Of a stretch of DNA of 64,000 nucleotides, positions 1 to 64,000 are shown piece after piece (the first letter of the stretch is position 1; each line of letters opens with the position of its first letter). Made by a program: the position numbers and the translations under genes. The stretch spans positions 1 to 64,000 of the forward strand of contig CAVTWJ010000009.1 in assembly GCA_963738405.1 (NCBI GenBank), in the 5' to 3' direction. Under the pieces are notes generated by a model. That model made no database searches. It saw only the letters and a list, made by a program, of their open reading frames with translations, and was not told the DNA's origin. The DNA is from a candidate division FCPU426 bacterium (GTDB taxonomy: Bacteria > Oederibacteriota > Muellerivitia > Muellerivitales > Muellerivitaceae).

Positions 1-1
1 C

Positions 2-283
2 GAGCGGGGCACACACACTATCCAGGCCGTGGTCAACGCCGTCTTGTCCTCACTGCGGTACGCGAACCGGAATGCCCGCCGTGGCTACGTCGGCAAGCCC
101 GGGCACTGGCGGTTCGCTACAGATAGTCACAGCTCGGCAGTCGCGCGGCACGCGATATCCGCCCAATCCTGGCCAAATCAGTACAACGAGTCGGGCCAAC
201 GGTGGCGTGCAGAACTAGTCATTCGGGACCGCCCACAACTACCGCCCCAACTATCACTCGCAGAACTCATTGGAGCGGAATAA
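2..283 (+). CDS. Hypothetical protein, probably 5'-truncated by the window edge
   Basis: Frame is open from position 2 to TAA at 283; no recognisable motif. Confidence 0.35.
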   Translation, partial: ERGTHTIQAVVNAVLSSLRYANRNARRGYVGKPGHWRFATDSHSSAVARHAISAQSWPNQYNESGQRWRAELVIRDRPQLPPQLSLAELIGAE

Positions 284-442
284 GCCACGTGGTAGTCCGT
301 TTCCGTGCGGCCCGAGGCCCGTCTCGACTACTCGGGCGCACCGGCTGGACCTAACGGGCGGGTTGTCTAATCGGCGTTGGAGGGCTACAGGGACTTGAAC
401 CACGGACCTCTTCCGTAGTAATAGGGTAGCGGCGATGGCGGG

Positions 443-668
443 ATGACGCGGGGGTGACCGGCGCCGGAACGCGCGGCAGGACCGGCTGCGGAAGCTGCTG
501 CTGCGCGATGGCGCGGTGATCGGCATCGACCTGGCCGAGGATAAGCAGGCGCTGGTGGTGATCGATCACGATGTGCGGGTGCTGGCCCGCAAGACGGTGC
601 GGGCCAAAGCGTTCCGGCTGGGCCAGGCGGTGGACAGGCGCGGGCGAAGGGGTTTGAGCGGGCGATAG
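443..668 (+). pseudogene. IS110-family transposase N-terminal relic (DEDD domain fragment)
   Basis: ATG at 443, then a +1 G shift into GDRRRNARQDRLRKLLLRDGAVIGIDLAEDKQALVVIDHDVRVLARK; GID is the first catalytic motif of IS110 enzymes; truncated at TAG 668. Confidence 0.75.
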
Positions 669-669
669 T

Positions 670-1095
670 GTGCGGATCTTCGGCATCCGCGACCGGATCG
701 AGCAGGGCTACAAGTAGGTCAAGGACGAACTCGGCTGGGCTGATTTCTAGGTCCACTCCGATCTTGCGATCCGTCATCACCAGGTACTGGTCAACTACGC
801 GTTCAGCTTCTGCTGGGCCGCCTGGATCGCTGATCACGTGCCACAGCACGACGCGGCACCGCTGCCGGAACCGGGCCGCGGAGAGAGGGGGCCGCCCGCC
901 GCGACGGACCCGCCGCGTCCTGGCCCCGGGCGATCCGGGCGGTCCGCGCCTGGCTTTCCCCTGGATCGCATTGCAGCGCTGGTGGGCCGCATGGTCCAAA
1001 GCGCCCCCGCCCCGCCAGCTCCAAGCCTTGATGGACTCGGTCGCGGCTGGCTATAGCCTGCACCTCTACATCTCGAATTAACAATCTACCATTAG
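670..1095 (+). pseudogene. IS701-family transposase C-terminal relic
   Basis: One frame reads GIRDRIEQGYK*VKDELGWADF*VHSDLAIRHHQVLVNYAFSFCWAAW (two in-frame TAG stops); another frame ends RWWAAWSKAPPPRQLQALMDSVAAGYSLHLY; both resemble actinobacterial IS701 transposases. Confidence 0.75.
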
Positions 1096-1261
1096 TCGAC
1101 GCCCGACCGGATCCCCGTGGCTGCCGTATCCCGCCGAGTAAGTCCCCAAGTTGCGGCACCTTGACGCCGGACCATACCTGGTGCGAAAATAAATATGAGG
1201 TGACGGCGTGGTTGTATGCCTAATCGCTGACCATTTCCAAGCTTAATCTGCTGACGCGCAG

Positions 1262-1969
1262 ATGTGGTGTCAGCAAATGTCGTATTCCAGGCTAAATCCA
1301 GGTAGAACAGGGTCAACGATCGCGGAGTCGGGCCTAAATGCAAGTTACGCGGCTGCGTTCAGCATACCTACTCTGTGCATTGACGAATTCCTAAGCCAGG
1401 CGGACGCAGGCAGAATCCTGCAGGAATGCATTGACCTCAGGAAGGTATACTTGCAGGCGAGCGTGTTCGACGGCCCTGCCGCCACGAAAATTAACCTTGA
1501 TTACCGCGTAAATGACGTCGTCATGATTGACGATATTTTCCGCAGCGAGCCGCATCGATCAGATATCCTGACTATCCTGAAGGAAAGAGTCTGGGATGTG
1601 GAGTCCCAGTCTCTATGGCACGACGGATATTATATTTTTGATATCATCAATTACTCGACTTGGCGGGAGGCGGTAGTCTCGCGATATGGAGACGGGAATT
1701 TCTATAAGAAACACCAAGACACTAGGCGCGACCATATCACCTATCGGCTCGTTACTATCGTATATTTCGTAAATAAGCTCCCTCAGAAGTTTACCGGAGG
1801 TTCCCTGGTCCTCTGGCAGGACGGTGAATGCCTCCGGATCGAACCCAAGCATAATCGTGCTGTCGTATTTCCTTCTTTCACCTTTCATGAAGTGGAAGTC
1901 GTCAAAATGCAACAAGGGAACTGGGATGAGGCGCGCTTCTCGATTAACTACTGGATGGGCTTCCAATGA
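1262..1969 (+). CDS. 2OG-Fe(II) oxygenase, prolyl-4-hydroxylase-like (start codon uncertain)
   Basis: YKKHQD (HxD), [38 protein letters not shown] (distal His) and RFSINYW (2OG-binding Arg); stop overlaps the next start (ATGA). Confidence 0.9.
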
Positions 1970-2724
1970 CGAATGGCGATACGCCTGTTGCGGTGACGGT
2001 GCAGGGTAAGCAGACGGCGATCAGTGGTGAGTCGCTTGGGCAATTCGTCAGGCCGCCGCTGGGGGGTAAGCCTTCGATTCAGGTCGGCGTCGGCGTGCAG
2101 GGCAGCTCCGATGACGGGCAGGGGGTGGTGGCTCAGAGCACTAATGGGACGGCGCTGACGGCCAGTTCGCAGGCCGGGTGGGCGATCGAGGCCACCGGCG
2201 TGGGCGGCCGCGCCATTGCGGGCGGCCTTGATCAGGTGAGCCGGCAGCACGCCGGCTTGTACGGTGAAAGTGACCAGCAGGGTGTTTTCGGCCGCTCTAC
2301 CGGGGCGGGGGACGGAATTCACGGGATTTCTGCCCAGGGCGCCGGCGTTCATGGCACGGGCGGAAATCATGCCGGGCTCTTCGACGGCAACGTGACCGTC
2401 AACGATAAGCTGTTCATTACCGGACTAGCCGCCGACCTGCTCACCACCATAACCAGCCTGCAGGCCGAGATAGCGAATTTCAGATCTCCGACTGGGCCGC
2501 CGGGACCTCCGGGAGTACCAGGCATCAATGGCCCGCCGGGCCCGCCCGGCCCCAAGGGAGCGTTCGATGCCGGACCTCCTGGACCTCTCGGAACACCGGG
2601 GCCGATAGGTGCTACAGGGCAGCCAGGGATCAGCGGGGGACCGGGTCCGCCGGGACCGCCAGGGCCTCCTGGTTTGCCGGGTTTTGGCTCAGAGGGGCCG
2701 CCGGGACCACCCGGAGACGTATAA
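1966..2724 (+). CDS. Collagen-like protein 1: Gly-rich beta-repeat N-domain, short coiled coil, C-terminal Gly-X-Y domain
   Basis: GLYGES/GVFGRS/GIHGIS/GVHGTG repeats; amphipathic helix [19 protein letters not shown]; 24 Gly-X-Y triplets including 10 GPP. Confidence 0.9.
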
Positions 2725-2739
2725 AGGAGGCGATTACCG

Positions 2740-3505
2740 ATGGCGAATGGCGATACGCCTGTTGCGGTGACGGTGCAGGGTAAGCAGACGGCGATCAGTG
2801 GTGAGTCGCTTGGGCAATTCGTCAGGCCGCCGCTGGGGGGTAAGCCTTCGATTCAGGTCGGCGTCGGCGTGCAGGGCAGCTCCGATGACGGGCAGGGGGT
2901 GGTGGCTCAGAGCACTAATGGGACGGCGCTGACGGCCAGTTCGCAGGCCGGGTGGGCGATCGAGGCCACCGGCGTGGGCGGCCGCGCCATTGCGGGCGGC
3001 CTTGATCAGGTGCAGCCGGCAGCACGCCGGCTTGTACGGTGAAAGTGACCAGCAGGGTGTTTTCGGCCGCTCTACCGGGGCGGGGGACGGAATTCACGGG
3101 ATTTCTGCCCAGGGCGCCGGCGTTCATGGCACGGGCGGAAATCATGCCGGGCTCTTCGACGGCAACGTGACCGTCAACGGCAAGCTGTTCATTACCGGAC
3201 TAGCCGCCGACCTGCTCACCACCATAACCAGCCTGCAGGCCGAGATAAGCAACTTCAAAGCCCCGCCGGGACCGCCAGGGCCACCGGGGCTTCAAGGCGA
3301 CCCAGGACCGCCCGGTCCGGTAGGTCCTAGTGGGCCCATCGGGGTTGGGCCACCCGGTTCTCCCGGCCAGCCCGGTACTCCAGGCCTTCCGGGTCCGCCG
3401 GGAATTGTCGGCGGAGGCCCGGTTGGCCCGCCAGGGCCCCAGGGCCCGCCAGGACCGCCGGGATCTGGGCCACCGGGTCCACCTGGGCCTCCTGGGAGCC
3501 CGTGA
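2740..3505 (+). CDS. Collagen-like protein 2 (paralog of protein 1); one extra base at about 3013 splits it into ORFs 2740-3042 and 2990-3505
   Basis: AAGGAGG RBS; first ~510 bp nearly identical to 1966-2480; GTGCAGCCGG versus GTGAGCCGG in copy 1; 24 Gly-X-Y triplets including 11 GPP with a different sequence. Confidence 0.85.
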
Positions 3506-3783
3506 AAGCCCGGCTGGGACCCGTCGGCCTGGAAACACTGGACACACTGATCATGGCGGGCATCGCGGCCACTCGCGCGGAGGCCATCCGCTGGGCCCTG
3601 GACCGTATCCGCGAGCGACCAGCGTATGAGCAGCCCGTGAACGCGTGCGCCATACCGGCAGACTCGAAGACGAGTTCTAACACGGTTGCGAGGGATAGCC
3701 CAGTTCATGTTCCGGTGTCGAGATGGTTGAGGTTGGCGCCAGAACTTCAGAACCGGATAATCTGCGTGCAGAAAACCCCTTGA
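3502..3783 (+). CDS. Small hypothetical protein or fragment, possibly ribbon-helix-helix-like ([21 protein letters not shown])
   Basis: GTGA overlap with the collagen 2 stop; only the N-terminal half looks protein-like. Confidence 0.35.
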
Positions 3784-4109
3784 TGGTCAGGTGCGCCGAT
3801 TCGGCAGGGATATGTACTTAATGTCCGGCTGTCACGCTCGCTGGATGTTCGCTCTCCGTAACAGCCAATGTACGCGCCGAGGGTTGTCGTCCGCTGTACT
3901 TACGGGCGACCCATTCAAAAGGCCGTCGCTGCCGGCACCGGGCGTGCGGGCGAGCGGGTCGACGTATGGACGTTGCGCGCCATGACCATCGCCGTCGAGG
4001 CGTTCGCCCGCCGATGTGCCGGATAACCGGCCATTATCGCTGATAGCCCGGTCTGTCGTCCTACGGGGGACGGCTGTGACTTTAGCCGTTGGATGGCCCG
4101 AGTCTTTGG

Positions 4110-4280
4110 GGCGTTCTGGCCGGTCCAGGTCGGGGGCGAGCGCGGCTGGTGCCGGTCAGGCCCTCGTCGAGGTGGCTCCCGTCGTCCGAGATGGCGAGCG
4201 CGGTCAGGGACTGTCGCTGGGCAGTGCTCCGCTGTCCTGCAAACAGCGGAGCACTCGGCGTAGCCGATGAGTCTGCCCAT
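4110..4280 (-). pseudogene. Degraded serine recombinase (resolvase) N-terminus
   Basis: MGRLIGYAECS (YARxS-like), then in another frame TAQRQSLTALAISDD..HLDEGLTGTSRARP, matching the resolvase G.sG....RP motif. Confidence 0.65.
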
Positions 4281-4433
4281 CCCGGCACAGTTCCGGTTGG
4301 TCCCGGTCACCGGGCTATCGAACGGGCTGGTCTATCGGACAGCGTTCCCGCGGTCCTTGAGGACCTGGATAGAGATAAAAGCGCGCTAGGCGAGCAGGGT
4401 CAAATGCTGGTGCTTGCTGTCAGACTTTTGGCT

Positions 4434-6630
4434 ATGGGTGGGCGAGTTCGCGGCTTGTGGCCGTTTGTCGCGGTTGGGGCAATCGCGGTGGTCACGGCGG
4501 CAGGCCTGGTTGTGGTGTGGCGGTCTCCGCACCGCGACGAGCTGGAGGGCTTCGCGGGGCTCGCCATATCGGTGACGGGTATCGCCGCGGGCTGGATCGC
4601 CTGGCTATGGCGGGCCAGGAGCCAGCAGGCCAGCGGGGCTGTTTCCGGGCAAGAATCCGGGCGACTTGCGGAGCTGCTGGCCGGGTCGGTTGACGAGGAG
4701 TGGACCCGGGCGGCCGGTGAGCGGGGGTTGCTGGAGCCAGTGCCCATTCCGGTTCGGTGGCAACGGCCGGCCGCGTCGTTCGCCGGGCCTGCCGCGGCCG
4801 CGGTGGCCTCGACGCGGTTTGCGCCGCTGCCCGGGCTTGCCGCAACCGGGGAGCAGCGGCTGCGGGCGGGCCAGGTGGGTGAGCTGCATGAGGTGTACGG
4901 GGGATTGGGGTCGGGGCGGCTGGTGATCGCGGGCGGCCCCGGATCGGGGAAGAGCAGCGCGGCTGTACTGCTGATCCTGGCCGCCCTGCGCTACCGGCGG
5001 AGCGTCGCGGAGAAGGTCCGGCCCGAGGTGCCGGTGCCGGTGATGTTCACCTTGCAGGGGTGGGACCCCGGCACTCAGCGGGTTCGGGACTGGCTGGCTG
5101 AGCGCCTGTGGCGGACCTACCCGCTGTTCGCGGGCAAGCAAGGGGCAGGGGCGGCACGTGACATGCTCGATGAGGGCCGGATCGCGGTGATCCTGGACGG
5201 GCTGGATGAGATCCCTGAGGATCTGCGGCCAGCCGTGCTGCGGGCGCTTAGCCAGCAGGCAACCTTCCGGCTGGTCCTTTTGACCCGCAGCGCCGAGATG
5301 GCTGATGCCGCGGCCCGGGCCATGCTGCAGGGCGCGGCGGCCATCGAGTTGCAAGACATCGACCCGGGTACCGCCGCCGGTTACCTCACCCGCACCCAGC
5401 TCGACCCCCCGCCGCAAGGCTGGCATGAGCTGACCAGCCGCCTGCGGTTGGAACCGGGCAGCCCGCTGGCGCCGGCCTTGAACAACCCGCTGATGCTCAC
5501 CCTGGTCCGCGACACCTACCACGCCGGAGACGACGCAGGTGAGCTCCTCGGCTTGCGCGGCGCGGCCGGGCAGCCCGCCTCGAGCGGGGACATCACCGGC
5601 TATCTCCTGGACCGGGTACTGCCCGCCGCCTATACCCAGCAGCCGGGCGAACCACCGCCCCGCTATGACCTGCTGACCGCGGAACGCGCGCTGCGGTGCA
5701 TCGCCGCGCGGATGAACACAGACGGCACCCGGGACCTGCGATGGTGGCACGTTCCTGCCTGGGCCCATGCCGCCCCTCGCGTCATCGCGACCTGGCTCGG
5801 CGCCGTATTCGCGGCCGGGATCGCGGCCACGATCGCAGGGGGATCGCGCTCGCCTCCGTGGCCGGGCGCGGGCGGGGATAGCGGACGGGATCGCGGTCGG
5901 GCTCGTGGCCGGGATAGCGGCCGGGATAGCGTTCGGGCGGGGAAACAAGATCCCCAAACGGATGGCGCCCGTGCGGTGGCGACAACTTTTTCGACGCAGG
6001 CCGGTTGTGGTGGGCGTCCTGGCCGGGCTCGTGGCCTGGCTCGCTGTTCGGGTTCGCGGGCGGGCAGGCCGCGGGCTGCGCGGGCGGGCTCGAGCCCGGG
6101 GTCGTGGTCGGGACTTGTGGCCTGGCTTGGGGCCGGGGTTGTCACCGGGATGTCCCGGCCAGGAACTGACAACATCAGTCCCCTTAGTCCACTCTCCTCA
6201 TGGCGCAGTGATCGAGCGTTCGGGCTCGTGGTCGGGTTCGTAGTCGGGCTCGTGGTCGGGCTCGGCGTTCGGGTTCGTCGGCTCGGGCTCGGGTTCGATC
6301 GTGGGCGAGTCCCTGTTCGGGCTCACGAGCGGGCTCGTGGCCGGGCTCGTGGGCGGGCTCGTGGTCGGGCTCGTGGCCGGGCTCGCGGTCGGGCTCGTGT
6401 ATCCCCAGTCGTGGTCATCCTCCCTCGCGTTTGCACAGCTCGCTGCATCTGACCGGACTCCGGTTCGCCTCATGCGGTTCCTCGAAGACGCCCGCAGCCG
6501 CAACGTCTTGCGCACGGTCGGGCCGGTCTACCAGTTCCGCCACGCCCGCCTGCAAGACCGCCTGGCCGCCCAGGAATCGGCAACTGGAAAGGGGCCCGGC
6601 AAGCCCGGCCTAGCGGCAGGAGGCGCCATG
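4434..6630 (+). CDS. NACHT/STAND NTPase with N-terminal TM helices and C-terminal Gly-rich TM repeats; several frameshifts after about 5840
   Basis: Walker A GGPGSGKS, Walker B VILDGLDE, NPLML, GLVxG repeats split across frames, C-terminal LMRFLEDARSRNVLRTVGPVYQFRHARLQDRLA. Confidence 0.85.
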
Positions 6631-8675
6631 TTCACCATGATCACTCTACGCTGCCCCGGGGGAAGCGGAGACATGTCGAGCGGTCCGCCAATGCTATCGA
6701 ATATCGAGAATCCGACATTCCCATACTTCAACTGAAGCGTGGTAAGATTAAATGTGGTTTGCCCCAAATTATAAAGCGTGTCGTATGCGACGTTTGAGAG
6801 CCCCACTGATCCAGCACGCCAAGATTATTAAGCGGCGGCTTGATGCTATCGATCTGCGGCTTATAGATACTGGTGACGACCGTGAGGTTTCCTGCTACGT
6901 CATAGATATCCATTATCAGCTCTGCGGGTTTTGTCGGATCGGTGGGATACATCCAATAATCGCTGGTATCGATTCCGGCGCCTTCGATAAAGTTTGGATC
7001 GATGATATAGGACATATTATAGGAGGTATCTGCCTGGATCGCAGAAAGTAAGGACTGCTGGTTAACTCCATCCGGCAGGAGACCGGAATCGCTCACATGT
7101 ACATAGGCATTCAAACACTCACCAACGGTATCGACTTTCGGCGCCACGGTATCCGGCGAGTGAAATGTACCGGTTGCGAACGGTCCAGACCAGTGCGTAG
7201 GACTCGTCATATCCATAACCATAGACATATACCCCACGCCATCCGTATCGCCATTGATAATATGCGCGCCCGGAGCGATCTGCGGAATGTTAAAGATCTC
7301 GAAGGTATCGTCAATGCACTGGCTCGTCTTGCCTAAAATGCTTTGGCCATCGAACTTCGTATTCTTCTCATCGTTCACATTGATAATGATATTCGCATAG
7401 TTCACGTAAGGAACGATATTACCGACGCTTTGCGGCGTTTGGAAGAGCACGGTCTTGGTAAATTGCTCTTTCGGATTGATAACGCACTCGGCAGGATCGC
7501 CGAGGCCGTTGTTATGATCCGGATAGGTTGAGCTATTGATGTACCATACACAGAGGAACGGTTCTTTGCTCCAGAATTTTTGACCGAGTTCAAGCTCATC
7601 CCAATAGATACCGTATTGATTATCGATAATGCACTCGGTATGCTGGCCGGTTTGGCAATCCTGACGATAGATCGTCTGTCCTGGCACGGAAGAAATGAAG
7701 AGATACCGCGCAAAATCATGGCCCGGCATTCCCGGCGGCTGGATGGGGTTCGTGGCGTAATAGGTTTCTGCCCAGGTACGAATCGGGGGGAGCATATCCT
7801 CGACGTGATCGCAATAAGGGAAGTCGGCAGGGATATTCGGACAGCCCGATCCGCCGGAAACACCGACGGGCTGGTTCGAATGGACGATCGTGCCGGTCAT
7901 ATCGAAATTATCGCCATCGGATGCGCGAACCGGCATCATCTGAACATCTTGTCCGCGGTTAAGCGTGAAGATGCCGGTTGCCCTTGTGGATACACTACGA
8001 TGCCTGAATTGGCATCGCCACTGACGTTTCCAGACGTGCATTGACGGCAATCGCACGAAGGGGTGATGGTGACCTGCGTATTATCCTGATCTGCGGTGAT
8101 CGACCATCGTCGATGGAAGATCGTAGACATACGTGCCGAATCCCTCGAAGAGCGAACCATAGGCTCCGCAAACGTAATCGGTACCCCAGCCGATCGTGGG
8201 AATGATATAGGAACCGTCCGACGTGTACGGATTGTGGGACATATCATAGACTGTGATGTCCGCCGTTGGCGAATACACATGAATCGCTTTGTTTTCTACT
8301 TCACCGCTCGACTCCAGCTCCCAGAATTCCGGGATCTTGAAGCTGCCGATCTTATACGCCTGGATCGGAACGGGTAGTTCTGCTGCCGTTCGACTCGACG
8401 AAGGCCGTGCAGTTTTCGGCGGACGTGATATAAATACGCATGTATTTACCGCCCAAGTCCTCGCCCCAGTAATTGGACATCATGGAGAACCAGAAATCGC
8501 GGCCGGAATGCGGCGGATGCTGCGGGTTCTTGACGATCGTGTGATGGATCAGCGCATTCTGTGCCGATACCGTGCCGCTTGGAAGCAGCACCACCGAGCA
8601 AAGGACGACAAGCGCCGCCCAGAATGCCGCACGGATCTTCAAAGACGAAGAAACGAAAGAGTTAGAATGTGTCAT
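6630..8675 (-). CDS. Secreted IgGFc-binding-domain protein; frameshifted and 3'-truncated at the junction
   Basis: Signal-like N-terminus, GRDFWFSMMSNY, DGSYIIPTIGWGTDY, SNQPVGVSGG, CDHVEDMLPPIRTW across ORFs 8352-8675, 8081-8278, 6728-8056 and 6528-6806. Confidence 0.75.
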
Positions 8676-9060
8676 GGTCTTATTTGAAAAAGAAAACAAC
8701 GAATAAATAAGCAGAAGTTGTAAGTAAAACCTAATTCCGATGCCAGAAGTAGCTGCGATTAAGTGCAACCGCCAAAAGCATGTTTTGATTCATGGGGTCC
8801 GGAAAACCGATTGCGTAATCTTAGTTTGAAAGCTATTTTGCTCCCAAATGAAAGATCGCATTCTATAAGACCCAATAATCTCTGTTGAAATTACCAGATC
8901 TCGGCTCTTGCCGAATCCCTCCTAATGTTTAAAACGCGCTGGGTCGCTCGGGTTACAAAAAAAAATTATGAATAATTTTACAGTGGCATCGTATTTTTCA
9001 TGAAAGCCTTAAAGAAAAGTACATTTTGCCACTTTTTCGCCATTATTGATACATTTGCAA

Positions 9061-10963
9061 TTATGGGTTCGAATCGAGAGGGGTTTCTACAAGAACCTGA
9101 ACCGTCCTGTTATAGTACCTTCCTTCAGGAAGCTCGTTCGGATAGAGCGGCTGTGTTTTCCCATAGCCATGCGCAACCAGCGACTTAACTTTGCCCTTGA
9201 TGTGCCCCGCAATATCCATCTTAACAGCATTTGCGCGGTTCGTCGAGAGCTTGGTATTGTAATCCTCGGTGCCTAAGATATCCGTGTAGCCATTGACGGA
9301 AACATCCGAATTCGGCTGGATGCGATTATAAACGTAAGAATCCAAGATCTTGTGATTCCACTTGCCCATATCGGACTTGTTATAGGTGAAAAGGATAAGA
9401 TTGTAAGTCTCACGGGTCTTATCGGCCAAATGCTCCGCAACAACGTTGCTAACGGAGAACTGCTTGACACTGATCTTATCGACATTGGAAGAAACCGTGC
9501 GGCCGGTCTTATCCGTGACATTGAGCTGAACGGACATCATATCCTCACCAGATGGAAGTTTGCCATCGGAGGAGCGCCAGTTATAACCATTGTAATCCAT
9601 CTTCGATAGCGATCCAAGATCGGTGATCTCCGCCCATTTCTTGCCTTGATAACCAATCTCCAGTGCACGGCTTTGGATCGTCTCGTCTCGGAGTCCGTTC
9701 TCCCATTTGAATCCCCCTGTCGGCGCATCGGGGCGCTTCACATTGCTGTTGTGCAACACAGGATGAATGATCTCCCATGAATCGCTCGTAAGCTCTACGC
9801 GGCGATTCTCAGCAATGCCTTCGGGAGTAGTTGGAAGTGTTGGGCTTTCCGGAAGTTTGCGTGCTTCAACGGAAATGCGTTCTGGATTAATACCCCAGAT
9901 CTCGACCAGATATTTCTTGACCGATTCTGCGCGCTGGCGGGAAAGATCGATCGACATCTCATTATCGACATCCTGCGAGTTCGTACCCGTCAGGCCGATC
10001 TTCGTATCCGGATTGTTCCGCATCCGAAGTCCAACGATATTAAGATAATTATAGTAAGCATTTAACGTACCGCTGATCGTATCTTCCGTGAAACCCTTCG
10101 TCTGATCCGGGCTGGTAAACATCACATATCGCGATGGGAGCGTGCCAGTTCCAGCATCGTAGAACACCATCGGCAGCAGTGCATACAAATCGATCGTCTT
10201 TTGCTCGCGAATGATAACGCCTTTGAAATTCGGGAAAAGCGAGGGTTTTTCCTTGACGAGCTGAGGATCCTGAGTCACCCAATGCACGACCGGTGGATTC
10301 TCGTTATTCATCGGAATATCGTGTGTGATGCTGCGGGAGGAATCGTTGCGCAACGGGATCACTTCCGAGGTCGGGCCATAATTAAAGTGGTTCGATTCTG
10401 TCGCGCTAATGATATAGGTACCCCCAAGGTTGCCATCGGCATCGCTCGGAAGAATAGCAAGATACTCTCCAGTGGAGCTGTTCGTAGTCTTATTATAGAT
10501 CGTGTCCTTCGTGCGCGAATCGATAATTACGACGTGCGCGGTCAGGTTCTCCTTTGTATTGATATCATACGCACGACCATGCAGCACAAGGGTTGGCTTG
10601 GGCGCCGGAGGATTTGTTGCAACATATACATCGAGCTTGCCACTTCCGCCAGGGCGGCTGCTGCTGAAAAAGAGTACGTTACCGGAGGCCGGAACAGAAA
10701 GAAAGAAATCGTCAGAAGGAGAATTGATCGGAGCAGGAAGCCGAACGGGGGTGGTCCAATCTGTATCGCTGGGTCCTTTCCATTCCGATTGATAAATATC
10801 CAGCCCGCCAAGTCCAGGATGATTAGGATCGCGGCTGGGGGCATCAGATGCAAAATAGAGCGTCGTACCATCGGCTGCCATAAATGGGGATCCTTCATAG
10901 CCACCGGTATTTATCTTCGTACCAAGATTAACGGGGTCACTCCAGCGACCATCGGGAACACTT
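9061..10963 (-). CDS. PD40-repeat / carboxypeptidase-regulatory-like / double OmpA-like domain protein (5'-truncated)
   Basis: Frame extends upstream as WSDPVNLGTKINTGGYEGSPFMAADGTTLYFAS (PD40); two OmpA_C signatures (LSRQRAESVKKYL..NRRVEL and GYTD..YNTKLSTNRANAV..GYG..NRTV). Confidence 0.85.
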
Positions 10964-10964
10964 A

Positions 10965-12077
10965 GACGACATCAACCTGACCTACGCTCCCCAGCTGGTT
11001 AATTTTTTCGGAGGCAACAGTTCCGCCTTCTTAAATTCTTACTATCAAATCAGCCCTGTGGTCTCCCTGTCAGTCCCCCTCTTCAAGGATTTCGGAGGCG
11101 CCCAAACCAATGCCGGGGTGAAGGCCGTCCAGTACGGCTTGGAATCGGCGCAAAAACTTTCGGCCTTCCAGCGCGAAGGCGTCCTCTATAACGCCAAGGT
11201 CGCCTATTGGAACCTGGCCCTCACCCGGGAAGAAGTGGATATCCGCCAAGACACCCTGGACCGCAGCCAAAAGATATGGGACTGGACCAAACGCCGGGTC
11301 GCGCGCAACCTGGCCGACCCCCCGGATGCCCTGCAGGCCGAGGCCTCGGTGCGGGAAGCAGAGCTTGATTTACAAACCGCCGAAAACCGCGAGCGCTCTG
11401 CCCGGCTGGCCTTTAACCGTTTCCGCAACGGCGCCACCGAGGATGTGCCCGAACAGCTGGAGGCCCTGGAAGATTCGCTGACCCTGGTGAAGGTGGATTT
11501 TCCCGCCGACTTACCCCAGCGCATCGACCTTCAGGCTGTGGAGGCCCAAACCCGCCAGGCTAAGGCCACCTACGACGAAACCTACCAGAACATTTACCCC
11601 GACATCACGGCCATCGCCTCCTGGCGGGGCAACGGCTTGGATCCCAATTTTTCCAACGCCAACACCACCGCTTTCGGCACCGACCATCCCACCTGGATGC
11701 TGGGGGCGCAGTTCAACCTGTCGCTGGATGTCTTCACGGCGCAGCGCACCGCCGAAGGCTACCAGAAGGAATACGAAAGCTCTCTCCTCACCCTCAAGGA
11801 CAAAAAACTGGAAGTGGACCAGGACTGGCGGGATATCCAGGCCAGGCTGGTCGATGTGGATAAGCGCCTGGCCATGTCCACCGATATCGAGGCCCTTCAA
11901 AAGCAAAACGCGGACGAGGAAAAACAACAGCTCGACCTGGGACGAACCACCCAGTTCCAGCTTCTCTCCATCGAGAACCAATATTCGCTGGCGCGGCTTA
12001 GCCGGCTCTCATTGGTTGCTGAAAAGCTGGGGCTCCTGGCCCAGGCCCAATGGTGGCTTACCAAGGAAAAGGAATAG
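10965..12077 (+). CDS. TolC-family outer membrane efflux protein (5'-truncated)
   Basis: Frame open from about 10965; SLSVPLF, AYWNL and GRTTQFQLL OEP-type helical motifs; upstream of an RND pump. Confidence 0.8.
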   Translation, partial: DDINLTYAPQLVNFFGGNSSAFLNSYYQISPVVSLSVPLFKDFGGAQTNAGVKAVQYGLESAQKLSAFQREGVLYNAKVAYWNLALTREEVDIRQDTLDRSQKIWDWTKRRVARNLADPPDALQAEASVREAELDLQTAENRERSARLAFNRFRNGATEDVPEQLEALEDSLTLVKVDFPADLPQRIDLQAVEAQTRQAKATYDETYQNIYPDITAIASWRGNGLDPNFSNANTTAFGTDHPTWMLGAQFNLSLDVFTAQRTAEGYQKEYESSLLTLKDKKLEVDQDWRDIQARLVDVDKRLAMSTDIEALQKQNADEEKQQLDLGRTTQFQLLSIENQYSLARLSRLSLVAEKLGLLAQAQWWLTKEKE

Positions 12078-12094
12078 AAAAAAGAGGAAGTTGA

Positions 12095-12524
12095 CGTCAT
12101 TGCGAGGAGCCATGCCGATAGGCATGGTTGGCGACGTGGCAATCTCAGGTTTTAGGGCTTGGGCCGGGATTAAACATGGATAAAAACGGATACGTTTATA
12201 TTCTTGCCAACAAAAACAACACGACCCTTTATACAGGGGTCACTAACGATCTAAAACGCAGAGTTTATGAACACAAAGAGAAGCTGTTTGAAGGTTTTTC
12301 GAAAAAGTTTAACTTAACGAAGTTGGTTTATTACGAAGTTTTGGACGGCATGTTGGAAGCCATTGAAAGAGAAAAACAGATTAAAAAATATTCCAGGATA
12401 AGGAAGATTGAGCTGATTCGGATTAAGAATGAAACGTGGAAGGATTTGTATGAAGGGTTATAGAAGCACAACTAAGATTGCAACGTCGCTAAACGCACCT
12501 ATCGGTGCAGCTCCTCGCAATGAC
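12095..12524. mobile_element. REP-bounded GIY-YIG element: inverted ~50-bp palindromic repeats flanking a GIY-YIG gene
   Basis: CGTCATTGCGAGGAGC..GCGACGTGGCAATCT at 12095-12146 and the inverted relative AGATTGCAACGTCGC..GCTCCTCGCAATGAC at 12475-12524. Confidence 0.8.
12176..12463 (+). CDS. Small stand-alone GIY-YIG nuclease (UPF0213-like)
   Basis: GYVYILAN..TLYTGVTNDLKRRVYEHK..LVYYE..AIEREKQIK; AT-rich relative to neighbours. Confidence 0.92.
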   Translation: MDKNGYVYILANKNNTTLYTGVTNDLKRRVYEHKEKLFEGFSKKFNLTKLVYYEVLDGMLEAIEREKQIKKYSRIRKIELIRIKNETWKDLYEGL

Positions 12525-12541
12525 AAAATGAGGCAAGGAAA

Positions 12542-15500
12542 ATGAACCTTCCCAAACTCGCCATCGAGCGCCCGGTTTTCATGAGCTGTGTGGTCATCCT
12601 CATCATGGTGCTGGGGATCATGGGCTACCGCTCACTCGGCGTGGATCTCTTCCCTGACGTGTCATTCCCCTTCGTCTTCGTGACGGTTCCTTATCAAGGC
12701 GCCAGCCCCGAAGAAATCGAAAGCCAAATTTCCAAGCCGCTTGAAGACGAGCTTAGCTCCATTCAGGGAGTCAAAAAGGTCATGTCCACCAACCAGGAAG
12801 GCTTCGGGGTTGTGACGGTTCAGTTCACGCTGGAAACCGACGCCAAGGACGCCGAACAACAGGTGCGCGACCGGGTGGCCTTCGTGAGGCCCAAACTGCC
12901 CAAGGGCGTGGATGAACCCATCATCCGCCGCTTTGACCCTACTGACCAGGCGGTGGCCATCCTGAGCCTCCAGGCCCCGGGCCTAACGGATGCTGAAATT
13001 TACGACCTGGCGGACCAGTACATCAAACCGAGACTCGCCGAGGTTCCCGGCGTGGGGGTCGTTAATATCATCGGGGGGCACAAGAGGGAAATTCAGGTTC
13101 AGCTGGACCGCGCCCAGCTCAACCGCTACCGCTTAAGCTCCGGCCAGGTGGCCGACAAAATCGGCTTGAACGGCATGAACGTGCCGGTGGGCAAGGTAGA
13201 CCTGGGGGTGAGCGAGCTTCTGTTTCGCTCCGTGGGCGAATACAACGACCTGGATCGCATCAAACGCACGCCCGTCAACTTTTTCGGCTCCGATGTTTCC
13301 GTGACCGTGGACAAACTGGGCCAGGTGGTCGACACGGTGGTCGACCCGGACAGCTTCAGCTTCGTCAACGGCAAGCCCACCCTGGTGCTGGAAGTTTATA
13401 AGCAGTCCAAAGCCAATACGGTGGCCGTGGTCGACGGCGCCTTGAAACAAATGAACACGATCAACGAGTACCTCAAAACGAAAACCGGCTCGCCTGAACT
13501 TTCCCTCATCCAGGAACTGGCCCGCCCGGTGCGCATGAACCTGAAGGATGTGCAGTTCACCATCATGCAGGGCATCATCCTGACCATCCTGGTGGTGCTC
13601 CTCTTCTTAGGCAGCTTCCGTTCCACCCTCATCACCATCACGTCCCTTCCGGTTTCCCTTCTCGGCGCCTTTTTTCTGATGAACACCCAGGGCTATACCC
13701 TGAACGTCATGACGCTTTTGGCCCTTTCCCTGGCGGTGGGGCTCTTGATCGACGATGCCATCGTGGTGCGGGAAAACATCTGGCGGCATATCGAGGAGGG
13801 CGTAGACCCTAAAAAAGCCGCCGTGGACGGCGCGATGGAAGTGGCACTCGCCGTCGTGGCCACCTCCTCGGTGATCATCGCGGTCTTTTTGCCCATCGCT
13901 TTCCTTAAAGGAATCGTGGGCCAGTTTTTTCGCGAGTTCGGTATGACGGTTTGTTTCGCCATGGCCATCTCCCTTTTCGAAGCCATGGTCATGGGGCCTT
14001 TGCTTTCGGCCTATTGGGCCAAAAAAAGTGTTCCCGGAAAAGACGAGGTTCCCTTCATAAGCCCGATCCTCAAGAGCTTCGACCGATTCCAAACCTTTTT
14101 AGAAGCGAAGTACGCGGTTCTCATCAATTGGTGTCTCGGGAACCGCAAGAAGGTGATCGGCTCGGCGGTTTTCCTTTTTATCTTCTCCATGGTGGGGCTG
14201 GGGCCCCACATCAAATTCACCTTCCTTCCCACGGCGGACGTGGGGGAATTCGTGGTGCTTTTGAAGGCGGCGCCCGGCACCTCGCTGGATGAAATGAAAA
14301 CTATGACGGAAACCGCGGCGCAGGTGATTCAAAAACACCCCGAAGTGGTGGTGCTTTCCGGTTCCATCGGGGGAACCGACGCCTCGGGCGCCACCTCGGG
14401 CGTCAACAAGGCGAGGCTCTATATCCGCCTCAAGCCCTATCAGGAGCGCAGCATCACGACCAGCCAGCTCATGGCCACCGTGCGAAAAGAACTGGACCCC
14501 TACCGGGATTCCCTCCAGCCCCAGGTGGCGGAAGCGGGCGCCTTCGGGGACGCGGCGCCGTTTAATTTGAATTTGGTCGGGGAGGATTACGCCACCCTGA
14601 TTCCCTTCGCAAGCCAAGTCGCGGATAAGATCCGGGAGGTGAAAGACCTGGCCGATGTGCAATCCACCTACGACGGGGGCAAGCCCGAGTTTCAGGCGGT
14701 GCTGGACCCGGAGCGCATGAAGGTGCTGGGGGTTTCCGGCGTGGACGCCGGGGAGGAACTGCGAACCCAAGTGGAAGGATTGGTGGCGGCCAAACTGCGC
14801 CAGCACGGGGAAGACTACGACATCCGGGTGCGTCTACAGGAAAACCAGCGCAACCTGGAACAGCAATACCCGGTCATCCTGGTGCCCAACCAAAACCATA
14901 ACATGGTGCGCTTGTCTGAAATTTCCCACCCCGTCACCACCGAGGGCCCTTCCCGCATCGACCGGCAGGACCGCGCCCGCTACATCATGATCTCGGGCCA
15001 GTTGGCGCCCGGCGGCGCCTTGGGCGGGGCCATCGATAAGGCCAAGGACATCATGAAGAACATCCAGATGCCCCCCGGCGTCACCTACTCGTTCGTGGGC
15101 CAGGCCCAGGACCTGCAAGATTTGATGGTGAGCATGATGGAGGCGGTAGGTTTGGCCATTCTCTTTACCTACATGATCCTGGCCAGCCTCTACGAATCGC
15201 CCATCATCCCCTTCACCATCATGCTGGCCATTCCGCTGGCGGTGGTGGGGGCCTTCTTCGCGCTCTTCATCGGGCAGATCTTTGTTCCAACCCTCTCGCT
15301 CAATATCTTCAGCATGATCGCCTTGATCATGCTTTTGGGGCTGGTGACGAAAAATTCAATCCTTCTCGTGGACTACACCCTTCAGATGATGCGAAAAGGC
15401 CACCCGAGGGATGAGGCCCTGAAGATGGCGGGCAAGGTGCGTCTGCGCCCCATCCTCATGACCACCTTCGCCCTCATTGCCGGGATGCTTCCGGTAGCGC

Positions 15501-15712
15501 TGGCCCTGACCGAAGTGGGCAAGTTTCGGCAGTCTATGGGCGTGGCTATCGAGGGGGGCCTCATCAGCTCGCTCCTCTTGACCCTGGTCATCGTGCCCTC
15601 GGTGTTCGGCTATGTGGATGATTTCAGGCTTTGGCTGAGGAAACTATTCGGTACCAAAGCGGACGAGCTGTCCCCTGTTAAGGTGCCCGTAAAGGTACGC
15701 CGAAAGAAGTAA
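12542..15712 (+). CDS. RND efflux transporter permease (AcrB/HAE1 family)
   Basis: 1056 aa; AIERPV, GLLIDDAIVVRENI, GLVTKNSILLVD, RLRPILMTT. Confidence 0.97.
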   Translation: MNLPKLAIERPVFMSCVVILIMVLGIMGYRSLGVDLFPDVSFPFVFVTVPYQGASPEEIESQISKPLEDELSSIQGVKKVMSTNQEGFGVVTVQFTLETDAKDAEQQVRDRVAFVRPKLPKGVDEPIIRRFDPTDQAVAILSLQAPGLTDAEIYDLADQYIKPRLAEVPGVGVVNIIGGHKREIQVQLDRAQLNRYRLSSGQVADKIGLNGMNVPVGKVDLGVSELLFRSVGEYNDLDRIKRTPVNFFGSDVSVTVDKLGQVVDTVVDPDSFSFVNGKPTLVLEVYKQSKANTVAVVDGALKQMNTINEYLKTKTGSPELSLIQELARPVRMNLKDVQFTIMQGIILTILVVLLFLGSFRSTLITITSLPVSLLGAFFLMNTQGYTLNVMTLLALSLAVGLLIDDAIVVRENIWRHIEEGVDPKKAAVDGAMEVALAVVATSSVIIAVFLPIAFLKGIVGQFFREFGMTVCFAMAISLFEAMVMGPLLSAYWAKKSVPGKDEVPFISPILKSFDRFQTFLEAKYAVLINWCLGNRKKVIGSAVFLFIFSMVGLGPHIKFTFLPTADVGEFVVLLKAAPGTSLDEMKTMTETAAQVIQKHPEVVVLSGSIGGTDASGATSGVNKARLYIRLKPYQERSITTSQLMATVRKELDPYRDSLQPQVAEAGAFGDAAPFNLNLVGEDYATLIPFASQVADKIREVKDLADVQSTYDGGKPEFQAVLDPERMKVLGVSGVDAGEELRTQVEGLVAAKLRQHGEDYDIRVRLQENQRNLEQQYPVILVPNQNHNMVRLSEISHPVTTEGPSRIDRQDRARYIMISGQLAPGGALGGAIDKAKDIMKNIQMPPGVTYSFVGQAQDLQDLMVSMMEAVGLAILFTYMILASLYESPIIPFTIMLAIPLAVVGAFFALFIGQIFVPTLSLNIFSMIALIMLLGLVTKNSILLVDYTLQMMRKGHPRDEALKMAGKVRLRPILMTTFALIAGMLPVALALTEVGKFRQSMGVAIEGGLISSLLLTLVIVPSVFGYVDDFRLWLRKLFGTKADELSPVKVPVKVRRKK

Positions 15713-15846
15713 ACGAGCGTCAAAGTTCCCGCCCCGCAAATTTTCCTTTTGCCGTTTAAAAAGGATATTTGCACATGGCCGGTTCTCCTTTTAAGGTTCA
15801 AAGGTTAACCGGCCGCCCTGAGGGGCGCGGAACCGCGGAAGGAGAG

Positions 15847-15880
15847 AGGGAGCCGGTTATCCGGCTCCCTTTTCTGTTTT
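15847..15880 (+). terminator. Rho-independent terminator
   Basis: AGGGAGCCGG-TTAT-CCGGCTCCCT followed by TTTCTGTTTT. Confidence 0.85.
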
Positions 15881-15976
15881 CAGCCGTATTAAGCCTTTTC
15901 CCTTTTTTGCCTGGATGTTTCTTTACACCCCATCGGAAGCATCGAATAATGGCGCCTACAACAAAGGGGGAGTTTT

Positions 15977-16981
15977 ATGCGATATTTTTTGTTATTCGTT
16001 TTTCTGGCCGGGGGATGTTTTCTTTTCCAATCGGGGTGCAGCAACAGCAATAGCGCCAGCGGTCCCACGACTATCTACCAAAACAATTCGCCTGCCTATG
16101 GAAGCCTTTGGAACAGGGCTACGGGCAGCGCCGGGTTCTCCCAACGAGATGGAATGGCTTCGGTGGTTTTTAACAATCAAATGTGGAGTCTGGGCGGATA
16201 CGACACGACCCAAGAAGGGGATGCCTGGTCCTCCTCCGATGGGGTTTCCTGGAGCCAGCAGGGGGCGGCGGGAGCCACCTTCACGGCGCGGGCCTTTGCC
16301 TCGGCCGTCACCTTCAACAACAAAATATGGGTCATGGCGGGGTTGGGCGGTTCCGGCGGTTTGGCGGATACCTGGTCCTCCTCGGACGGCGCCCATTGGA
16401 CCCAATCCGCCAGCGGGGCCTCGACCTTTACCAGCCGTTTCGGCCAAGCCAGTCTGGTCTTCAACAACAAGATATGGGTCATTGGAGGCTACGGGGCTAG
16501 CGGGGTCTTAAATGACGTCTGGTCCTCCTCCGACGGAGTCAGTTGGGCTTCCGTCACAACAGCCCCCTTTGCCGGCAGGGAATTCATGGGAGCTGCGGTT
16601 TACAACAACGCCATGTGGGTCGTCGCGGGGGAAAACGCCGATACCTACGCCCTTTACAACGATGTTTGGAATTCCACCGACGGATCCACTTGGACCCGGG
16701 TCGCGGCCCATACCGGCTTCGCTCCACGGGGCGGGCCTGGCCTGGTGGTTTACAACAACGCTCTTTGGCTGATCGCGGGGACCCACATCGGATCGAGCCT
16801 TATTCTCTACAATGACGTCTGGACCTCGACCGATGGGATCGCCTGGACCCAGGTGGTAGACCAGGCCAGTTTCCCCGGCCGGGACAGTTTTGGTTTGCTC
16901 GCCTTAAACAACCGGCTCTATCTCTTCGGAGGGGACGGCTCGACCACCGGATTGTTTAACGACGTCTGGAATACCCCCTAA
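15977..16981 (+). CDS. Kelch-like beta-propeller lipoprotein
   Basis: Hydrophobic signal ending QSGC; about six repeats of F..R....VFNNKIWV.GG..NDVWSSSDG..W. Confidence 0.85.
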   Translation: MRYFLLFVFLAGGCFLFQSGCSNSNSASGPTTIYQNNSPAYGSLWNRATGSAGFSQRDGMASVVFNNQMWSLGGYDTTQEGDAWSSSDGVSWSQQGAAGATFTARAFASAVTFNNKIWVMAGLGGSGGLADTWSSSDGAHWTQSASGASTFTSRFGQASLVFNNKIWVIGGYGASGVLNDVWSSSDGVSWASVTTAPFAGREFMGAAVYNNAMWVVAGENADTYALYNDVWNSTDGSTWTRVAAHTGFAPRGGPGLVVYNNALWLIAGTHIGSSLILYNDVWTSTDGIAWTQVVDQASFPGRDSFGLLALNNRLYLFGGDGSTTGLFNDVWNTP

Positions 16982-17164
16982 TAGGTTTTAAAGATGATGC
17001 TTAAAAATGGGCGGGTCTCTTTTGGGGATTCAAAAACCAAACCGGCCTATTCATATTGAATATCCCCGGTCTTTCTTACAAAACCCGTAACCTCTATCAA
17101 TTTCCAAAACTACTTTATAATGTGCCGCCTACAGGAAGCTTGACCTCACCCCTCAGGAGAAACC

Positions 17165-17878
17165 ATGGTTCATCCGCGCCTCTATTGGATTCCCTTTCTT
17201 ATCTTGGCCCCAATGGGTTTCACCCCTCCATCCGTCCTTCGGGCCGGAACCATCGAGGGAACCGTCACGGTCACCGCGCCCCCGCGCAAAGAAATCCAAA
17301 ACCATGACGATGGTGCGGAGAAGCCCGTGGACAGTTATTACGGGCGAGCCAAGCCCGAAGTCATGCCCGCCACCACGCCCCTGCCAGAAGAAATCGTCGT
17401 TTACTTAAGCAAGGTCCCGGGGCATTTCCACCCGCCCTCTCAACACGCCCAGCTGGATCAAAAGTTCGACCAATTCACCCACCGGGTACTTCCGATTTTG
17501 GCGGGCACGACGGTGGATTTCACCAACCACGACCCCATCTACCACAATATTTTTTCCAACTCTTTTGAAAACGAGAAGTTCGATCTCGGTCGGCGCAAAA
17601 GCGGCGAGACGGCCTCCGTTACCTTCGACCAGCCGGAAGTCCCTGTGAAGCTCTATTGCGAAATTCACCCCAAGATGCAAAGCAATATCCTGGTGTTGCA
17701 GAATCCCTTCTTCGCGGTGGTCCAGCCGGAAGGAACCTTTAAGTTTGACAAGGTCCCGGCGGGAACCTATACGCTCCGGGCATGGCACGATTACTGGTCG
17801 CCTGTATCCAAGAAGATCAAGGTCAAGAAAAAGGGAACCACCCGGGCGGATCTGACTCTTTCCTCCGTTAAGGATTAA
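17165..17878 (+). CDS. Periplasmic cupredoxin-like (MauL-type) protein with carboxypeptidase-regulatory-like domain, paralog 1
   Basis: GTTVDFTNHDPIYHNIFS..YCEIHPKM (H..C-x2-H-x2-M copper ligand set), PAGTYTLRAWH. Confidence 0.85.
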   Translation: MVHPRLYWIPFLILAPMGFTPPSVLRAGTIEGTVTVTAPPRKEIQNHDDGAEKPVDSYYGRAKPEVMPATTPLPEEIVVYLSKVPGHFHPPSQHAQLDQKFDQFTHRVLPILAGTTVDFTNHDPIYHNIFSNSFENEKFDLGRRKSGETASVTFDQPEVPVKLYCEIHPKMQSNILVLQNPFFAVVQPEGTFKFDKVPAGTYTLRAWHDYWSPVSKKIKVKKKGTTRADLTLSSVKD

Positions 17879-17880
17879 AA

Positions 17881-18615
17881 ATGGTTTCCCCGAGATTCCA
17901 AACTTTTTTCCTGACGGGAATCGTTTTTTTTGCGTTGGGCGGGTTTGGCTCAGGCCTTTGGGGGCAGGAGAACCCCTCCAACGGCACCGGCACCATCGAG
18001 GGGACCCTTCAAGTGACGGCCCCGGCCAGGGCCGAGGAAACTGACTCCACGGGAAATGATTACAACCCCTTCGGCTCTTCCGCCTACAGCTGGGCCTCCT
18101 CCCATAAGGTCCACGCGGCGCTTCCGGAAGAGATCGTGGTTTACCTGGAGGCGGTGAAGGGCTACTGGAAACCGCCCCAAGAACACGCCAAGCTGGACCA
18201 GAAATACACCCAGTTCACCCATCGGGTGCTTCCCATCCTCGCGGGAACGATTGTCGATTTCACGAACCACGATCCCATCTACCACAATGTTTTTTCCAAT
18301 TCCAAAAAGAACGCCTTCGACCTGGGAAAACGCAAGAAGGGCGAGACAGCCTCAGCGAACCTGAACCATCCGGAAATTCCGGTCAAGGTCTTTTGCGAGA
18401 TCCACGACAAGATGCGGAGCAACATTTTGGTTTTGCAAAACCCATTTTTCACCGTCGTCACCCCTGGCGGAACCTTTAAATTGGAATCGGTGCCCTGCGG
18501 TACCTATACCCTGGTAGCCTGGCACGACTTTTGGCAGCCGGTGAGAAAATTAATTACGGTCACGAAAAACGGCACGGTGGAAGCGGATATCGTTTTGGAT
18601 AAGGTTCAAGACTAA
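17881..18615 (+). CDS. Periplasmic cupredoxin-like protein, paralog 2
   Basis: GTIVDFTNHDPIYHNVFS..FCEIHDKM; strongly similar to paralog 1. Confidence 0.85.
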   Translation: MVSPRFQTFFLTGIVFFALGGFGSGLWGQENPSNGTGTIEGTLQVTAPARAEETDSTGNDYNPFGSSAYSWASSHKVHAALPEEIVVYLEAVKGYWKPPQEHAKLDQKYTQFTHRVLPILAGTIVDFTNHDPIYHNVFSNSKKNAFDLGKRKKGETASANLNHPEIPVKVFCEIHDKMRSNILVLQNPFFTVVTPGGTFKLESVPCGTYTLVAWHDFWQPVRKLITVTKNGTVEADIVLDKVQD

Positions 18616-18631
18616 ACCCAAAGGCGGAGTT

Positions 18632-19735
18632 ATGAAAAAAACGATCGGGGTACAAAGTCTTCTCTTGCCGATCCTGCTGACGCTGCTGCCGGTTGGGGCC
18701 TCGGCGGATGCCGGAAGGCAGGATTTCACCTTGGGGTTCGACGGCCTCTTTTTAGGCCAGGCTGCTTCCGATTCCCCCCAGCCTTCACAGTTTGCTTTTC
18801 AACAAGCCGACCTGACCCTTTCCGGCACCGTGGACCCTACTTGGAACCTCTTTGGGGACCTGAGGATCAATTCCGGAGGGTTGAGCCCTGAGGAAGTTTT
18901 CGCCGTCGCCAACCCCTTGCCTTGGCTACGCCTCCGGGCGGGGGAGATGTATGTGCCTGTCGGTAAGCAAGCCCTTCTTCGCCCATACGCCTATCCCTTC
19001 GTCCGTGAGCCCCTGGCCGTGGAAAACACCCTGGGAGATGACGGGCTGAATGAAGCCGGTGTGGAGGCCACCGTGACCGCGCCTTTCCCCTGGGATTGCG
19101 AGTTGGTACTGGGCGGCTACCAGGAAGCCGGGGCAAAAGGCGACAGCCCCTTGGATTTGGGGGGCACTTCATATGACAACTTCCCTTACCTTCTTCATTT
19201 GAAAAACCAGTTCGACCTGGGCGACGACACCACCCTGGAGGCTGGCGGGTCTTCCCTGACGGGCATGGGATCGAACGGCATCCACAACGCCGTTTACGGG
19301 GCGGATCTGACCTTTCAGTTTCTGTCCACGGGGGATGACGCGGCCGGGGGAGTGATCGTGCAAACTGAATACCTGAACCGCCTTTCTTATGATTCAACCG
19401 GGACTTACGCTCCGGGTTCGGACGGCTGGTACGCTTCCCTGCAATACCGCTGGACCCCCATTTGGTGGTCGGGCGTGAGGGCGGAAGAAGAATTCCACGG
19501 GTCCACCAATGATCTGGAAGAAGACAGCAATGCCGGAAGCCAGCCCGGCCACCTGCAAAGACTTTGCGTGAACCTGGCCTGGGTTCCTTCCGATTCTTCC
19601 TTTATACGGGTGGAATACGACCTGACCCGGGAAGACCCAGATGGGGGCGGAGCGACACTTTGGGATCACCGGATCCTGATCCAGCTCAATACCAGCATCG
19701 GATTGCATTTTTCCAACCCCGCCTCGAAGGGTTGA
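18632..19735 (+). CDS. Outer-membrane beta-barrel / porin-like protein
   Basis: Signal peptide (ASA), alternating amphipathic strands, GWYASLQYRW, FIRVEY, HRILIQLN. Confidence 0.7.
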   Translation: MKKTIGVQSLLLPILLTLLPVGASADAGRQDFTLGFDGLFLGQAASDSPQPSQFAFQQADLTLSGTVDPTWNLFGDLRINSGGLSPEEVFAVANPLPWLRLRAGEMYVPVGKQALLRPYAYPFVREPLAVENTLGDDGLNEAGVEATVTAPFPWDCELVLGGYQEAGAKGDSPLDLGGTSYDNFPYLLHLKNQFDLGDDTTLEAGGSSLTGMGSNGIHNAVYGADLTFQFLSTGDDAAGGVIVQTEYLNRLSYDSTGTYAPGSDGWYASLQYRWTPIWWSGVRAEEEFHGSTNDLEEDSNAGSQPGHLQRLCVNLAWVPSDSSFIRVEYDLTREDPDGGGATLWDHRILIQLNTSIGLHFSNPASKG

Positions 19736-19753
19736 AGTTGTGTTAGGGTTTGA

Positions 19754-19889
19754 TGTCATTCCGAGGAGCAGAGCCGATAGGCTCGACTTGCGACGTGGGA
19801 ATCACAGGTTTTGCGGTAGTTTTTAAGTCATCACACTGAGATTGCCACGGTTCAAAACGCCCCGATTGGGGCTGAACCTCGCAATGACG
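19754..19889. repeat. Gene-less inverted REP doublet (REPIN-like), same family as 12095-12524
   Basis: TGTCATTCCGAGGAGC..GCGACGTGGGAATC and GAGATTGCCACGG..CCTCGCAATGACG. Confidence 0.85.
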
Positions 19890-20011
19890 GCTTTTGAAAA
19901 TTTATTTTAAAACTTTAAAACACAGGATTGATTTACCCTTGAAAAGCGGGCTCTATACCGGCTAAGGTTCTAGCGTTTCCCGTGCCGTTTTTTAAAACCC
20001 AAAGGTTGTCC

Positions 20012-21847
20012 ATGGCGAACGTCACGATTTTCAAACTCCGCGACAAGCTCCTGGCCGTCATCACCCTCTTGGTGGTGGTGCTGGTGGGGGGCGTCCTCTT
20101 TACCCTCAACGCGCGCTTAGGGCCGGTGGGCATCGAGGCCCTGAACGCGGACCTGGACCGTACCCGCACCGTCTTTAACAGCTTCATCGAGGAACGCGCC
20201 GCCAACCTGAAAGACAAAGCGGTTTTGATCGCAGGTCTCCCCCGCCTCACCGCGGCCCTGGACGTGAAACACCCCCAGTTCGACACCATCGCCGCCACCG
20301 TCACCGAGCTCTGCCTGGACTTAAACGACACGGTAAGGGTCCCCCTTTTTATCGTGACCGATAAAGAAGGCCGGGCGCTTTTTAACGACTTCCACATCCC
20401 TGAAGTGAACCTGGCCCTCATGGAAGGCCGGGAGCCGGACCCGGCCCGCATGAAATCTTCTCCTCCCGAATCCTTCGCCGACCGCCCGGCGGTCAAAAAA
20501 GCCTTGAACGGCGAAGCCAGCCGGGGCGGGTTTATCTATCACCTCAAGCCCGACGATCCCAAAGTGCCGGAAGCTGACCTGGCCTTCCAGGCGGTGGCGG
20601 TGCCTATCGGTAGCCACGGGCGCATCTTGGGTGTACTCCTTCTAGGCTTCGCCCTCGACGACAAGCTGGCCATCCAGATGAACAAGATGACCGACAGCGA
20701 AATCGCTTTCGACCTGGACGGCAAGATCTACGGCTCCACCCAGAACCTTAGCCACATGGCCAGCCTGGCCCAGGATCTTTCGCCCATCCAGGCCTCGGCC
20801 TCCGAATGGATGAAGTCGAACGAATCCCCCAAATCTTTTTCCGTAGTGTTGGGCGGAAAAAACTACCTGTCTCTCTTTTCCCCCTTCCAAGACATGAACC
20901 AAACCAAGCTGGGGGATTACGTGCTGTTACGCCCGCAGGAAAAGGCCCTGGCCGTCCAGGAAACCATCCAGGCTTCGATTCTCTCTTTCGGCATCGTGGG
21001 CGTGCTCTTGGCTTTTATCCTTTCCCTGGTCATCGCCCAGCGCATCACAGCCCCCCTGAATACTCTGCTCAAAGGCGTGCAGGAAGTCGGCAAGGGAAAC
21101 CTGGGCGTCCGGGTAGATGTGAAAAGCCGGGACGAGCTGGGTGTTCTGGCCAGGGCGTTTAACGAGATGATCATCGGCTTAAGCGAGAAGGAAAGGGTCA
21201 CGAAGATTTTGGGCAAGTACGTGGCGCCCCAGGTGGCCAAGAAGCTTTTGGCTTCCGACGAGCAAATGACCCTGAAGGGCGAACGCCGGGAATGCGCCAT
21301 CATGTTCACAGACATCCGGGGCTTCACGGCCCTGAGCGAAAACATGGCGCCGGAAAAATTGGTCACCGAACTCAACGAATATTTCACCCAGATGGTCGAC
21401 GTGGTCTTCAAGTACGAGGGAACGCTGGATAAGTTTATCGGCGACGCCATCATGGCGGTCTGGGGCGCGCCCGTGCCCTTTGAGGACAAGGAATTCCGAT
21501 CCGTCAAATGCGCGCTGGAAATGATGGCGGCCCTGAACCATTTGAACATGGAGCGGTTGAAGAAAAACCAGGTGCCCCTCACCATGGGCATCGGCCTCAA
21601 TACCGGCGTGGTGGTTTCGGGAAACCTGGGCAGCGACAAGCACTCGGACTACACCGTCATCGGGGAAGAGGTCAACTTGGCTTCTCGGTTATGTTCGAAG
21701 GCCGCGCCGGGGCAGATTTTGATTTCCGAATCCATGTACCGCAAGCTCAAGGGCCTGGTAGAAGTAAAGGCCCTGGAACCTATTCTTCTCAAGGGATTCA
21801 CCGACCCTGCCAAGGTTTACGAAGTCACGGGCTTAACTTCCGTTTAA
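20012..21847 (+). CDS. Class III adenylate/guanylate cyclase with periplasmic Cache-like sensor and HAMP domain
   Basis: Two TM helices; HAMP (RDELGVLARAFNEM); MFTDIRGFT, DKFIGDAIMAVWGAP, YTVIGEEVNLASRLC. Confidence 0.95.
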   Translation: MANVTIFKLRDKLLAVITLLVVVLVGGVLFTLNARLGPVGIEALNADLDRTRTVFNSFIEERAANLKDKAVLIAGLPRLTAALDVKHPQFDTIAATVTELCLDLNDTVRVPLFIVTDKEGRALFNDFHIPEVNLALMEGREPDPARMKSSPPESFADRPAVKKALNGEASRGGFIYHLKPDDPKVPEADLAFQAVAVPIGSHGRILGVLLLGFALDDKLAIQMNKMTDSEIAFDLDGKIYGSTQNLSHMASLAQDLSPIQASASEWMKSNESPKSFSVVLGGKNYLSLFSPFQDMNQTKLGDYVLLRPQEKALAVQETIQASILSFGIVGVLLAFILSLVIAQRITAPLNTLLKGVQEVGKGNLGVRVDVKSRDELGVLARAFNEMIIGLSEKERVTKILGKYVAPQVAKKLLASDEQMTLKGERRECAIMFTDIRGFTALSENMAPEKLVTELNEYFTQMVDVVFKYEGTLDKFIGDAIMAVWGAPVPFEDKEFRSVKCALEMMAALNHLNMERLKKNQVPLTMGIGLNTGVVVSGNLGSDKHSDYTVIGEEVNLASRLCSKAAPGQILISESMYRKLKGLVEVKALEPILLKGFTDPAKVYEVTGLTSV

Positions 21848-21867
21848 TCCTCCCTAAAGAGAAACCC

Positions 21868-22779
21868 ATGCCCGCCCAAACCCTGATCCAATCAAAAAAC
21901 CTTGTCAAAAAATACGGCGATTTTACCGCCGTCAACGGCGTGGATTTTGAGGTCAAAAGCGGGGAATGTTTCGGCTTTTTGGGCCCTAACGGCGCGGGCA
22001 AATCGACCCTGATGAAAATGATCTACTGCTTTTCCCCCCGCACCAGCGGGGAATTATCCGTCTTTGGCCTGGACCCGAAAGATAAAGCCGCCGCAATCAA
22101 GAACCGTTTAGGGGTGGTGGCCCAAAGCGACAACCTGGACGACGAAGTTACTCCCGCCCAAAACCTTGAAATCTACGGACGGTTTTTCGGGCTAGGCGGA
22201 AAAATCCTAAAAGAAAAGATAAAGACGCTTCTTCAGTTTATGGCCCTGGAAACCCGCGCCGACGCCAACGTGCGGGCCCTCTCGGGCGGCATGAAACGCC
22301 GCCTGGTCATTGCCCGGTCCCTCCTGAACGACCCCGATCTCTTGATTCTCGACGAACCCACTACGGGGCTGGACCCACAGGTGCGCCACCTGATCTGGGC
22401 GAAGCTAAGGGAATTGAAAGCTCAGGGCGTTACGCTTCTCCTCACCACCCACTATATGGAAGAGGCCCAACAGCTTTGCGACCGGCTTCTCGTGATCGAC
22501 CACGGCAAGGTCTTGGCCCAGGGCAAGCCCGCCGAATTGATCAAGAAACACCTAGAACCCTTTGTGATGGATGTTCCTAAACAGTGCAAGCTTCCCAAAG
22601 CTTCCCTCAAGCAAGTGCGGTCCGAAACCCACGGCGACCGGGTTTTCCTCTATGCCCGCTCGGCGTCTTCCCTTGAAAAAATCGCCGCTTCCTCAAAGGT
22701 GGATTTCCAAATCCGCCCCACAGGGCTTGAGGACCTGTTTCTAAAACTCACGGGGAGGGACCTGCGTGAATCCGACTGA
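21868..22779 (+). CDS. ABC-2 transporter ATP-binding protein (NodI-like)
   Basis: GPNGAGKST, LSGGMKRR, LILDEPTTGLDP, TTHYMEEA. Confidence 0.95.
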   Translation: MPAQTLIQSKNLVKKYGDFTAVNGVDFEVKSGECFGFLGPNGAGKSTLMKMIYCFSPRTSGELSVFGLDPKDKAAAIKNRLGVVAQSDNLDDEVTPAQNLEIYGRFFGLGGKILKEKIKTLLQFMALETRADANVRALSGGMKRRLVIARSLLNDPDLLILDEPTTGLDPQVRHLIWAKLRELKAQGVTLLLTTHYMEEAQQLCDRLLVIDHGKVLAQGKPAELIKKHLEPFVMDVPKQCKLPKASLKQVRSETHGDRVFLYARSASSLEKIAASSKVDFQIRPTGLEDLFLKLTGRDLRESD

Positions 22780-23581
22780 GCCTTCGGCTCTTTCCATTAA
22801 ACCGGGGGTTAGGGTGGTTCCCACCCTGGTTCAACGACTTTGGGCGGTTTTCATGCGCCACTACCGGGTCTACACCAACGACTTCTGGACCAACACCTTT
22901 CCCACGGTCTTCGAGCCCCTCATTTTCATCCTAGCGGTGGGATGGGGCTTGTCGGCGGCCATCGGTTCCATCAACGGGGTGGATTACCTCAGCTTCATCA
23001 CCCCGGCCCAGATCATGATGTCGGCGGTTTTCGCCTCCGCCTTCGACGCTTCCTACGGCACCTATTTAAGAATGGAGATGGACCACAACTACGACGCCAT
23101 GATTTCCACTCCCGTGAGCGTGGACGAGGTTTTCTGGGGGGAACTGATCTTCATCTCGGTGAAGGGCATCTTCTACACTGCCGTCATGCTGGGGGTGCTT
23201 TCCCTTTTCCATACCGTCCATTCGCCGCTGGCCTTTTTGCTTCCCCTGGTGGGGTTCCTGACTGCCATGACCTTCGGCAGTTTGGGTTATTTCGCCAACG
23301 CGGTGGTGAAGAGCATCAACCAGTTCAACTTTTTCGTTTCCGGCATCATTTCGCCCCTCATGCTTTTTTCGGGCACCCTTTTCCCCATCGAAAAACTGCC
23401 CCCGGTCATCCAGCAGATCGCCTATGTGCTGCCCCTTTACCATTTCGTCCATCTATCACGCATGTTCACCACTGGCATCATCGCCCCCGATTGGGGCTTT
23501 AGTTTGGCTTATGTGCTCATCGTGCCCTTCGTGATGGGCTTTTTCGCGGTAAGATCCATGAGGCCTAAGTTGATACAGTAG
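22766..23581 (+). CDS. ABC-2 transporter permease (NodJ-like)
   Basis: Six TM helices; EPLIF, YLSFITP, LFSGTLFPIEKLP. Confidence 0.92.
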   Translation: MNPTEPSALSIKPGVRVVPTLVQRLWAVFMRHYRVYTNDFWTNTFPTVFEPLIFILAVGWGLSAAIGSINGVDYLSFITPAQIMMSAVFASAFDASYGTYLRMEMDHNYDAMISTPVSVDEVFWGELIFISVKGIFYTAVMLGVLSLFHTVHSPLAFLLPLVGFLTAMTFGSLGYFANAVVKSINQFNFFVSGIISPLMLFSGTLFPIEKLPPVIQQIAYVLPLYHFVHLSRMFTTGIIAPDWGFSLAYVLIVPFVMGFFAVRSMRPKLIQ

Positions 23582-23587
23582 TTTTCA

Positions 23588-23624
23588 CCTTCTCCCCTGG
23601 AGGGAGAAGGTTGGGATGAGGGGG
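23588..23624. repeat. Single palindromic REP-like element that may also act as terminator
   Basis: CCTTCTCCC-CTGGA-GGGAGAAGG followed by TTGGGATGAGGGG. Confidence 0.55.
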
Positions 23625-23666
23625 AAATTACCAATCTCGTATGGGTCGATTATAATTATACGTATC

Positions 23667-23855
23667 ATGAAACCAACCAAAGTGAAGATCATGCGGAAAC
23701 CTAAGCGACGACAAGAAGCGAAAATCACTCCTCTCATCCGGGAATTATCCGGCGTCGCCCCGATGAAAAAAGGGACGGATGAAAAAAAGCTCTACGCCAG
23801 CTACCTCGTGGGAAAGTATTCAACTAAGAGATCATCAAGGCCGTTGAAAAGCTGA
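23667..23855 (+). CDS. Small protein resembling the C-terminal half of DUF6364-type antitoxins; no partner toxin seen
   Basis: KITPLIRELSGV..DEKKLYASYLVGKY; preceded by the palindrome TATAATTATA. Confidence 0.45.
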   Translation: MKPTKVKIMRKPKRRQEAKITPLIRELSGVAPMKKGTDEKKLYASYLVGKYSTKRSSRPLKS

Positions 23856-23927
23856 GTTCAGTCGCCCTGTCACATTCGCGTCCGTAGTTCCTTTTTCGTT
23901 CTAACGTCGGAAAGTGGGGAGGCGGGG

Positions 23928-24581
23928 ATGGATGCAAGCAGGCTCGACGAGCGCCACGCCATGGTCAAAGATCAGCTTCAGGCCCGGGGTGTCCGCAACC
24001 CCTGGGTGCTCCAAGCGATGCTTGATATTCCCCGGCACCTTTTCGTATCTGAGGACCAAAGCCCCAAGGCCTACCAGGACGGCCCCCTTCCCATCGGCTG
24101 TAACCAAACCATCAGCCAGCCCTATATCGTGGCTTCCATGATCGAACTGCTGGACCCCCAAAAGACCCACCGGGTGCTGGAAGTGGGCTTAGGGAGCGGC
24201 TATTTGGCCGCGGTTTTATCCGGTCTGGTGGGGGAAGTGTACGCGGTGGAGAGGGAATCCCAGTTGCTGGATCAGGCCAAGGCCCGGCTTGCCGCACTTG
24301 GCCTTCTAAACATCCAAACCCAAGAGGGGGATGGCAGTTTGGGTTGGAAGGAACAAGCTCCCTTTGATTCCATCCTGGTCTCGGCGGGCAGCCCTAAACT
24401 TTCCCAAAGCCTCCTGGCCCAGCTGAAGATTGGTGGGACTTTGCTGGCTCCCATTGGAAGCAGGGAGGAACAAAAGCTGGTGAGGGTTGTGAAAAGGTCC
24501 GAAACCCATTTCCAGGAGAAGGAACTGTACAAGGTGAAGTTTGTGCCCCTTATCGGCAAAGAGGGCTGGCCGCAAAGGTAA
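23928..24581 (+). CDS. pcm: Protein-L-isoaspartate O-methyltransferase
   Basis: IPRHLFV, QTISQPYIVA, VLEVGLGSGY, GDGSLGW..APFD, VKFVPLIG. Confidence 0.96.
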   Translation: MDASRLDERHAMVKDQLQARGVRNPWVLQAMLDIPRHLFVSEDQSPKAYQDGPLPIGCNQTISQPYIVASMIELLDPQKTHRVLEVGLGSGYLAAVLSGLVGEVYAVERESQLLDQAKARLAALGLLNIQTQEGDGSLGWKEQAPFDSILVSAGSPKLSQSLLAQLKIGGTLLAPIGSREEQKLVRVVKRSETHFQEKELYKVKFVPLIGKEGWPQR

Positions 24582-24754
24582 TTACCCCGTCCGGGGTTGA
24601 AAGTGTTGAAAATTTGTCCGATTTTGCCCCCCTTTTTACCTCCCGCCGTAAAAAATCGGTAAAAGTTCACAAACGTATATTGCCCGGTTCTCAATTTTGA
24701 AAATAATATTTCTTGTTGGGGCCGTCTGGGCCAAACCCGTCCTTCGGTACCCTC

Positions 24755-24936
24755 AACCCGGTAAACAAAATCCACAAGTGGGTAAACAGTTCGGATAACC
24801 GGGTAAACAACAATCTCAACTAGGTAAACAAGGTCCGTAACCCGGTAAACAACCCACGCCAACCGGGTAAACAGGGACCCATAACTGGGTAAACAGCCAC
24901 TCTCAACCGGGTAAACAAGATTTCCCCGGGTAAACA
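24755..24936 (+). repeat. Array of nine 13-bp direct repeats (consensus AACCGGGTAAACA) with unique 6-9-bp spacers, period 21-22 bp
   Basis: Invariant GGTAAACA starts at 24760, 24781, 24802, 24823, 24844, 24866, 24888, 24910 and 24929. Confidence 0.95.
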
Positions 24937-24948
24937 AAGGATTTTGCC

Positions 24949-27114
24949 GTGCCCCAACCTACGCCCGAATCAAAGGCCTGGATGGAAAGTTTGTCCGACC
25001 TGGCCGCCGACATTGAAAAACATCAAAAAGTTAAACATGCCGATCGGGCGGACGCCCTCGACCTTCACCCTACCAAGTTATCCTTCCTTTTGGCACTCCA
25101 CCGGTGTTTGGACCCTGCGGCCCTTGCGAAAATCCGTCAGGCCGCCCAGGGGGATCACCCCTTTACCCTATCCTTTAAAAGCGCCAAGGCCTTGGCAGAG
25201 CTAGAGGGCCGGGTTCCTGATCTGTCAAAGGCGGTCCATGAGGCCTTAGACCAGATTCTGCCCCACCACCTAGCCACCCTGCAGATCAAAGCCCTGGTGG
25301 ACCATATGGCCAGCGGCAAACCCGCCCAGGAATTTGACCCGACCCAGGTTAAAAAGACCCCCAAGGGTGGCCTTTCCCTCCAATCCCCAAGCCCTGACCC
25401 ACCCCAAGAAGCCGAAGAGGATTCGGAGGATGAAGAACCGGAAGAAGAACCAACCAACCCAAAGGCCAAAAAGAAGACCTCTGCCCTGAGGTTTCAAACC
25501 GAGGGGCAAGGTTTGAGTGTACCCATTCCCAAAAAAGGAATGGGTAAGGCCAAAGGTCCCAACCTAAAACCCGCCAAGAAGGCCCTCAAAGGCGGGTTTA
25601 AAGACCTCCTCAAATACATTCACGAATATGTCAAAGCGGGCAGTAAGGCTGTGGCCGATTATTTCATTCCCTTGCACTCCCGTTCTAGCGGTAAGCGGGG
25701 AGGGGCCCAGTCCCTGCCCAACCTCTTCCGCTTTGCGGGCCATTGGGGGCTCTACTGGTTTTGCGTCCTGTTTATGTATGGCGGTAGCATCAGCTTCGTG
25801 GGGCACTTTATCCCCGGGGTGGGCCCCTGGATCGACGGCCTTCGGCTGGCTTTTTTCCACTTCATCCTTCACCTGCCTCTATGGCTCCTGGCACAGGCGC
25901 TGGCCAAGCCCTGGGTGGTTCTAGTGCTAGGCGTTGCTCTGGTCTGGTGGATTCACAAGGAATTCCACGCCGGGTTGATGGCCACCCTCATCGTCGCGGC
26001 GGTTTTGGGCGCGGGATGGTATTTCCGGGGCTGGGTAATGGAACATCTACCAAATTTGACAAACCCATTTTCACCACCAAGTCTCCAAGACACCAAGAAC
26101 GACCAAGCCTTGGATAACAGCAAAACCCAAAGCCCCATAACCTCACCACCCAAGGCGGCCGGTTCCCCTATGGAACCGGCACAGCCAAGTCATGGGCCTC
26201 GACCTGTCGTCTCGGCCCAGGCGCCCTCTGCCCGGAGGTCTCAAACCGACGGGCGTGACTTGAGTGCACCAATTCCGGAAAAAGGAATTGGTGTACAGGC
26301 CATGCCCAAAGAAGACCGGGCCTCTTTAGAAGCAGAAATCGCCGCCCTGCCCCGGCCCTGCCGGGTCAAAGATTTTCCCATCGAACCCGACCCCAATATA
26401 GGCGCCGAAATGGCAGGCCGCCGCCTCTCGGATATCCAGGACCCGGAAAAATATTCGCTTCGCGTGGGGCCCGATGAAAAAAAGATTACATCGGCGGTGG
26501 TGAATGGCTCCGGTTTCAACATGGAAATCCAAGGCGGCTTTTCGCTGGGGGACATCAACAGCGTCTTGGGCGATTCATCAAAAAAGGGAATGGCGTTTTA
26601 TTGGGAAGACGTGCGGGCCATCCATTGTTGCGAGGTGGATGTGCTGGGGGATCACCCCCGTACCCTTTACCAATGCGGTTTGCTGATTGCGGGTTTGAAA
26701 AAGCCCATCACCGTGCAATGCGCAAGTGTTGAGGACTTGGGGCACCTGGTTTCGGGGCTGGAATTTTGGGTGCGAAACGCGCAGGGGGGCAAGAACGCGC
26801 CGATTGGCGGTTTGCCCTATCTGTACCAGGGCCTTCTGTTGGGCAGTGAAGGGGAAGTGATAGGTACTTGGGATAACAGCCCCATCGCGAAAACGGGTTT
26901 TATGCCGGGCGATCATATATGGTCTGTGGATTCGAACCCCGGCATGCGCATGGGCAACGAGGAATTGCTTTCGAGTCTGCAAGACCTGTCGCCGGGCCCG
27001 CACGCGCTGTTTGTGGTGGACCCGGGTGAATGGGTGAAGGGAATGACGGGCCCAAGAAACAGAACCTGGGTTTTCAACCCGAAAAGAGTGAAGCTTCAAT
27101 TGCTGGTTCAGTAA
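24949..27114 (+). CDS. Membrane protein: N-terminal ParB/KorB-like HTH region, acidic/basic linker, about four TM helices, extracytoplasmic region ending in a PDZ-like domain
   Basis: KHADRADALDLHPTKLSFLLAL..LSFKSAKALAEL..LATLQIKALV; hydrophobic block at aa ~265-360; GEVIGTWDNSPIAKTGFMPGDHIWSVD. Confidence 0.7.
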   Translation: MPQPTPESKAWMESLSDLAADIEKHQKVKHADRADALDLHPTKLSFLLALHRCLDPAALAKIRQAAQGDHPFTLSFKSAKALAELEGRVPDLSKAVHEALDQILPHHLATLQIKALVDHMASGKPAQEFDPTQVKKTPKGGLSLQSPSPDPPQEAEEDSEDEEPEEEPTNPKAKKKTSALRFQTEGQGLSVPIPKKGMGKAKGPNLKPAKKALKGGFKDLLKYIHEYVKAGSKAVADYFIPLHSRSSGKRGGAQSLPNLFRFAGHWGLYWFCVLFMYGGSISFVGHFIPGVGPWIDGLRLAFFHFILHLPLWLLAQALAKPWVVLVLGVALVWWIHKEFHAGLMATLIVAAVLGAGWYFRGWVMEHLPNLTNPFSPPSLQDTKNDQALDNSKTQSPITSPPKAAGSPMEPAQPSHGPRPVVSAQAPSARRSQTDGRDLSAPIPEKGIGVQAMPKEDRASLEAEIAALPRPCRVKDFPIEPDPNIGAEMAGRRLSDIQDPEKYSLRVGPDEKKITSAVVNGSGFNMEIQGGFSLGDINSVLGDSSKKGMAFYWEDVRAIHCCEVDVLGDHPRTLYQCGLLIAGLKKPITVQCASVEDLGHLVSGLEFWVRNAQGGKNAPIGGLPYLYQGLLLGSEGEVIGTWDNSPIAKTGFMPGDHIWSVDSNPGMRMGNEELLSSLQDLSPGPHALFVVDPGEWVKGMTGPRNRTWVFNPKRVKLQLLVQ
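26950..27114 (+). repeat. 165-bp direct repeat, copy 1 (3' end of the 721-aa gene)
   Basis: 153/165 identical to 27893-28057 by manual alignment. Confidence 0.95.
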
Positions 27115-27214
27115 TTGGAGTCCTCAAACCGTGGCATTCGTCTTGTGAACGAATGCCAGAGATGAAATTAACTGTGACGACCAAGTCGTCTTCTTGAGTT
27201 GATTTAAAATAGAT

Positions 27215-27231
27215 GGTATAACAGTTATACC
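27215..27231. promoter_or_regulatory. Palindromic operator over the -10 region of the brnTA promoter
   Basis: GGTATAAC-A-GTTATACC just upstream of the GGAG RBS and ATG 27242. Confidence 0.7.
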
Positions 27232-27241
27232 TGGAGCATGG

Positions 27242-27520
27242 ATGCGGTTTAAATTCGACAGGAACAAGAGCCATAAACTCCGCCGAAACCCCGCGCGCGG
27301 CATTGGTTTCGAGGAAGCCCAAAGAATATGGGAAAGCCCTTACTACCTCGACCAACGTTCCGACTTTCCGGAACAATGGAGGGCCATTGGCTGGGTGGGA
27401 GATAGGCTTTATTCCGTGATCTATGAAGAAAGAAGGGACCGGGAAGGGGATTACATCCACTTGGTCACTCTTTGGAAATCCACCAAGGAAGAAAGGAAAT
27501 TATATGAAACCCATTCTTAA
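27242..27520 (+). CDS. brnT: BrnT-family ribonuclease toxin
   Basis: FKFDRNKS..RGIGFEEA..EQWRAIG..LYSVIYEER..IHLVTLWKSTKEERKLYE. Confidence 0.85.
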   Translation: MRFKFDRNKSHKLRRNPARGIGFEEAQRIWESPYYLDQRSDFPEQWRAIGWVGDRLYSVIYEERRDREGDYIHLVTLWKSTKEERKLYETHS

Positions 27521-27788
27521 GACAAAAAAAGTTCTGACGGCGGAACAAATAGCCCAAATGGCCGACAAGGGTAAGGATGTTTCCAAGCATTTCACGAACC
27601 ATGGAAAAATGATGCCCGCCATCCGCCGGGTCAATGTGGATTTCGCCGAAAACATGCTGCGGGAATTGGACGGTTTGGTCCGCGAGATGAACGTAAGCCG
27701 TCAGGCGGTCATCAAAGCTTTCCTGCGCCAGGGATTGGATCAGCACTACTTAGCCAAGAAAAAACGCCCGCATCCAACCGCTCATTAA
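27504..27788 (+). CDS. BrnA/CopG-like ribbon-helix-helix antitoxin
   Basis: Overlaps brnT; RRVNVDF..MLRELD..MNVSRQAVIK. Confidence 0.85.
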   Translation: MKPILKTKKVLTAEQIAQMADKGKDVSKHFTNHGKMMPAIRRVNVDFAENMLRELDGLVREMNVSRQAVIKAFLRQGLDQHYLAKKKRPHPTAH

Positions 27789-27858
27789 CTCTTTAGTCCG
27801 ATCCGGAAAACACAGGATGTAGTGGTGCCTTAAAAGGGGTGTATTAGAGTGGATCTGA

Positions 27859-27884
27859 AATTTTCTTTTTTCAGGCCTGACCCC
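27859..27884 (-). repeat. 26-bp inverted repeat, left copy
   Basis: AATTTTCTTTTTTCAGGCCTGACCCC; 25/26 match to the reverse complement of 31111-31136. Confidence 0.85.
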
Positions 27885-27892
27885 TTTTACAC

Positions 27893-28057
27893 ATGGGCAA
27901 CGAGGAATTGCTTTCGAGGCTGCAAGACCTGTCGCCGGGCCCGCACGCGCTGTTTGTGGTGGACCCGGGCGAATGGGTGAAGGGAATGACGGGCCCAAGA
28001 AACAGAACCTGGGTCTTCAACCCGAAAAGGACGAAGCTTGAATTGGATGTGCCGTAA
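27893..28057 (+). pseudogene. Displaced alternative 3' end of the 721-aa gene (165-bp repeat, copy 2)
   Basis: Reads MGNEELLSRLQDLSPGPHALFVVDPGEWVKGMTGPRNRTWVFNPKRTKLELDVP* in an intact frame. Confidence 0.9.
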
Positions 28058-28076
28058 AAGAGGTATATAAAGGGAA

Positions 28077-29075
28077 ATGAATTTGGATTACGTAGTCTGT
28101 AATTTTCTTTTTTCAGATCTGCCCCCTTTTACGATAATTAACGAATCGTTTGAACTTAAGGATATAAATTCGATGTTTTTAAAACCGAAAACTTTAAAAA
28201 TAAAACTTTACGAAGTGCCAACAACCAGCGAAAAAAATGTTATTGCAAAACTCCGAAAGGAGCTATTCCCAAAAGCTAATAAAGAAATGTTTTGGGGCAT
28301 TGTCGCTGAATGGTATTCCTGGCTCAAACCAAACTGCAATCAAATTTCTATTTCAGACGCAGGCTATAAAACCAAATACGGGAAGGTTAATGTCAAAGAA
28401 ATCGCTATTGCTCTTAACCGCCATCCAATAATTCTTCATGACAGTCAGTATCTCGAAACAACTTTTGTTCTATTACCTTGCTACCGATTTCTTTTTGACA
28501 ACACCCTTGAGCCGTTGAGAATTTCGAAAGAACTTTTCGAAGCATTGAAAGAAATTAAAGAAAGAGATGCAAAAGAACATACTTCTATTTCATATAAGGC
28601 TGACGAGCTGACCAAACGACTTGGTATGAAAGTAGATGAACCTTTCGAGGAAAAAATCCGTATGTTGTGCGATATAGGATTATTACACTGCTCTTCTTGG
28701 TCTTCAGGTTCCTCATTATTTGAAAATGCAACACTCAACATCAGCATTAAACCAACGGAAGAATATGAAGAGTGGTATAGAAATTTAATTTCTAATTTTG
28801 AGCGAGACGTAAATGACAACAAGAGAGAATTCTGGAAAAAAAACAAATTTTTACGTTGGCTCTCAGGGAAGGAATCCCTGACTGATAATGTTCTTGTTCC
28901 TGGTGAAATTTCCATTCAGGCTCAAAAACCAAGAATTTTACAAATTTCTATCCTTATACTTTTTATCCCACTCCTGGGCACAACCATCTATTTTGCTTCT
29001 CAAGCTAATTGGCCAGCCTGTGGAATATTTTTAACAGCAATATTAGCTTTATTGAATCTCGCCAAAGGGATGTAG
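28077..29075 (+). CDS. Hypothetical AT-rich protein with two C-terminal TM helices
   Basis: 332-aa ORF with a hydrophobic C-terminal hairpin; no family recognised. Confidence 0.75.
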   Translation: MNLDYVVCNFLFSDLPPFTIINESFELKDINSMFLKPKTLKIKLYEVPTTSEKNVIAKLRKELFPKANKEMFWGIVAEWYSWLKPNCNQISISDAGYKTKYGKVNVKEIAIALNRHPIILHDSQYLETTFVLLPCYRFLFDNTLEPLRISKELFEALKEIKERDAKEHTSISYKADELTKRLGMKVDEPFEEKIRMLCDIGLLHCSSWSSGSSLFENATLNISIKPTEEYEEWYRNLISNFERDVNDNKREFWKKNKFLRWLSGKESLTDNVLVPGEISIQAQKPRILQISILILFIPLLGTTIYFASQANWPACGIFLTAILALLNLAKGM

Positions 29076-29077
29076 AA

Positions 29078-30292
29078 ATGTCGAATTCCGAAATTCCAAT
29101 CTCCAAAAATTATTTCTCGGCCAAAGGCAAAAATGCAGAAAGTTTTTTATACGAGCTTTCTAAGAAATCTTTTTTTGTAGATTGGTGTTATTTAAACCCT
29201 CTGTTACCAGACGGAAAAGAATTATGTGATCTGTTAATTGTGTTTGACGAAATTGCAATTATTTGGCAAATAAAGGATTTGAAGCCCAATAAAGACGGAG
29301 GAATTAAAGAGTCCGATTTTGAAAAAAACATAAAACAACTGTCCGGCGCACGCCGTACCCTTTTCGACCTTAAAACTCCAATTAAGTTGAATAATCCAAG
29401 ACGAGGGGAAGAAATATTCAACCCTGAAAAAATCAAAGAAATATATTTAATTGCAGTTTTCATCGGTGATTTTCAATCAAGCATTCCTTTAATTGATTCA
29501 ATCAAAAAATATTTGGTCCATATTTTCATAATGCCTTTTTTAGAAATAGTTTTGAACGAGCTAGATACCATTACTGATTTTATAGAATACTTAAGGTGCA
29601 AAGAAAAATTCATTACTTCTTTTAATCAACGGATAATTACTCTTTCCGGCGAAGAAGATTTTCTCGGTCTTTATCTTTTAAATGATAGAAATTTAGACAA
29701 ATTCAATAATGCTATTTTATTAACCGTTGCGGATGATATTTGGAAAGGATTTTCCACTTCTGAAAATTACAACCGCCGAGAAAAGGCTGATAAGAAAAGT
29801 TATTTTTGGGACAATCTGATTAATAGAGCCCATGAAGCAGAAACGGGAGAATACGAAATAATAGCTCGTGAATTGGCTCGTTTAAATCGCTTTGAAAGAA
29901 GATTGGCAAGTAACAGTTTTATTGAAGCCCATTTGTCGCTAAAGAATGATCCGAATAAATTATTCAAACGAACAATAGCAATTAAAGGCGTTTCTTATTG
30001 TTTTTTATTCGCTGGTGAAGCTGAAAAAGATATCGAGGAACGAAAAAATCTCTTGTTTCATACTTGTATGATTGTACGGATGCTTAAGCCTGAAAACAAA
30101 ACCGTAATCGGCATTTCTACAAGTGCTGCGTATGGCCCAACATTTGGATATGAGTTTTTTTATATAAATATTCCAGAACTTTCTCAAAGTGATATTGATG
30201 AAATCAAACAATACCAAAATAAGTTAGGGATCTACACCAAACCAGAAGAACACTTCAAGCAAGAATGGGAATATCCAAAAGATAAATCTTAA
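29078..30292 (+). CDS. PD-(D/E)XK / NERD-like nuclease-domain protein
   Basis: NAESFL..GKELCDLLIVFDEIAIIWQIKD fits the E..D..(Q/E)xK pattern; starts 2 bp after the previous stop. Confidence 0.65.
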   Translation: MSNSEIPISKNYFSAKGKNAESFLYELSKKSFFVDWCYLNPLLPDGKELCDLLIVFDEIAIIWQIKDLKPNKDGGIKESDFEKNIKQLSGARRTLFDLKTPIKLNNPRRGEEIFNPEKIKEIYLIAVFIGDFQSSIPLIDSIKKYLVHIFIMPFLEIVLNELDTITDFIEYLRCKEKFITSFNQRIITLSGEEDFLGLYLLNDRNLDKFNNAILLTVADDIWKGFSTSENYNRREKADKKSYFWDNLINRAHEAETGEYEIIARELARLNRFERRLASNSFIEAHLSLKNDPNKLFKRTIAIKGVSYCFLFAGEAEKDIEERKNLLFHTCMIVRMLKPENKTVIGISTSAAYGPTFGYEFFYINIPELSQSDIDEIKQYQNKLGIYTKPEEHFKQEWEYPKDKS

Positions 30293-30306
30293 GCTCTAAA
30301 AACACC

Positions 30307-31089
30307 ATGGAGGCTATTAAAATGCCATCCGAAATCCACACAGAAAATTCCGTAAAAGATAAATATAAAATCATGTATAAAAATTCTTACGCCTCAACTT
30401 TGCGAGACATTGCTGATTACGATTACATTTCGGCTCGACTTCTTCTTAGAAACCATTGCAAAGACCAATTTTTATATCTTGCCTACCAATCTCTAGAAAA
30501 GTACATGAAGTCCATTTTACTTTTTCATCTCCGAAAAAACAAAATCGGACATGATATTACAAAACTATTTGGTGAAATTTGTAAAATCACTGAGTTTGAG
30601 ATCGGAAATAATCCAAGAATAAAGACCTTTATTGAAAGGTTTGATAATACTTTCGGGGACCCAAGATATTTATCGCTAGGATTTGCCGGTGATTATAAGT
30701 ATCTATTCGAACTAGATTATGCAGTTTGGAAACTTAGGATTTATTGTCAGCCTGAGAGAAACAGAATCTCTTTATTGGAAAAGGCGGACGAAAAAATATT
30801 GAAAAAATCATTCTTGAAAGGGACATTCTTACTTTGGTCGGGAGTATTAGAAGATGTTCATAAGGAAAAGAAAAAGGGCTTATATCAGAGTTTGGTTTGG
30901 TTTAATTCTTACTTTGGTCGTTTCAAAGGGAATGAAATGTCTCTCATGGGATATTGGTTTAAAAATTCTCCGTTGTTTTCAGGCAATGAAGAAAGACGCC
31001 TCTTAACTTACGAATCCATAAAGGACTATGTTCACATACCCCCGAAAATAAAAAACTACTTTGAAGATTTGAAAAAAAGGAACTCCTGA
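30307..31089 (+). CDS. HEPN-domain protein
   Basis: ADYDYISARLL..AYQSLEKYMKSILL..GHDITKL..RY. Confidence 0.8.
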   Translation: MEAIKMPSEIHTENSVKDKYKIMYKNSYASTLRDIADYDYISARLLLRNHCKDQFLYLAYQSLEKYMKSILLFHLRKNKIGHDITKLFGEICKITEFEIGNNPRIKTFIERFDNTFGDPRYLSLGFAGDYKYLFELDYAVWKLRIYCQPERNRISLLEKADEKILKKSFLKGTFLLWSGVLEDVHKEKKKGLYQSLVWFNSYFGRFKGNEMSLMGYWFKNSPLFSGNEERRLLTYESIKDYVHIPPKIKNYFEDLKKRNS

Positions 31090-31110
31090 ACTGGTATGGA
31101 AGAAACGGAC

Positions 31111-31136
31111 GGGGTCAGGCATGAAAAAAGAAAATT
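31111..31136 (+). repeat. 26-bp inverted repeat, right copy; a degenerate third copy lies at 32649-32672
   Basis: GGGGTCAGGCATGAAAAAAGAAAATT; 31106-31129 matches 32649-32672 at 20/24. Confidence 0.8.
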
Positions 31137-31257
31137 AAAGTTAATCGCACAACAATTACTAACATCACTTATATCCACGTCCTGAATCAGTTCGAACAAG
31201 ACCTTAAGTTGTGTCTCCGTTAGTGGTAAAAGTCGCTTTTAATTAAATGGATAAATA

Positions 31258-32661
31258 ATGGAACCAAATCCTATCGAACAGCCATCATCCGAACGGCAGG
31301 TTTACTATCCTGAAACGCTAAAGGGTTCAAAAGCCCTTTGGCCCTTAATTTTATTTGCTTCATTTGTTCCTTTGGGGTTCCTTTTTATATTTCTAAGCAT
31401 TTATTTCCATACGGGAAGGCTTTATTTCCCCTGGTGGTCACCACGAATCCGTTCTTTGTATGTATTTTGGGTTTTTAATTTACTGGTTGTCTTTTTGAGG
31501 TTGAAAAGTCAAAAAGCTCATGCCGAAACATCACCGGAGGGTCTTGCGCAAGTGAATGCTTTTGGGAAACAGGTCGATATTCCCTGGGATGAAATCGGCC
31601 AGGTTTTGGTGGATGAGGGCGGTATTGTTCGGGTTAAGGACAAAACCGGTAAAAAAACCATCAACCTTTCGAAGTTTTATAAAAATTTTGACCAACTGAA
31701 GAAAAGGGTTTTAGAAGAATACGAAACAAAAAGAATTCCCCAGGCGAAAGAAGCCGCCCTTTATGGCATGGCCTCGAAAGTCGGCATTATTTATTTTTGG
31801 GGTGGGTTATTTATTCTGATTCTTGGTCTGACATCGGTAGTAGGCGGTGTTATGACCCTCATGGGTTATGGTGACACGAAAGTTAATCCATTGGTCAATG
31901 AGATCATCTTTTTAGTCTTCGGCCCAGCCTTCATTGCCCTTGCGGTTTACTGTCTTTGGTGGGGTGTGAGAGTTAAATACAGCAAAATCGAAATTACTCA
32001 ATCGGGAATCGCCAGGCTAGAGAAAGCTGGAAACCGGGTTTTTATTAAATGGGAGGATGTAGCCCGGTTGACCAAAAGGGAACGGATGAAAGACATAGTG
32101 GTTACCAGCTTGGACCCATCTAAAAAAATCATGGTGGATTATCAATTTGAAGGGTTCGAGCAGATTCGAGACAGAGTTTTTATGGAATTCGAGAAAAGGC
32201 TGTCCTTGCCAGTGGTGGCCACGACCTACGGCCCAAAATGGATTCATCCCAACTTTGTCTTGATGGGATTTATGGGAGCTTTTATTGGACTATTGTGTTT
32301 CGCCCGATTCAGCCAAAAAACCACAGGCGATACGAGCGGGTTTAACTTCTTAATTATCCTTTTAGTGGGTTTTTATTTGTTCATTCTTTTCGCGGAAACA
32401 AAAGCGGTGAAGGCCCTGACCTTAAACGGAAATGAAATTATCCTTCGCAAACTTTTTGGAAAGAAAATTCTACAAGGACGTGAAGTGGCGGACATTTCCA
32501 TGGATAGTATCGCGGGCCAACACGGGACTTTTTATTACCGAATTCAACTGACTGCCGAAGATGGGAAGAAATACATCTTCGCCAATGATCTTGGAACAGA
32601 AGTGGGTGTTTATCCGGTCCTCAAGAAATGGCTGGAGAAACAAAAAGGCGGACGAGGCTAG
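31258..32661 (+). CDS. Membrane protein with three repeated 2TM plus bacterial-PH-like modules
   Basis: Internal repeats IPWDEI..NFDQLKKRVLEEYE and IKWEDV..GFEQIRDRVFMEFE. Confidence 0.7.
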   Translation: MEPNPIEQPSSERQVYYPETLKGSKALWPLILFASFVPLGFLFIFLSIYFHTGRLYFPWWSPRIRSLYVFWVFNLLVVFLRLKSQKAHAETSPEGLAQVNAFGKQVDIPWDEIGQVLVDEGGIVRVKDKTGKKTINLSKFYKNFDQLKKRVLEEYETKRIPQAKEAALYGMASKVGIIYFWGGLFILILGLTSVVGGVMTLMGYGDTKVNPLVNEIIFLVFGPAFIALAVYCLWWGVRVKYSKIEITQSGIARLEKAGNRVFIKWEDVARLTKRERMKDIVVTSLDPSKKIMVDYQFEGFEQIRDRVFMEFEKRLSLPVVATTYGPKWIHPNFVLMGFMGAFIGLLCFARFSQKTTGDTSGFNFLIILLVGFYLFILFAETKAVKALTLNGNEIILRKLFGKKILQGREVADISMDSIAGQHGTFYYRIQLTAEDGKKYIFANDLGTEVGVYPVLKKWLEKQKGGRG

Positions 32662-32811
32662 GCCTGAAAAAATCTGTTTTACGACGTCCATTCAACTAAA
32701 TCCCTTTTGAGTTAAGCCCTAATAAAAATAATGACTATGTCAATTTGGCAGGCTTTTTCCTACACTTCCCTTCGTTAGCAGGTGTTTTGAGGCGAAGAAA
32801 AACAGGGGAGA

Positions 32812-33768
32812 GTGAACATGAAGCATTTGAGCCAATTGGCAGGGATTGTTTTGTTACTTACCAGTTTTGTGGCGGTTTCCAATGCGGATACGCTTTTTGA
32901 ACCCGTGAATTCCAACCAATCTTCCGCTTACCAACGGGACCCATCCAACTTATTGCAGTTCGCCAAGGCCGTTAAACCCACAAAGCACACCGAAGACGCC
33001 GCCGACGAAACCATCAACTTGTTCGATGGTTCGGGAACCTTCGTACAGCTTTACACTGGCTACGACTATTCCATCATGGGCGACATCAGCAACGGTTTTA
33101 ATAACCTCAAGCCGGCCTTCCTCAACGGCAGCCCAAGCCTATCGGCCGCGGGTGGGAGTTTTCAAAACAGCGGTATCCGCACGGGGGTGCTTTACGGCAT
33201 CCACTTGGATTCCTCCAGCAGTTTTGCCTTGGATATCAGCAACGTCACGACCGTGCCTAGCAGTTTGACGTTTTCTACCGGGACGACGCAGGTGGCCAGC
33301 TTCAACCTGTTGCCTTCACTTTTTAGCGCCTCCATCGACTATTCCCTCAACCTCATCCAGGGACCGGGAAGCCGGACCTACGTGGCCCTGGGGGCCGGCT
33401 ATTACCATGGAGCCGTGGCTTATTACGGCAGTGGGGGCGGGTACGGCAGTGGAACCTTCACGGGCGACAATATCGGTGGGACCTTGGGGATTGGGGAAGA
33501 GATCGCCCTAGGTTCGAATTTTGGGTTCAATTTTTCCTTGAACGGCCGTTACGCTTACTTCAGCCGGGCCAGTTCTAGCAATGCTGCCGGCTACGCTGGC
33601 GGATCGGGCACCATTTCCCTGGCGCTCATCCAGCAAGGCCCGACCGGCCGGTTCCTGGTGCCGATTGCGAACAACCTGATCGATGCGAATCCCAACATCG
33701 TTTCCTACGCCGGGATGGACTTTTCGGGCATCGACGCCAACGCGGCGGTGGAATACCACTTTTTCTAA
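32812..33768 (+). CDS. Outer-membrane beta-barrel protein
   Basis: Signal peptide, YVALGAGYY, C-terminal aromatic strand AAVEYHFF. Confidence 0.7.
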   Translation: MNMKHLSQLAGIVLLLTSFVAVSNADTLFEPVNSNQSSAYQRDPSNLLQFAKAVKPTKHTEDAADETINLFDGSGTFVQLYTGYDYSIMGDISNGFNNLKPAFLNGSPSLSAAGGSFQNSGIRTGVLYGIHLDSSSSFALDISNVTTVPSSLTFSTGTTQVASFNLLPSLFSASIDYSLNLIQGPGSRTYVALGAGYYHGAVAYYGSGGGYGSGTFTGDNIGGTLGIGEEIALGSNFGFNFSLNGRYAYFSRASSSNAAGYAGGSGTISLALIQQGPTGRFLVPIANNLIDANPNIVSYAGMDFSGIDANAAVEYHFF

Positions 33769-33793
33769 AAGCTTTTCGAAGGTCAGAATTTAT

Positions 33794-33865
33794 TTAGTTC
33801 GTTTTTCTAAACGCGGTCCCCGGCACCACTTCCCAATGGGTGGAGCCGGGGTGCATCCAGATCAA
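33794..33865 (-). pseudogene. Displaced alternative 3' end of the PA14 glycosyltransferase gene
   Basis: Reads LIWMHPGSTHWEVVPGTAFRKTN*; 33822-33864 is 42/43 identical to 35389-35431. Confidence 0.9.
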
Positions 33866-33996
33866 AGGTAGGGCCATCCAATCCCCTTTAGCGCTCAAAA
33901 CCTATCAGATAATATTGGGTTATTGTTGGTTAATGTTTGGTTGATAACTGGAAAATACCGGATAGAATGCGTAAACTTACTTAGAGGGAGGCGACC

Positions 33997-34365
33997 ATGT
34001 CCACGCCGCTTTTAGATCTGCCAAAAGACCATCTTTCGTTATTTAAAAAAAACAAACCCGACTATGAGAACATCGTGGATTTCCTACATCTCAAAAGGGT
34101 GGATGTGGCAAAGGCAACGGGGCTGGCGACCTCTTCAGTCCGTTTTGATGGGAAAATACCTCAGGAATTATCCGAGATACTTCTTCAATGGGCGGTTTTG
34201 TTCAATAAAGTAGCGGAATTTTTTAAGGGCGATGTTTATAAAACGAATCTTTGGTTCAATGTTCCGAATCCTTTGTTGGGAAATATAACTCCAAAAGATA
34301 TGATCCGGCTGGGCCGCTATAAAAAACTTTATAGTTTTGTTTCACAGGCTATCGAAGACAATTAA
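33997..34365 (+). CDS. Xre/MbcA/ParS-type antitoxin
   Basis: HTH-like DVAKATGLATSSV; LWFNVPNPLLGNITPKDMI; upstream of an RES gene. Confidence 0.85.
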   Translation: MSTPLLDLPKDHLSLFKKNKPDYENIVDFLHLKRVDVAKATGLATSSVRFDGKIPQELSEILLQWAVLFNKVAEFFKGDVYKTNLWFNVPNPLLGNITPKDMIRLGRYKKLYSFVSQAIEDN

Positions 34366-34379
34366 AACAGGTATTTAAG

Positions 34380-35297
34380 ATGGATAAGAGCCGGCGAAAA
34401 AAGAAACTTGATTCCCGCGCCTTATCCTTTCTCCTCCCGACCTATTTACCTCTGGATCAATTCAATGTTCTTGACGTGCAGCGTTGGCAATCCGGCCAAC
34501 AAAAGCTCAAGGATTTTTATGGGCAATGGTATTTCGAATTAGCCAGGCAACGTTCCCGGGCGAAAGAATCAATCAATCGCTCACTTCAGAAGGCAAGCAC
34601 ACCCTATTCTTTCTCCCCTTGTTATAGGGTATTTCGCTTTAAATGGGCCTTGGGCCCGCTTTCTTCCAAAGGAAGCCTTAAGGTTCCGGGTGGACGTTTC
34701 AATATCGGTGACATCGACGAGAGCTTATTTCAGAAATTTCCCGCCCTTTATTTGGCTGAAGACGCAGATACGGCTCTCTGTGAAATGATAGGACCGAGAC
34801 GAAATCCTTTGGAAACATTCAACCAATTTGATTTGGCTTCGATTAATGAGAAATCATTATCAATTGTGGCAACTTATGGGGAACTTGAATCGGTGGTGGA
34901 TTTGACCAATCGGGAATGCCTGAAAGAATTTATTGATGTAGTTAAAACTTTTACCGTTTCCAAAAGTCTTGAAAAATTGGCCCAGGAAGTGCGGATCAAT
35001 CTAAATGGCGGCACGGTTAATAGCGTGGATCTTCTTATGGAAACCCTCATGAATCCTAATTGGAGACAATTTCCAATGCATGTCGATGTACCCGCAAATT
35101 CTCAAATATTTGGACAGCTTGTTTGGGACGCAGGAATCGAAGGGGTTGTCTATTCCTCGAAATACACTAATAAAAAGTGTTTTGCGATTTTCCCGAATAA
35201 CCTCAAGGGCGGCGATTCATTTGTGGAAATTATGGATGATGTTCCCAAAGGCGCAATTAAGCGTTTAGACTCCAAAACGTGGGAAAAACTTATTTAA
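34380..35297 (+). CDS. RES-domain toxin (NAD+ phosphorylase / ADP-ribosyltransferase fold)
   Basis: YR, GGRFN, ALYLAED..ALCE, SQIFG..GIEGVVYSS..AIFP. Confidence 0.9.
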   Translation: MDKSRRKKKLDSRALSFLLPTYLPLDQFNVLDVQRWQSGQQKLKDFYGQWYFELARQRSRAKESINRSLQKASTPYSFSPCYRVFRFKWALGPLSSKGSLKVPGGRFNIGDIDESLFQKFPALYLAEDADTALCEMIGPRRNPLETFNQFDLASINEKSLSIVATYGELESVVDLTNRECLKEFIDVVKTFTVSKSLEKLAQEVRINLNGGTVNSVDLLMETLMNPNWRQFPMHVDVPANSQIFGQLVWDAGIEGVVYSSKYTNKKCFAIFPNNLKGGDSFVEIMDDVPKGAIKRLDSKTWEKLI

Positions 35298-35348
35298 ACA
35301 ATAGTGGAAATAAAGTTATAAGACCCGAAAAATTTTTAAGTCCAAGAC

Positions 35349-37493
35349 TCAAAGCTTACGTTGGTTGATCTTCCCGAAAGTAGAGGCTGGCACAACTTCC
35401 CAATGGGTGGAGCCGGGGTGCATCCAGATCAGATTCACGGCCATCGAATCCCCGCCCGTCTTAATAAATTCCACTTTGATCGAATGTTCTCCCTTATGAA
35501 GGTTCAGTTTTTTATCTGAAGGCATTCCCGCTCCATAAATCTTTTTCCCATCCAAGAAAATAGTCCCTTGGTCCTGGGTCAGGCATTCAAATTGATATTC
35601 GCCTGAAGCTGGAATTTCCAAATGGCCCTTCCAGCGGATGCTGAAGGGGGGCGGGTTGGTGAAGGGAAAGTCCTGCTTGCTGGTGAAATTCAAAAGAGGG
35701 TCGCTCTTTACCGTCACGGGAGTCCCCAAAAAGAAGCTGGTGTTCCAATAGGTTCCCGTCAGGCCCTTATCCCAACCCTTGAAAGAATTGACCGTTAGAT
35801 TGGATATGGCGTAGCAGGAGACAAGGGTTCGTCCATCCGGGCTTTGCAAAGCATCCTCTGTGCCTCCAGGAAAAATAGTTTTGAGAAGGTCCAAAACCCC
35901 GGCCTTGCCCTCCTCCGTGAAAAAAACCGCGTCCTTGTCCTTAGCTAAATTTCCGGCGGCCAGATCGTTGAGATTGAAACGAACGATGGCCGCCCCCGAG
36001 GCATCGGCGAGGAACCGGGTGGTATGGTTTTCGTAGTAAAGGGGCGGGAGATAAAAGCGGTAGCGGCCCGGATATAGTTTTTCCAGGTTTTCAACGCCCC
36101 GGCCGATGTAAGTCTGCTCTAACCCAAATGAGGTCTGGCAGGCGGGGTCTTGGTCCATCTTCTCGAAATAGATCAGGTAGTTTTGAACCGCGATGGGGGC
36201 AATCAGGGCAAAACCCAAAAAAGGAATAAGCCATTTCGTTTTATTGGAAAGGGCTAAGCGCCGCCAGAATTCTTCCATCGTGGTTCCGGCGAAATAGGCG
36301 GCAAAGACCGAGAGAATCCAAAGCCGGTTGGAATTGGCGGGGTCATTCGCCAGCGTCCCTACGGCGAGGAAGATCAGAAAACCCGCCAGGGGATAAAACC
36401 CGCCCCTTTCTTTGCGCCGCAACCAAGCCAGGCCCAGCCCCAAAACAAAACAGACCCCGGTGATGTCATCCAGCATCCGGGTTCCCGGCAGATTATGGCG
36501 GGGGTTGGGGTCGCCTTGGCGGTTGAACATCAAAATATTCGAAACCGCCTGGTCCCAGAGGGGTTTCAAACTGTGCTGGGCTTTGATGTTGTTGCCGATG
36601 AAGATGTCGCTCTCCCGGTTTCCCGCCGTGTGGTTCAAGACCAAATAGGCCAAGAGGGGCAGGGCCAAAAGCAAAAAGAGCCCCGCCCAAAGAGCCAGAG
36701 CCCTGGCCTTCTTTGATCCCCTGCGAAACTCGTAAAACCCGAAGAGCAAAAAGAGAAGGGGAACCACTTTGAAGATTTGGTAGGTATAGAGCCCCAGTCC
36801 CAAAAAGAGCGCCGAAGGGTAAAAAGAAGATTTCTGGTTCTTCATGACCCAATGGAGCCAAAAGGCCAGCCCGGCGAAAAGAAAAAAGCCGGTTTGGCAG
36901 GAAGGATACCCGGTGCGGGGCTCAATCCAGTTCCACCGCATGAGCCCCAATAATAGAAACGAAAGGAGGGCGGTTCGGGGGCCCGCTAACTGCCGAATGG
37001 CCCAATAGATGAAAGGGAAAGAAGCCATGGCGAGGGTTACGAAGAACAGGTGGAAGGACAGGTAGGAAGAACCGAAAAGCCAAAACCAACCCGCCAGGAA
37101 ATAGGGAATCAGCAGTTCGGGAACCGGGTAGCTGTAAATGTCGTAAAAGGGCCGCCAGCCCTTCAAAACCCAAAGGCCGTATTCCCCTTCCAGCCCCTGG
37201 TCGGTGTGCATCCCATCGGGCATGGAATCCAGTTGATAGACCCGAAGGAAGAGGGCGATCAGGAAAATAAAAACAAAGGCAACCGTTTCGACATCAAGAG
37301 AAAGGGGCTCGAAAGCCGGGGAGCCGATCTGGGGGTCCCGAAACAACAGCCAAAGGGCCAGGCCGTAAAAAAATAATCCGGGAGCCAAGGTCCAGGGTGC
37401 GCCGGACTGGGCCATCCAGAACTGCCCCAAGGCCGCCGATAGAAGCGGCGCCCAACATTTCATCCAGGAAGGGCGTGTGGTTGAAGGGGGCAA
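35349..37493 (-). CDS. GT-C (PMT/ArnT-like) membrane glycosyltransferase with C-terminal PA14 domain
   Basis: LRVYQL..PDGMHTDQG, multiple TM helices, GDPNPRHNLPG; PA14 motifs GLTGTYW, FSIRWKG, GEHSIKVEF. Confidence 0.85.
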   Translation of the reverse strand: MPPSTTRPSWMKCWAPLLSAALGQFWMAQSGAPWTLAPGLFFYGLALWLLFRDPQIGSPAFEPLSLDVETVAFVFIFLIALFLRVYQLDSMPDGMHTDQGLEGEYGLWVLKGWRPFYDIYSYPVPELLIPYFLAGWFWLFGSSYLSFHLFFVTLAMASFPFIYWAIRQLAGPRTALLSFLLLGLMRWNWIEPRTGYPSCQTGFFLFAGLAFWLHWVMKNQKSSFYPSALFLGLGLYTYQIFKVVPLLFLLFGFYEFRRGSKKARALALWAGLFLLLALPLLAYLVLNHTAGNRESDIFIGNNIKAQHSLKPLWDQAVSNILMFNRQGDPNPRHNLPGTRMLDDITGVCFVLGLGLAWLRRKERGGFYPLAGFLIFLAVGTLANDPANSNRLWILSVFAAYFAGTTMEEFWRRLALSNKTKWLIPFLGFALIAPIAVQNYLIYFEKMDQDPACQTSFGLEQTYIGRGVENLEKLYPGRYRFYLPPLYYENHTTRFLADASGAAIVRFNLNDLAAGNLAKDKDAVFFTEEGKAGVLDLLKTIFPGGTEDALQSPDGRTLVSCYAISNLTVNSFKGWDKGLTGTYWNTSFFLGTPVTVKSDPLLNFTSKQDFPFTNPPPFSIRWKGHLEIPASGEYQFECLTQDQGTIFLDGKKIYGAGMPSDKKLNLHKGEHSIKVEFIKTGGDSMAVNLIWMHPGSTHWEVVPASTFGKINQRKL

Positions 37494-37627
37494 GAGCGAT
37501 CCTTGAGTTGAAATCAGCCACTATCATAACCCATCCGAGGGCTTGGCCGCCGTTGACGGTCCTTCAGCCCGGCCCTAGGATAGGTCTTGCTGAAAAGTAC
37601 CGGCAGTGGCTCAGTTTGAATTAACGC

Positions 37628-37753
37628 CGTCATTGCGAGGCCCAGCCCCAATCGGGGTGGTTTGAGCCGTGGCAATCTCAGTTAAAAGCCGAAAAAAACC
37701 TGGGATTCCCACGTCGCAAACCAAGCCTATCGGCTTTGCTCCTCGGAATGACA
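37628..37753. repeat. Gene-less inverted REP doublet; inverted relative of 19754-19889
   Basis: CGTCATTGCGAGG..CCGTGGCAATCTC and GATTCCCACGTCGC..GCTCCTCGGAATGACA. Confidence 0.85.
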
Positions 37754-37808
37754 AACAGACCTAAAATCTGTTTTATCTTTTTTAAAATTAGTTTCCCCCG
37801 GAGGGAAC

Positions 37809-38312
37809 TTGAAAGCCGCCTCTTGGATCTTGACTGGACTTTTCGCGCTTCTCCTCGTCTGGTCCCTTTCCCAAATGCCCTCACCCGGCGATCCTACCGC
37901 CCCCCTCTCCGTCCATATCAGTTCCCGATACGCCTCCCAATCGGCCTCCGAAACGGGTTTTAACAACCCCTTGTCCGCGGTGCTGGGCGACTACCGGTCT
38001 TTCGACCTTGTCCTCTTATCCCTTCTTTCCCTGGGGGCCTGCCTGGTGGGTTGGGGAAGCGCCCGGGAACAGGAATCCCAACTGCCCCCCCTGCGCCGTC
38101 TCTTTTTCGTTCTTTGCGTCCTGGGAAGCCTGGCCCTCATCGGCCTGGGTTTCTACACCCTCTTCAAGGGATGCCGTTTCCTCGACTATGAATGCTGGGT
38201 GCAATTCGCGCCGCCCGCGGCGGCCAGGGTATTAGGCGCCGAATGGTCACTGGGACTGGCCCTACTGGTATTTTTTCTTTCTTTCTTTGTCCGTTCCAAA
38301 GGGAAACCATGA
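37809..38312 (+). CDS. MrpB/MnhB-like subunit (divergent)
   Basis: ETGFNNPLSAVLGDYRSFDL resembles the MnhB N.V.Av..DfRgfDT motif. Confidence 0.65.
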   Translation: MKAASWILTGLFALLLVWSLSQMPSPGDPTAPLSVHISSRYASQSASETGFNNPLSAVLGDYRSFDLVLLSLLSLGACLVGWGSAREQESQLPPLRRLFFVLCVLGSLALIGLGFYTLFKGCRFLDYECWVQFAPPAAARVLGAEWSLGLALLVFFLSFFVRSKGKP

Positions 38313-38644
38313 CCCCCCACATTCCCCTTATCTTTCAGTACATTCTGCCGTTCGGTTTGGCGGTTTTAGGTTTTTGGGGCCTGACTTCCTTCACCCGCCT
38401 GGACCAAAAAGCGGGAGCTTGGTTGATGCTCCAATTGGCCGTTGGGGTTTTCCTCCTTCAACTCGCTTTTGAAAACCCTGCCGCAGGCTCCACAGGCGCC
38501 AATCCCTTTGTTCTTTCTTTAGGTGTGATGGTCGCCTTAACCGGTCTTTTGGTTTTCTCGCTTCTTTTGGGGCTGGCCATTTTTTTAAAGAGGCAGAACG
38601 GCAGTTGGGACGGGGATGAAATCAACCGGAGGCTGAAACCTTGA
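38309..38644 (+). CDS. MrpC/MnhC-like subunit (divergent)
   Basis: Three TM helices, ANPFVLSL, GSWDGDEI; ATGA overlap with the previous gene. Confidence 0.6.
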   Translation: MTPHIPLIFQYILPFGLAVLGFWGLTSFTRLDQKAGAWLMLQLAVGVFLLQLAFENPAAGSTGANPFVLSLGVMVALTGLLVFSLLLGLAIFLKRQNGSWDGDEINRRLKP

Positions 38645-40152
38645 ATCCTAACGGGCCGATCCTACTCCTTCTTCTGCCCTGGGTGGGCGCCTTGCTGACC
38701 CTGGGGGCGGCTTTTCTTTCCCGCCGATTATGTTCCCTGATTTATCTCGCGGCCTTGGGGCTGGACGGCTGGATTCTTTTTCAAACCTTTACTCCGGTTC
38801 TTACGAACGGATTTTTGAATTACCAGTTAGGAGGATGGGCCCCGCCCTGGGGGATTGAGCTGGTGGAAACCCCCTTCAACGCCTTGCTTTGCGGTTTTGT
38901 CCTGCTGGTAGCTTTCTCAGCCTGGTTTTACGCCCGAAGGCTCCGCCTGCCGGGGCCCACGGGGGCAAGACGCGAACGATGGCTCCTTTCCCTCTTTTTG
39001 TTTCTTACCGGGACCGCCTTGGGGCTTTTGCTTTTACGGGACGCCTTTTCCCTTTACCTGCTGTTGGAAGCCCTGGTGATTTTTGGAGCGGGGACGATCC
39101 TCCTCCTCAACCCTAAGGGCGCGCTGGACGCCTACCGGCTTTTGCTTTGGGGCAGCGCCGCCGCCACGCTTTATCTTTTGGGAGTGGTTTTTCTCGCAGC
39201 CTCGGCGGGAACCGTCCAACTGGATGACATTCTTGCCCAGCTCTTTACCTCCAAGACCCCGGGCGTGGCCCTGGCCGCAGGGTTTTTAACGGTCTTTGCC
39301 TGGGCCTTCCCGGCCCTATTCCCCGCGCCGGCCCTCTATAGCCGCCTCTTAAACCACACCCCCTCTTTCGTCACCGGCTTTCTGGTTTCCTTGGGGGCTA
39401 GGGCTACGGGCTACCTTTTATTCGTGTTGTGTTTCTTCACCCTGAATGTGCCGGGGCTTCTTTTACCCCTCGGGGCCGAGGCGCTTCTTTACGGCCTCGT
39501 TCTCTTTTTCTTTTCCGGATTTGTCTTGGCCCCGCGCCAGAAAGATTTTCAACAGGCCATGGCCTACTTGGCCGTGGCGCAGGGCGGATACCTTTTGGCG
39601 GGTTTTATTTTGGGCAACAAGAGCGGCCTGGCGGGAAGCCTGCTGGAATTGTTAAGCCAAACCCTGGCCGTGGCCGGGTTGTTCTTCGTGTCGGAGAGCC
39701 TGCGCCAGGGCGCGGGGCCCCACCCCCTTTCCCGGATGATCGGCCTGGCCCGGCACCGCTTCTGGACCTGGACGGCGCTGATGGTTTTTCTGGCCTCGGC
39801 GGTGGGCGTCCCGCCCACGGGCGGGTTCTTCGCGAAGTTCTATTTATTCCAAGGCGCCCTGGAAAAACACGACTGGGTCCTGCTGGCGATTCTTTCCGCG
39901 GCGGCCATCTTTAATCTTTATTACCTGGGCAAATTTACCTTTTACCTTTGCGAGCACCGGCCTTCGGTGCCCGACCTGCCGCCCCCCTCTTTTTCATCCC
40001 TGTTCCCCATCATGGTTTTGGCGGCGGGGGTTTTGTTGCTGGGGGTTCTGCACCAGGAAGTGCTTCAAACTTTTGTGGAGCCGGCCCTGCCCAGGGCCTT
40101 CCAAAACCTGCCGGTGCCCAATGTGCCCTTCCTGGGCAAGGCTGTTGAATAA
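38641..40152 (+). CDS. MrpD/MnhD-like proton-conducting membrane subunit (divergent)
   Basis: YQLGGWAPPWGIEL, DAFSLYLLLE, MAYLAVAQGGY, GVPPTGGFFAKF. Confidence 0.85.
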   Translation: MNPNGPILLLLLPWVGALLTLGAAFLSRRLCSLIYLAALGLDGWILFQTFTPVLTNGFLNYQLGGWAPPWGIELVETPFNALLCGFVLLVAFSAWFYARRLRLPGPTGARRERWLLSLFLFLTGTALGLLLLRDAFSLYLLLEALVIFGAGTILLLNPKGALDAYRLLLWGSAAATLYLLGVVFLAASAGTVQLDDILAQLFTSKTPGVALAAGFLTVFAWAFPALFPAPALYSRLLNHTPSFVTGFLVSLGARATGYLLFVLCFFTLNVPGLLLPLGAEALLYGLVLFFFSGFVLAPRQKDFQQAMAYLAVAQGGYLLAGFILGNKSGLAGSLLELLSQTLAVAGLFFVSESLRQGAGPHPLSRMIGLARHRFWTWTALMVFLASAVGVPPTGGFFAKFYLFQGALEKHDWVLLAILSAAAIFNLYYLGKFTFYLCEHRPSVPDLPPPSFSSLFPIMVLAAGVLLLGVLHQEVLQTFVEPALPRAFQNLPVPNVPFLGKAVE

Positions 40153-40201
40153 TCCTCCAACCGCGCCTCAAATCTCCCCTAAAAGCTCAATAACCGCTCC
40201 C

Positions 40202-40233
40202 TTGACTCTAGACTATACTCTAGAGTCTATACT
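40202..40233 (+). promoter_or_regulatory. MerR-type promoter/operator with an over-long 20-bp spacer
   Basis: TTGACT (40202-07), 20 bp, TATACT (40228-33), with perfect dyad GACTCTAGA-N6-TCTAGAGTC. Confidence 0.9.
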
Positions 40234-40251
40234 TTCTTCAGGGAGAGCCCC

Positions 40252-40641
40252 ATGGAACAAATCCAAGTCAGCCTGCAGATCGGCGAGGTCGCCAAGGCCA
40301 GCGGACTTTCTATCCATACCATCCGCTATTACGAAAAGGAGGGGCTGCTCAAAGAGCCTTTTCGAAGCGGGGGCGGTTTCCGGCTTTACCCTGGTGAAAC
40401 CGTAGATCAACTGCTTTTCATCCAGAAGGCCCAGGGTTTCGGGCTGACCCTGAATGAGATCAAGCAAATCATGTGCTGCGGGGACCAGGGGCTGGGCCCC
40501 TGCTGCGATCTGACGGTGGACCTGTTCGCGAAAAAAATTGACGAGTTCGAGGCCAAGATCAAGGAACTGCAGGGCATGAAGAAGAAATTGAAGACCGTGT
40601 TGGGAAGCTGGGTGGGAAAGAAAAAAAGTAAGGGAGGCTGA
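40252..40641 (+). CDS. MerR-family metal(loid)-responsive transcriptional regulator
   Basis: IGEVAKASGLSIHTIRYYEKEGLL, GFRLY, FIQKAQGFGLTLNEIK; CCGDQGLGPCC. Confidence 0.95.
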   Translation: MEQIQVSLQIGEVAKASGLSIHTIRYYEKEGLLKEPFRSGGGFRLYPGETVDQLLFIQKAQGFGLTLNEIKQIMCCGDQGLGPCCDLTVDLFAKKIDEFEAKIKELQGMKKKLKTVLGSWVGKKKSKGG

Positions 40642-40642
40642 T

Positions 40643-41083
40643 ATGGCGCAAAAGGTCTTGATTCTCTGCACAAAAAACTCCTGCCGGTCCCAAATGGCGG
40701 AAGGGGTTTTAAAACATTACGGCGGCGATAAGTTCATCGTCGAGAGCGCGGGCTTGGAGCCCACCCACGTCAACAAGAACGCCATCAAGGTGATGGCGGA
40801 AATCGGCATCGACATTTCGGGGCAACATTCAAAAGACGTAGTCGATTTTCTCGGGGATTACTTCGGCTACATCATCACCGTCTGCTCCGACGCGGATCAA
40901 AGATGCCCTATCTTCCCTGGGGTATCCAGGAGGCTCTATTGGCCCTTTAACGACCCGCCCCAGACGGAAGTGGAAACGCCGGAGATTCTGGATGAGTTCC
41001 GGAAGGTGAGGGACGAGATCGTCGTAAAGTTCAAGGAAGTCGCTGAGAAGGGCTTCCCGCTTATCGCCGAGTCGAAGGGTTAA
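40643..41083 (+). CDS. arsC: Arsenate reductase (thioredoxin-coupled, LMWP fold)
   Basis: LCTKNSCRSQMAEG, ITVCSDADQRCPIFPG, WPFNDP. Confidence 0.93.
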   Translation: MAQKVLILCTKNSCRSQMAEGVLKHYGGDKFIVESAGLEPTHVNKNAIKVMAEIGIDISGQHSKDVVDFLGDYFGYIITVCSDADQRCPIFPGVSRRLYWPFNDPPQTEVETPEILDEFRKVRDEIVVKFKEVAEKGFPLIAESKG

Positions 41084-41104
41084 AAATTCGAGGAGGAGTC
41101 TGGA

Positions 41105-41953
41105 ATGGAAAATCATCCCGCCGAGTCTGAAAAGATCAAATCCGCCGTGAGGGAAAGATACGGCAAGATCGCCGAATCAGCCCAGCCGACCTCCTGCTGC
41201 GGGATGGAAGAATCCCAAACGCCTTCTTCCTGCTGCGGGGGAGGGGAAGAGAAGGGCGGGTTCTCCTACAGCTTCATCGGGGAAGATTACCAGAAGCTTC
41301 CGGGCTACCAGCCCGAGGCGGACCTGGGGCTGGGCTGCGGCCTTCCCACCGAATTGGCGGTTATCCAGGAGGGGGACCATGTCCTTGACCTGGGGAGCGG
41401 GGCCGGCAACGACGCCTTCGTGGCCCGCCGGATCGTGGGGGAAAAGGGCCGGGTGACCGGCGTGGATATGACGCCCCAAATGATCGAAAAGGCGAAAGCC
41501 AACAGCCAAAAGCTGGGTTATGCCAATGTGGATTTTCTTCTAGGTGAAATCGAAAAACTTCCCTTAGCTGACGGCACGGTGGATGTGGTGATCAGCAATT
41601 GCGTCCTGAACCTGGTGCCTGACAAGGCGCAAGCCTTTAAGGAAATCTTCCGGGTGCTCAAACCCGGGGGCCATTTCAATGTTTCGGATATCGTGCTGGA
41701 CCGGGAATTGCCCGAAAAACTCCGCAGGGAAGCCGAACTTTACGTGGGTTGCGTTTCGGGAGCCAGCCGGCGGAGTGAATATTTGGAATTGATTCAAAGC
41801 GCGGGTTTTAAAGATGTCCGGGTTCAAAAAGACCGCCGGGTGGATGTTCCGCAGGAAATCCTGAAGAAGTACCTGAGCCAAGCTGAATTGCGGGAAATGG
41901 AAGCGTGGGGCTTAGGCATCGCCAGCATCACGGTTTGGGGCGTGAAGCCTTGA
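41105..41953 (+). CDS. arsM: Arsenite S-adenosylmethionine methyltransferase
   Basis: SCCG, LGLGCGLP, VLDLGSGAG.D, VVISNCVLNL, YVGCVSGA. Confidence 0.95.
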   Translation: MENHPAESEKIKSAVRERYGKIAESAQPTSCCGMEESQTPSSCCGGGEEKGGFSYSFIGEDYQKLPGYQPEADLGLGCGLPTELAVIQEGDHVLDLGSGAGNDAFVARRIVGEKGRVTGVDMTPQMIEKAKANSQKLGYANVDFLLGEIEKLPLADGTVDVVISNCVLNLVPDKAQAFKEIFRVLKPGGHFNVSDIVLDRELPEKLRREAELYVGCVSGASRRSEYLELIQSAGFKDVRVQKDRRVDVPQEILKKYLSQAELREMEAWGLGIASITVWGVKP

Positions 41954-43047
41954 AACCGGCGGCCCCAATAGCCGGCAAGGGGAAGAACGCCACGGGCCTA
42001 GCCGCCAAGATGAACATTTTCGAGCGGTACCTATCCCTATGGGTCGCTCTTTGCATGGGTTTAGGCATCCTCATCGGAAAATTTTTTCCCCAGGTCGTTA
42101 CCTCCCTTCAAGGCATGGAATTCGGCACTGGAAGCCATATCAACATTCCCATCGCCATTCTCATCTGGCTGATGATCTACCCCATGATGTTGAAGATTGA
42201 TTTTGCGTCCCTCAAAGGCGTGGGGAAGAAGCCGAAGGGTTTGCTGGTGACCCTTTTCGTCAATTGGCTGGTCAAACCCTTTTCCATGGCCCTCTTCGGA
42301 TGGTTGTTCCTCAAAGTTCTCTTCGTCCCCTGGCTGGGGCCCGAGATGGCCAACCAATATCTGGCGGGGGTCATTATCCTGGCCGCCGCTCCCTGCACGG
42401 CCATGGTTTTTGTCTGGTCCTATTTGGCGGGCGGGGACGCGGCCTATACCCTGGTTCAGGTTTCCGTGAACGACCTCATCATGTTGGTGGCTTTCGCCCC
42501 GATCGTGCGGTTCCTTGTGTCGGGCGCCTCGGGGTTGGAAGTGCCTTTCCAGGTTCTTTTATATTCGGTGGTCATCTTTGTGGTGATCCCCTTAAGTCTA
42601 GGGGCTTTGAGCCGTTGGACCCTTATTCGGGCCAAGGGCGCCAGATGGTTTAATGAAAAATTCATGACCTTCTTTCATCCCCTCACCATCCTGGCCCTGT
42701 TGGCCACACTGGTTTTAATTTTCGCCTTTCAGGCCGGGAACATCACGAACCGCTGGGTCGATGTGTTCCTCATCGCCATCCCGATCCTGATCCAGGTCTA
42801 TTTCAACGCGGGTTTGGCCTACGGTTTGATGAAACTTTTTAAAGTGCCCTATCCGGTGGCGGCGCCGGGCGCGTTGATTGGCGCCTCGAATTTCTTTGAG
42901 TTGGCGGTGGCGACCGCCATCGCGCTTTACGGGCCCGGAAGCGGGGCCGCTTTGGCGACGGTGGTGGGGGTCCTAGTGGAGGTTCCGGTCATGCTATCGG
43001 TTTGTTCCATTTGCGTTTCGAGTAAAAAATGGTTTGAAAAGGGCTGA
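41950..43047 (+). CDS. acr3: Acr3 arsenite efflux pump (alternative start 42010)
   Basis: FERYLSLWV, NWLVKPFSM, APCTAMVFVWS, GASNFFELAVA, VGVLVEVPVML. Confidence 0.97.
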   Translation: MKPAAPIAGKGKNATGLAAKMNIFERYLSLWVALCMGLGILIGKFFPQVVTSLQGMEFGTGSHINIPIAILIWLMIYPMMLKIDFASLKGVGKKPKGLLVTLFVNWLVKPFSMALFGWLFLKVLFVPWLGPEMANQYLAGVIILAAAPCTAMVFVWSYLAGGDAAYTLVQVSVNDLIMLVAFAPIVRFLVSGASGLEVPFQVLLYSVVIFVVIPLSLGALSRWTLIRAKGARWFNEKFMTFFHPLTILALLATLVLIFAFQAGNITNRWVDVFLIAIPILIQVYFNAGLAYGLMKLFKVPYPVAAPGALIGASNFFELAVATAIALYGPGSGAALATVVGVLVEVPVMLSVCSICVSSKKWFEKG

Positions 43048-43094
43048 CCCCGAAAGTGTTTTTTGTTCCAAGACCCTGCGGGTCTTTGGTTTTG

Positions 43095-43176
43095 ACTTTC
43101 TCTTTCCGCCGGTCAGGTTTGCGGGGCCCACTGGAACGGGCAGCTCCACCCGTAAGTCCTGGCCGGGGAAGGAGTT
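43095..43176 (+). ncRNA. Candidate structured RNA (long stem, inner hairpin, possible pseudoknot) between acr3 and the second arsC
   Basis: CCGGTCAGGTTTGCGGG pairs with CCCGTAAGTCCTGGCCGG using several G-U pairs; inner GCCC-ACTGGAAC-GGGC. Confidence 0.4.
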
Positions 43177-43234
43177 TTCAACCGCTTGATTTACGATGGC
43201 GCTCGTCTCAAATTAAATCATGAAGGAATAACCC

Positions 43235-43636
43235 ATGAAAAAAATCCTTTTTCTCTGCGTGGCCAATTCGGCCCGGAGCCAAATGGCCGAAGGGTTAGCC
43301 AAGGCTTACTTTGGGGATCAGGCCCTCGTTCAAAGCGCCGGATCCAAACCCTCGAAGGTGAATCCCTACGCCGTCATGGCGATGGCTGAAATCAACATCG
43401 ACATTTCCAAAAACCGGTCCAAGTCGGTGGAAGAGATCGACCCTTCCACCGTGGACACGGTCATCACCCTTTGCGCCGAGGAGGAATGCCCGGTCTTTTT
43501 AGGAAAGGCCGAAAGGTTCCATTGGGGCCTTCCAGACCCGGGCGTGGGAAAAAACACCGATGAAGAAAAGCTTCAAAGCTTCCGGGAAGTCCGCGATGAA
43601 ATAAAAAAAAGAATTGAAGCGCGATTTCCCAAATAA
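43235..43636 (+). CDS. arsC: Second arsenate reductase (LMWP fold)
   Basis: [33 protein letters not shown]. Confidence 0.92.
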
Positions 43637-43643
43637 AAAGGGA

Positions 43644-43886
43644 TTACAGAGTCTTGTGGGTGCCGTCGCAGTAGGGCTTGTTCTTGGAATGCTTGCACTG
43701 GCACAAGAAGGCGGTCTTGGTTTCCTCGGCCTTGAATACGATAGGCGCAAAACCCTCGTGTTCCTTATGGCTTCCGTCGCAAAAGGGCTGGCTCTTGGAA
43801 TAACCGCAGGCGCACCAGGCGTAGGTTTTTCCGGATTCCAACTCGACCTTGGCGGGGAATTTGGCGGCGATATTCGGCTCGGACAT
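43644..43886 (-). CDS. Two-domain CDGSH iron-sulfur protein (MiNT-like)
   Basis: WCACGYSKSQPFCDGSH and LCQCKHSKNKPYCDGTH. Confidence 0.95.
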   Translation of the reverse strand: MSEPNIAAKFPAKVELESGKTYAWCACGYSKSQPFCDGSHKEHEGFAPIVFKAEETKTAFLCQCKHSKNKPYCDGTHKTL

Positions 43887-44123
43887 AGGGGCTCTCCTAA
43901 AATTTTTTCGACAAACTCAACAGTCCCTTCATGCTAGGGAGCCTGCCTGTTAAATACAACCTCCCGGCTTTTATTGCGGTTACGAAAGGGTAACAATCTT
44001 TCATCTTTCTTTTGAAACCTGAAAAAACCTATTGGTGTGGGTAAAACCCATTGTTAGAGTTAAAGTAGTGTTTAGCCCTGCGTTCATACATTCCCAGGGC
44101 GGCAACAACGCCAAGGATCACTT

Positions 44124-46040
44124 ATGACCGACGCCACAAACCGGGAACTGGAATGGCTGGAAACGGACGGCCTAGGGGGCTTTGCTTCCGGGACGGCCCT
44201 GGGGCTCCGCACCCGCAGGTACCATTCCCTCCTTCTAACCGCTACCACACCCCCGACAGGGCGCATGGCCCTGATCAAGGGCGTGGATGCCTGGGTGGAA
44301 ACGGGCGACGATTTTAATTTCTTGAATCCCCAGGCCTATTATCCCGATGTGTTGGTTCCCGAAAAAACCGATGCCCTGGTTTCCTTTGAGGCCAAGCCCT
44401 GGCCCCGCTGGGTTTACAAGCTCAGCAACGGGCTTTTGTTGGAATACGAATTTTTCGTGCCCCATGGAAAACCCATGGCCGTGCTTTCTTTCAAATTGCT
44501 TTCCGAATCGGGCTCGGTTCGGCTTTCCTTAAGGCCCCTTTTGGCGGGCTGCGATTACCATTCCCTTCACCACGAAAACCCCGATTTCCGGTTTGAGGCC
44601 GATGTGTTCGATAAGTTGGTCCAGTGGAGGCCCTATCCGGGATTGCCGGTGATCTCCGCATTGCACAACGGCCATTACCATCACAAACCCGACTGGTACC
44701 GCCAATTCCTTTATGAAAAGGAAAGGGAAAGGGGCCTGGACCATCTGGAAGACCTGGCCTCCCCGGGGCTCTTTCAATGGACCATCACCAAGACCCGCGC
44801 GGTCATCCTTTTTTCAGCCAACGGCATCCGCCCCGCCGGGGAACAGGACCTGCCCCAGGTTGAGGAGATGTACGACTCGCTCCGGAGTGCCGAGGAAGAA
44901 AGGCGAAAATGCTTCGCCTCCCCGCTTCAAAAAAGCTCCGAATCCTATTTCGTGAAAAGAGGAAAGGGAAAATCCATCGTGGCGGGCTATCCCTGGTTTA
45001 CCGATTGGGGAAGGGACACCTTTATCGCGCTGAGGGGTCTGGGCATTGCCCAAGGTCGGATGGAGGAAAGCCGGGATATATTGCTCGAATGGTCCCGCAC
45101 TCTCGACCCCCAAGGCATGCTGCCCAACCGTTTCCCCGACAAGGGGGAAGACCCCGATTACAATTCCGCCGATTCGGCCCTTTGGTTCATCCAGGCGGTG
45201 AGGGAATATTTCCTCGCGGGGGGGAAGGGCGGGGAAAAGGAACTGGCCGAGGCGGTGTGGAAGATTTTGGAAGGTTATAAGGCTGGGATCCGTGTGGGAA
45301 TCGGGGTGGATCATGACGGCCTCCTGTGGGTCGGGGAAGGCGACAGCTCCCTGACTTGGATGGACGCGAGGGTCAACGGCGGCGCGGTCACGCCCCGGGT
45401 GGGGAAACCCGTCGAAGTGGAGGCCCTTTGGCTCAACGCGATCTTCTTCGCCCTCACGCTGACGAAGACTCCCCATCCCGAATGGAAAGAGCTTTTCGAC
45501 CGGGGGATGAAATCTTTCCAGGAAAAATTCTGGTATGAGCGGGGCGGCTACCTTTATGACGTGGTGGACCGGGACCGGTTTCCCAATTCGGTCGACACTC
45601 GCTTTCGACCCAATCAAATATTCGCGGCCGGCGGCCTTCCCTTGACGCTGGTGCCGCCGGATCAGGCCCGCCGGGTCGTGGAGCAAGTTGAAAAGAGGCT
45701 TTGGACTCCCGGCGGTTTGAGAACCTTGGCGCCCGGGGAACCGGGCTACCAGCCCCATTACCGGGGAAGCGTCATCGAGAGGGACAGCGCCTACCACCAA
45801 GGCCCGGCTTGGCCCTGGCTTCTGGGACCCTTCGTGGAGGCTTGGTTGAAAGTTGAGGGGGCGGATAAAACCGAAGCGAAGAAAAAATTCCTGGATCCCT
45901 TGATGGAGCGCCTGAAGGAAACGGAAACGAACCACCTGCCTGAACTTTTTGACGGGGAAGAACCGTTCCAAGCCGGAGGTTGTCCCTTCCAGGCATGGTC
46001 CCTGGGAGAACTATTACGGTTGGAAAAAATCCTTTCCTAA
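44124..46040 (+). CDS. Glycogen debranching enzyme (amylo-alpha-1,6-glucosidase)
   Basis: EWLETDGLGGFASGT, AGYPWFTDWGRDTFI, TWMDA, RPNQIFA, YHQGPAWPWL, GCPFQAWS. Confidence 0.95.
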   Translation: MTDATNRELEWLETDGLGGFASGTALGLRTRRYHSLLLTATTPPTGRMALIKGVDAWVETGDDFNFLNPQAYYPDVLVPEKTDALVSFEAKPWPRWVYKLSNGLLLEYEFFVPHGKPMAVLSFKLLSESGSVRLSLRPLLAGCDYHSLHHENPDFRFEADVFDKLVQWRPYPGLPVISALHNGHYHHKPDWYRQFLYEKERERGLDHLEDLASPGLFQWTITKTRAVILFSANGIRPAGEQDLPQVEEMYDSLRSAEEERRKCFASPLQKSSESYFVKRGKGKSIVAGYPWFTDWGRDTFIALRGLGIAQGRMEESRDILLEWSRTLDPQGMLPNRFPDKGEDPDYNSADSALWFIQAVREYFLAGGKGGEKELAEAVWKILEGYKAGIRVGIGVDHDGLLWVGEGDSSLTWMDARVNGGAVTPRVGKPVEVEALWLNAIFFALTLTKTPHPEWKELFDRGMKSFQEKFWYERGGYLYDVVDRDRFPNSVDTRFRPNQIFAAGGLPLTLVPPDQARRVVEQVEKRLWTPGGLRTLAPGEPGYQPHYRGSVIERDSAYHQGPAWPWLLGPFVEAWLKVEGADKTEAKKKFLDPLMERLKETETNHLPELFDGEEPFQAGGCPFQAWSLGELLRLEKILS

Positions 46041-46080
46041 AGACTCTTGTTCCCTTTTATATTTCCTATAATACGCCCTC

Positions 46081-46740
46081 ATGAAAAACCTCCTAACCCT
46101 CCTCCTCTTTTCCGGAGCTCTTCTTTCCTTTTTTTCCACCCCGGCTTGGTCGGATGACGCCGACCCGAGGCTTCGGGTGCTTGATTGCGTGGGGAATGTG
46201 ACCGTATTACGAGACCAAACGGAAGAAACCACCCGATTGCGCGCAGATCTGCACGTGGATGACGGTGACAGGATCGTCACCGGCCCCAAGTCCGAGGCGG
46301 TTTTGAGGCTGAAGAACCGGGTTTACCTCCACCTGGCTGAAAACACCCGCCTTTCCATCAGCCGCCTCCGCTATTTCGAGGGACGGGGACTGACCTTTCG
46401 AGTGACACTCCTGTCGGGAAAATTAGTGGCCCAGATGGACCAAAAACCCGACTACCCCTTTGAAATTTACGCCGGAGATGTCGTCTGCCAGGCCCACGGC
46501 ACCTTGGTGGAGGTGGTGAAGCAGGGCGACCAGGTGAAGGTCTATTCCCACCAGGGGGCCTTCGTGACCAGCAGTAAGGGAAGGACCGAAATCGCCAAAA
46601 AGGGCCAGGTGGTGGTTTATACGGGTGGAATATTTAAGGATAAGTACTCTATTTCCACCGAGGACGAAGCGGATTTAACCGAGTGGCGGGAGCATTTGCA
46701 CGACATTCGCACCGGCCATTCCCACGGCGGGCCCCATTAA
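46081..46740 (+). CDS. Secreted FecR-domain protein
   Basis: Signal peptide; GDRIVTGPKSEAVL, LAENTRL, AHGT. Confidence 0.75.
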   Translation: MKNLLTLLLFSGALLSFFSTPAWSDDADPRLRVLDCVGNVTVLRDQTEETTRLRADLHVDDGDRIVTGPKSEAVLRLKNRVYLHLAENTRLSISRLRYFEGRGLTFRVTLLSGKLVAQMDQKPDYPFEIYAGDVVCQAHGTLVEVVKQGDQVKVYSHQGAFVTSSKGRTEIAKKGQVVVYTGGIFKDKYSISTEDEADLTEWREHLHDIRTGHSHGGPH

Positions 46741-46872
46741 TTTACCCCGACGTTGAGGGGCATTGATGCTTGACTCCCCACGCGAAACCCCCGACAATTA
46801 CGCCTCCCCAGGGGGCCTTCCGGACCATACCCGGCAAGGATTTCCCACCAAGAAAGGCATAGAGACCCACAG

Positions 46873-48540
46873 ATGATTTCAGCGAAAGAAGTAACCCTCC
46901 GCTTCGGCAAGAAAACCCTATTCGACAAGGTCACGGTCAAGTTCAACCCGGGCTATTGCTATGGCCTGATCGGCGCCAACGGCGCGGGTAAATCCACCTT
47001 CATGAAAATCCTGGCCGGCCAGCTCAAGCCCGACGAGGGAGAAATCGCGGTGGACCGGGGCGTCAAGGTGGCTATGCTCAAGCAGGACCAGTACGCCTTC
47101 GATGAGTACACGGTTCTCGATACGGTCTTGATGGGGCAAGAAGAGCTCTGGAAAATCCAGCAGGAAAAGGACGCTCTCTACGCCAAACCCGAGATGACCC
47201 ACGACGAGGGCCTGAGGGCCGCCGAATTGGAAGCCCAGTTCGGGGACATGGACGGCTACGCCTACGCCGCCGCCGCGGGCGAGCTGTTGGAAGGCTTGGG
47301 GATTGAGACTGCCCGGCACGAAACCAAGATGAAACTTTTGACCGGCGGTTGGAAGGTGCGGGTGCTGTTAGCCCAGGTGCTTTACGCCAAGCCGGGGGTG
47401 CTGCTCCTCGACGAACCCACCAACAATCTGGATATCCGAACTATCGACTGGCTTGAGGATTACCTGAATTCTTATGAAGGAACCATCATCGTCATTTCCC
47501 ATGACCGCCATTTTCTAAACCACATCTGTACCCATATCGCCGACGTGGACCGGGAAAAGGTGACCGTCTATACCGGCAACTACGATTTCTTCGTGCACGC
47601 CTCCCAGCAGAACCTGGACGCCAAGATGACCGAGAACGCCCGCAAGGAAAAACAAATCTCCGAACTGAAAGCCTTTGTGGCCCGGTTTTCGGCCAACGCC
47701 TCCAAGAGCGCCCAAGCCACCAGCCGTGCCCGGCTCCTGGAAAAAATCGAACTGGAACAAATCATCCCCTCGACCCGGCAATATCCCCGCTTGTTCTTCA
47801 AGGAAAAGCAGGGTGCGGGCAAGGACATCCTCAACGTCAAAAGCATCAGCAAGGGATTTGGCGATTTGAAAGTGCTGAGAAAAGTCAGCTTCATCGTGGG
47901 CAACGGCGACAAGGTGGCCATCATCGGCCCCAACGGCGTGGGCAAGACCACCCTGATCAAGTGTCTGGTCGGGGCCTTTCAAAACGAGGGGTCCAACCTG
48001 GCCCAGTGGGGCTTGAAGATCGACGAGGGGCAGATCGCCTGGGGCTCCACGGTGAAACTTTCCAGCATGCCCCAGGACGTGAAGGAAGAATTGACCACCG
48101 ACATGACGGCCCTGGAATGGCTGCGACAGTTCGCGCCATTGGAAGAGGGCCAGGTAATCCGCGGTATGCTCGGGCGAATGCTTTTTACCGGCGAAGAGCA
48201 GGACAAGAGCGTGAAGGTGCTATCGGGCGGTGAGTGCCAACGCATGGTGCTATCCCGCCTGATGATCGAAGGCGGAAACGTTCTGATTTTGGACGAACCC
48301 ACCAACCACATGGACCTGGAATCCATCGAGTCCATGAGCAAGTCGCTGGAAGAGTACACGGGCACGGTGATTTTCTCATCCCATGACCAGGATTTGATCG
48401 GCAAGGTGGCCAACCGGATTTTCGAACTGAGACCCGACGGTACCTACTCGGACTTCAAGGGAAGTTACGCCGAATATGAGGATTGGTCGGCCCGGGAAGT
48501 CAAAAAGGCCAAAGAAGCGGCGAAAAGCGCCAAAAAATAA
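46873..48540 (+). CDS. ABC-F family ribosome-associated ATPase (YbiT-like)
   Basis: Two ABC domains (GANGAGKST, GPNGVGKTT; LLDEPTNNLD, ILDEPTNHMD) and no TM helices; RFSANASKSAQATSR linker. Confidence 0.95.
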   Translation: MISAKEVTLRFGKKTLFDKVTVKFNPGYCYGLIGANGAGKSTFMKILAGQLKPDEGEIAVDRGVKVAMLKQDQYAFDEYTVLDTVLMGQEELWKIQQEKDALYAKPEMTHDEGLRAAELEAQFGDMDGYAYAAAAGELLEGLGIETARHETKMKLLTGGWKVRVLLAQVLYAKPGVLLLDEPTNNLDIRTIDWLEDYLNSYEGTIIVISHDRHFLNHICTHIADVDREKVTVYTGNYDFFVHASQQNLDAKMTENARKEKQISELKAFVARFSANASKSAQATSRARLLEKIELEQIIPSTRQYPRLFFKEKQGAGKDILNVKSISKGFGDLKVLRKVSFIVGNGDKVAIIGPNGVGKTTLIKCLVGAFQNEGSNLAQWGLKIDEGQIAWGSTVKLSSMPQDVKEELTTDMTALEWLRQFAPLEEGQVIRGMLGRMLFTGEEQDKSVKVLSGGECQRMVLSRLMIEGGNVLILDEPTNHMDLESIESMSKSLEEYTGTVIFSSHDQDLIGKVANRIFELRPDGTYSDFKGSYAEYEDWSAREVKKAKEAAKSAKK

Positions 48541-48610
48541 ACCGCGGACCTGCCTTCTTTAGGGGCGGCCGTTATAATCATCCAAAAGTTGTTTAAAGGC
48601 GGAGGAATCA

Positions 48611-48919
48611 ATGGCGGAACAAACCTGGCAGGAAAGAATCAAGACGGGGCGCAACGAAGATTGTCCCTGCGGATCGAAAAAGAAATACAAGAAGTGCCAT
48701 TTGCAGGCCGACGAAAAGGCCGAAAGCGAGGCCCTGGCGAATGTGAACGCCGCCGCGGCCGCCGAGGCGAAGAAGCACGAGGACGAGCATGACCACGAGC
48801 ACCATGACCATGAGCATCCCCACGCTCACAAGCATGAGAAGGGCGGTCCGGCCAGGCCCCATACTTCCACGAATACCTCCAAACAGACGAGCGCTCCCCG
48901 CAAGGTAGGATCGTCTTAA
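48611..48919 (+). CDS. SEC-C zinc-binding motif protein with a His/acidic-rich tract
   Basis: GRNEDCPCGSKKKYKKCH; HEDEHDHEHHDHEHPHAHKH. Confidence 0.85.
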   Translation: MAEQTWQERIKTGRNEDCPCGSKKKYKKCHLQADEKAESEALANVNAAAAAEAKKHEDEHDHEHHDHEHPHAHKHEKGGPARPHTSTNTSKQTSAPRKVGSS

Positions 48920-48935
48920 GGCTTTCAAAACATAA

Positions 48936-49037
48936 TTTTCACCACCAAGGCACAAAGACACCAAGGACAACGAAGTTTTCTTGATTTTAAGCTTTTTTAA
49001 CCTGTCTTTCTTGGTGACTTGGCGTCTTGGTGGTAAA
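48936..49037. repeat. Intergenic inverted element built from CACCAAG-like tandem units
   Basis: TTTTCACCACCAAGGCACAAAGACACCAAG ... CTTGGTGACTTGGCGTCTTGGTGGTAAA. Confidence 0.75.
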
Positions 49038-49057
49038 GATGGTTTAAAGGAGTTGTT

Positions 49058-49444
49058 ATGCCGAGGGAAAACATCAGCACGGGCTCGAAGTGGGAGCCGA
49101 TTTTAGGCTATTCTCGCGCGGTCAAGGTAGGTTCCCATTTGTTCGTATCCGGCACCACCGGCACGGGACCGGACGGCAAAATTGTGGGCGTCGGCGACGC
49201 CTACGCCCAAACGGTGCAGGCCCTGAAGAATCTGAAGGCCGGGCTGGAGAAGGCGGGTTTTTCAGCGTCCGACGTGGTGCGCACCCGGCTTTTCGTGACC
49301 GAAGCCGCCGAATGGGAAAAATACGGCAAGGCTCACGGCGAGGTTTTTGGCGAGATCCGCCCCGCCATGACGCTGGTGGAAGTTTCCCGGCTGATCGATC
49401 CGGACATGATGGTCGAGATCGAAGCGGATGCTTATAAAGCCTGA
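49058..49444 (+). CDS. RidA/YjgF family protein
   Basis: [38 protein letters not shown]. Confidence 0.92.
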
Positions 49445-49473
49445 CGCCTTGCCTGAGAACCGGTTTTAAAACC

Positions 49474-49513
49474 AAGCCTCTTTCCCATACGGGCAAGGGG
49501 CTTTTTGTTTTTT
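49474..49513 (+). terminator. Rho-independent terminator
   Basis: AAGCCTCTTTCCC-ATAC-GGGCAAGGGGCTT followed by a T-tract. Confidence 0.7.
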
Positions 49514-49527
49514 GAAAGGAAATAAGA

Positions 49528-50004
49528 ATGGAACATTTATGGATGCCCGACATTCCGCTGGCCGAAAAAATATTGCGTTCGGTAGTGGTTTATCTTTTTC
49601 TTCTTTTGGCTTTCCGCTTCACGGGCAAGCGCCAAGTGGGATCCATGACGCCCTTCGACCTGGTAGTGCTATTGATCATCTCCAATGTGGTGCAAAACGC
49701 CGTGATCGGAAACGACAATTCCCTGGGCGGGGGGCTGATCGGGGCGGTGACCATCCTTCTCTTGAACTGGGGCGTGGTGGAACTGGCCTACCGCTTCAAG
49801 GGCGCCCGCCGGACTTTGGAAGGAGAGCCCACCCTTTTGGTGCATAACGGGAAAATACTTCAACATCGTTTAGAAAGAGAGCGCATTACCCACGATGATC
49901 TGGAGGGGGCCTTGCGCAAAAGCGGGGTGGTGAATGTTTCTGAAGTGCGCTTTGCGGTGCTGGAAGAAAACGGGCAGATTTCGGTGATACCCAAAGGAAA
50001 GTGA
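49528..50004 (+). CDS. YetF / DUF421 family membrane protein
   Basis: GKRQVGSMTPFDLV, EGEPTLLVHNG, AVLEENGQISV. Confidence 0.92.
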   Translation: MEHLWMPDIPLAEKILRSVVVYLFLLLAFRFTGKRQVGSMTPFDLVVLLIISNVVQNAVIGNDNSLGGGLIGAVTILLLNWGVVELAYRFKGARRTLEGEPTLLVHNGKILQHRLERERITHDDLEGALRKSGVVNVSEVRFAVLEENGQISVIPKGK

Positions 50005-50014
50005 ATCCGAGAAG

Positions 50015-52144
50015 TTAGGTTCCCTTCAATTGTTTCAAAATTAACCGCGAGGGCGTAAGGTCCAGCGGAGCCTGGCGGGCTTTTTCATAAGATTTTATGG
50101 CTTCCGCGTTCATTCCCTTGGTCTGGTATAAATTCCCCAGTTCAAAACAAATCGCCGCGGTGGGGTAACCCTCACTTACTGCATTTTGAAGCGCCGCCAG
50201 GTGGGCCGGGTAGTCCAGCTTGCCGTATTCGAAGGCCGCCACCTTGTCCCAATAGACCGATTCCAAAAAAGGATCGCCCTTCGCCAGTTCTTCTCCCTTT
50301 GAGAGTTCTTGTAAAAGCACGTCCCAATCCTCATGCGGTTGCCAGAGCCTGTCGCCATCCACTTCCCGCAGGAGTGCGTTTAGATCTCTCCACCGGTACC
50401 AAAATTCATCTTTTTCATCCTCAATGGGAATCACCGCCAAAACCAAGCCTCCATCAGGTTTTTTCAAATCCTGTCCCACCCAAAACCATTGGGTCTCCGG
50501 GAATCTTTTTTCCAAAAAAGGCTGATAGTGGACGTTCACATAGAGGGCTGCCCAGCCGATTTTCCCGGGAAGCTTGAGGCTATCCCACTCGCCGGAGAGA
50601 GGCCTCGAAAAGAGGGAAAGGGTGGCGTCATTCTGGGCTTCGGTATCGAAATCAGCCAGGATCAAGCCTGGGCCCTTTTCTTTCCAGGTTTGTTCTAAGA
50701 CCCGGTAGGCGCGAAGTTTTTCCACCGATTTGACGGGGCGGTCGAAGTTTTCTGGTTGTGCTTCGCAATCGGCCCAGGGTTCCACCAGGCGGGAAAAATC
50801 GAAAACCAGGGAAATCAAAAGCAATAAACCCAGGTAGGGCCAGCGCCGTGGCGGATTCAACCCTTCCAAAAGATAATGAAGGCCTAGGGCGGAAACGAAT
50901 AGAAGCGGGGGAAGCACTTGAACGACCCGAAAAGCTTCCAGGTTCATAGATAGGAGCCCGGGAAGTAAAAGAATTGGAAAAGATAGAAGAACCCATCCCG
51001 CCCATGATTCTTTGCGACGTTGGATAACTTGAACCAACCCCAGGAAAAAACACGCTCCAAGGAGGGGGTTAAGGAAACCGCCCTCAACAGGGCTATAGGC
51101 TGCTTCCCGGTCGAAAGCTCCCCAAAATAAAACGGTCAGGTAATGCCAATCCACTTCCACCTGGTGCGCCCAGGGAAACCATCCGCTCCAGGGGGTCAAG
51201 GAAGCCAAATGATTCCCAAAACCCTCGGTGAGAACCGCCCAAAGGAATGGAAAAGCCCCCAAACCAAGCCCCAAAGCAAACCAAAGCCATAATTTGCGGG
51301 GTTCCAAATTTTTCCAATAATTCCAGGCTGCGAAGAGAACGCACAAAAGCGCTGCTGAAACCCAAGAAGTGAAAGAAAGAAATCCCAAACCCGCCGTAAA
51401 ACCAAAAATAAAAATCTTTAAAAAAGCACCTGCTGTGTTTGGAAGATGGAGAACCCAGGCTAGGGCAATAAGAATTAAGAATTCGAAAAGAGGTAGTGTC
51501 ATGCCTTCATGGCAGTGTCGTCCCATATAGAGGGGCCAGAAGGAGAATGCCAGGAGGGCGAAAAAAACCAAGGCCAGGGAGGATGAAAAGAGCCGCCGGG
51601 CGGATATATACCCTATTCCCAAAGTCAAAACTGAAACGATGGCCGGGGGAAGCCAAAGGCTAAGAAAAGGATTAAACCCCAATCGAACGGCCCAAGCGGT
51701 CAGGAAGAAGGTCAGAGGCGGGGTTTGGGCAAAGGAATAAAAGAAACGGTGCGGCCATTGCTGGCTAATTCTTAAGGCTAGGGTACCGATACCGCCCTCG
51801 TCCGAGTTAGGCCAAGCGGGAAGGGATTGGATGGCGGTTAAGCGGAAGGCTAGGGCAAGAACGATGAATAACAGCCAAGCCCAAGGGGAAAGGGGTGAGA
51901 GGATTTCAATTTTCCAAGGGAGCGGAGAGGGAGCTAGTGGTTTCCGCCAAGCGTTATAAATCGGTATTCCGAATCCGCCCAGTACAAGCGCCAACTGAAC
52001 AAACCCGTTCATGGGGAGAAAGGTCAGCGCCGAACCCAAAATCAAAAACCACCCGAACCAGAGGAACCTGCCATCGAGAGGACTGGTTGAATTGGATTCG
52101 GTCAAGGAAACCTCGTGTTTTTCGGATGAACGCCCCTTCATCAT
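50015..52144 (-). CDS. GT-C (PMT/ArnT-like) glycosyltransferase with TPR-like C-terminus (start uncertain)
   Basis: FRL..LPAWPNSDEG, QTPPL, multiple TM helices, GGFLNPLLG; FELGNLYQTKGMNAEAIKSYEKA. Confidence 0.8.
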   Translation of the reverse strand: MMKGRSSEKHEVSLTESNSTSPLDGRFLWFGWFLILGSALTFLPMNGFVQLALVLGGFGIPIYNAWRKPLAPSPLPWKIEILSPLSPWAWLLFIVLALAFRLTAIQSLPAWPNSDEGGIGTLALRISQQWPHRFFYSFAQTPPLTFFLTAWAVRLGFNPFLSLWLPPAIVSVLTLGIGYISARRLFSSSLALVFFALLAFSFWPLYMGRHCHEGMTLPLFEFLILIALAWVLHLPNTAGAFLKIFIFGFTAGLGFLSFTSWVSAALLCVLFAAWNYWKNLEPRKLWLWFALGLGLGAFPFLWAVLTEGFGNHLASLTPWSGWFPWAHQVEVDWHYLTVLFWGAFDREAAYSPVEGGFLNPLLGACFFLGLVQVIQRRKESWAGWVLLSFPILLLPGLLSMNLEAFRVVQVLPPLLFVSALGLHYLLEGLNPPRRWPYLGLLLLISLVFDFSRLVEPWADCEAQPENFDRPVKSVEKLRAYRVLEQTWKEKGPGLILADFDTEAQNDATLSLFSRPLSGEWDSLKLPGKIGWAALYVNVHYQPFLEKRFPETQWFWVGQDLKKPDGGLVLAVIPIEDEKDEFWYRWRDLNALLREVDGDRLWQPHEDWDVLLQELSKGEELAKGDPFLESVYWDKVAAFEYGKLDYPAHLAALQNAVSEGYPTAAICFELGNLYQTKGMNAEAIKSYEKARQAPLDLTPSRLILKQLKGT

Positions 52145-52239
52145 AAAGGCGAAAAGCTTCTTTACGAAGCCTTCAAATGAGTGGGACTGGGAATACAGGG
52201 AAAGGATCGGGACAGCTTCGCGGAAGGGATTCGGGCAAT

Positions 52240-52329
52240 AAAAAAGCCGCACGCTCCGGAAGCCCGGAGATCAGGGGCTCACCCTGTAATTAAAGTGGGA
52301 GTGGCCCATACTCTGATTGGCAGCGCGGC
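52240..52329 (-). ncRNA. Candidate structured leader RNA ending in a U-tract
   Basis: Minus strand: GCCGCGCT..ATCAG..GGGC..GCCC-CTGAT-CTCCGGGCTTCCGGAG-CGTGCGGC-TTTTTT; nested stems. Confidence 0.5.
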
Positions 52330-52529
52330 GTGGGACTATCCTTCACTCCGAGCCTAGACGATTCAAGACTTCGTTCGTTCCAGAAAAAATTTAACGGCGC
52401 ATAAAATAAGCCAAGTTCATCGGTTGTTTTATCCACGGAATTCGATTTCCGTTTTGAATCAAAAGGGATAAACGAAGAACCTTAATTGAAATTTAATCTT
52501 TAAAATTTTGGAATGTAAACGGACTTTAT

Positions 52530-54239
52530 CTAAACGTAACTGACCCGGCTTTTGGGGGGCTCGGGTTCTTTCTTTACCTTTTTGGGCTTGCGGCGGGAGG
52601 GTTTGGAGTCCGACTTTTGCTTGTAGTGAAGGATCAACAAGACGCCCCCCACCAGAAAATAAACCAGGCCGAATTGCGGGGCGGCGAAAAGGCCGAACTT
52701 ATTTTGCAATCCCGTGTCGGTCAGCCGATAGGCATGGATGAGGCCCGTCATGGCAAGGGCCGCACCGGCGAAGGACCAATAGGCGGCCCGCTCGAATTTG
52801 CGGTCGATGATGTAAACCATCATGGAGGCGAACACCATGGAGGTCAGAAGAAAACCCTGGCTGAGAAAAACCACTCCCCGGATATAGAGAAGGCTTCCGA
52901 ATTTATCCCAAGCCGTGAAGAGTGTCGCGCCCGATACCTGTAGGGTAGGGAGAATCACCATTTGAAGCACGAAGGCGGCGAAGGCGGGGATCAGGCCAAA
53001 GGCAACCGCCAAACCGTGTTCCTTCGGGATTTCCGTAAAGGCCTGGGCCGTGATGATGATGGCGATCCAAAGCAGGATTCCCAAAATGCATTCCTGGGGA
53101 ATCACCTGCAGGAAAAGGGTCACGCCCCCGAAGAGGCACAAAAGGGCGATGATCACTCCGTTCAAGATGGAATAACCGTGGCGGGCGCCCAGGGCTTTCC
53201 AGCCCGGATGTCCGATGTAAATGGTGGTCGGGAATGCGCTTCCGAAAAATCCCGCGGCAATGGTGGCTATGCCGTTGGTCAGAAGAGAGGGTTTGGTGGG
53301 GTAACGGTCGCCCCCCGCTTCGGCGCTTTCAAGATTTTGCAGGGAGCCGATGACGTTGAAGAGGCCCATGGGGAATATGACCGCTAGGTATTTCCAACCG
53401 GAGGAACTAAACATCAAGGCCACGAGGTCTTTCGGAACAGCGTGGGGCGGGTAAAAGCCCCATTGGATGGGGTCGGTCGAAACGTTTAAGGTGATGACGT
53501 GGAGGCTATAGAGGGCCCAGGCGATCAGGCTTCCCAAGAGCACCGCCAAAAAGCCGCCCGGCAGGGAATAGGGCCATTTGATTTTGGAACCGTAGGAAAT
53601 CAGGATCAACATCATGGGGAAAAGCCCCACTAGAGGATTGGCGAAGATTTGAAAGATGAATCCCATGGCGATAAAGGTAATGGCCACTCCGGCCAGGGCG
53701 CAAAGCATGGCGGCCCGGGGAGTGTTTTGCCTCAACCAGTCGCCCGCGTAAGCCCCGCCGATTTCCATCAATCCATTTAAAAAACAAGCGAAGAGCCCGA
53801 CCTGCCAAGCAAGGTGGTAATCATGGGTGTCCTGATAGACCGGTGCGATCACCAGAAAGATAAAGGCGATCAGGCTAGGAGTATTGATGCCGAAGGGAAG
53901 GGCCGTCACGTCAGTGCGGCCGGTTTGAAGGGCCAGCCTGCGGGCCTGCCAAGCGTAAAAAAGATTCCCGATGAGGATAGACAAGGCGGCGCCGGGCAGG
54001 ATCTGGCCGGTGATAAATTCCGTCGGGAAACCGCAAAAGACCTTGCAGAGCCCGCCTACCAGCATCAGTTGAAGAAGATTGTCGATAAAGAGCCCAAAGA
54101 AACCGTCCAGGTCGCCCCGGGTGAACCAGGGCAAATCCCCGCCGGGAATATAATCTTTGGAATGCACGAGAAAGCGCAAAAAGGCAGGATTTTTTTGGAA
54201 CGAGAGGGGCTTTTTAAGGAAATCCATGAGCTTGGACAT
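52530..54239 (-). CDS. NCS2 / AzgA-like permease
   Basis: GDLDGFFGLFIDNL, TALPFGINTPS, QNLESAEAGGD, FPTTIYIGHPGWK. Confidence 0.9.
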   Translation of the reverse strand: MSKLMDFLKKPLSFQKNPAFLRFLVHSKDYIPGGDLPWFTRGDLDGFFGLFIDNLLQLMLVGGLCKVFCGFPTEFITGQILPGAALSILIGNLFYAWQARRLALQTGRTDVTALPFGINTPSLIAFIFLVIAPVYQDTHDYHLAWQVGLFACFLNGLMEIGGAYAGDWLRQNTPRAAMLCALAGVAITFIAMGFIFQIFANPLVGLFPMMLILISYGSKIKWPYSLPGGFLAVLLGSLIAWALYSLHVITLNVSTDPIQWGFYPPHAVPKDLVALMFSSSGWKYLAVIFPMGLFNVIGSLQNLESAEAGGDRYPTKPSLLTNGIATIAAGFFGSAFPTTIYIGHPGWKALGARHGYSILNGVIIALLCLFGGVTLFLQVIPQECILGILLWIAIIITAQAFTEIPKEHGLAVAFGLIPAFAAFVLQMVILPTLQVSGATLFTAWDKFGSLLYIRGVVFLSQGFLLTSMVFASMMVYIIDRKFERAAYWSFAGAALAMTGLIHAYRLTDTGLQNKFGLFAAPQFGLVYFLVGGVLLILHYKQKSDSKPSRRKPKKVKKEPEPPKSRVSYV

Positions 54240-54424
54240 GGGGAAAGCCTAAACGCCGTTTCAAAACCGGTCAAGGCAATTTAGGAAGCTAAAAGACCGC
54301 GGAAAAAGATTTTAGGCCCTGGGTAACGAAAATCGATAGCCTTTGGGCGTCGGGCCGGGATTCCACCCTTGGAAGCAATCGTCCGATCCCATTTAACAAG
54401 AGGGTAAAAATTTGATTCGGGGGA

Positions 54425-54457
54425 TTGACACTCTTTCGGATAATCAGTATTACTGAT
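54425..54457 (+). promoter_or_regulatory. Sigma70 promoter with a probable MarR operator
   Basis: TTGACA at 54425; dyad ATCAGTA-T-TACTGAT (54443-54457) over the -10 position. Confidence 0.7.
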
Positions 54458-54490
54458 GATCACAACCATGACGATAAGGAAAAACAATTA

Positions 54491-54988
54491 ATGGTCACCA
54501 AAACCCATTTTGAAAAATCCAATCTCCCGGATGGGATACCCGAAGCTCTTTTGGGCCGAATGGGTTTTTTGCTCAATAAGGGAGCCCAAAAGATCCGGGA
54601 CGCCTACCAAGAGGCGCTGGAACCCCTGGGGATCGACGGAAAACAATACGGTGTCCTTCTGGTCTTGAGCTCCAAAGGGCCGGTGAGCCAGCATGAGATC
54701 GGTCTTTGCACCCGAATCGATCGAACCACCATGGTGGCCATCATCGACGATTTGGAGCAAAAGGGACTTGTGGAGCGGCAGGAACATCCCACCGACCGGC
54801 GGACCCACGCGCTAGTAATAACGGCCAAGGGAAAAGAAGTTATCCCGAAGGCCCATAAGCTGGGCGAGGCAGCCGATAAAAAGTTTTTAGCGGGGCTGTC
54901 GGCCCGCGAGCAAAAAGAAGTTTTACAACTTTTGAAAAAGCTGGTTTTGTCCCATCTTGCCGTTGACGCGAATCGAGGAACGCCATGA
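54491..54988 (+). CDS. MarR-family regulator
   Basis: IDRTTMVAIIDDLEQKGLVER..DRR..ITAKG. Confidence 0.93.
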   Translation: MVTKTHFEKSNLPDGIPEALLGRMGFLLNKGAQKIRDAYQEALEPLGIDGKQYGVLLVLSSKGPVSQHEIGLCTRIDRTTMVAIIDDLEQKGLVERQEHPTDRRTHALVITAKGKEVIPKAHKLGEAADKKFLAGLSAREQKEVLQLLKKLVLSHLAVDANRGTP

Positions 54989-56391
54989 GACGACTGACTT
55001 TATTGTGGACCCTGTTGTTAATGGGAAGTTTGGCCCGGCTGGCCCATAGCCAAGGAATGGAAAAAACGGCTACCGCCACTCCGCTACCCGCCACTTCACC
55101 AGCCGTGACAACGGCACCTTCGGCCCAGCTGGATCTTTCTACGGCGGAACAGGAAGCCCTTCAGCATTCTCCCGAATATCAAAAAGCCGTGAATTTCGAA
55201 AGGGAGACCTCCTGGGGCCAAGTGGAAGCCATCTCGAATGGTTTTATTCCCCATCTTTCCATCGGGGGTAAATATTTCTTCGACAATCAATACGCCCAGG
55301 AGCAGGTGTCCTTCGCGGGTCCCCTCGAACCCTTCCTGCAAAATTTTCCCATCGCTTCCCTATCCTTGGACGCAAGTTTCGACCTTTTCGACGGATTTAA
55401 GAACATCCATAAGCTCGATTCGGCCAACAACATTCACGATTCGGCCAAACTGCTTTCGGACTGGGAATCCTTTCAACTGCAGGAACAAGTCCGGCTTGCC
55501 TTTTACAAAGCCCAAGCCGCTAAGGAACTTTCCGATATGGCGGATCAAAACGTGAAGACCCTGGAAGACCACCAGCGCATCGTTAAGGACCAGCTGGACA
55601 ACGGACAAGCCACCCAATACGACCTCTTGCGGGTGGAGGTCCAGCTTTCGGAAGCCAAGTCGGACCAAATCTCTGCCAACGACGACGTCGTCTTGGCCCG
55701 GGAGGCTTTGGCCCAGGCTATGGGGCTTCCAAGCGACGATAGGAACCTCACGGGAGACCTTCCGGTTTTAAACGCGGATGGCATACTCGCGGCCATGGCC
55801 CCCGCCGACTTTGAAAACAGGCCGGATTTAAAGGCCAAGGAACTTCAAACGAAAGCCGCGGAAGACGACAATGCCGCCAAGGCTGCTTTTTGGTTCCCCC
55901 GGGTTTCGCTCATCGGTGAATACGAATGGTACGACGCCCAGAATTATTTCTTGGGAGCCCCCAGCCCGGTTGAGAATACGGGCAATTTCAACAGCAGCTA
56001 TTTCCTAGGCGCCGCCGCCACCTGGGACCTCTTGGATGGCGGGGAATCCTTCGCGAAAGCCAACGAGGCTGGCGAAAAGGCCCTTGAAGCCCGAAATGAT
56101 TTCGACAGCGCCAGGCTGCAGGCGCCCTACGACTTCGACCTATGGAAGCGCCGCCTGGTTTCCAAGGTCTCCCTGTACCAGGCGAAACTCACCGACATCG
56201 ACAAGGCGAAGGAAAGCGCGCGGCTGGCCACCCTGGGGTTCAAGGCTGGCACCCGCACTACCACCGACGTTTTGGACGCCGAATTAGAGGAATTTCGCGC
56301 GGAGGCTGGCTTGGTCCAAGCCCAAGTCGACGCGCTGGAAGCCCTCATCCACCTTGAAACCGCCGTGGGAAAAAGGATCAGCCATGAGTAA
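54985..56391 (+). CDS. TolC-family outer membrane protein
   Basis: Signal peptide; FDLFDG, GQATQYDLLRVEVQ, RPDL, GTRTTTDVLDAE. Confidence 0.92.
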   Translation: MRRLTLLWTLLLMGSLARLAHSQGMEKTATATPLPATSPAVTTAPSAQLDLSTAEQEALQHSPEYQKAVNFERETSWGQVEAISNGFIPHLSIGGKYFFDNQYAQEQVSFAGPLEPFLQNFPIASLSLDASFDLFDGFKNIHKLDSANNIHDSAKLLSDWESFQLQEQVRLAFYKAQAAKELSDMADQNVKTLEDHQRIVKDQLDNGQATQYDLLRVEVQLSEAKSDQISANDDVVLAREALAQAMGLPSDDRNLTGDLPVLNADGILAAMAPADFENRPDLKAKELQTKAAEDDNAAKAAFWFPRVSLIGEYEWYDAQNYFLGAPSPVENTGNFNSSYFLGAAATWDLLDGGESFAKANEAGEKALEARNDFDSARLQAPYDFDLWKRRLVSKVSLYQAKLTDIDKAKESARLATLGFKAGTRTTTDVLDAELEEFRAEAGLVQAQVDALEALIHLETAVGKRISHE

Positions 56392-57238
56392 CGAAAAAAA
56401 GTCGCTCTTAATCAAAATTGTCCTAGCTGTGGCAGTAGGATCGGTGCTTTATTTCGGCATCCACGCTTACTTCTACGAATCCACCGACGACGCTTATGTG
56501 CAGGCCCATGCCTTGATGCTTTCTTCCCGCATCGGGGGAACGGTGCAAAAGGTGCTGGTGAACGAGAACGACCAGGTCAAGGCCGGTCAACTCTTGGCCC
56601 AGATTGACGACCAGGATTATTCGGCGGCCTATAACCAGGCCGTCGCCGACCAGTCTTCCGTGCAGGCGGATTTGGTCCAAGCGGCCCAAAACTACGACCG
56701 CATCAGCCAGCTGTACCAGGAACAGGCCGTTTCCAAGGCCGATTTTGACAAGGCGGTGGCTCTCTACCGCAACTTGCAGGCCCGGCTGAAGGCGGACCAA
56801 TTCAAGGCCGATCAGGCCAAGCTGAACCTAAGCTACACCCAGATCACCGCCCCCGAGGATGGGGCCATCGCCAAGAAGTCGGTGGAGCCCGGCATGGTGA
56901 TCCCCCCCGGTCAGGCCCTTTTTGGTTTTGTTTCCTCCCGGGAGAGGTGGGTGACCGCCAACTTCAAAGAAACCCAGCTCGCGGTCATCAAACCCGGCGA
57001 AAAGGTGGAAGTGGATGTGGACGCGGTGAAGGGAAAGAAATTCGAGGGAACGGTGGATTCGATCGGTTCGGCCACCGGTTCCATTTTCACTCTTTTGCCG
57101 CCTGATAATTCCACGGGCAATTTCACCAAAGTGGTCCAAAGGGTGCCGGTGAAGATCTACCTATTAAACCTAACCGCCGAGGATATTGAACGCCTAGCGG
57201 CGGGGCTGTCTGCGGTGGTGGATGTGAGAGTCCACTAA
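56384..57238 (+). CDS. EmrA/HlyD-type membrane fusion protein
   Basis: ESTDDAYV, VKAGQLL, ANFKETQL, LLPPDNSTGNFTKVVQRVPV. Confidence 0.95.
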   Translation: MSNEKKSLLIKIVLAVAVGSVLYFGIHAYFYESTDDAYVQAHALMLSSRIGGTVQKVLVNENDQVKAGQLLAQIDDQDYSAAYNQAVADQSSVQADLVQAAQNYDRISQLYQEQAVSKADFDKAVALYRNLQARLKADQFKADQAKLNLSYTQITAPEDGAIAKKSVEPGMVIPPGQALFGFVSSRERWVTANFKETQLAVIKPGEKVEVDVDAVKGKKFEGTVDSIGSATGSIFTLLPPDNSTGNFTKVVQRVPVKIYLLNLTAEDIERLAAGLSAVVDVRVH

Positions 57239-57322
57239 GGACTCCGTTCCTAACTTTTAATTTCTTAACATTTAAACCTCACGGCCCCTCAAAAGGGGCC
57301 CCCAAGAGTTCGAGGAATCCAG

Positions 57323-58969
57323 ATGGCGAAGTTTTCTTCCAAAACCCCCAGCACTCCCGTCCGCCCGCAGGGCCAAGCAGCACAAGCCGCGCCTGAAAAA
57401 GGTATTTCGCGGGAGGCCCTGATGATCGTCATCACGGCGGGTCTGGCTTCGATGCTCGAAATCGTCGATACCTCCATCGTAAACGTGGCCATCCCCACCA
57501 TGATGGGCAACCTGGGCGCCACCTTAGATGAGATCGGCTGGGTGGTGACAGGCTACATCATTTCCAACGCCATCGTGCTGCCCATCTCGGGCTGGCTGGG
57601 GGTGCGCTTCGGCCGCCGCCGCTATTACCTCACCTGCATCATGCTGTTTGTGGCCTCCTCCGTGGCCTGCGGCCTGGCGCCCAACCTGTCCACCCTCGTT
57701 GTTTTCCGGGTCATCCAGGGCATGGCGGGGGGGGCCCTGCTTCCCACTTCCCAAGCGCTGATACAGGAGGCCTTTCCGGGAAGATCGGGCCTAGGGTCGG
57801 CCCTTTACGGCATGGTGGTCATCATCGGGCCCACTTTGGGCCCGCCCTTGGGCGGCTACCTAACCGATCACTTCGGCTGGCGGATGATCTTCAACATCAA
57901 TATTCCCCTGGGGATCTTGGCGGCCTTTCTCGCCTCCATTTACATTAAGGACCACAAGGTGGAAAGCCACCACGCGGAACACCATGAGCGGATGAAGAGC
58001 GCTCCCGTGGACGCCGTAGGGTTGGGCCTGCTCGTGGCCGCAGTGGGATGCCTGCAGTTCGTATTGGAACGGGGTGAGGCGGACGACTGGTTTTCCTCCG
58101 GCACTATCTTGATCATGACCCTACTCGCGGGCATTTGCGCCCCGGCCTTCATCTGGTGGGAACTGAAGACCGAGCATCCGATCGTGGACCTGAGGCTGTT
58201 CAAGAATATGGCCCTCGCTAACGGGACCTTTCTGATGGCTTCCGTCGGGGGAATGCTCTATTCCCTCATCTTCTTCGTCCCCATCTACTGCCAAAATATC
58301 CTGAATATGAACGCTTCCCAGACGGGGAACATATTTATGCCGGGGGCGATCCTTTCGGGTCTCATGATGCCGGTCATCGGCATGCAGCTGCAGAAAAGGG
58401 ACCCGCGGCTTTTTATTGTCTACGGGCTCTCCTGCATCGAAATCTGTCTCTTTATGATCGCCCACTTCTCCCCCCAATCGACCTATTGGAACCTCTATTG
58501 GCCGCTATTGATCCGCGGGGCCGGGATGGCGGCCCTCTTCGTGCCTATCAACGCGGTGGTGCTGGGACAATTTACCGGGCCCAACCTGGGCCAGGCGGCG
58601 GGCATCATGAACCTGTCCCGCCAAATCGGCGGCAGTGTGGGCATCGCGGTGCTTTCCACCATGTTCAAACAATCCCAGGACCGGGTGTACCACAACATGG
58701 TTAAATACATCAGCCCCTTAAATTTGGGCTTTAACCAGTGGGCCCAATCCGCCAAGGCCCTGGGGTATCGGTTCTCCAACGAGGTGGGCATGATGAATCC
58801 CAATATCCTTTTGGCCAAGGAAGCCTATTTCAGGGTCCAGAAACAGTCCTTCGTGGTCAGTTTTGATTTCATGATGTGGGTGATGGTGTTGGTTTTTGGG
58901 TTGACCCTGATTCCCACCTTTCTTCTCAAGCGTCCGCCCAAGATGGGCGGGCCGATGGACGCCCATTAA
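57323..58969 (+). CDS. EmrB/DHA2 MFS efflux permease
   Basis: DTSIVNVAIP, WVVTGY, FRVIQG, GPTLGPPLGG, WRMIFNINIP. Confidence 0.95.
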   Translation: MAKFSSKTPSTPVRPQGQAAQAAPEKGISREALMIVITAGLASMLEIVDTSIVNVAIPTMMGNLGATLDEIGWVVTGYIISNAIVLPISGWLGVRFGRRRYYLTCIMLFVASSVACGLAPNLSTLVVFRVIQGMAGGALLPTSQALIQEAFPGRSGLGSALYGMVVIIGPTLGPPLGGYLTDHFGWRMIFNINIPLGILAAFLASIYIKDHKVESHHAEHHERMKSAPVDAVGLGLLVAAVGCLQFVLERGEADDWFSSGTILIMTLLAGICAPAFIWWELKTEHPIVDLRLFKNMALANGTFLMASVGGMLYSLIFFVPIYCQNILNMNASQTGNIFMPGAILSGLMMPVIGMQLQKRDPRLFIVYGLSCIEICLFMIAHFSPQSTYWNLYWPLLIRGAGMAALFVPINAVVLGQFTGPNLGQAAGIMNLSRQIGGSVGIAVLSTMFKQSQDRVYHNMVKYISPLNLGFNQWAQSAKALGYRFSNEVGMMNPNILLAKEAYFRVQKQSFVVSFDFMMWVMVLVFGLTLIPTFLLKRPPKMGGPMDAH

Positions 58970-59335
58970 ATGGCTGAGTTCATCCATCAAGCCTCGATCG
59001 TGGAGGCGGCGGGAAATAAACCCAAACGCATTGAGGAATTTTTTGGCCTTGTCAATTCGAAGGAGGGGGCTGTCAGCATTGCCCGTATGAAAAGCCCCGA
59101 GGGCTGGGTGGAGCCGGGGCAAACGCCAGAATTTGAGGAATATACGGTGGTGTTGTCGGGCTTGTTGAGAGTGGAAACGAAAACGGGAGTATTGGAAATT
59201 AAACCAGGGCAAGGAGTTCATCTTTTGAAAGGGGAATGGGTCAAATACAGTACCCCTCATGGCGGGGGCGCCGAATATATCTCGGTCTGTCTTCCGGCCT
59301 TTTCCCCCGCGACGGTCCATCGGGATCCTTCCTAG
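58970..59335 (+). CDS. Cupin-domain protein
   Basis: GWVEPGQTPEFEEYTVVLSG, EYISVCLPAFSP. Confidence 0.85.
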   Translation: MAEFIHQASIVEAAGNKPKRIEEFFGLVNSKEGAVSIARMKSPEGWVEPGQTPEFEEYTVVLSGLLRVETKTGVLEIKPGQGVHLLKGEWVKYSTPHGGGAEYISVCLPAFSPATVHRDPS

Positions 59336-59386
59336 GAGAGAGGAAGGGGTCTCTGGGGGGCGGTACCCTGAACCGCCCTCGAATAA

Positions 59387-59418
59387 AAAAAGGCTGAGCC
59401 CAAAGGCTCAGCCTTTTT
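59387..59418. terminator. Bidirectional terminator between convergent genes
   Basis: AAAAAGGCTGAGCC-CAAA-GGCTCAGCCTTTTT. Confidence 0.85.
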
Positions 59419-59875
59419 GTTTTAAAAGGGCCGATTGAATTTTATTTTTGGTTCCCATTTTGACCGGCGTGATCGATTCCGCCACCTTGTCGAGGAGGGA
59501 CAAGAGGGTATTTCGTTCCTCGGTGTTCAAGGGAGCGACAAGGACTTCGGCCACCCGGCCATAAATCTGGTCGATTTCCGCGGCCATTTTACGGCCCTTC
59601 TCGGTCAGCAAAACCTGCCAGCAGCGGTGGTCGGTTTCATGTTCCTGCCGATGGATCAGCCCGCGGGAAATCATGGAGGCGACCGCCCGGTTCACCGCGG
59701 CGGGGTCCGTGGCCGTGGCGCGCGATAAATCCGCCAGGGAGCATTTGCCGGTGGAGTCGATAAACCGCAGCATGACCGCCTGCTTGGGGCCTATTTCCAG
59801 GTGTTTCAAATTTTGGGTAAAGATAAGGTTGAGTTGGCGTCGGACCGTCCTGAATTTTTCATAGGCAATCACCAT
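59408..59875 (-). CDS. MarR-family regulator
   Basis: DPAAVNRAVASMISRGLIHR..DHR..LTEKG. Confidence 0.88.
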   Translation of the reverse strand: MVIAYEKFRTVRRQLNLIFTQNLKHLEIGPKQAVMLRFIDSTGKCSLADLSRATATDPAAVNRAVASMISRGLIHRQEHETDHRCWQVLLTEKGRKMAAEIDQIYGRVAEVLVAPLNTEERNTLLSLLDKVAESITPVKMGTKNKIQSALLKQKG

Positions 59876-59989
59876 TCTTCAAACCCTCCCCTTAATTCTT
59901 TGAGGCCGTTCATGACGGCTTCGGACCTGATCGACTCAGGAATCATTTGAGAAGTTCCAAAGATTGATAAGTCCTGTAATATGGACGAC

Positions 59990-60010
59990 AGTAACTAGTT
60001 AAAAGTTACT
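59990..60010. promoter_or_regulatory. Palindromic site between divergent marR and cytochrome c genes
   Basis: AGTAACT-N7-AGTTACT. Confidence 0.45.
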
Positions 60011-60069
60011 TTTTCAACGGAAGAAACGTCAAAAGCTAGGCAAACGAAGCATCTTGAAGGGAAAAATTC

Positions 60070-60600
60070 ATGATAAAGGCATACATTTGGGGATGCGTCA
60101 CGGTTCTTTTGGTGTTATTGGGCGGGGGATACTGGTTTATCTCAACGGGCATGATGCCCGCCAATGCCGACAGCAAACCTCCCGCCCTGGAGCAATGGGC
60201 GGCTCACGCTTCTTTGCGGGCGTCCATACAAAGGGAAGCGCCCCAGGGGCCCAATCCCATGGCTTTGACCAACCCCAATTTAATCGAGGGTATTCATCTT
60301 TACGCGCAAAACTGCGCGGTTTGCCACGGCGCTTCCGACGCGAAACCTTCCAACATCGCGGTGGGGCTGTACCAGCACGCGCCCCAATTAGCGGATGACG
60401 GGGTAGAGGATGACCCGGAGGGAAAGATATTTTGGAAAATCAAACACGGCATCCGGCTCACCGGCATGCCGGGGTTCAGCGGCACACTCAGCGACGATAA
60501 AATTTGGAAAATCACCCTTTTCTTAAAGCACATGGATAACCTGACGCCGGGCGCGAAGCTTGAATGGCAAAAGGTTCCCAGCCAAGGGCCGCTTACTTAA
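60070..60600 (+). CDS. Membrane-anchored monoheme cytochrome c
   Basis: CAVCHG, IFWKIKHGIRLTGMPGF. Confidence 0.92.
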   Translation: MIKAYIWGCVTVLLVLLGGGYWFISTGMMPANADSKPPALEQWAAHASLRASIQREAPQGPNPMALTNPNLIEGIHLYAQNCAVCHGASDAKPSNIAVGLYQHAPQLADDGVEDDPEGKIFWKIKHGIRLTGMPGFSGTLSDDKIWKITLFLKHMDNLTPGAKLEWQKVPSQGPLT

Positions 60601-60604
60601 AGCG

Positions 60605-61420
60605 TCAGCCGAACTCCACGCAGCGCATGGAAAGGGTTCCATAGTCAAAACCCTCATAAGGGTAGCGAATCTTTGGCGTTCCCTGGGCTTCGGCGGCTGC
60701 GGCCGCGGCGACCAAAGGGATATAGTGGTCATCCGTGGGATGGGAAAGGGCGCCTCCCGGCGCCTCCCGGTATCGGGTTAGCTGTTCCAAATCAAACTGA
60801 TTCAAAGCTTTTACCGCCCAAGCGTCAAAATCCGCCGCCCAGGCCTCGGGCTTCGCTTCCCGGTCGGCGAAGTTGACTTGGCGGAGGTTGTGGGTCACGT
60901 TTCCGCTTCCGAGGATGAAAATGCCCTCGTCCCTCAAGGGCGCCAGCGCCCGCCCTAAGGCCAGATGTTCCGATAGGGGAACCCGAGTAGGCAGGGAAAC
61001 CTGGAAGGCCGGGATATCCGCATTCGGAAACATTTTCATCAAAGGCACCCAAGCGCCGTGGTCCAATCCTCTTTGAGGGGCGGGCGAGGGCCTGAACCCC
61101 GCAGAACGTAAAAGCTCCAACGCCTTATTTATTTCCTCGACGGCCGCCGGGGGAGCGTATTGGACGCGATAGAGCTCATCGGGGAATCCGTAGAAGTCAT
61201 AGAGAAGAGGTTGTGGGGTTAAGGGACCTACTTGGGGTTGAGGGGACAACCAGTGGGCCGAGAGCACCAGAATGGCCTTGGGTTTCGGGAAAGTTTGGGC
61301 CCAACGATGCCAAGCCTGGGTGATGGCATTGTTTTCCAAACCCAGGGTCGGGGCCCCGTGGCCCACGAATCCTACCGGCATTCGGCGATTTTTTGAGGTT
61401 GTTTCAGCTGGTACAGCCAT
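60605..61420 (-). CDS. LigB-fold extradiol dioxygenase (4,5-DOPA dioxygenase / YgiD-like)
   Basis: FVGHGAP, LSAHW, YDFYGFP, RGLDHGAWVPL, GSGNVTHNL, HPTDDHYIPL. Confidence 0.93.
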   Translation of the reverse strand: MAVPAETTSKNRRMPVGFVGHGAPTLGLENNAITQAWHRWAQTFPKPKAILVLSAHWLSPQPQVGPLTPQPLLYDFYGFPDELYRVQYAPPAAVEEINKALELLRSAGFRPSPAPQRGLDHGAWVPLMKMFPNADIPAFQVSLPTRVPLSEHLALGRALAPLRDEGIFILGSGNVTHNLRQVNFADREAKPEAWAADFDAWAVKALNQFDLEQLTRYREAPGGALSHPTDDHYIPLVAAAAAAEAQGTPKIRYPYEGFDYGTLSMRCVEFG

Positions 61421-61526
61421 GGTTTGTCCCTTCTCAACTTGAAAACCATTCAAGCTTTAAGATAGGACAAAGCCGGGAAAAACAAAGACCTTTGCAGTAA
61501 AGAAAAGACTTTGTCGCGAAGGGGCG

Positions 61527-62039
61527 TTATCTCAGGGTGAGGGGTTTGCGAAACAACTGAATTTCAACAAAAGTCACATCCACCAGAACCTTGCAGACGG
61601 CGTCCGGTTCCTGATTTTGAAATTCTTTGGGTATTCCAGGCTGGATTTCGGGAGCTTCAATCAAGGCCGTTCCCAGGCAAAGGCGGGCCATCCTTTGGGT
61701 GAATTCCACGGCCAGCCGGTCAAAGAGGGCTCCGCCGACACGGGATAGGGGGCTGGCATTTTCCTGGAGAAAGTTTTCAAGCCTGGGTGAGGTCCGAACC
61801 ACGCAGACCAGGCCCTTTTCGCCGCCTACCCGCAGGGTGCGGGCCAGGTTCATGTCGGACGATTGAATGCGGAAGGTATTGAGCCAATGGATGGGAATCT
61901 CGCCGATGTTTTTGAGGGACTGAGCAAACTGGATGAAACATTCCTCCGGCTTGGGGGTCCAGGGAAAGGGCAGCGGCGGAGGGCTTTTCTTGGATTTGGT
62001 ACGAACGTCGTGGCGCGTTTTCGGCAGAGTCGAATTCAT
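61527..62039 (-). CDS. Hypothetical protein (possibly remote CheX-like)
   Basis: 170-aa ORF with plausible start; fold guess only. Confidence 0.5.
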   Translation of the reverse strand: MNSTLPKTRHDVRTKSKKSPPPLPFPWTPKPEECFIQFAQSLKNIGEIPIHWLNTFRIQSSDMNLARTLRVGGEKGLVCVVRTSPRLENFLQENASPLSRVGGALFDRLAVEFTQRMARLCLGTALIEAPEIQPGIPKEFQNQEPDAVCKVLVDVTFVEIQLFRKPLTLR

Positions 62040-62400
62040 TGGGGTCCCCGTTTCTCAATTTAAAATGTCCCTTCATGACAAAGCAAAGGACATGCCAAGA
62101 GTTCTTTTTGGGAAAAGGACTAAAAAGGCCGGTTTGCGGCCTAAGGGTCATGATGAGAAAGGTTTGAGATGGGTAAAAGAAATCCAGGCCCTCTCACAAT
62201 GGGTAATGACGGTTGTTCTGGATTTTGGGGAAAGCGAACCTAGAATGCTGAGAATGCTCAAGCGAACTTTAAAATATCTGATGGTTTTGGCGGGCCTCTG
62301 CGCCGGATGGGGAGTTCCCTTCCTTTGGGCCGAAGATGGGCTTACCCCTATCGCGACCAATGTCTGGTCCGCTCCCTCCAGACGGCTCACCACAAACGGC

Positions 62401-63408
62401 TTAAGTCCGCTCCGCAAAAGCTGGAAGAAAAATCCGCCCATCCCCGTGAAGACGCCCGGCTTTATTCCACTTCATCCGCCGGGAAACGGAAATGGGCAAG
62501 TGAACGCTCCCACTCGGGGGAATTTCTCGGCCCCCCGAAACCTCCCCAACGGCGCTTCCGGCCGTCCGGTTGTCGGAAGCCAGTTGATCCGCGGAGTTCC
62601 CTCCACCGTCCTGGGGCCCGGAAGCCCCCCTTTGAACAGCCTCTACCGGGATCCGATCCCTTAAGGCCTCCCATCCGGCGAAGAAAAGCTCCATGGCTTT
62701 GGAGGTTTCATCGGCGAATTTTTGAAGCGCCTCAGGCGGGATGGCGATGTTCTCCTCGTAAATCATTACCCAGTCGCCCCTGCCTTGAAGGCGCCAATTG
62801 GGGTGTTCGAGCAGGTACTCCTGGAATTCCTTCGAGAAAACATTTTCATATTTCTGGGCGTTGTGGGTTTCTCCCCACAGATGATGCCGGGGTCTTTTAA
62901 AATCCCCCAATCCCTTCATTTCGATCCGGCCCATCGCCGGTCCGGCCACGATATCCCGGATGTCCAATTCCAAGAGCCGGTGAAATTTATCAAAGAGCCT
63001 CAAGGGCACCAGCTCGAAATAAGGAAGGCCCGCCCCGCGTTTTTGGAAGAGGGCCAGGGTTTCCATGGAGCCGTCCCTTTCCTGGGAAGGGGTTTCCAGG
63101 TAAAAAAGGATCCAGCCGTTTTTTTCTCCCCGCAGGATGTTTTGGGTGGCCGGCTCCAAACCCAGCCGGCCGCGGGTCAATCCCGCCTGCCGGGGCCTTA
63201 AGGGATAGGGGAGGTCGTAACCGGCGTTAGCGAGGTCGGAGGAAAAAACAAAATATCCGAATCCCATTTGATGGGCTTGGAAACGGAAAGCCTCCCTTTT
63301 GCGGAGAACCTTGCGGATATAACGGAAGGCGCTGAGGCCGAAGTAGAGGACAAAGCCGATGACGAACCAAACAAGGATGGAAGGATTCAAGAAAGGCGAA
63401 TCACTCAT
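62401..63408 (-). CDS. Hypothetical protein with N-terminal TM anchor (3' end uncertain beyond about 62660)
   Basis: Hydrophobic N-terminus; NILRGE and LPYFELVP; the last ~85 codons overlap a plus-strand ORF. Confidence 0.65.
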   Translation of the reverse strand: MSDSPFLNPSILVWFVIGFVLYFGLSAFRYIRKVLRKREAFRFQAHQMGFGYFVFSSDLANAGYDLPYPLRPRQAGLTRGRLGLEPATQNILRGEKNGWILFYLETPSQERDGSMETLALFQKRGAGLPYFELVPLRLFDKFHRLLELDIRDIVAGPAMGRIEMKGLGDFKRPRHHLWGETHNAQKYENVFSKEFQEYLLEHPNWRLQGRGDWVMIYEENIAIPPEALQKFADETSKAMELFFAGWEALRDRIPVEAVQRGASGPQDGGGNSADQLASDNRTAGSAVGEVSGGREIPPSGSVHLPISVSRRMKWNKAGRLHGDGRIFLPAFAERT

Positions 63409-63528
63409 GGAACTAGTATGGTCCCATTTTGGAAAAAAATTTAATTTTCATGCGGATAGAAGAGGAAATTAACTCCGCCGTAACAGCTGCAGTTAGGAAA
63501 AAGATTTTCTTGGATCGTTTTTTTGTTT

Positions 63529-63999
63529 TTATTGCCCGTTTATTGTCGGCGGTTGGAGGGGGCGGCGCCATTCGGCCAAATCCTCAGGGAGGGGTGGGGA
63601 AGCCTGTTGAAAACCCACGACGGAAAAAAGCTCCTCCGTTGAGACCTTTCCCTTCGGTCCCAAAAACAAACCCTGAACATAGGCCCGCGCGCAGAGCTTT
63701 CCTTCCGACTCGAATTCCTGGCGCAGGTAAAGCCACTTCTCATCCCAGGCGATGAGCTGGGTTTTAAGCAGGTAGGACCGGAAGGGCCGTAGTGGGCGGA
63801 AATAGCTGATCCGGGCCGCGCCCAGCACGGGAAACCAATGGTTTTTCAGGATGGAGCGGAGAAACCCCGCCCGCACCACCAGGTCAAAACGGCCCAGGTC
63901 CATCAGGGTCAGGTACCGGCCATTATTCATGTGCAGGTTATTGTCCAGGTCCGTCGGCCAGACCCGGCCGGCCAGGAGGGAAGTTTCGTTCAACCTCAA
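63529..63999 (-). CDS. Hot-dog fold acyl-CoA thioesterase (5'-truncated by the window edge)
   Basis: RVWPTDLDNNLHMNNGRYLTLMDLGR, WDEKWLYLRQEF. Confidence 0.92.
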   Translation of the reverse strand: MRLNETSLLAGRVWPTDLDNNLHMNNGRYLTLMDLGRFDLVVRAGFLRSILKNHWFPVLGAARISYFRPLRPFRSYLLKTQLIAWDEKWLYLRQEFESEGKLCARAYVQGLFLGPKGKVSTEELFSVVGFQQASPPLPEDLAEWRRPLQPPTINGQ

Positions 64000-64000
64000 T

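Follow-up and report, generated by a model that had tools for sequence, protein, structure and literature searches.

The stability of collagen is dominated by 4-hydroxyproline in the Y position of the Gly-X-Y triplet (PMC8233474). For prokaryotic collagen-like proteins the lack of hydroxyproline (Hyp) is described as an open issue, and the commonest bacterial Y residue is Thr (PMC8968730). According to the same review, a prolyl 4-hydroxylase (P4H) from Bacillus anthracis hydroxylates the collagen-like peptides (PPG)5 and (PPG)10 in vitro, synthetic peptides being the only substrates listed for it; the statement in an earlier sequence-only reading of the present DNA that characterised bacterial P4Hs act on EF-Tu was therefore incomplete. 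Genetic linkage of the B. anthracis enzyme to a Y-Pro-rich collagen gene is not reported in the accessible part of that paper. In a giant virus genome, collagen-like proteins and collagen-modifying 2-oxoglutarate (2OG) enzymes occur together (PMC9546862). No report of a native bacterial hydroxylase–collagen gene pairing was found in the literature searched. The best-studied giant-virus collagen modification targets lysine and adds a sugar, using larger, multidomain enzymes, and mimivirus collagens come with both hydroxylases and glycosyltransferases; a mimivirus collagen and its modifying enzyme were reportedly the subject of work by Luther et al. in 2011. To our knowledge, no PHD-type enzyme (PHD2, PhyA, PPHD) is linked to collagen genes.

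The window analysed here is a 64,000-nucleotide stretch of contig CAVTWJ010000009.1 from a candidate division FCPU426 bacterium, in which a 2OG-Fe(II) oxygenase gene is followed by two collagen-tailed fibre genes (Table 1). The true start of the oxygenase is likely to be the ATG at 1277, giving 230 aa. The protein scored 67.2 bits with Pfam PF13640 (2OG-FeII_Oxy_3; cutoff 27, E = 2.7e-18), and residues H151, D153, H209 and R225 were unchanged across 78 aligned family members, in agreement with the intact HxD..H..R set noticed in the sequence-only reading. By analogy, H151, D153 and H209 would be the HxD...H iron ligands and R225 the ligand of the 2OG C5 carboxylate. The spacing from H209 to R225 is 16 residues; the corresponding distal His-to-Arg spacing in PHD2 is shorter. 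The AlphaFold model of the oxygenase (pLDDT 90.4, pTM 0.87, residues 17–29 below 50) matched the double-stranded beta-helix fold, with 500 or more Foldseek hits in the PDB at E <= 0.001. A 20-residue N-terminal insertion in the window protein was absent from all 77 of the other aligned homologues, and the closest metagenomic homologue was 93% identical by BLASTP over 86% of the query (91% in alignments). No signal peptide was found on the oxygenase, which would thus act in the cytoplasm and not in an ER-like compartment. The promoter-like site upstream came from a consensus scan that returned two sites against 0.9 expected from shuffles and is not significant alone.

Table 1. Features of the oxygenase–collagen locus and its immediate flanks (positions in the window).
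Feature	Position	Strand	Remarks
Actinobacterial-type insertion sequence relic	516..1097	+	Context upstream of cassette, not part of system
Promoter-like site TTGACG, 18-base spacer, GAAAAT, with TG	1161..1190	+	Upstream of oxygenase gene; consensus scan
2OG-Fe(II) oxygenase ORF, PHD-like prolyl-hydroxylase type	1262..1969	+	235 aa; Pfam PF13640
Fibre gene 1 ORF	1966-2724	+	Stop TAA after tail
Gene 1 glycine-rich repeat head, residues 1-151	1966..2418	+	AlphaFold pLDDT 74
Gene 1 short alpha-helix, residues 156-172	2431..2481	+	AlphaFold model
Gene 1 C-terminal collagen tail, residues 177-252	2494..2724	+	Runs to final residue
Shine-Dalgarno-like AAGGAGG	2724..2730	+	9 bases before gene 2 ATG
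Fibre gene 2, broken as assembled	2740..3505	+	Frame 1 2740-3042 (100 aa), rest in ORF 2990-3505
Extra C relative to copy 1, shifts gene 2 frame	3013..3013	+	DNA alignment of both copies
Gene 2 collagen tail	3269-3502	+	24 triplets
93-aa ORF, GTG start overlapping gene 2 stop (GTGA)	3502..3783	+	Weak NCBIfam match

Judged by profile and by predicted structure, the oxygenase is nearest to the PHD-type prolyl 4-hydroxylases and not close to the collagen-type P4Hs. All PDB matches listed by Foldseek were PHD-type prolyl hydroxylases (DdPhyA, PHD2, PHD1, PPHD and a Trichoplax PHD), with E values of 2e-11 to 4e-9, a probability of 1.00 and TM scores of 0.53–0.63 when normalised to the query, reaching 0.73 when normalised to the target. 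When the family profile was compared with the PDB, 38 of 51 rows lay at E <= 0.001 and all 38 were prolyl hydroxylases, 37 of the PHD type and one (6iuq) labelled just 'Prolyl 4-hydroxylase'. PhyA was the closest solved relative (E = 1.7e-8), followed by PHD2 (~2e-7) and PPHD (1e-5). The solved P4Hs of Chlamydomonas (E 0.13–0.15) and B. anthracis (0.41–0.45), which stand in for the collagen-type class in this comparison, lay outside the cut-off of 0.001, and neither free-proline hydroxylases nor other non-protein enzymes occurred among the significant PDB profile matches. Placement by HMM and structure, a check proposed with the sequence-only reading, thus puts the enzyme among protein prolyl 4-hydroxylases, PHD-like and not collagen-P4H-like.

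The family comprised 115 homologues among 5.8 billion clustered proteins, with a typical length of 210 aa. Its rarity (115 hits; five loci in 185,579 species) points to an accessory gene and not a housekeeping sensor. Fusions of the oxygenase to a substrate-binding domain or to collagen numbered 0 among 926 longer candidates, which is weak evidence, and no PDI-like gene lies near the window oxygenase. Plasmid matches were distant (25–38% identity, nine of ten covering less than half of the query), and in the one inspected, from Eleftheria terrae, no collagen-like annotation was found nearby. The nearest relatives outside the family were cyanophage 2OG-Fe(II) oxygenases (tblastn E down to 2e-12, 24–27% identity); that of S-CAM9 was the best structural match of all (TM 0.72/0.82), and giant-virus P4H alpha subunits were also among the structural matches (E ~2e-9).

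The stop codon TGA of the oxygenase (1967–1969) overlaps the ATG of fibre gene 1 (1966–1968) as ATGA, an overlap at 1966–1969 that had already been recognised from the letters. Both fibre genes encode a glycine-rich head of ~150 residues and a short helix before the tail. The head had no place in the earlier description of these proteins; in the AlphaFold model of gene 1 it contains next to no regular secondary structure, and no signal peptide is evident in the gene 1 product on reading the sequence. Residues L157, I161, L164, I168 and F171 of the gene 1 helix show a 4-3-4-3 hydrophobic spacing (read from the sequence), and this helix, presumed to be a trimerising coiled coil, corresponds to the short coiled coil that had been placed before the collagen domain.

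Tail 1 consists of 24 Gly-X-Y triplets with 15 Pro at Y and ten GPP (script), arranged in runs of 8, 13 and 3 triplets with two two-residue interruptions; Pfam Collagen (PF01391) scored 25.9 bits on gene 1, slightly below its cutoff of 27.2. For tail 2 the greedy register of the script gave 24 triplets, 15 Y-Pro and nine GPP. Re-registering by eye after three short interruptions gave Y-Pro in 17/24 and 11 GPP, in runs of 8, 7, 5 and 4 triplets with interruptions of two residues, and Pfam Collagen scored 33.1 bits on gene 2 (above 27.2). The triplet counts of the sequence-only reading were therefore recovered, 15/24 with ten GPP by script and 17/24 with 11 GPP by eye. Its description of the tails as almost uncharged also held, with 5/83 charged residues for tail 1 and 2/87 for tail 2, in windows that include 6–8 residues preceding the first triplet and count the stop character in their length.

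Two tandem collagen genes had been described, and both tails are present, but gene 2 is split by the extra C at 3013, where the spacing within the repeat family changes from 774 to 775. The extra base may have arisen by genuine mutation or during assembly. The 93-aa ORF that follows gave a single match (NCBIfam, E = 4.9e-4 over 26 residues) and none in Pfam; its product may be a ribbon-helix-helix-like protein. Minus-strand 'collagen-like' ORFs (e.g. 3292–3708) were dismissed as mirror artefacts of the GC-rich repeats.

An exhaustive profile search with the head domain returned 3260 relatives (a word-based search, two). Among 151 of these head relatives (the 150 best of the 3260 from the representative library, plus P0117) none carried a Pro-rich collagen tail. 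All ten Foldseek matches of the head were HylP chains, with a weak best score (E = 0.28, probability 0.28), and the atlas scores against HylP-type fibres were 0.76–0.79, below the level that counts; the head is possibly fibre-like on this modelling. The collagen tails were matched by PHROG tail-fibre families. No secretion signal or partner structure was identified for the fibre, and an LPXTG anchor is absent from the fibre proteins. A foreign origin of the collagen genes (65–76% GC) was considered and rejected: third-position GC is 0.53–0.55 in the tails, resembling the oxygenase (0.59) and nearby genes, so that the GC shift mostly reflects amino-acid composition. A lysyl hydroxylase role was likewise rejected on the basis of one Lys in total over eight collagen regions.

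Linkage was assessed by scanning one genome per species for 185,579 species, which yielded five loci with an oxygenase homologue; the count therefore describes five genomic loci plus the window, a small sample of a family whose other ~110 members are metagenomic. Pro-containing collagen-like ORFs lay beside the oxygenase at four of the five loci, the nearest Gly-X-Y run being 87–281 bases away, and Pro occupied Y in 9–15 of 16–41 triplets in each neighbouring collagen. Two loci (L001 and L002) are near-duplicates, so that linkage was found in three of four independent lineages, plus the window. Co-occurrence of oxygenase homologues with GPP-rich ORFs, also proposed as a check, was accordingly seen at four of five loci and in four arrangements counting the window: at L001 and L002 the collagen gene precedes the oxygenase, at L004 two collagen genes are convergent with it and at L005 two collagen genes precede it, in addition to the order in the window. 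The genes around the pair have nothing in common from one context to the next (GreA/RuvX/YceG; an ABC transporter for amino acids together with sugar-nucleotide genes; structural genes of a prophage; a NACHT-like gene and an IS relic). One collagen-linked locus is prophage-like; the linkage extends across phyla and to a prophage. The N-terminal part of the L005 collagens differs; on these sequences, the feature common to the oxygenase neighbours is the collagen tail and not the head. No collagen-like ORF was found within 6 kb of the remaining oxygenase (L003, Candidatus Cybelea), the neighbours of which are a JmjC/cupin_8 protein, an HTTM-like membrane protein and a DCC1-like oxidoreductase. 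As a control, 95,983 bases beyond the ±2 kb neighbourhoods contained no Gly-X-Y runs of this Pro-containing kind, and the other ~59 kb of the window contained no Pro-containing runs of at least five Gly-X-Y triplets in six frames. In the family tree, collagen-linked members stand on both sides of the deepest split sampled, and the single unlinked member falls within their ranks.

Upstream of the cassette, bases 673–1097 share 74.5% identity with the 3' end of a transposase gene annotated on a Rhodococcus pyridinivorans plasmid, and 516–668 presumably represents an IS110-type N-terminus, although Pfam did not detect it. IS and resolvase relics on both sides had been proposed; the upstream IS relic stands, but Pfam found no transposase or resolvase domain in 16 stop-to-stop flank ORFs and no resolvase relic was found. 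The related proposal of a mobile cassette has indirect support from the IS relic and from the unrelated contexts elsewhere; neither a resolvase nor terminal repeats were found around the cassette. PADLOC (nine neighbouring proteins) and Rfam (whole window) detected nothing. The NACHT-like gene near the cassette changes frame, and IS/transposase genes are also close to the L004 pair. The window also encodes RND efflux, TolC-like and OmpA proteins, which suggests a diderm bacterium.

On balance, and with a probability a little above even, the oxygenase is a small enzyme of the cytoplasm that works alone and hydroxylates peptidyl prolines; its substrates would be the adjacent Pro-rich collagen tails, which appear suitable for this role in having Pro-rich Y positions and scarce Lys. 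In the proposed scheme, enzyme and substrate would be made together, through the translational coupling by ATGA in the window, and the oxygenase would act on the unfolded chains with Fe(II), 2OG and O2. Catalysis on the tails and its target, the prolines of Gly-X-Pro triplets, are inferred, as is the stereochemistry of the product, which would most likely be 4-hydroxyproline. Three chains would then be set in register by the head, rich in glycine, together with the coiled coil that follows it, and the short, interrupted, almost uncharged tail would zip into a trimeric triple helix, presumably stabilised by Hyp. Against a repeat substrate it counts that enzymes of the PHD type act on individual prolines within defined motifs. 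Recombinant Pro-rich bacterial collagens are reported to melt near 35–39 °C without Hyp, so that Hyp may not be needed here.

Hydroxylation of the tails might instead serve sugar attachment or an oxygen-dependent switch in fibre assembly, with Hyp not acting in thermal stability. The closest solved relative, Dictyostelium PhyA (ranked first by Foldseek as well as by profile), is a Skp1 prolyl hydroxylase whose product is then glycosylated; plant Hyp-rich glycoproteins carry sugars on Hyp, and PHD-type enzymes are the classic oxygen sensors, a point for the switch. At L004, sugar-nucleotide genes lie ~200 bases to 4 kb past the collagen genes, the nearest being an epimerase ORF that starts at 8421 where the collagen ORF ends at 8255. 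Neither in the window nor at L002 or L005 does a glycosyltransferase adjoin the pair, however, and many Y prolines in GPP runs are exactly what the stabilising hydroxylation of animals uses; this reading is accordingly given the lowest probability of those considered. Less improbable, though still unlikely, is a target elsewhere (a translation factor, a ribosomal protein, another amino acid in the fibre head or a small molecule), the collagen neighbours then reflecting co-transfer in mobile DNA. PPHD, Tpa1 and OGFOD1 act on a translation factor or ribosomal protein, and the EF-Tu-binding PPHD is one of the enzymes matched by structure (target TM 0.73). The L003 oxygenase gene exists without a collagen neighbour, IS/transposase genes occur near the window cassette and L004, and the distant cyanophage relatives adjoin tail-fibre genes lacking collagen repeats. 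Yet the linkage persists through four gene orders and four unrelated contexts, a pattern that hitch-hiking does not predict, and the constant element from locus to locus is the Pro-rich tail, the heads being variable. The family is moreover far too rare for a universal target such as EF-Tu, and free-proline hydroxylases and other non-protein enzymes are missing from the significant PDB matches.

The window cassette itself might be a decaying, non-functional remnant from which nothing is made, whatever the family does elsewhere; this ranks between the two preceding readings and is likewise improbable. Towards it point the gene 2 frameshift at 3013, the low-confidence 20-residue oxygenase insertion found in 0/77 other homologues, and the upstream IS relic with the frame change in the neighbouring NACHT-like gene. 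Against it, the oxygenase retains all invariant residues and is 93% identical to a metagenomic homologue, and gene 1 has an unbroken frame and is coupled to it in translation. The L001 collagen tail changes frame relative to the near-identical L002, and so the single-base indel at 3013 could also be an assembly error. Given the gene 2 frameshift, the odd insertion and the decayed flanks, the window copy may nevertheless be a dying island.

The preferred reading, hydroxylation of the adjacent collagen tails, reaches beyond the window, since the gene pairing suggests that collagen with hydroxyproline, as in animals, is also a product of some bacteria. The fuller claim, that soil bacteria (Acidobacteriota and an alphaproteobacterium) and at least one prophage make genuine hydroxyproline collagen with a compact single-domain hydroxylase from a PHD-like branch, independent of animal collagen P4H, is advanced tentatively, as somewhat more likely to fail than to hold. 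If true, this would be the first natural case of a bacterial collagen hydroxylase with its substrate; the textbook view that collagens of prokaryotes are without Hyp would be overturned, and collagen hydroxylation would have evolved a second time, independently, from a PHD-like ancestor. The pairing also hints at hydroxylation of tail fibres in phages. For making hydroxylated recombinant collagen in E. coli, an enzyme of ~210 residues with no need of PDI would have its appeal, with natural substrates included if the reading is true.

Compared with animal collagen P4H (C-P4H) and procollagen, the locus is alike in combining a 2OG/Fe(II) enzyme with Gly-X-Pro-rich chains on which it is presumed to act before folding, and the Y-Pro content of the tails (15/24 and 17/24) resembles that of animal collagen. 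Unlike C-P4H, the window enzyme is a catalytic domain of ~210 residues without a peptide-substrate-binding domain or PDI partner. Collagen-type P4Hs hydroxylate X-Pro-Gly repeats, an activity that gene linkage at four of five loci plus the window suggests indirectly for the present enzyme. The B. anthracis P4H belongs to a different branch (profile E 0.41). Human PHD2/EGLN1, Dictyostelium PhyA and Pseudomonas PPHD share the HxD...H triad and the 2OG Arg with the window enzyme at just 19–23% identity, and the substrates known for them are single prolines in HIF-alpha, Skp1 or EF-Tu, whereas the window tails are repeats. Enzymes of this type catalyse trans-4-hydroxylation of a peptidyl proline and close a mobile loop, the beta2-beta3 finger, over the substrate. 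In contrast to the giant viruses, the window-type system is carried by bacteria and by a prophage, with an enzyme of a different family. In the cyanophages S-PRM1 and S-CAM9 the oxygenase gene lies directly upstream of a very large tail-fibre gene, echoing the fibre link, and the tail fibres beside the oxygenase contain no Gly-X-Y runs of at least four triplets; a fibre substrate there, if such it is, would not be a collagen. Scl1/Scl2, HylP and the E. coli prophage collagens are homotrimers with a non-collagen trimerising part and a Gly-X-Y stalk, an architecture that the window proteins would share. Unlike in Scl1/Scl2 and phage fibres, the collagen of the window proteins forms the very C-terminus, with no sequence beyond it, its Y residue is mostly Pro and not Thr or charged, and a hydroxylase gene is attached.

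The oxygenase gene is translationally coupled to the first collagen-tailed fibre gene by an ATGA tetranucleotide shared between its TGA stop and the start codon of the following ORF, as described in the sequence-only reading. A word-indexed search returned 115 homologues, nearly all of about 210 aa and nearly all metagenomic; they start at a position corresponding to the second ATG of the window gene (1277). No fused form was seen among 926 longer candidates. H151, D153, H209 and R225 were invariant among 78 aligned family sequences. The window protein carries a 20-residue N-terminal insertion (residues ∼11–30, in-frame, window 1292–1351) that the 77 other aligned homologues lack and that is disordered in the AlphaFold model. 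A short similar DNA motif lies at both of its ends, so the insertion may be a small duplication.

The AlphaFold model of the oxygenase was confident (pLDDT 90.4, pTM 0.87). Among the matches listed by Foldseek against the PDB, all were prolyl hydroxylases of PHD type (Dictyostelium PhyA, human PHD2 and PHD1, Pseudomonas PPHD and Trichoplax PHD). When PDB sequences were searched with a family profile, 51 rows scored E ≤ 10; prolyl hydroxylases made up all 38 rows at E ≤ 0.001, of which 37 were of PHD type and one (6iuq) bore just the label 'Prolyl 4-hydroxylase'. The collagen-type P4Hs of Chlamydomonas (E = 0.13) and Bacillus anthracis (0.41) were not significant in this search and neither were Tpa1 (0.06) and PiuC (2.2). 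On the strength of the Foldseek and profile placement, the oxygenase was classed as a protein prolyl hydroxylase of the PHD-like branch, which is its predicted class by every computational measure used; the placement check proposed earlier thus came out in favour of a prolyl hydroxylase.

Both fibre genes encode a glycine-rich head, a short heptad-like helix and a Gly-X-Y tail. In gene 1 the head comprises about 150 residues of glycine-rich repeats, the predicted helix spans 17 residues (156–172; heptad-like hydrophobic spacing was read from the sequence) and the tail reaches the very last residue. N-terminal signal peptides, as read from the sequence, are absent from both proteins. The tail counts reported previously were reproduced: 24 triplets with Pro at Y in 15 and ten GPP for gene 1, and 24 triplets with Pro at Y in 17 and 11 GPP for gene 2 in its own frame, when re-registered by eye at three short interruptions (a greedy script register gave 15 and nine). 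The tandem arrangement was upheld and gene 1 is intact; gene 2 is not intact as assembled, because an extra C at 3013, overlooked previously, splits it into 2740–3042 and 2990–3505. Over their first ∼570 bases the two genes are virtually identical, differing by this base and two adjacent substitutions, and the tails are strongly diverged (about two-thirds identical). Virtually identical heads with divergent tails (window 1963–3313) are the reverse of the usual picture of a variable head on a conserved stalk; they point to a head recently homogenised by gene conversion or to tails under diversifying change. The GC content is 50% in the oxygenase gene and 65–76% in the collagen genes. A separate origin of the latter, considered from their high GC, was rejected in view of the similar third-position GC (0.59 for the oxygenase versus 0.53–0.55 for the tails), and the jump therefore comes mostly from Gly and Pro codons.

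Features of the window and of the loci carrying an oxygenase homologue
Feature	Position	Strand	Description
2OG-Fe(II) oxygenase	1262–1969	+	235 residues; Pfam 2OG-FeII_Oxy_3 well above cutoff
Fibre gene 1	1966–2724	+	252 aa; head, helix, collagen tail
Fibre gene 2	from 2740	+	15 bases after gene 1; preceded by AAGGAGG
NACHT-like STAND NTPase gene	4089–6735		Apparently broken
12-base tandem repeat array	6216–6415		Within NACHT-like gene region
IgGFc_binding protein	6728–8056	−	442 aa; domain E 9.6e-30; just beyond high-GC mosaic
RES-domain protein	34380–35297		Near low-GC stretch
Window locus			Oxygenase followed by two collagen genes; near an IS relic and a NACHT-like gene
L001, L002		same strand	Near-identical Acidobacteriota bins; one collagen gene upstream; GreA, RuvX, YceG
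L003			Candidatus Cybelea bin; no collagen-like run near oxygenase
L004		convergent	Alphaproteobacterial bin; two tandem collagen genes; amino-acid ABC transporter, sugar-nucleotide genes
L005			Bryobacteraceae bin; two tandem collagen genes upstream; prophage-like setting

The oxygenase gene is linked to collagen genes beyond the window. A genome scan with the oxygenase yielded five loci, a small sample, and linkage was scored as a Pro-containing run of at least five Gly-X-Y triplets near the oxygenase gene. Such a run lies 87–281 bases from the gene in four of the five, and none was present, in any frame, in 95,983 control bases beyond the ±2 kb neighbourhoods of six sources; the co-occurrence anticipated in the sequence-only reading was borne out. 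The linked tails have Pro at Y in 9–15 of 16–41 triplets, few charges and one lysine in total. The head–helix–tail architecture is common to the window, L001/L002 and L004 proteins; the L005 head differs, and its gene neighbours include a virion structural protein, collagen-like tail-fibre families and a ddrB-ParB giant protein. In a maximum-likelihood tree (midpoint root only; poor resolution within the clade) the unlinked L003 groups with the window, L001/L002 and L004 in a well-supported clade (100/99), and the linked L005 falls outside it, so linkage extends across the family and L003 seems to have lost it secondarily. In L003 (3273–6711) the homologue follows three same-strand genes encoding an HTTM-like membrane protein, a JmjC/cupin_8 protein and a DCC1-like thiol-disulfide oxidoreductase, an arrangement suggestive of a different cluster for modifying proteins or peptides. 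The L001 tail (5700–5817), compared with L002 (5640–5753), changes frame and ends in a non-collagen peptide, probably because one base of the GC-rich repeat is in error or mutated.

A head profile found 3260 relatives in the representative library. No Pro-rich collagen tail was present in the 151 examined (the best 150 of 3260, plus P0117), most of which end in a conserved globular domain faintly resembling the Peptidase_G2 chaperone domain. Judged from these sequences, the large fibre-like family thus includes the collagen-tailed forms as a rare variant, and it is this variant that travels with the hydroxylase; what the oxygenase neighbours have in common is not the head. The head model (pLDDT 74, moderate) is an extended chain with almost no regular secondary structure. 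Its only Foldseek matches, all non-significant, were streptococcal phage HylP tail-fibre chains, to which the protein atlas also points, with sub-threshold scores. The head may plausibly form a trimeric, fibre-like beta-helix.

The first ∼6.5 kb of the window (1–6700) is a high-GC (63–74%) mosaic with nucleotide matches only to actinobacteria: an IS relic matches a Rhodococcus plasmid at 74.5% identity, and short segments match Streptomyces NACHT genes. The remainder, at ∼54% GC, carries genes for diderm functions (RND pump, TolC-like, OmpA); either the mosaic entered a Gram-negative genome by horizontal transfer or the assembly is chimeric. The long NACHT-like ORF (4089–6452) ends in an implausible Arg-Gly repeat, and the expected Gly-Leu-Val-rich membrane-like repeats and conserved C-terminal part lie in another frame (5767–6243 and 6301–6735). 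Of the mobile-element relics claimed earlier, the IS was recovered and the resolvase was unconfirmed; with this and the broken gene 2 excepted, the original observation is real, and its interpretation passes the computational tests set for it. Elsewhere, a 4 kb stretch (28000–32000) is 34–37% GC against 54% for the window; its proteins, beside a HEPN-domain protein, gave no Pfam or PADLOC matches, and the stretch could be a defence or toxin-antitoxin island of foreign origin.

We infer catalysis on the tails, its regiochemistry, trimerisation and a gain in stability along the following lines. The oxygenase and the fibre proteins would both be cytoplasmic, and the hydroxylase would modify prolines while the tails are nascent or unfolded; the register would afterwards be set by the head and short coiled coil, and the tail would fold as a triple helix of about 24 triplets. 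Hydroxyproline at Y would be the obvious stabiliser for so short, interrupted and nearly uncharged a helix; 4Hyp at Y is reported to dominate collagen stability (PMC8233474). We lean modestly towards the oxygenase acting on the adjacent collagen tails.

Its target may instead lie elsewhere, adjacency reflecting co-mobility, as the L003 oxygenase without a collagen neighbour would suggest. The T4-like cyanophages S-PRM1 (L006/L008) and S-CAM9 (L010) point the same way: their distant relative, the 2OG-Fe(II) oxygenase of these phages most similar to the family, lies between a baseplate hub gene and, directly downstream, a tail-fibre gene of >2100 codons without collagen repeats or Gly-X-Y runs (S-CAM9 has two oxygenase genes in a row). 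This gene order may mean that the oxygenase branch is more broadly connected with fibre proteins. Even with the tails as substrate, the role of hydroxyproline may be to anchor a sugar or to act as an oxygen-dependent switch, and not to stabilise; Skp1, the substrate of the nearest solved relative, is subsequently glycosylated on its hydroxyproline. The window copy may also be a decaying remnant, in keeping with the frameshift at 3013, the odd oxygenase insertion, the IS relic and the broken NACHT-like neighbour; however, the frame change between the near-identical L001 and L002 indicates that single-base errors in GC-rich repeats may come from assembly.

A native bacterial or phage pair of prolyl hydroxylase and collagen-like genes was not found described in the literature searched, which left subscription journals largely outside. 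According to the review PMC8968730, Thr is the commonest Y residue of bacterial collagens, the absence of hydroxyproline from prokaryotic collagen-like proteins is an issue still being addressed, and the B. anthracis P4H hydroxylates (PPG)5 and (PPG)10 peptides in vitro at X and Y positions. In contrast to the collagen-type P4Hs of Chlamydomonas and B. anthracis, the present oxygenase belongs to a different, PHD-like branch, and the cassette would represent a bacterial collagen-plus-hydroxylase system built from a PHD-like enzyme.
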